A stretch of DNA of 20,021 bases from Candidatus Hydrogenedentota bacterium. GTDB taxonomy: Bacteria; Hydrogenedentota; Hydrogenedentia; Hydrogenedentales; SLHB01. The notes under the pieces are model-generated. The model had not been told where the DNA came from. It saw only the letters and a program-made list of their open reading frames with translations, and did no database searches. Every line of letters begins with the position of its first letter. Positions within the stretch are counted from its first letter, which is position 1. Of this stretch, positions 1-20,021 are shown in pieces. Made by a program: the position numbers and the translations under genes. The DNA lies in contig BTWA01000062.1 of assembly GCA_045863295.1 (NCBI GenBank), forward strand, positions 1-20,021, written 5' to 3'.

Positions 1-519
1 GGCGCATACCATTATCACGGCCTGCCGGCCGGGCTTATCAGTAGCGCACCGGCAAACCAGATGACCATGGTCGGCTATGCCGCCGACGGGTTTCCCATCT
101 ATGCGCAGTACGGACATACCGATCCCAAGGATTCCAAAAGCCCGTTGAAGGAAATGAAATCGTCCTATCGGGTGAAAAGCGGCATGCGTCCGAGTGGACC
201 CGGCGGCCCGTTCGACGGAACTTTCGTCGAGGACTACGAATACGTGGCGGGAAGCGGCGATCTCGACGAGTGCAATGGCCGCTTCGGCGTAACCCCGGAA
301 TATCCCGACGGTATCTACCACTACTACATCACGCACGAATTTCCATTCATCAGCCGGGCCTTCAAGGGTACGCCGGATCCGAGTTTCTTTCGCCGCGGAC
401 ATGGCCCCGGCGTGGGGCCGCGTTCCGGAGGTCCTGGGCCGCGCCGATTCCCGCAAGGCCAGAGGCACTTTCCACAACCACCGCGATACGGAACTTATCC
501 CCCGCCGCCGCCCAGGTGA
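1..519 (+). CDS. YHYH domain-containing protein, 3' part (5' end outside window)
   Basis: Frame 1 is open from base 1: GAYHYHGLP...VGYAADGFPIY...GDLDECNGRFGVTPEYPDGIYHYYIT..FPF, the YHYH family motifs. Ends in a Gly/Pro/Arg-rich tail; TGA at 517-519. Confidence 0.85.
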   Translation, partial: GAYHYHGLPAGLISSAPANQMTMVGYAADGFPIYAQYGHTDPKDSKSPLKEMKSSYRVKSGMRPSGPGGPFDGTFVEDYEYVAGSGDLDECNGRFGVTPEYPDGIYHYYITHEFPFISRAFKGTPDPSFFRRGHGPGVGPRSGGPGPRRFPQGQRHFPQPPRYGTYPPPPPR

Positions 520-877
520 TGAAAACGGTAGTTCCCATTGCCGCTCGTTGTAGTCAGGTCTCCTGACCGGCCACGCCACGTGACCAGCATGGTCTCATCC
601 TGCAGCAATCACCAGAGATCCTCGCGACCAGACTCCGTACAGGGTCGAAAGACGCATTCAGAACTGATAGTCTCTACCCATTAACAGGGCTGTGTTGCAC
701 TTCCAAGGCAATGAGGGTACGTTAAAAAACAAAACAAGGGTAAATCCTTGAAATTCATATTAAAAGCACTGTTCTGAAGCGATACATCAATCACTTCCGC
801 ATTCGATCCAAACGAGTTGAGGTAGATGCCCACTCAGAATGGTTTGCTTCCCTAGGGTTGTAATTCCGAGCCCGATG

Positions 878-894
878 TAACTACAATGTAGTTA
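878..894. promoter_or_regulatory. Inverted repeat TAACTACA-A-TGTAGTTA, probable antitoxin operator
   Basis: Perfect 8-bp arms with a 1-nt spacer, touching the brnT ATG at 894. This is the usual position for TA autoregulation. Confidence 0.6.
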
Positions 895-1181
895 TGAGCA
901 AGCTCCGCTTTACGTGGGATTCCAAGAAGGCTCTGAACAACGAGCGCAAGCACTGAATCTCATTCGAAGAAGCACGCTCCGTGTTTTATGACGAACATGC
1001 CGTGGAGTTCTATGACGACAAACATTCAGAGTGGGAAGACCGTTTCCTACTGCTTGGAATGAGCTCGCGACTGCGGCTGCTTATGATCTGCCACTGCTTT
1101 CGCGAATCCGGAGGGGTCATCCGTATTGTCTCCGCGCGCAAAGCAACCCAACGCGAATCCACCTACTATCGGAGAACATAA
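894..1181 (+). pseudogene. brnT: BrnT-family ribonuclease toxin interrupted by an in-frame TGA (954-956)
   Basis: ATG 894 reads MSKLRFTWDSKKALNNERKH*ISFEEARSVFYD...EDRFLLLG...IRIVSARKAT, in frame with the 981..1181 ORF. The family consensus at the stop is KHG(I/V)SFEEA, so GGA to TGA is the simplest explanation. Confidence 0.85.
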
Positions 1182-1182
1182 A

Positions 1183-1401
1183 ATGAAAGCCGAATACGAT
1201 CTATCTAAGATGAAGGCTCGGAAAAATCCATACGCCCGGAAACTCAAAAAACAAGTCACGCTGCGTCTGGACCCGGAAGTCTTGGACTATTTCAAGCAAA
1301 AATCAGCGGAAAGCGGCATCCCCTATCAAACCCTGATTAACCTCTACCTTCAGGACTGCCGTGCGACAGGCCGCAACCTCAAACTAAAGTGGGCGCCTTG
1401 A
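1183..1401 (+). CDS. brnA: BrnA-family antitoxin (ribbon-helix-helix type)
   Basis: MKAEYDLSKMKARKNPYA..LKKQVTLRLDPEVLDYFK....GIPYQTLINLYL. GGAGA RBS at 1171-1175; starts 1 nt after the toxin stop. Confidence 0.85.
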   Translation: MKAEYDLSKMKARKNPYARKLKKQVTLRLDPEVLDYFKQKSAESGIPYQTLINLYLQDCRATGRNLKLKWAP

Positions 1402-1525
1402 AGCAATCATGCGAAACTCCCGTTAATAACAAAGCATGGCTTTTCAAGCATGTATTCCCAAAGTGGGTACTTGGGAGCACGTTGAAATCGACGACAAACT
1501 GCCCCCAACGACGCAAGGAGGAATC

Positions 1526-3529
1526 ATGTACAAATCGCGATGCACGCTCCGGGCCTTGGCGTTCCTGGCATTCGCATGTGCGGCCGCGGCGCTCGGGCCG
1601 CGGGCATGGTGTTCCACACCGCTAATCCCGAGATCGGCATTGTTCAGCGAGCCGGACGTAACGGTGGTGCGCCTATCCCCCGACGGTGCATCCGCGGCCT
1701 ATATCGCCATGAACGACACCCATCCCGAATTACGCGTCAGAACTCTTGCGGACGCATCCGATGACCGCCGAGTCGACGAAGGCGAACCGGGCAGTGCGCA
1801 GAACCTTTGGTGGACGCACGAAGAAAATCCCAGTGTGATCGCTCAGCGGACTGTCCCCGATGGCACGCATGTGTTCCTGCATCGCCTGGACGATTCCGAG
1901 GCCATCGACCTGACGCCCATCGCAGGGGCGTCGGCGGCCCTCGCAAAAACCAGTCGCGCGCTTCCGGGTCGCGTCGTCGCCGAAATCAGCGACACGAAGT
2001 CGAACGCGCGCGAACTCTGGACCATCGATCTTGCTTCGAATGAGCGAACGCTGCTCGCCGACATGAAGGGCCTGTCGCGGATTCATCTTGACGATCAACT
2101 TCAGCCGCGCGTGGCGGAGCGGAACCGGTTGGATGGGAGCATAGAGTTGTCGCGTCGCACCGAATCGGGCTCCTGGGAGTCGTTCCGCACCATGGGGCCG
2201 GACCTTGCGCAAGTGCTAGGCGTAGTCGGACTACGCGGGAATGGCGAGTCGCTCTATGTCGTGGACAACGCCGGTCGCGATCGCTCGGCCTTGTTCGAAG
2301 TGAATGTGAGCACGGGCGAAGACCGACTCCTCGCAGAAGACCCCGACGCGGATATCCGCCCGGTCGCAATGCTGGATCAGGCGACGGGCGAAGCCCTTTC
2401 TGCTTCCGCGAACTTCGGCGCGCTGCGCCGATACCACCTTCGCAAGGACGTGAGCGATGGGTTTTCGTTTCTGCAACGCGCGTTGAACTGCGACGTTGGC
2501 GTGAGCGATCAGAGCGCGGACGGGCGGACCTGGCTCGTCGTGCCCATGGACGGCGGCCCAACACGGTACTTCGTTTACCAGCGCGACAGCGAGAAGGTGG
2601 CTCCCCTAGTGCCCATGTACAAATCCCTGGACGGCCACGCATTTGGACGCCGCGTGAACCGGGTCGTCGAAGTCCGGGATGGCATGCGATTCCCTGTTCA
2701 CGTCTATCTGCCGCCTTCGGAAAAGGGCGACCTGCCCGCGAAGCCCCTCCCCACGATGATCTACGTGCACGGTGGACCGAGTGTCGCGTACCCCTGGGAT
2801 TCGTGGATCACGAATCGCAACCTTCAATTGCTTGCCGATCGCGGGTATGCGGTCGTTCGCGTGGAATTCCGCGGCGCGGGCGGCATGGGCAAGAAGGTGT
2901 GGGAAGCGGGCGCGTTCGAGTGGGGCGGCGCGGCGTACCATGATGTGCTCGACATTACCGTCTGGGCCGTTCGCGAAAAGATCGCCGACCACGATCGCAT
3001 CGGCATCTTTGGCTGGTCCTACGGCGGCTACATGGCGATGCACGCACTCACCCAACCCGACAATCCCTACGCCTGCGGCATTTCAATGTACGGCCCCTCC
3101 GACCTCGGCGTGCTGCTCGCACAACACAAACTCTTCTTCCGCAAGCGCATCGCCGATGAACGCACCCCCGAGGGAACCCGCATCCTTCACGATCAATCCC
3201 CCATTAACCACGTCCAAAACCTGTCCGCGCCCCTGCTCATGACCAATGGCGGCGAAGACCGCATCGTCCCGCACAACACCCAGGCCGATCCCTTCGTCGA
3301 AAAGGCGAAAGCCGCCGGAGCCCCGCTGACCTACCTCTACTATCCCGACGAGCCGCACGACTATCGCCGGGCGGAAAATTGGATTTCCTTCTGGGCAGTC
3401 GCCGAAAAACTCCTCGCCGAACACCTCGGCGGACAATGCGAACCCTACGGCAACGACCTGCGCGGAGTAACATCAATGGAAGTAGTCGCGGGCGAGCAAT
3501 TCGTACCGGGGCTGGCGGAAGCGCTATAG
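1526..3529 (+). CDS. Secreted S9 family (prolyl oligopeptidase/acylaminoacyl peptidase-like) serine peptidase
   Basis: AAGGAGGA RBS before ATG 1526, then a signal peptide. Contains VHGGP, the GWSYGG nucleophile elbow, GGEDRIV (Asp) and DEPH (His), with a propeller-like N-terminal region. Confidence 0.9.
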   Translation: MYKSRCTLRALAFLAFACAAAALGPRAWCSTPLIPRSALFSEPDVTVVRLSPDGASAAYIAMNDTHPELRVRTLADASDDRRVDEGEPGSAQNLWWTHEENPSVIAQRTVPDGTHVFLHRLDDSEAIDLTPIAGASAALAKTSRALPGRVVAEISDTKSNARELWTIDLASNERTLLADMKGLSRIHLDDQLQPRVAERNRLDGSIELSRRTESGSWESFRTMGPDLAQVLGVVGLRGNGESLYVVDNAGRDRSALFEVNVSTGEDRLLAEDPDADIRPVAMLDQATGEALSASANFGALRRYHLRKDVSDGFSFLQRALNCDVGVSDQSADGRTWLVVPMDGGPTRYFVYQRDSEKVAPLVPMYKSLDGHAFGRRVNRVVEVRDGMRFPVHVYLPPSEKGDLPAKPLPTMIYVHGGPSVAYPWDSWITNRNLQLLADRGYAVVRVEFRGAGGMGKKVWEAGAFEWGGAAYHDVLDITVWAVREKIADHDRIGIFGWSYGGYMAMHALTQPDNPYACGISMYGPSDLGVLLAQHKLFFRKRIADERTPEGTRILHDQSPINHVQNLSAPLLMTNGGEDRIVPHNTQADPFVEKAKAAGAPLTYLYYPDEPHDYRRAENWISFWAVAEKLLAEHLGGQCEPYGNDLRGVTSMEVVAGEQFVPGLAEAL

Positions 3530-3563
3530 CCGTTCAAGGTTGCATACACCACAAGCCACCTAT

Positions 3564-3617
3564 TTGGACTGCGGTGGAGAAGCTGACAAGCGTAGACACC
3601 GCTTTGGCTGTCTACGC
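3564..3617. repeat. REP-like intergenic palindromic element
   Basis: GCGTAGACA (3590-3598) and TGTCTACGC (3609-3617) form a perfect 9-bp inverted repeat, overlapping an alternative GCGGTG (3571-3576)/CACCGC (3597-3602) pairing. There is no U-tract. Confidence 0.4.
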
Positions 3618-3726
3618 CAAAAACATCCAACGTGGCGTCCACCCACGTCACGCACGGCGACCGGCCGGTCTCCTCTAGATGTGTTTTAGTACAGACTCGT
3701 ACGATGTGCGCGGCGGGAACTATAAA

Positions 3727-3754
3727 CTCGTTCCCTAGCTCCCGCTTGGGAACG
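3727..3754. repeat. REP-like hairpin CTCGTTCCC-TAGCTCCCGCTT-GGGAACG
   Basis: CGTTCCC/GGGAACG 7-bp arms with an inner AGC/GCT pairing. It resembles dispersed CGTTCCC..GGGAACG intergenic repeats I recall from other bacteria. Confidence 0.5.
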
Positions 3755-3800
3755 CGCTCTTGAAAAGCTCTGCTTTGATCTTAGGAAAGCCCACCCTAAG

Positions 3801-3962
3801 ATGCCGAACATTACCCCGGAAACACAAGTGGGATTTGAACCAGCGAGCAAGAAACACATGGGTTCGAGCATTGACGATTTCCTTAAGGAGGAAGGCATCT
3901 TCGAAGAGACGCAGGCGCAGGCGATCAAGGAAGTCGTCGCGCGGCAACTCGCCGAGGGTTAG
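3801..3962 (+). pseudogene. Truncated XRE/HigA-like antitoxin N-terminus
   Basis: ...SKKHMGSSIDDFLKEEGIFEETQAQAIKEVVARQLAEG* matches the H(I/M)GSSFDDFL.EEG...A.K.V.AWQL N-terminus of a family of HTH antitoxins. It stops at TAG 3960-3962 before the HTH, at the edge of the AT-rich cassette. Confidence 0.65.
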
Positions 3963-4022
3963 AAAAAGGTGGCCCTCCCCTATTTACTCTATTTACTCCC
4001 CTCTCAGTTTATCCCCGGTTTA

Positions 4023-6314
4023 TCACTGTTTATCCTCCTCAGCGTATTGAGCTAACCAAATGGAAGCCTCCTCCGGATAAGTCTCAGCAATACCCTTTTT
4101 CATGTCTTCATAAGCTATAGCATTCATTCGCCACAGGTTAATCCATATGGCGGCATCTACAGGGAGATCGGTATGATACCACACCCGCCTGTCACTCGGC
4201 TCAAGTAATAGCACGTATCGAACCGCTGTAGGATCAAAACGTTCCCTCTGGGATTGTATTATTTTGAGAGCGTTGTCCAAGGATTCCCCAGCACCCTTGG
4301 GATTCCCTTGAAGATACTGACCAATGGCTTTGTTTAGTTCGTATAGTGGTTCATATTCTAACTCCAAAGCCAATGTAAGATTTACGATTGCCTCTTCGAT
4401 TTGTCCAAGTAAAATCTGGCAAAATCCCAAATTGTTTCGAATGCTTGACATTTCTTTCTTTTTAAGCATCTCCTCGAAATCAGTTGCGCAACCTTGTATG
4501 TCACCACCTACGAATTTTGCGACTGCGCGATCCATATCCACAGTAGCGCCAATCACTCGTATGATGGTCGACCCTGTAATTTGGCCAATTTCCGCCAACT
4601 CCGATTTCGTTGGAACCTCCCATCGGACAAAATCCTCTATCTCGAGCTCAATATTACTTGCCGCAAGCACAGATTTATGCTTAACAACCCAGTTTTGGAT
4701 TCTCTCCGCGCAAATTTCATCACCAAGTCGCTCTATGTATCTCATGCGACAGCTCTGACGCCCGGCGGGAGTCTCCATATGGAGCGTAACGTCCGCAGCA
4801 TGTTTTGCGTCAACATGTAGCGAGATTACCACAAGACTTGTGATCTCACGAACACCCTCATCTTCCTTTTTGAGCGGCACCCCAGAACGGAATAAATCGA
4901 TAGCCTGTCTAGATTTGTCCTCGACTTGCAGTGGGAGCGTTGCTAGGGAGTTAATGTCTTTTGCAATTGCTCCGGTAACAATTCTCCGCAATTGTTCGCC
5001 AAACGAAGCATCATCCCAAGCCCATCGATTACTTCGTTCAACCTCTACGAAGGATTTCCAAAATCCAGACGTCAACGGAGAGCCAACGATATCAAGCCGC
5101 TCCTCAGTTTCCGTAAGCCCCGCTTCATATAATTCATGATAACCTTCCGTCAGATCGGACGCTATTTTTTCGCGTTCGTTTTGCGAAAGGACTGCTCCAC
5201 TTCTAAGTTCCCGGGAGAGAATGGAGACACAAATATTTTCCTCTCGAGTAAGTTTCCTTCTCGATACCCACTTCGACTCAAAAAGCAATTTATCTGGGAG
5301 ACGCTCGACTGCGTTCAAGACTTTGTCGGTATTAGCAGGAGAATTTGTTCGATACTCTCGCAAAACCTCACGGAATACGCGGGGCGCAAGGGCCATCTTG
5401 CTAGAAGATCCATTTTCAACACTTCGATACATATGATGACAATATAATTGTATTTCGTCAGGCGCCCCGCCACAGAGATCATGAAGCTCTTCAATACTAT
5501 TCATTTGCGGCGCAATAGCCTCACGTACTTTCTCTGAAAGGGCGTCGTAAACGAGGTCGAAAGTATCAGTCCAGCTAGTAAAGGGTTTTACTTCGACGCG
5601 GTGAAATTGGCGTGGTATCGGAGAAAAAACCTCCGAAATCGCGGGAAATACCGCATCCGTACCAGCCAGAATAAGTGAACAACTATCAACTACTTGGAAG
5701 ATGTTACGAAACATCTGTAGGAGCGAAACATTCTTTCCCAAGCAGTCCGCTTCGTCAATCAAAAGAGCGATGCCGAAATATTCTCTACGTTTGAGTTCTG
5801 CTAGACAGGCTTGAAAATCATTCACTACCAGCGAGTCAGGACATTCAAAGCCCTCGATCGGTCCTTGGTGGCAGGAGAATACATATGGCACCTGCAAAAC
5901 CGCATGCTTCAGACTTCCTGGCTGACGAGCATGTAGCATTCTCAGAATTTCGGAATAGATACCGTCCTCGACACCTCCCCAACATCCAACGCGAACCATT
6001 GACAAAGCTAGCGTTTGGTATAGATCGTGCCAAAATCTGCCTTGAGAATTGGCCTTAAGTTCATTCATATCCAATCGAACAGGCAACAATTTCAATTCCA
6101 CGGCGATTGACTCTGCGCCATTCAGGAGACTTGTTTTACCAACGCCTCGTTGACCTATTAGTGCAAGGTGAGGACTTTGACCTGCGACCGTCAAGTTTAA
6201 ATAATATTGAATTGTCTTAAGTTCGACCGCCCTTCCAGCTAGTTCCTCGCGTCTCCTAATGGGAGAGCGCTTAAATGGATTCGGAGGAAAATTGGTCTTT
6301 ATTTGTGTCTTCAC
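4023..6314 (-). CDS. STAND-class P-loop NTPase (AAA_16-like) with C-terminal TPR repeats
   Basis: N-terminal NPF and LAGRAVEL (hhGRxxE), Walker A GQRGVGKTS, Walker B IALLIDEAD, GxP motif LCGGAP, and TPR-like NNLGFCQILLGQIEEAIVNLTLAL and LNKAIGQYLQGNPKGAGESLDNAL. GTG start overlaps the upstream TGA (GTGA) and is preceded by GAAAGGTGA. Confidence 0.85.
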   Translation of the reverse strand: MKTQIKTNFPPNPFKRSPIRRREELAGRAVELKTIQYYLNLTVAGQSPHLALIGQRGVGKTSLLNGAESIAVELKLLPVRLDMNELKANSQGRFWHDLYQTLALSMVRVGCWGGVEDGIYSEILRMLHARQPGSLKHAVLQVPYVFSCHQGPIEGFECPDSLVVNDFQACLAELKRREYFGIALLIDEADCLGKNVSLLQMFRNIFQVVDSCSLILAGTDAVFPAISEVFSPIPRQFHRVEVKPFTSWTDTFDLVYDALSEKVREAIAPQMNSIEELHDLCGGAPDEIQLYCHHMYRSVENGSSSKMALAPRVFREVLREYRTNSPANTDKVLNAVERLPDKLLFESKWVSRRKLTREENICVSILSRELRSGAVLSQNEREKIASDLTEGYHELYEAGLTETEERLDIVGSPLTSGFWKSFVEVERSNRWAWDDASFGEQLRRIVTGAIAKDINSLATLPLQVEDKSRQAIDLFRSGVPLKKEDEGVREITSLVVISLHVDAKHAADVTLHMETPAGRQSCRMRYIERLGDEICAERIQNWVVKHKSVLAASNIELEIEDFVRWEVPTKSELAEIGQITGSTIIRVIGATVDMDRAVAKFVGGDIQGCATDFEEMLKKKEMSSIRNNLGFCQILLGQIEEAIVNLTLALELEYEPLYELNKAIGQYLQGNPKGAGESLDNALKIIQSQRERFDPTAVRYVLLLEPSDRRVWYHTDLPVDAAIWINLWRMNAIAYEDMKKGIAETYPEEASIWLAQYAEEDKQ

Positions 6315-7084
6315 AAAGTCACCTTTCTCAATTCGATTACGGCTTGCTGGACACGTTCTGCTAGGCTATTGTCTTCGCAAAAGTGCAGTCGACGTCCTGC
6401 AGAGCCAACGCCAGTAGGAAGTGCATTGTAGATCTTGAGCAATGACACTGCTCGGTCAACGGTATTGCGTTCAAAACCGGCTAACACGTCATTGGCCCAC
6501 CAATATTGTATTACTGCCGTTTCATAGATATCGGGAATCTCTACGAAATCCGGGATGCCTGGTAAAAGACAAACAATTACCTCAAATGCTTGTATTAGCC
6601 CGTCTGCGACTTCGTGTTGAGTAATTCCTGTATCAGGTCTAGCCAGCAATCTTGTCAATTCACTTGCACATAGTGCTGTTTCAAGTTGGGCGTAGAGAGT
6701 TTCAATGGTTTTAAGGCCGACGGATCCTACCGGCCTTGAATGGCCGACTGCGTTCCGAGGAGGTAGGATGTTTTCTAATTGCTTCAGAAATGCCTCGCCA
6801 CCTAACTTCTGAATCAATTCTTGCGCTGGCTTTTGCCTTAATAACGTAAGGAGTTCGCCAAAAGTAAGGTAATATAGTGGTCCTAAACGCAGAAAGTTGA
6901 ACTGCGGGCGAGCTTCCTCCCTTTGAGAATCTTTGACCTTCTTGAGGAGCTCTCCCGGCAGGTTTTTTCGCCAGCCAACTCCATATTTAGACTCAAAGGC
7001 GATCTTCAAGCACTCGCGCATTGCTATCTCAATGCGAAGCAGTAGTCTATACGCCTGCTCATTTTCGTGCTCAAATGAAACCAT
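6311..7084 (-). CDS. Swt1-like HEPN domain protein (putative RNase)
   Basis: AYRLLLRIEIAMRECL....YGVGW...YLTFGEL...RNAVGHSR: intact Rx4H motif in a Swt1/Abi2-like helical pattern, followed by an unrecognised helical C-terminal half. Confidence 0.8.
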   Translation of the reverse strand: MVSFEHENEQAYRLLLRIEIAMRECLKIAFESKYGVGWRKNLPGELLKKVKDSQREEARPQFNFLRLGPLYYLTFGELLTLLRQKPAQELIQKLGGEAFLKQLENILPPRNAVGHSRPVGSVGLKTIETLYAQLETALCASELTRLLARPDTGITQHEVADGLIQAFEVIVCLLPGIPDFVEIPDIYETAVIQYWWANDVLAGFERNTVDRAVSLLKIYNALPTGVGSAGRRLHFCEDNSLAERVQQAVIELRKVTL

Positions 7085-7166
7085 AATTGACCGTTAACGC
7101 ACCTGCGTGTTTATTTTTGTCAAGCCTAAACATCGCCGCCGGACAAAAAGAGTGACTAGCCCCTCA

Positions 7167-7204
7167 ATTGTAGAATAGCACAGAAAGCGCTCGCGTCGCT
7201 TTCT
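7167..7204 (-). promoter_or_regulatory. Candidate promoter and operator for the HEPN-STAND operon
   Basis: On the minus strand, TGcTATTCT (7180-7172, extended -10-like) overlaps TACAAT (7172-7167). Directly upstream lies the inverted repeat AGAAAGCG-N7-CGCTTTCT (7182-7204). Confidence 0.35.
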
Positions 7205-7617
7205 CCCGTGGGATGAGCCATGGATCGGTAGGTCGAGTGGGCGTATTATCACATTAAGCCCGAGTCGAGATTCTCACGACACAATGTTGCGGGGCGGCGA
7301 GCAGTCGCCAGCACAAGTGATTCGACCCGGTGAGAATGTCGTAGCGCAAATACACCGCTCCTGTGTCGAAAACGACGGGGCTCAACGAGGGTGAAGTTGC
7401 GGCGTGACGCGATTCGGAGCGCTGTCTTGCCGCCGCCCACCATCAGCGGATCCGAACAGCATGACTCACTACGTTAGTTTCTCTTGATGCGCGGTACACC
7501 GCATATGCTGAGGTCGGCACTCTTGGAAGGCACAGGTTTAGGGAAGAGAATTCCAATGCACGAGAGCGGACGCGCGATGTTCACGGATCGCATCCTTCCT
7601 GCGGCGTGCCGCTAAGG

Positions 7618-8787
7618 ATGGGCGTGCGCACAACACGCGTGATCCATTGGCTCCACAAGTGGACAGGGCTGATCTCCGGTATCAACGTACTCATTCTCAG
7701 CGTGACGGGGTCGTATCTCGTCTTCGATGTGGATATCAATCGTGCCTTCGCAGCGCCGAAGGGGGCTGTGGTGCTGACGATTGATCCGCATGGGGCGACG
7801 CCGTATCAGACGGCGATTGACGGTATCGTGGCGCTGCACCCGAATGTAAAGCCTACGATGCTTTACCGCTCGAAGCACGAAGACAATAGTTACGATTTCG
7901 GCTTCGCGGGGGGCGAAGGGGCGGGGGCCTATCGACTGAATATGGTGACGGGCGAGGTGTATCCGGTTACCGCCGGGAAGGCCGCCGGATTCAATCGCTT
8001 TATTTTTATGTTGCACGATAATTTGTTTCTAGGGAAAACAGGGTCGATATTCCTCGGCGTGGTGGGCATTCTCTTTTTGGTTTCCACGGTGACGGGGATC
8101 TTCATCTATGGCCCCTTCATGAAACCGGCGCTGTCCGGGGTCTTGCGGTGGGATCGCGGCGCACGGCATTACACCGCCGAGTTGCACAAAATGCTCGGGT
8201 GCCTAAGCCTGGCGTTCAACGTGATCATTGGCGTCACAGGGACTGTGCTGACCCTGGCGATCATTGGTACGCGGGCGTGGTTTGGGACGGCGTTGTTGCA
8301 TGCGGCGGAGGGCGGCGCAGCGCTGCCCGCGGGCGCGCCGCTGCAAGCGGTGGACACGGTGATACAGCGTGGGGCGGCGATGCAACCCGGGCGCACGTTT
8401 TTCACCGTCACCTACCCGAGTTCGTTGCAGGGGCCGAACTTTTACTTTTGCGGCTATAATAAAAATGATTCCATCACGCGGGGCATCCCAGCGCCCATCC
8501 TGGTTCCGGTGACGCCGGGGGGCGATGTTCGGATCGTGCCGGTGCCGCTTTGGGTGAAAGCGACGTACTTGTGCATCCCCCTTCACTTTGGCGATTTTGC
8601 GGGATGGGGCATGAAAATCGTCTATTGCTTTTTCGGCCTGAGCTCCGGCGTCCTCAGTATTAGCGGGGCCATACTGAGCGTCATGGGATGGACCAAGCGC
8701 TGGCGCGTAGGCCGCCGCATGCGCCGCCGCGCGCGGAAGGGCCGGCCATTGGGATTAAGCGCCAAGACGGAAGGGCAGGAAGCATGA
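7618..8787 (+). CDS. PepSY-associated TM helix domain protein (FoxB/PiuB-like membrane protein)
   Basis: WLHKWTGL..G......SVTGS, MLHDNLFLG, ELHKMLG and PLHFGDFAG: four conserved His in TM helices. The start is uncertain (GTG 7606, ATG 7618, or GTG 7624 after AAGGA). Confidence 0.85.
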   Translation: MGVRTTRVIHWLHKWTGLISGINVLILSVTGSYLVFDVDINRAFAAPKGAVVLTIDPHGATPYQTAIDGIVALHPNVKPTMLYRSKHEDNSYDFGFAGGEGAGAYRLNMVTGEVYPVTAGKAAGFNRFIFMLHDNLFLGKTGSIFLGVVGILFLVSTVTGIFIYGPFMKPALSGVLRWDRGARHYTAELHKMLGCLSLAFNVIIGVTGTVLTLAIIGTRAWFGTALLHAAEGGAALPAGAPLQAVDTVIQRGAAMQPGRTFFTVTYPSSLQGPNFYFCGYNKNDSITRGIPAPILVPVTPGGDVRIVPVPLWVKATYLCIPLHFGDFAGWGMKIVYCFFGLSSGVLSISGAILSVMGWTKRWRVGRRMRRRARKGRPLGLSAKTEGQEA

Positions 8788-8954
8788 GCGCGAAAAAAAA
8801 CAAACCGCTCGTCGGCATGGCCGCCCACGCGGTATGCTTCACGGTCGGCATGGCGCTCGCCATCTACGGCGGCGCACTAGGAATTGTCGGTATTGTGCTC
8901 GCGGGGGCACCGATTGTTGTCTTCTTCCGGGCGCTCTTTCGCACTGCGCCTTGA
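8784..8954 (+). CDS. Small (56 aa) two-TM membrane protein
   Basis: ATGA overlap with the PepSY stop and GCAGGA upstream. MSAKKNK is followed by two hydrophobic segments. Confidence 0.6.
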   Translation: MSAKKNKPLVGMAAHAVCFTVGMALAIYGGALGIVGIVLAGAPIVVFFRALFRTAP

Positions 8955-9035
8955 GGGCGTTTATAACGATTGATTGTAGTGCGCAAGGTAGTGATTCAAC
9001 CTTGCGCCGAAAACAAAGATGGGGGGTTTTATCTT

Positions 9036-9482
9036 ATGCACCGTTTACATTTTGCCGCGGGGCGTTTTGCGATCCTGGTTTTGTGTGGCGTTGTGATGGC
9101 CGGGGGCGTAGTTGGATGCGGTGGACCGCAGAATGCGGCGACGACTCCCGCGGCGAATGCGCCGGCACCTTCTGCGATGGCGGTTGGCATTCCTGAGGAC
9201 ATTCCGGTGTATGACGGACTGGTGCAGGATTTCGTCGATTCGGGTTCTATGATCGTGGTGAACGGCACTACGGACGACGATATCCCGCAGGTGCTGTCGT
9301 TTTATCGGGAGCGCTTTCCCGCGAAGGGCTGGGTGGAGGGATCCGATCCCACGGCGGTTGGCGGGGGTGCGGAAGGGTTGGTTTATACGAAGGGGTCTGC
9401 GAAGGCGGTGGTTTTGGTGAGTAACGATGAGGGTAAGACGCGTGTGTCGTTGCAGGTAGAGGGGTATGTGGCTGGGCAGTAG
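9036..9482 (+). CDS. Hypothetical lipoprotein
   Basis: Signal peptide ending VVG-C (lipobox), an Ala/Pro-rich linker, then IPEDIPVY...VLSFYRERFPAKGW, a pattern common in small uncharacterised lipoproteins. Confidence 0.7.
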   Translation: MHRLHFAAGRFAILVLCGVVMAGGVVGCGGPQNAATTPAANAPAPSAMAVGIPEDIPVYDGLVQDFVDSGSMIVVNGTTDDDIPQVLSFYRERFPAKGWVEGSDPTAVGGGAEGLVYTKGSAKAVVLVSNDEGKTRVSLQVEGYVAGQ

Positions 9483-9710
9483 GATTTTTTCAGTACGATG
9501 GCGCGGAGGAGTTTTGGAGGAAGAGAATTGAGCTGCGCTTTTCGGGAACTTCCGTGGCGTCGCTGTAATCCATGTGCCCGGATTAATCTGTCAATGATGG
9601 GCCAAGTCAAATGCCGTTGCAATCGCCGCGTGCTAGAATGCGTCGGCTCTGCTTTGGCCGGCACCAAGTCGGCCAGCCGAAATGGCTTTGAACGATTTGC
9701 GGGAGGCGGT

Positions 9711-11753
9711 ATGCGTTCTATAGGAATTGCGTTGTTACTGAGTCTGTCCACTCTGGCCCCGATTGCCTTTGCCGATACGTTGTATGTGAGTCCTCAAGGG
9801 AACGATACATGGTCGGGCGTGTTGCCGGATCCGAATGCGGCGGGCACGGATGGTCCCTTGGCGACGGCGGAGGCGGCGCGGGATGTGTTGCGGGCGCGGA
9901 AGACGGGGCTGGTGGGCACGGCGAATGTCAACGTCGTGTTTCGCGCGGGGACCTACTTTCTTCCCAAGACGTTTGAACTCACTGCAGAAGACAGCGGCTG
10001 GCGCGGCGGCCCCATCACCTACATGGCGCATCCCGGCGAGGAGGTCCGCATCACCGGGGGGATCCCCGTGACCGGATTCGTCGCCGTATCGGATCGCGAT
10101 CCCGCGCGCGAGAACGTCGTGCGCGCCGATTTGAAAGCCCTCGGCGTAACCGAATTCCCCCCGCTCGCGCCGCGCGGCATGGGACAGGCGGTGGTCCCCT
10201 CCCACGTCGAACTGTTTTTCAACGACCGGCCCATGCAACTCGCCCGCTGGCCCAACAAAGGCGAATGGGCCACGATTGCCGATGCTCCGAACGGCGCAAC
10301 GGGCGGCATGTTCACGTATAGCGGCGACCGCCCCGCGCAATGGACGCAATCGCCGGATGTCTGGCTGCACGGTTACTGGACCTGGGACTGGGCCGATTCG
10401 TATGTGCAGATCGATCGGATCGACACGGCGGCCAAGGCGATTTACACCAAGGAGCCGCACGGCGTATACGGCTACACCAAGGACAAGCGCTATTACGTAA
10501 TCAACGCGCTCGAAGAACTCGATTCCCCCGGCGAATACTACATCGATCGCGAGCAGGGCATTTTGTATTTCTGGCCGCCTTCCCCGATCCCTGAATCGTT
10601 CGCAACCGTTTCGGTCACCGACCACCTGATTTCGATCAAAGGCGCTTCAAACATAAGAATAGTTGGGTTCACTGTCGAAGTCTGCCGGGGCACCGCGATC
10701 CAAGTCCTAGAGTCGGAAGAGGTCCTGATCGCGGGGTGCACGCTCCGCAACATCGGCAACGACGCGGTCTCCGTTTCCGGTGGAAAGAACAACACCGTCC
10801 GCTCCTGCGACATCTACGAGACCGGCGAGGGCGCCATCGGCCTCACCGGTGGCGATCGCATGACCCTGACCCCCGGCGGGCATCGCGCTGAAAACAACCA
10901 CATCTACGAATACAGCCGTTGGGTGCGCACGTACCGGCCGGCCATCGCCATGAGCGGCGTGGGACTCACCGCCGCGAACAACCGCATTCACGACGCGCCC
11001 CACGCGGGCATCATCTTCTGGGGCAACGATCACATCCTCGAATACAACGACGTCCACGACATCTGCAAGGAAACCGGTGACGTGGGCGCCTTCTATATCG
11101 GACGCGACTGGTCCATGCGCGGCCACATCATCCGGCACAACTATTTCCACAACATTCAAGGCCCCTACACGCACGGCGCGATGGCGGTTTACCTCGACGA
11201 CGTCGCCAGCGGCGTGACCATCTACGGCAACGTCTTTTACAAGGCAAGCCGCGCGGCGTTCATCGGCGGCGGCCGCGACAACCTGATCGAAAACAACATC
11301 TTCGTCGAGTGCCATCCCTCCGTGCATATCGATGCGCGTCTCACCAGTTGGGCCAAGGACTACCGGCAGCGCGGCAGCGGATGGCAATTGGAGGAAAAAC
11401 TCGAAGCAATGAATTGGAAAGAGCCGCCGTACAGCACCCGTTATCCGGAATTGGTCAACATACTCAACGACGAACCCACCCTGCCCAAGGGCAACAAGAT
11501 CGTGCGCAACATCAGCGTGGGCGGCAAATGGCTCGACCTCTACGATAACCTCAAGGAAGACATCGCCCTCTTTGACAGCAACATGGTGGATCAGGATCCC
11601 CACTTCGTGGACATGGCCAACGGCGATTTCCGGCTTCGGGACGACTCCCCCGCGTATCAGAGCGGCTTCAAACCGATCCCCTACGAACGAATCGGGTTGA
11701 TCCAGGATGAGTTTCACACCCGTGCCCCGGAAAAACCGTTCCCGGTCCGCTAA
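9711..11753 (+). CDS. Secreted right-handed parallel beta-helix repeat protein (GH141-like candidate)
   Basis: GGAGG RBS before ATG 9711, a signal peptide (..AFA-D), YVSPQGNDTWSG...DGPLAT, LARWPN, NALEELDSPGEYY, and repeated I.NN.IH beta-helix turns with D.GAFY and YLDD. Confidence 0.8.
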   Translation: MRSIGIALLLSLSTLAPIAFADTLYVSPQGNDTWSGVLPDPNAAGTDGPLATAEAARDVLRARKTGLVGTANVNVVFRAGTYFLPKTFELTAEDSGWRGGPITYMAHPGEEVRITGGIPVTGFVAVSDRDPARENVVRADLKALGVTEFPPLAPRGMGQAVVPSHVELFFNDRPMQLARWPNKGEWATIADAPNGATGGMFTYSGDRPAQWTQSPDVWLHGYWTWDWADSYVQIDRIDTAAKAIYTKEPHGVYGYTKDKRYYVINALEELDSPGEYYIDREQGILYFWPPSPIPESFATVSVTDHLISIKGASNIRIVGFTVEVCRGTAIQVLESEEVLIAGCTLRNIGNDAVSVSGGKNNTVRSCDIYETGEGAIGLTGGDRMTLTPGGHRAENNHIYEYSRWVRTYRPAIAMSGVGLTAANNRIHDAPHAGIIFWGNDHILEYNDVHDICKETGDVGAFYIGRDWSMRGHIIRHNYFHNIQGPYTHGAMAVYLDDVASGVTIYGNVFYKASRAAFIGGGRDNLIENNIFVECHPSVHIDARLTSWAKDYRQRGSGWQLEEKLEAMNWKEPPYSTRYPELVNILNDEPTLPKGNKIVRNISVGGKWLDLYDNLKEDIALFDSNMVDQDPHFVDMANGDFRLRDDSPAYQSGFKPIPYERIGLIQDEFHTRAPEKPFPVR

Positions 11754-12165
11754 CCCGCTTTGTGCAAAACGCTGAACGCGCGCGGCGTGCGAAATGCTCA
11801 TCCAGAAGGGTCTGGGTGTGAAACGCCAAGGAGTTTTCACGCACACACGGTACTTGCATCTGTTATTGGGGCAAAGCCGTGAAATATCCGGGCCAACCGG
11901 TCAATCCCTGGGTAGTCCTGATTTGAATGGGTGTGGTAGAATGGCCGAGGAATGGCGCTTGCCGAGAGCCCGGAATCATTGAGGCAGGTGTCGCCGCATT
12001 GGGGCCGTCCGGGAGTCGCCCAATTGCTTTCCGCCGCATCCCCGCTGCGGAGAATGGATTGCGCCCAAAATGTGTTACCCTTACCTGTATGCGCCGGTTG
12101 TGCGCTTGCTTCCTGATCCTGGGCACGAAATCTGGGTAACCCGTATATTCCAAGCGGAGGTCATC

Positions 12166-12903
12166 ATGGAAAACACACGTCGGGACTTCTTTAAATCGAC
12201 TACGGGCATTGCGGCCGCGGCAGCCATCGCCGGCGCCCCCTTTGCCTTCACCGGTTCGGCCGCGGCCCAAGAAAGCGCCGGCGCGCTCACCGACCATCAA
12301 CTCCCCCCTCTTCCCTACGACTACAACGCGCTTGAACCCTACATCGACGAACAGACCATGAGACTGCATCACGACAAACATCACCTCGGCTACGTCAACG
12401 GCCTGAAGGCGGCCGAGGCCGCTCTGGCCAAGGCGCGCGCCGCCGGGGATTTCGCGCTCATCGAATATTGGAGCAAGAAGGCCGCGTTTCATGGCGGCGG
12501 ACACTTCCTGCACACCATGTTCTGGGAAATCATGGCCCCCAACGGCAAAGGCGGCGGCGGTGAACCCACCGGCGCCCTGGCCGATCAGATCAAGCGAGAC
12601 TTCGGCAGCTTCGCCGCATTCAAGGCCCAATTCTCCGCGGCCGCCAAAGGCGTCGAGGGCAGCGGCTGGGCGTTGCTCCACTACCGCCCGGTCGATGATC
12701 GGCTGATCGTGTTGCAAGCCGAAAACCAACACAAGCTCACCGGTTGGAACAGCGGTCCCGTCCTGGGAATCGACGTGTGGGAACATGCCTACTACTTGAA
12801 GTACCAGAACGATCGCGGCAAGTACGTGGACGAATGGTGGAACGTCGTGAACTGGACCAAGGTCGGCGAAAGCGTCGCGTTTTTGAAGCAGTTGGCGGGC
12901 TGA
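12166..12903 (+). CDS. sodA: Fe/Mn superoxide dismutase with twin-arginine signal peptide (probably Mn-type)
   Basis: GGAGG RBS and a TRRDFFK Tat motif with an AAA-Q cleavage site. Contains LPPLPYDYNALEPYI, LHHDKHH, GGGHFLH and the DVWEHAYY signature. GGGH and ENQ favour Mn. Confidence 0.9.
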   Translation: MENTRRDFFKSTTGIAAAAAIAGAPFAFTGSAAAQESAGALTDHQLPPLPYDYNALEPYIDEQTMRLHHDKHHLGYVNGLKAAEAALAKARAAGDFALIEYWSKKAAFHGGGHFLHTMFWEIMAPNGKGGGGEPTGALADQIKRDFGSFAAFKAQFSAAAKGVEGSGWALLHYRPVDDRLIVLQAENQHKLTGWNSGPVLGIDVWEHAYYLKYQNDRGKYVDEWWNVVNWTKVGESVAFLKQLAG

Positions 12904-12931
12904 CCCGGTCACCGAACGTCTGAGAACCCCC

Positions 12932-12969
12932 TTCCCGCCTCCCTTCTTGGGAGGCGGGAGTTTTGTTTC
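12932..12969 (+). terminator. Intrinsic terminator after sod
   Basis: TCCCGCCTCCC-TTCTT-GGGAGGCGGGA, an 11-bp perfect stem followed by GTTTTGTTT. Confidence 0.85.
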
Positions 12970-13012
12970 AACCTGTTTTCTGGCAATAGGTTCGGAATCG
13001 TTAATTTAGCAG

Positions 13013-13041
13013 TTGACACCAGATGTAATCTATGTTAACTT
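13013..13041 (+). promoter_or_regulatory. Sigma70-type promoter of the metal ABC operon
   Basis: TTGACA (13013-13018), 17-bp spacer, TAACTT (13036-13041) with an extended TGn. Confidence 0.7.
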
Positions 13042-13137
13042 TATGTATACCGATTTCTGGCGCCCGGTCAAGCGCCCTACGGCATCCGGACACGAAACGC
13101 CGGCAAAGTTCATCGTCACCGCTGCAAGGAGAAACGT

Positions 13138-14079
13138 ATGCTCGCTCGAGTCACAGCCCTGGCCGTCCTCTGCGGCATCATCGCATCGTGTTCCAACCCG
13201 TCGACCAACGACGCCGCCGGCGCAGGTCCGCGGGACTCCGGCGCTCCACTGAAAATCACGGCCACGACCGGCATGATTGCCGATGCCGCCCGGATAGTCG
13301 GTGGCGACCATGTCGCCATTACCGCGCTGATGGGCCCCGGGGTCGACCCGCACCTGTACAAAGCAACCCAGGGTGACCTCGACGCCCTTGCCAACGCCGA
13401 TCTGGTCCTTTACAACGGCTTGCACCTGGAAGGCCGCATGGCGGACGTGTTGGTGAAAATGGCGTCCCGCGTAAAGACGGTGCAGATCACCGATGCCATC
13501 CCGCAGGAATTGCTGCGCGAACCCCCGGAGTTCCAGGGCCACTACGATCCCCACGTGTGGTTCGACGTATCGCTGTGGTCCAGGGCGGTCGAGCGTGTTC
13601 GCGATGCCCTCATCGAGGTGGATTCCGCGAACGCCGATGCCTACCGCGCAAACGCGGATGCCTACCTGAAAGAATTGATGGAATTGCACGAATACGCCAA
13701 GGCCCAGTTGGCCACTATCCCGGAATCCGGGCGCGTGTTGATCACCGCGCACGATGCATTCGGGTATTTCGGCCAGGCCTACGGACTTGAAGTCATGGGG
13801 CTGCAAGGCATCAGCACCGCCGCGGAATTCGGGCTGCAGGACATCGAACGTCTTGTGAACATCGTGGTGGATCGCAAGATCAAAGCGGTTTTCATCGAAA
13901 CGTCGATATCGCCCAAATCCATTGAAGCGCTCATACAGGGCGTCAAAGCCAAGGGTCACGAAGTGGCCATGGGCGGACAGTTGTACTCCGACGCGCTGGG
14001 CGAGGCGGGCACGCCCGCGGGTACGTATGTGGGCATGGTGCGTCATAATGTCGATACCATTGTAGGAGCACTCAAATGA
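13138..14079 (+). CDS. troA: Mn/Zn/Fe ABC transporter substrate-binding lipoprotein
   Basis: AAGGAGA RBS and IAS-C lipobox. [25 protein letters not shown] and YSDALG supply the three His plus Asp ligands. Confidence 0.92.
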
Positions 14080-14879
14080 GCAATCCTGCGGTCTCGACCG
14101 CCCCACCTCCTATCGAAGTCCACGATCTCACGGTGGCGTACCACCATCGTCCGGTCTTGTGGGACATCGATCTTCATTTCCCGGAGGGCAAGCTGGTGGC
14201 CGTGGTCGGGCCTAACGGCGCGGGAAAAAGCACGCTTATCAAGGCCGTGATGGGATTGGTGCCGTTGGCCTCGGGCCATGTATCGATCTACGGCAAGCCC
14301 GCGAAGCAGGGTAAGACGAGCATTGCCTATGTGCCCCAGCGCGGCTCCGTCGATTGGGATTTCCCGACCACCGTCATGGACGTCGTGCTCATGGGGCGCT
14401 ACGGCCACTTGCCGCTGTTCGGCCGCCCCGGCAAGCGCGACAAGGAAATCGCACGCCAAAGCCTCGAGAAAGTGGGCATGGTCGAATTCGCGAACCGCCA
14501 GATTAGCCAACTCTCGGGCGGCCAACAGCAGCGGGTCTTTCTCGCGCGCGCACTCGCCGAACAAACGAAGATTTACCTCATGGACGAGCCGTTCGCCGGA
14601 GTCGATGCCGCCACCGAACGCGCCATTGTGAATCTCCTGCGCGATCTGCGCGCCATGGGCAGCACGTTGGTCGTAGTGCATCACGACCTCAATACCGTGC
14701 CCGACTATTTCGACTGGGTCCTGTTGTTGAATCTCCGGTCGGTGGCGTTCGGGCCGGTTGCGGAAGTGTTCACGCAGGAGAACCTGCAGAAAACCTACGG
14801 CGGGCGCCTCAACCTTCTGACGGATGTCGGCGAGAAGCTCAGTCGGCAGGAATGGAAGCGCAGGAATGAATTGGCCTAG
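14076..14879 (+). CDS. troB: Metal ABC transporter ATP-binding protein
   Basis: [40 protein letters not shown] overlap with troA. Confidence 0.93.
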
Positions 14880-16236
14880 TTTCCAGTGGTTGGACCTCGT
14901 GGGCAGCGCCGCAAGCCAGGACAGACTTCCGCCCTGGCTGGCGTTCTTTACGTTTTCGTCGATCAACGTCATCTACGTTCTCCTGGGATGCATGGTCCTC
15001 GGATCCACGGCGGGTGTCGTGGGCTGTTTTGCCTTCCTTCGCAAGCGCTCGCTCATTGGCGATGCCCTCGCCCACGCCGCGTTGCCGGGCGTTTGCGCCG
15101 CGTTCATGCTGACCGGTTCCAAAAACCCGCTCGTCATGCTCGCGGGTGCAACCGCGGCCTGCTGGGCCGGCGCGTACAGCGTGGAGTGGATCGTGCGCCA
15201 CACGCGCTGCAAGGAAGACAGTGCGCTCGGCATGGTCTTATCCGTCTTTTATGGACTGGGTATCCTGATGCTCACGCACATTCGCAAATCCGGCGATGCG
15301 GCCCAGGCCGGTCTCGACAAGTACTTGCTTGGCCAGGCCGCATCGCTGGTGGGCAAGGACTTCGTCGTCATCGCGGCCGTGGGCTCGCTCTTGCTCGTGG
15401 CCATCGCACTTGCCTACAAGGAATTGAAAGTCATCTCGTTCGATCCGGAATTCGCGGAGTCGGCCGGCATGCCCCGGCGCGCGCTTGAAATCGGACTCGC
15501 CACGCTCATCGTATTGGCTGTGGCCATCGGTTTGCAGGCCGTCGGCGTGGTCTTGATGGCGGCGTTGCTGGTCACACCCGCCGCCGCGGCGCGCTATTGG
15601 ACCGACCGGCTTGGGGTGATGCTGTTGCTCGCGGGCGTATTCGGCGCGTTGAGCGGCGCGACCGGCGCCTACGTCAGTTATCTCAGCGTGCAAATGCCCA
15701 CCGGTCCGTGGATCGTGGTTTCGATTACCACCCTGTTCCTCGTGTCGTTGTTTTTCGCAAGCAAGCGCGGCGTTGCCTGGCGGTATGTGCGCTACTTTCG
15801 CTTCCGCCGGAAGACGGCGGAAGAAAATGTGCTTCGCACGCTGTACGTGTTGGGCGAAGCCGAGCAATCCTGGGGCGGCGGACGGTCGCACGGCGATATT
15901 CTGCGATTCCGAAACATGTCCGCGGGGTACCTGCGCCACACGTTGAACCGGCTGCGCCGGAAGAAACTCGTTCGCGAAACGGAGAACGGCCTGTACGCGT
16001 TGAACGACGACGGCTTGAAGTCGGCCGCGCGCATTACCCGCGTGCACCGGTTGTGGGAGCTGTATCTCACCCGCAAGCTGGAGCTCGCGCCGGATCACGT
16101 CCACGACGACGCCGAGGAGATCGAACATATCCTTACGCCTGATCTGGAAGCCCGGCTGGCGGCGGCGCTCGATGAACCGGCCGTGGACCCGCACAGCAAA
16201 CCCATTCCAGCGCCCATGGAAGGCGGTCACGCATGA
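14866..16236 (+). CDS. troC: Metal ABC transporter permease fused to a C-terminal DtxR-like domain (YtgCR-like)
   Basis: ABC-3 permease motifs ([26 protein letters not shown]), then EENVL...HRLWELYL...HDDAEEIEH...DPHSKPIP. The start overlaps the troB end. Confidence 0.88.
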
Positions 16237-17195
16237 ACGTCCTGGAATCCATCCCCCGTTTCTTCCTCGAAGTCTTCCGGGCCATCGTATATGCCGGCGC
16301 CGATGGATGGTGGATCATGGCGGTCGGCTCGTTGGTTGCCGCCGGGTGTTCGGTCATTGGCTGTTTCCTCGTGTTGCGCAAAATATCGATGCTGGGCGAC
16401 GCGATCAGTCATGCCGTCTTGCCGGGCATTGTCATTGCGTTTCTATTCACCAGCAGCCGCAGCATCTTCCCGATGGTCATCGGCGCGGGCCTCGTCGGCC
16501 TCCTTACGACGTTCATCACCGACGTGTTGAACCGGCAGGGCAAACTGCAGAGCGACGCGTCCATCGGCGTCACGTTTACATCGCTGTTCGCCGTCGGAGT
16601 CATCCTCGTGAGCAAATACGCCAGTCAGGTCGATCTGGACCTTGATTGCGTCCTGTTTGGCGAAATCCTCTACGCGCCATTTGATACGGTCGCGTGGGGC
16701 GGCATGAATGTGCCCCGATCGGCCCTGGTGCTCGCGCCGGTCGTCGCGGCCGACATTGCATTTGTCGTGCTCGCGTGGAAACAACTGAAGATTTGCTCGT
16801 TTGATCCCGAGTTGGCCGCCGCCATGGGCGTGCGGGTCGCGCTTTGGCACTATCTCCTGATGGCCTGCGTTTCCATCACCACCGTGGCCTCGTTCGAAAG
16901 CGTCGGCGCGATCCTGGTCGTGGCCATGTTGATCGTCCCCCCCAACACGGCCTATCTGCTTACCGATCACTTGTGGCGGATGGTGGTGCTCGCCGCCGGC
17001 TTTGGCGTCTCAAGCGCGTTGATCGGCTACGGCGTGGCCACGGCCCTCGACGGATCCATCGCCGGCGCCATGGCCGTCGTCAGCGGCGCCCAGTTTGCCT
17101 TGGCCGCGCTGTTCGGCCCCCGTTACGGCGTGGTCCCCAAGGCTTGGCGGCTCCGGCATCTGCCCCTCTCGCCGGACGCCGACAAACCTATTTGA
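16233..17195 (+). CDS. troD: Metal ABC transporter permease
   Basis: MLGDAISHAVLPG, DASIG, DLDCVLFGEI, SFDPELA, FESVGAILVVAMLI; ATGA overlap. Confidence 0.92.
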   Translation: MNVLESIPRFFLEVFRAIVYAGADGWWIMAVGSLVAAGCSVIGCFLVLRKISMLGDAISHAVLPGIVIAFLFTSSRSIFPMVIGAGLVGLLTTFITDVLNRQGKLQSDASIGVTFTSLFAVGVILVSKYASQVDLDLDCVLFGEILYAPFDTVAWGGMNVPRSALVLAPVVAADIAFVVLAWKQLKICSFDPELAAAMGVRVALWHYLLMACVSITTVASFESVGAILVVAMLIVPPNTAYLLTDHLWRMVVLAAGFGVSSALIGYGVATALDGSIAGAMAVVSGAQFALAALFGPRYGVVPKAWRLRHLPLSPDADKPI

Positions 17196-17200
17196 GAAAA

Positions 17201-17233
17201 CCCGTTGCACGGGCCAACGGGGAACACTAAAAT
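17201..17233 (+). promoter_or_regulatory. Sigma70-type promoter for the stand-alone DtxR gene with an overlapping inverted repeat
   Basis: TTGCAC (17205-17210), 17-bp spacer, TAAAAT (17228-17233). CCCGTTG-N7-CAACGGG (17201-17221) overlaps the -35. Confidence 0.55.
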
Positions 17234-17279
17234 ACAAGCCCGATTTGCAGTGCAGTACGTAGAGTGGAATGGCGGTACC

Positions 17280-17747
17280 GTGAAGAAAGCCCGAAAACCT
17301 TCAACCAATACCCTGACCCCGGGTCAGCGAAAACGCGGCACCAGTCCGTCCATGGAACAGTACCTGGAGGCCATCGCCCATCTGCTCACCAAGGACAAGG
17401 TATGCAGCATCAGCGACATCGCCGAGGTCGCCCACGTCAGCCGGCCCGCCGCCTCCCGCGCCATCCGCGATCTCGCCGAGAAAAACCTCGTCGTCCACCG
17501 GTCTTACAGCTACGTCGACTTGACCCCGCAAGGCAAAGCCCTCGCGAACCAGCTTACAGTCCGCCACGAAGGCCTCATGAACTTTCTGCACAAGGTGCTC
17601 CATTTCGAGGAACATCAGGCTGACGCTGAAGCCTGCCGCCTCGAACATCACGTCGACGACGAAACCGTCAAGCGCCTCGTCCAACTCACCGAATTCATCA
17701 CCGAAAGCAACGACACCGCTCAAACCTGGTCCAAGCGCCTCGGCTGA
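17280..17747 (+). CDS. DtxR/MntR-family metal-dependent transcriptional regulator (no FeoA/SH3 domain)
   Basis: SPSMEQYLEAI, ISDIAEVAHVSRPAASRAIRDL (HTH), LTPQG, RHEGL..FL and EACRLEH. The start is uncertain (GTG 17250 or 17280). Confidence 0.88.
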   Translation: MKKARKPSTNTLTPGQRKRGTSPSMEQYLEAIAHLLTKDKVCSISDIAEVAHVSRPAASRAIRDLAEKNLVVHRSYSYVDLTPQGKALANQLTVRHEGLMNFLHKVLHFEEHQADAEACRLEHHVDDETVKRLVQLTEFITESNDTAQTWSKRLG

Positions 17748-18140
17748 TTCGGTACGCCGACCTTCTATTGTATAGTCCTGAGCCGTTGCACCGATTTGCA
17801 CGATGCGATCTCCAAAGTACTCGCGTCGATACCATGGACGCGACGGGAGCGCAGAGGAGGCGGTTGGCTTCCCGGCCACGGCGGTACCCCGAATACAGAG
17901 GCCAATACCCAGGTGCGCCCGCCGCGCATGGCACGCGAGGTGGTAGTACTTAGTTCGGCCATTTTGTTGCATTTTCTTAGCGGATTGAAACAAGGGTATA
18001 TGATGGATTTACGCGGTTTGCGCATTTGCAGGATGAGGCGGAATGGGTTAGGGAGGGAGGGGGAAGAGATTACTCTTTGATGCGTGGGCCCTTATACACA
18101 GTGCTAGCACTGCAATTCATGGTCTGTCCCTGATTTTTTC

Positions 18141-18575
18141 CCCATCGGAATCGCGATTGCCTACGCGCTAAACCACTGGGCCGCGCTCGCGCGCTTGCTC
18201 GACGACGGCATCATTCCGCCACTGGCGGAACAACAACGCCGCCGAACAAGCCGTCCGCGGAATTGCTATTGGACGCAAGAACTGGCTATTCCTGGGAAGC
18301 GACAACGGAGGACGCGCCGCCGCCATCCACTACACCCTCATCCAGACCGCCAAACGACACGGCATCGACCCCTATGGATATACCATGGGCGACAATGGCT
18401 GCAACGAAGTGAAGCCATGAAAGCCTGCGCAACGTCCTCCTCCGCCTCACCACCGAACCCAACAACGACCTCCGCCAACTCTTCCCCGGCCAATGGAAAG
18501 CCCCAATCCAAGGCTGAGCGCACCCGTTGCACCAAACCCGTCACGTAGGTACCATGGTGGCTACCGGACGCTTAC
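18141..18575 (+). mobile_element. tnpC: Decayed IS66-family element, 3' end of tnpC plus right terminal inverted repeat
   Basis: Three frames join to PIGIAIAYALNHWAAL..LDDG / NNAAEQAVRGIAIGRKNWLFLGSDNGG.AAA..YTLIQTAKRHGIDPYGY / LRNVL...LFPGQW. Stop at 18515-18517; terminal GGACGCTTAC (reverse complement GTAAGCGTCC) at 18566-18575. Confidence 0.88.
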
Positions 18576-18655
18576 CTGATTTCCAAGTCAGCAACGAGCC
18601 GTGTTGCACTTCAACTTTGAATCCGCGCGCCCTAATTAGTTAAACTTTTAGTGTG

Positions 18656-18997
18656 CTACTCATATATAATTATGAATAAAGGGTAAAAACAAAAGATCAA
18701 CGCTAGTGTCAAGATCAACAACGCAACCTTTACCCAACGGTGATTAATGGTGACGCAAAAAAAGAAAACAAATAGTAGCAGTATCAAATACAAAAAACGT
18801 AAAAGCCCATAAATTACTACATCCACCGGACGTATTTTATCAATCACTCCAATCGGTCCATAGTACACTTGGGCGTAGCGTTGTGGTAGCTCTGACAAAC
18901 TCCCAAGTGTCAAAGCAGTGGAGAATATGGACATCATAGTAACACATAAGCCCAACACAAAAAACACTTGCTTCCATCGTACTCTGAAATTCTTCAT
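18656..18997 (-). CDS. Small three-TM membrane protein, putative Rhs immunity protein
   Basis: ATG overlaps the Rhs stop (TGATG). AT-rich, with three hydrophobic segments, in the position expected for an immunity gene. Confidence 0.6.
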   Translation of the reverse strand: MKNFRVRWKQVFFVLGLCVTMMSIFSTALTLGSLSELPQRYAQVYYGPIGVIDKIRPVDVVIYGLLRFLYLILLLFVFFFCVTINHRWVKVALLILTLALIFCFYPLFIIIYE

Positions 18998-20019
18998 CAC
19001 CACTCGATACCTGTGAGAAGGCTGAGAAAATCGTCACTTGGTGGCTTTCCTGGAATGTCATCTCCGGTTCCGCTATATGTTGTAATACCCAACAATGGCG
19101 TGCGCGCCCCCCATTTCATACAACCATATATTTTCCCCTTGTCGTTTCCCATTGCGCAGACGGCGCAAGTCTCAAAGTCCTGACTGCCTGGAACATTCAG
19201 TGACCCGATGATATTCGGAAAACCGGGATCATCCTCCATAGTGGCACCAGTAGGTCGGCCTTTTTGAAGATGAAGGGGATAAAATGGTTGACTCTTGTCA
19301 TCTGTGTCCAAGTGCCAGTCCCATTGCGGATTGCCAAACTTTCCCAAGCCAAAAGGACGACTCCGGACCATCTGTATGAATGCAATTTTTTCGCAATCAC
19401 AATCATCGGGTCCCCGATAATAGATACCTATACCGTCATACCCATTACCCGAAGCGCCGAACGAGTTGCCAGTAAGAAGTCCAAGTGGATCAAGTTCCGA
19501 TATTGGATTGCCATCACAGTATTCGTATGAATTTGTCCCCCCTATTAATCCCAGAGGATCGCGAGCGGTCCAGCGCGCGCTGATGGACGAAAAAGTTCGA
19601 TAGGCAGCCAAATATAAACCTGCCGTTCTATCCCATGCCATCCCCCCATAGGACACCAACTCGTCGGATGCGTTGTGGCTAGCCAATCCATAGCTGCTGA
19701 CATTGAATAATTGTGTGGTCAGACCTGCATCAGACTGGATCCCAGTAATCGTACTATTGTGATCTCGTATGAAGAAATTCCATTCGGAATTCATCGACGC
19801 CAAATTTTTGACTGCCGAGAGTTGGGGGCCGCAATAAACGAACGAGTCTGCACCCGCCTCCACAGAAATACACTTGTAACCCTTTCCATACCGATACTGC
19901 GTATGATCAGAATCGTGAGTACGTACTCGGCGTTTGCCATTCGCCCCATACTCATACGTCACATCCCCTTCGCCGGGGAAGTTGCTGTCGACGTTGTAGA
20001 GCATGCTTCCGTAGCGGTA
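18997..20019 (-). CDS. RHS repeat-associated core protein, 3' part, with a variable C-terminal domain
   Basis: Frame is open to the window edge (YRYGSMLY...). Contains TYEYGANGKR and RW..RDPLG..GGTNSYEYCDGNPISELDPLGL (PxxxxDPxGL), then a 159-aa C-terminal extension. Confidence 0.88.
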   Translation of the reverse strand, partial: YRYGSMLYNVDSNFPGEGDVTYEYGANGKRRVRTHDSDHTQYRYGKGYKCISVEAGADSFVYCGPQLSAVKNLASMNSEWNFFIRDHNSTITGIQSDAGLTTQLFNVSSYGLASHNASDELVSYGGMAWDRTAGLYLAAYRTFSSISARWTARDPLGLIGGTNSYEYCDGNPISELDPLGLLTGNSFGASGNGYDGIGIYYRGPDDCDCEKIAFIQMVRSRPFGLGKFGNPQWDWHLDTDDKSQPFYPLHLQKGRPTGATMEDDPGFPNIIGSLNVPGSQDFETCAVCAMGNDKGKIYGCMKWGARTPLLGITTYSGTGDDIPGKPPSDDFLSLLTGIEW

Positions 20020-20021
20020 GG

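Follow-up and report, generated by a model that had tools for sequence, protein, structure and literature searches.

A candidate anti-phage pair of co-translated HEPN and NTPase genes with a recurrent home in type I restriction-modification operons

We asked whether two overlapping genes of a Candidatus Hydrogenedentota bacterium (GenBank assembly GCA_045863295.1, contig BTWA01000062.1, positions 1 to 20,021) together form an anti-phage system without a name, and, if so, how it might work. The two proteins are called only 'hypothetical protein' and 'ATP-binding protein' at NCBI. An initial annotation, made from the sequence alone, had read them as a Swt1-like HEPN RNase coupled to an effector-less STAND NTPase with tetratricopeptide repeats (TPRs), and had proposed a split Avs-like system. 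The whole stretch of 20,021 nucleotides that was analysed is referred to here as the window, and the features of the pair within it are as follows.

6311..7084, minus strand: gene 1 (P0001), 257 aa from ATG, HEPN protein with a C-terminal helical domain (ORF and translation)
6641..7084, minus strand: HEPN domain of the Abi2/Swt1 clade, residues 1-148 (structural matches, sub-threshold Pfam and PDC-M34B)
6740..6757, minus strand: Rx4H catalytic motif RNAVGH, R110-H115 (read from sequence)
6314..6640, minus strand: C-terminal four-helix-bundle domain, specific to the gene 1 family, residues 149-257 (model helices 156-256)
6311..6314, minus strand: GTGA start/stop overlap of 4 nt (translational coupling), gene 2 GTG at 6314-6312 and gene 1 stop TGA at 6313-6311
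4023..6314, minus strand: gene 2 (P0002), 763 aa from GTG, P-loop NTPase with a variable C-terminal sensor region (ORF and translation)
5016..6248, minus strand: NTPase module, residues 23-433, comprising nucleotide-binding domain, helical lid and winged-helix/helical part (Foldseek, VIA-align)
6132..6155, minus strand: Walker A motif GQRGVGKT, G54-T61 (read from sequence)
5751..5765, minus strand: Walker B motif LLIDE, L184-E188 (read from sequence)
5460..5468, minus strand: GxP motif G283-A-P285 in the helical lid (read from sequence)
4569..5015, minus strand: variable middle alpha/beta domain, residues 434-582 (secondary structure of the model)
4239..4568, minus strand: TPR region, residues 583-692 (profile against the PDB, VIA-align)
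4026..4238, minus strand: variable C-terminal tail domain, residues 693-763 (two short strands and three helices in the model; column identity 0.31)
4001..7000: low-GC patch coinciding with both genes (GC 0.43-0.49 vs 0.53-0.64 in adjoining 500-nt windows)
7085..7605: upstream intergenic region, 521 nt

Both genes are real and not chance open reading frames, because homologues at E ≤ 1e-3 number 154 for gene 1 and at least 164 for gene 2. Most of the layout described by the initial annotation held: the genes do overlap at a GTGA with a ribosome-binding site (AAGGTGA, ending 4 nt upstream of the GTG start), and they do sit on an AT-richer patch. The pair had also been said to run opposite to all of its neighbours, which is correct for the plus-strand genes that immediately flank it, those for a peptidase S9 (1436-3529) and a PepSY_TM protein (7606-8787), but not for all genes beyond these. 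No defence gene was recognised beside the pair in the window, its neighbours being this peptidase and the PepSY membrane protein. The intergenic region 7085..7605 has no ORF of 80 aa or more lying wholly within it (a minus-strand ORF, 8016..7612, starts just past its right edge), and a promoter scan of the region, which did not rise above shuffles, returned no promoter-like site. Direct repeats were absent from 3500-7700, and Rfam gave no match upstream of the pair.

The evidence supports the identification of gene 1 as an Abi2/Swt1-clade HEPN protein that retains an intact Rx4H motif and has predicted RNase activity. Nearly all of its homologues are 254-264 aa long, and its AlphaFold2 model is all-helical (mean pLDDT 88.3). 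The RNAVGH motif is indeed intact, as had been claimed, and R110, N111, H115 and R117 are invariant in all 27 aligned homologues. Structure bears out the Swt1-like HEPN identity: the best match of the domain is PbAbiF (8vz6_B; Z 9.2, rmsd 3.1, 135 residues, model residues 2-144), which ranked top among 48,161 chains and was the sole listed match covering the N-terminal domain, with a Z of 9 being moderate for helical proteins, and an atlas cluster termed 'Swt1-like HEPN' matches residues 1-143 of the model at a TM of 0.77. Foldseek of the same model against the PDB returned nothing at E ≤ 0.001. Sub-threshold Pfam matches among the 27 homologues were to Abi_2 (seven proteins, best E 0.017) and HEPN_Swt1 (two proteins, best E 0.051), and the window protein itself matched neither family. 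The C-terminal bundle has only generic helical-bundle structural matches (Z 6-8); its mean pairwise column identity is 0.44 vs 0.63 for the HEPN domain, and W195, W196, F204, Y219, G225 and R232 within it are invariant across the 27 homologues.

Gene 2 is likewise supported as a STAND-like (Orc/Cdc6-STAND-type) P-loop NTPase with C-terminal TPRs and without a fused effector. Homologues of 745-785 aa align across 97-100% of the protein, the predicted structure of which has a mean pLDDT of 88.0. The NPF (N12-P13-F14), GRxxE (G27-R28-x-x-E31, an N-terminal GRExE-type helix), Walker A, Walker B and GxP motifs were all recovered where they had been proposed, and N12, P13, R28, G54, G57, G59, K60, D187, E188, G283 and P285 are invariant in all 33 family sequences. 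A GxP in the helical lid is said, following work by Leipe et al. in 2004, to be a STAND hallmark. The assignment of gene 2 to the STAND class stands as far as its motifs and repeat domain go, but structure does not separate it from the Orc/Cdc6-type AAA+ proteins, the two kinds being effectively tied (Z 13.3-16.4 for both). Foldseek placed the model near SSO1545 (2fna, 2.7e-7), Cdc6/Orc1 (2qby, 2.8e-7), a STAND-TPR protein (6mfv, 4.1e-7) and Avs3 (8dgc, 1.2e-5). VIA-align gave the NTPase Z scores of 15-16.4 with Orc/Cdc6, 15.0 with the archaeal MNS-type 2fna (311 residues aligned), 14.7 with 2qen of that type, 14.5 with MalT (8bob), 13.3-14.2 with TnsC/MuB and 13.3 with Avs3 (286 aligned). All Pfam scores fall below their cut-offs (given in brackets), namely 24.1 bits (32.6) for AAA_16, 26.3 (27) for AAA_22, 22.3 (33.2) for ATPase_2 and 14.4 (27.7) for nSTAND6; NB-ARC and NACHT likewise gave nothing above cut-off.

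The NTPase fold begins at about residue 5-20, leaving no fused N-terminal effector, as the initial annotation had stated, and the best 120 of the 164 homologues are all 785 aa or shorter. Its claim of C-terminal TPRs is also well founded: the family profile matches TPR proteins of the PDB over residues 590-690 (best E 9.7e-5), and model residues 590-752 superpose on the TPR superhelix of OGT (1w3b; Z 14.7, rmsd 2.5, 132 residues) by VIA-align, which also matched the model to 2fo7 (Z 14.5). Pfam TPR_1 reaches 21.1 bits, under its 27.8 cut-off. Mean pairwise column identity is 0.30 in the middle domain vs 0.63 in the nucleotide-binding domain, and the putative sensor half as a whole varies roughly twice as much as the NTPase module does (0.30-0.37 vs 0.51-0.63).

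The two genes travel together. In 45 of 47 related loci the HEPN gene is followed immediately by the NTPase gene, the remaining two being cut by contig ends, and a 4-nt overlap (ATGA or GTGA) recurs in 35 of the 41 related loci that could be evaluated. Consecutive NCBI accessions for the two proteins in Ignavibacteria and Didemnitutus MAGs agree with this pairing. Adjacency of homologues, which the initial annotation had proposed to check, is thus found, but HEPN-STAND fusions are not, none of the gene 1/gene 2 family having turned up in the homologue searches. Decay is visible in four or five of the related loci (L018, L034, L042, L043 and the frameshifted L006). The homologues come, by their record titles, from Planctomycetota, Verrucomicrobiota, Hydrogenedentota, Nitrosospira, Actinomycetota and a delta-proteobacterium. 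None of 40 relatives of the window's genome yielded gene 2, and synteny with the nearest relative stops at about 3550. On these grounds and that of the low-GC patch, the window copy is taken to have been acquired horizontally, and the distribution of the pair is patchy. No other terminal branch in its clade of the NTPase tree is as long as that of the window copy (0.8 vs a median of 0.28), which could reflect relaxed constraint.

Type I restriction-modification (R-M) genes flank the pair in 17 of the 47 related loci, a context that the initial annotation, made from the sequence alone, had no means of seeing. Thirteen of these 17 have hsdS upstream and hsdR downstream, and the other four have Hsd genes on one side. 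In clean R-M operons, a gap of about 7-18 nt lies between the end of hsdS and the HEPN start, and hsdR starts about 27-41 nt past the NTPase stop. The host systems are of one lineage, with HsdR 53-81% and HsdM 53-88% identical to those of locus L002 where long alignments exist, which suggests long co-inheritance as a five-gene unit. Among the further cargo of such operons are Fic, Schlafen/AlbA_2 and RhuM (L016) and an Mrr-like enzyme (L045). No Hsd gene adjoins the pair in seven loci with at least 1 kb visible on both sides or in the window, the flanks of which hold no Hsd remnant; the window's genome (96% completeness) has no HSDR_N match. Both reading frames and all invariant residues of this solo copy are intact. 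On the NTPase tree, solo copies lie scattered among R-M-embedded ones, with five changes, of which the starred branches force at least two, and the deepest branches (L007, L045 and L005/L039) are solo or of unknown context. The pair is therefore probably autonomous, since its solo copies are intact without an HSDR_N match and are mixed with embedded ones on the tree. Payne et al. (bioRxiv 10.1101/2024.01.29.577857) showed that a gene nested within a defence operon is often a defence system in its own right.

Taken together, we think it fairly probable that the pair is a mobile, co-translated two-gene conflict module, most likely an anti-phage system of the abortive-infection type with an NTPase as sensor and switch and a HEPN RNase as effector. 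The STAND/Orc-Cdc6-type NTPase would act as both sensor and switch through its fast-evolving C-terminal half (the alpha/beta domain and the TPRs), and the AbiF/Swt1-like HEPN protein would be the RNase effector, kept inactive before the trigger. Binding of a trigger to the NTPase would change its nucleotide or oligomeric state; the NTPase would then associate with gene 1 and activate it in trans, with the C-terminal half of the HEPN protein perhaps serving as the docking domain. HEPN domains would then pair into an active RNase, and the ensuing RNA cleavage would arrest growth of the infected cell. The module usually resides between hsdS and hsdR in the operons of a single type I R-M lineage, and the window holds a solo, horizontally acquired copy.

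We weighed this reading against others that draw on the same loci. The pair could be a PrrC-like guard of type I restriction, monitoring the integrity of the Hsd complex so that a phage anti-restriction protein or Hsd loss would be the trigger and the HEPN RNase would fire as a second defence line. Residence in the hsdS-hsdR gap at 13 loci and beside Hsd genes at four more, the single host R-M lineage and the tight operon spacing all favour a guard, as does the statement of Payne et al. (bioRxiv 10.1101/2024.01.29.577857) that PrrC is almost exclusively embedded in type I R-M. We nevertheless consider it unlikely, given the seven solo loci and the window, the intact frames and invariant residues in a genome without an HSDR_N match, the intermixing of embedded and solo copies on the tree and the solo or unknown context of its deepest branches. 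A guard would make the window copy an orphan without a guardee; this reading overlaps with the preferred one and differs from it only in the trigger.

An addiction module, with a HEPN toxin and a neutralising NTPase that stabilise the carrying R-M operon or island without sensing phage, would account for how tightly the genes are coupled in translation (35 of 41 evaluable loci share the 4-nt overlap), the toxin-like HEPN gene coming first, and the mobility and patchy distribution. HEPN toxins with protein antitoxins are established in the HEPN-MNT systems, which provide a precedent. However, known antitoxins are far smaller and simpler than this NTPase of 763 aa, with its conserved hydrolysis motifs and variable repeat domain, and the decayed loci L034 and L043 have lost parts of both genes together, with no retention of the putative antitoxin; we regard this arrangement as quite improbable. 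Even less credence goes to a pair without any abortive-infection role, whether an accessory of the type I R-M enzyme (for example in the control of restriction alleviation, or acting on RNA-DNA hybrids) or a non-defence RNA-processing or regulatory pair. Co-inheritance with one R-M lineage and the DNA-associated ATPases (Orc/Cdc6-like and MuB/TnsC-like) among the best structural matches speak for it, but the solo copies are intact without any Hsd gene, the RNase motif is invariant, and a housekeeping role is hard to reconcile with the sporadic occurrence across phyla and the absence from the 40 relatives that were searched.

Returning to the abortive-infection module, a bolder version of it is conceivable, though we think it less likely than not: the pair would be an unnamed, widely transferred 'split NLR' immune system, in which a STAND-type sensor activates a separate HEPN RNase through the four-helix docking domain, and which arose as a guard residing in a single type I R-M lineage, triggered by phage anti-restriction, while also being able to work alone after leaving the operon. 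On our reading, the pair is a further form of the R-M-embedded HEPN abortive-infection modules, one with a split NLR-like sensor. If functional, it would represent a distinct architecture in bacterial NLR-like immunity, with sensor NTPase and RNase effector as separate co-translated proteins, and its activation step would be experimentally separable by titration, by mixing of components and by solving the structure of each state. Because the pair recurs in the slot of PrrC, it offers a direct test of whether R-M-embedded cargo guards its host system or merely travels along. It also illustrates how catalogues compiled from RefSeq isolates, the PADLOC PDC families among them, overlook cassettes confined almost entirely to uncultured lineages.

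Searches of PADLOC-DB v2, NCBIfam and Pfam matched no named system, as the initial annotation had surmised, and neither protein reaches a curated Pfam or NCBIfam cut-off. Gene 2 hits no PADLOC-DB v2 model at E ≤ 1, and the 33 members of its family show weak, scattered matches to SngB (4/33), mad8 (3/33) and PDC-M71B (2/33). Like Avs/AVAST proteins (e.g. Avs3, PDB 8dgc), gene 2 combines a P-loop NTPase of related fold with a variable C-terminal region of helical repeats, and is presumed to switch by ligand-induced oligomerisation. However, the candidate effector is encoded apart, by a gene coupled to it in translation, the sensor of about 330 aa is far shorter than in a typical Avs, and no Avs model of PADLOC-DB v2 matched P0002 at E ≤ 1 or the 33 family members at E ≤ 0.01. 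By these features the pair falls outside Avs, and embedding inside or beside type I R-M operons at 17 of 47 loci places the pair in the R-M-embedded cargo class and not among free-standing Avs derivatives.

The AbiF/AbiD (Abi2) proteins, including PbAbiF with its ncRNA (PDB 8vz6), provide the best structural match for the HEPN domain of gene 1, and Abi2/AbiF/AbiD HEPN proteins appear in a list of those 'embedded in R-M operons' in Anantharaman et al. 2013 (PMC3710099). Unlike AbiF, the pair has no ncRNA partner, carries an extra C-terminal four-helix bundle and has an obligate NTPase neighbour. An AbiF-type type III toxin-antitoxin was considered and rejected, there being no direct repeats or Rfam match in the window and a space of only about 7-18 nt between hsdS and the gene in clean R-M loci. 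PADLOC PDC-M34B is matched by all 27 gene 1 homologues over residues 9-120 (best 2.2e-9, window protein 1.9e-5). Genes that truly belong to PDC-M34B (E 1e-46 to 1e-73) encode about 200-270 aa beside a neighbour of about 180-215 aa, and tblastn found no P0002-like NTPase at their loci at E ≤ 0.01. Identity with PDC-M34 was likewise rejected: the likeness is to the B-type HEPN domain only, neither gene 2 nor 32 relatives match PDC-M34A, and the partner gene differs. The same three kinds of domain (HEPN of the Swt1/Abi2 clade, STAND ATPase, TPR) occur in the Npun_F6454 type, a fusion of Swt1-like HEPN, STAND-ATPase, TPR and S1 listed in Anantharaman et al. 2013 (PMC3710099); compared by domain kinds alone, those are single polypeptides, whereas here there are two genes.

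Closest in its embedding is PrrC/RloC (EcoprrI), which also joins a HEPN-type RNase and an NTPase in the hsdS-hsdR gap (here at 13 loci with both sides visible). PrrC carries its nuclease behind an N-terminal ABC-type ATPase in a single polypeptide; it is restrained by EcoprrI and released by T4 Stp. In contrast, our pair consists of two genes, an Orc/Cdc6-STAND-type NTPase with TPRs and a HEPN protein of the Abi2/Swt1 clade, neither family matches the PADLOC PrrC or RloC models, and the window copy has no R-M partner. In both, the logic to be expected is that of a second, RNA-targeting line of defence, and by this analogy PrrC is the nearest functional analogue of the pair.

The HEPN gene (gene 1, protein P0001) and the NTPase-TPR gene (gene 2, protein P0002) make up a genuine two-gene cassette that is conserved, moves horizontally and has no name so far. 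In the window, the pair and its immediate neighbors are arranged as follows:

1436-3529, plus strand: prolyl-oligopeptidase-family gene, immediate neighbor of the pair
6314..4023, minus strand: gene 2, ORF with a GTG start, 763 aa
6314-6311, minus strand: GTGA overlap of 4 nt, in which gene 2 starts (GTG) and gene 1 stops (TGA)
7084..6311, minus strand: gene 1, ORF with an ATG start, 257 aa
7606-8787, plus strand: PepSY_TM gene, immediate neighbor of the pair

The sequence AAGGTGA ends 4 nt before the GTG start of gene 2, and GC content is 0.43-0.49 at 4001-7000 compared with ~0.53-0.64 in both flanks. The initial annotation had described these ORFs, the GTGA overlap, the upstream RBS-like sequence and the low-GC patch correctly on every point checked, as well as the orientation of the pair opposite to its immediate neighbors. 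The public gene call for gene 2 (P0122) is only 457 aa, begins at M307 and misses the whole nucleotide-binding domain; since full-length homologs are 745-785 aa, the 763-aa GTG-start reading is the correct one. No direct repeats or Rfam family that might indicate an ncRNA or type III antitoxin were found upstream of gene 1, and the window has no tRNA that could mark an att site. A promoter and terminator scan of 3400-7700 gave counts not above those of shuffled sequences, with no site in the upstream gap.

Several other features of the window were recorded. The spacer separating the peptidase gene from the 3′ end of gene 2 contains a hairpin-forming element of ~52-56 nt (3727-3782; folding energy -21.2 kcal/mol, z -2.19). 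The same genome has 10 more copies at 80-93% identity, spread over seven other contigs, with three copies clustered on contig C1. Sludge metagenome contigs contain the element at high depth and with a wide variety of flanks, and it looks like a REP/MITE-like dispersed repeat. A BrnA/CopG-type antitoxin ORF (1126-1401, plus strand, Pfam 8.5e-11) sits in a low-GC stretch (0.49), in a segment reaching upstream to ~859. Because G011, the nearest relative genome, has the block homologous to 859-1424 at the opposite side of its peptidase gene, we regard this segment as a small mobile toxin-antitoxin cassette. A second low-GC stretch (18501-20021, 0.43-0.50) runs off the window and may be another acquired island; its two minus-strand ORFs (18656-19003 and 18997-20004) had no Pfam match at E≤1e-2 and no PADLOC match at E≤1e-5. 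Further, a 470-aa ORF (14824-16236, plus strand) combines an ABC-3 (Mn/Zn-type) permease with a C-terminal Fe_dep_repr_C metal-binding/dimerization domain. Its operon also encodes ZnuA (13138-14079), an ABC ATPase (14076-14879), a DtxR-type repressor and another permease, and upstream of the operon, at 12070-12903, lies the gene for a TAT-signal Fe/Mn superoxide dismutase.

The pairing of the two genes is strongly conserved. A scan of one genome per species and a metagenome scan yielded 9 and 38 related loci, respectively, and in 45 of these 47 a gene 2 homolog lies directly downstream of the gene 1 homolog on the same strand (tblastn). The other two (L047 and L048) are on contigs that stop inside the HEPN gene or just past it. 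A 4-nt overlap (ATGA or GTGA) is present in 35 of the 41 loci with both gene ends readable, and in MAGs of Ignavibacteria and Didemnitutus the two genes are likewise neighbors, as consecutive NCBI accession numbers show. According to their records, cassettes occur in Planctomycetota, Verrucomicrobiota (three loci), Hydrogenedentota, Nitrosospira, Actinomycetota and a delta-proteobacterium, and the pairing holds even where identity falls to 34-46% (gene 2) and 38-42% (gene 1), as in L007 and L008. Some copies have decayed, either by deletion or insertion (L018, L034, L042 and L043) or by frameshifts (L006). In L034 (4025-6040), L043 (9001-11470) and L018 (1032-3071), in- or near-frame deletions have left the HEPN gene fused to the NTPase gene midway along the latter, and in L042 (946-3463) the remnants of the cassette are interrupted by a 387-aa ORF on the minus strand. 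Short hsdR or hsdS remnants are retained in L034 and L018.

Gene 1 has 154 homologs at E≤1e-3 among proteins of similar length, almost all of 254-264 aa; they are unnamed or annotated as 'hypothetical protein', and none has a precomputed Pfam domain. The Rx4H motif (RNAVGH) reported in the initial annotation is intact, with R110, N111, H115 and R117 invariant across a 27-sequence alignment. Also invariant are the LGPLYYL block (residues 67-73) and, in the C-terminal half, W195, W196, F204, Y219, G225 and R232. Pfam gave no real match for the window protein; sub-threshold matches were obtained for 7 of the 27 members to Abi_2 (best E 0.017) and for 2 of the 27 to HEPN_Swt1 (best E 0.051). A gene 1 profile had no match at E≤1 among PDB sequences. 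The AlphaFold2 model (pLDDT 88.3) is all-helical with two domains, and Foldseek found nothing in the PDB at E≤0.001. In an exhaustive VIA-align comparison, the top match was ncRNA-bound PbAbiF (8vz6_B), with Z 9.2 and an rmsd of 3.1 over 135 residues (model residues 2-144); the remaining matches listed cover only the C-terminal bundle (154-257), a generic four-helix arrangement, at Z 6-8. In agreement with this placing of the N-terminal domain, the nearest named structural cluster in the ESM Atlas is 'Swt1-like HEPN' (TM 0.77, residues 1-143), and the nearest feature clusters carry HEPN_Swt1, at scores (0.83) that serve as leads only. Anantharaman et al. (2013, PMC3710099) place Abi2/AbiD/AbiF and Swt1-like HEPN domains in one clade. 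From the structural matches and this clade, we read the modeled gene 1 protein as a probable Abi2/Swt1-clade HEPN domain with an intact Rx4H motif, followed by a family-specific four-helix domain.

Gene 2 has at least 164 homologs (the best 120 of 164 are 457-785 aa), some of them named 'ATP-binding protein' or 'TPR repeat protein', and all of its Pfam and NCBIfam matches are sub-threshold (AAA_22, AAA_16, ATPase_2 and one TPR). The NTPase motifs and C-terminal TPRs noted in the initial annotation are present. In a 33-sequence alignment, N12 and P13 of the NP motif, R28 of GRxxE, G54, G57, G59 and K60 of Walker A, D187 and E188 of Walker B, and G283 and P285 of GxP are invariant. In the model (mean pLDDT 88.0), the NTPase module reaches residue ~430 and is followed by a middle domain of alpha/beta type (434-582), the TPRs (583-692) and a small tail. 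Foldseek matched it to the archaeal MNS-type ATPases SSO1545 (2fna, 2.7e-7) and PAB2304 (2qen), Cdc6/Orc1, a STAND-TPR protein (6mfv, 4.1e-7) and Avs3 (8dgc, 1.2e-5). VIA-align, applied to the Foldseek matches, gave Z 15-16.4 for Orc/Cdc6, 15.0 for 2fna (311 residues aligned), 14.5 for MalT, 13.3-14.2 for TnsC/MuB and 13.3 for Avs3 (286 aligned); the TPR part matched the OGT superhelix at Z 14.7. These matches place the modeled protein in the Orc/Cdc6-STAND neighborhood of AAA+, with no power to choose between the two. GRxxE and GxP motifs and a repeat tail are hallmarks of STAND proteins, and their occurrence in gene 2 favors STAND. Variability of the C-terminal half is about double that of the NTPase module: the middle domain, TPRs and tail have mean pairwise column identities of 0.30, 0.37 and 0.31, compared with 0.63 (nucleotide-binding part), 0.53 (lid) and 0.51 (winged helix) in the module. 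In the delta-proteobacterial locus L008 (8776-10386), the gene 2 homolog matches residues 9-435 only, within a 536-aa ORF, its C-terminal sensor half having been replaced, truncated or diverged too far for alignment.

Natural fusions of the two proteins, which the initial annotation suggested looking for, were not found: no gene 2 homolog exceeds 785 aa among the best 120 of 164, and all gene 1 profile matches are ≤403 aa among the best 150 of 480 in a set of 1.84 billion representatives. Second-tier gene 1 homologs in this profile search measure 255-290 aa (E 1e-27 to 1e-14). A search for longer proteins returned a single match, the 671-aa P0389 from L034, which we rejected as a true fusion: it is a deletion product in which HEPN residues ~1-216 are joined to the NTPase at Walker B, without Walker A. 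Complex prediction for NTPase residues 1-743 with the HEPN protein, using own alignments, scored 0.00 in two runs without controls and is neutral on binding.

We also compared the pair with named defense systems, and none was matched in PADLOC-DB v2. The only candidate family there for gene 1 was PDC-M34B (1.9e-5, over the HEPN domain alone), which matched 27 of 27 homologs (best 2.2e-9). Gene 2 had no match, and matches among its 32 relatives were scattered and weak (SngB, mad8, PDC-M71B, PtuA, BrxD and others). Of 135 genomes from the window's phylum, 3 have true PDC-M34B genes (E 1e-46 or better); these genes are small, with a neighboring gene of ~180-215 aa and no NTPase of the gene 2 kind, and PDC-M34 was therefore rejected as the identity of the pair. 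NCBIfam release 20 names neither protein, and full-text literature searches found neither a description of a HEPN and NTPase-TPR pair nor any paper containing 'PDC-M34'. These searches covered the text of articles, and a related cassette may be present in the supplementary PDC cassette lists of Payne et al. (10.1101/2024.01.29.577857). A 2026 census of STAND NTPases defines 589 clades (PMC13581612); its accessible text does not mention such a HEPN partner, and six NCBI accessions of gene 2 homologs do not occur in possibly truncated versions of seven of its supplementary files.

The wider context of the cassette, which could not be seen from the window sequence, is type I restriction-modification (R-M). 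Hsd genes flank the pair in 17 of the 47 loci by tblastn, Pfam and PADLOC:

Hsd genes on both sides, 13 loci: L002, L003, L004, L006, L009, L012, L014, L016, L025, L027, L031, L033, L034
hsdS upstream, downstream side cut, 2 loci: L028, L040
short hsdR remnant downstream, 1 locus: L018
EcoEI-type hsdR upstream instead, 1 locus: L015 (PADLOC REase_I, 9.2e-218)

The order hsdM, hsdS, HEPN, NTPase, hsdR is found in L002, L003, L004 and L009, with clear Pfam assignments (N6_Mtase/HsdM_N, Methylase_S and HSDR_N/SWI2_SNF2/T1RH-like_C). In clean operons, ~7-18 nt separate the end of hsdS from the HEPN gene, and ~27-41 nt lie between the NTPase gene and the start of hsdR. Over long alignments only, HsdR and HsdM are 53-81% and 53-88% identical to those of L002, and the R-M systems hosting the pair are one lineage. 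Two of these operons have additional genes: L016 (638-9478) carries RhuM upstream and Fic and Schlafen/AlbA_2-HATPase_c_4 proteins after the pair, its hsdR being an N-terminal remnant only, and L004 (3432-7402) has a DUF559 (Vsr-like endonuclease) insertion in hsdM and a DDE transposase between hsdM and the pair. Among the other 30 loci, seven lack any Hsd gene within at least 1 kb on each side (L005, L007, L008, L011, L030, L043 and L045), five lack one on the sole sufficiently long side (L001, L017, L024, L036 and L047), and eighteen are too short to judge. Absence was based on tblastn with the L002 Hsd proteins, with added Pfam scans of flanking ORFs for L005, L007, L008, L011, L017, L022-L024, L030, L036, L042, L043 and L045.

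The window holds such a solo copy. Its flanks have no Hsd remnant better than E 1.1, and its genome (96% complete) has no HSDR_N match, in a search that was positive in 8 of 14 control genomes. Gene 2 is found in none of 40 related genomes. G011 is the only relative with a close peptidase homolog (83%), and relatives offer no clean empty site because synteny with G011 ends at ~3550 and the right flank has no counterpart. Contigs from four DNA runs showed no joints and were uninformative on presence/absence polymorphism. A quick maximum-likelihood tree was built from 24 NTPases of near-full length, excluding loci whose matches were partial or split; 13 were labeled R-M, 8 solo (L023 and L024 on one-sided evidence only) and 3 unknown. 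It requires 5 changes between R-M and solo states, with at least 2 forced by starred branches. The labels are not clearly more clustered than shuffled ones (as low a value occurred in 83 and 64 of 500 shuffles). The window NTPase falls inside the main, mostly R-M-embedded clade on a branch of 0.8, long compared with the median (0.28). The deepest branches (L007, L045 and L005/L039) are solo or unknown, those of L007 and L045 being long and unsafely placed. The interspersed states, together with the intact solo copies, indicate that the pair has entered or left R-M operons several times and survives intact outside them.

The best-supported reading of the pair is a predicted abortive-infection type module. 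The NTPase would be the sensor and switch, since its hydrolysis motifs are conserved and its repeat-containing C-terminal half is variable, and the HEPN protein would be an RNase effector, because its Rx4H motif is invariant. The conserved 4-nt overlap would couple the production of both proteins. Avs/NLR proteins and catalysis by HEPN dimers suggest, by analogy, that the two may bind each other, with the four-helix domain of gene 1 as docking surface, and that oligomerization of the NTPase may bring HEPN domains together. The initial annotation had proposed a split Avs-like system; its observation of the pair was confirmed, while that interpretation is only partly supported.

Two triggers are conceivable by analogy: an Avs-like one, in which the variable C-terminal half of the NTPase would bind a phage protein, and a PrrC-like one, in which anti-restriction would disturb the co-encoded type I R-M complex. 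It is conceivable that embedded copies guard their host R-M system as PrrC does, and long co-inheritance with one R-M lineage keeps this idea alive. However, intact solo copies in genomes without Hsd genes favor autonomy of the pair. An addiction module is less likely than an abortive-infection module, as is an R-M accessory or housekeeping pair.

The position of the pair between hsdS and hsdR in R-M operons is the slot that prrC occupies in the E. coli prr locus. Payne et al. (10.1101/2024.01.29.577857) report that PrrC occurs almost solely within type I R-M operons, and that the genes nested in operons of type I R-M, BREX, DISARM and Hachiman include a high share of defense systems. The cassette is a good candidate for experiment, one among many embedded candidates, and is best filed with the R-M-embedded HEPN abortive-infection modules, as one having a split NLR-like sensor.
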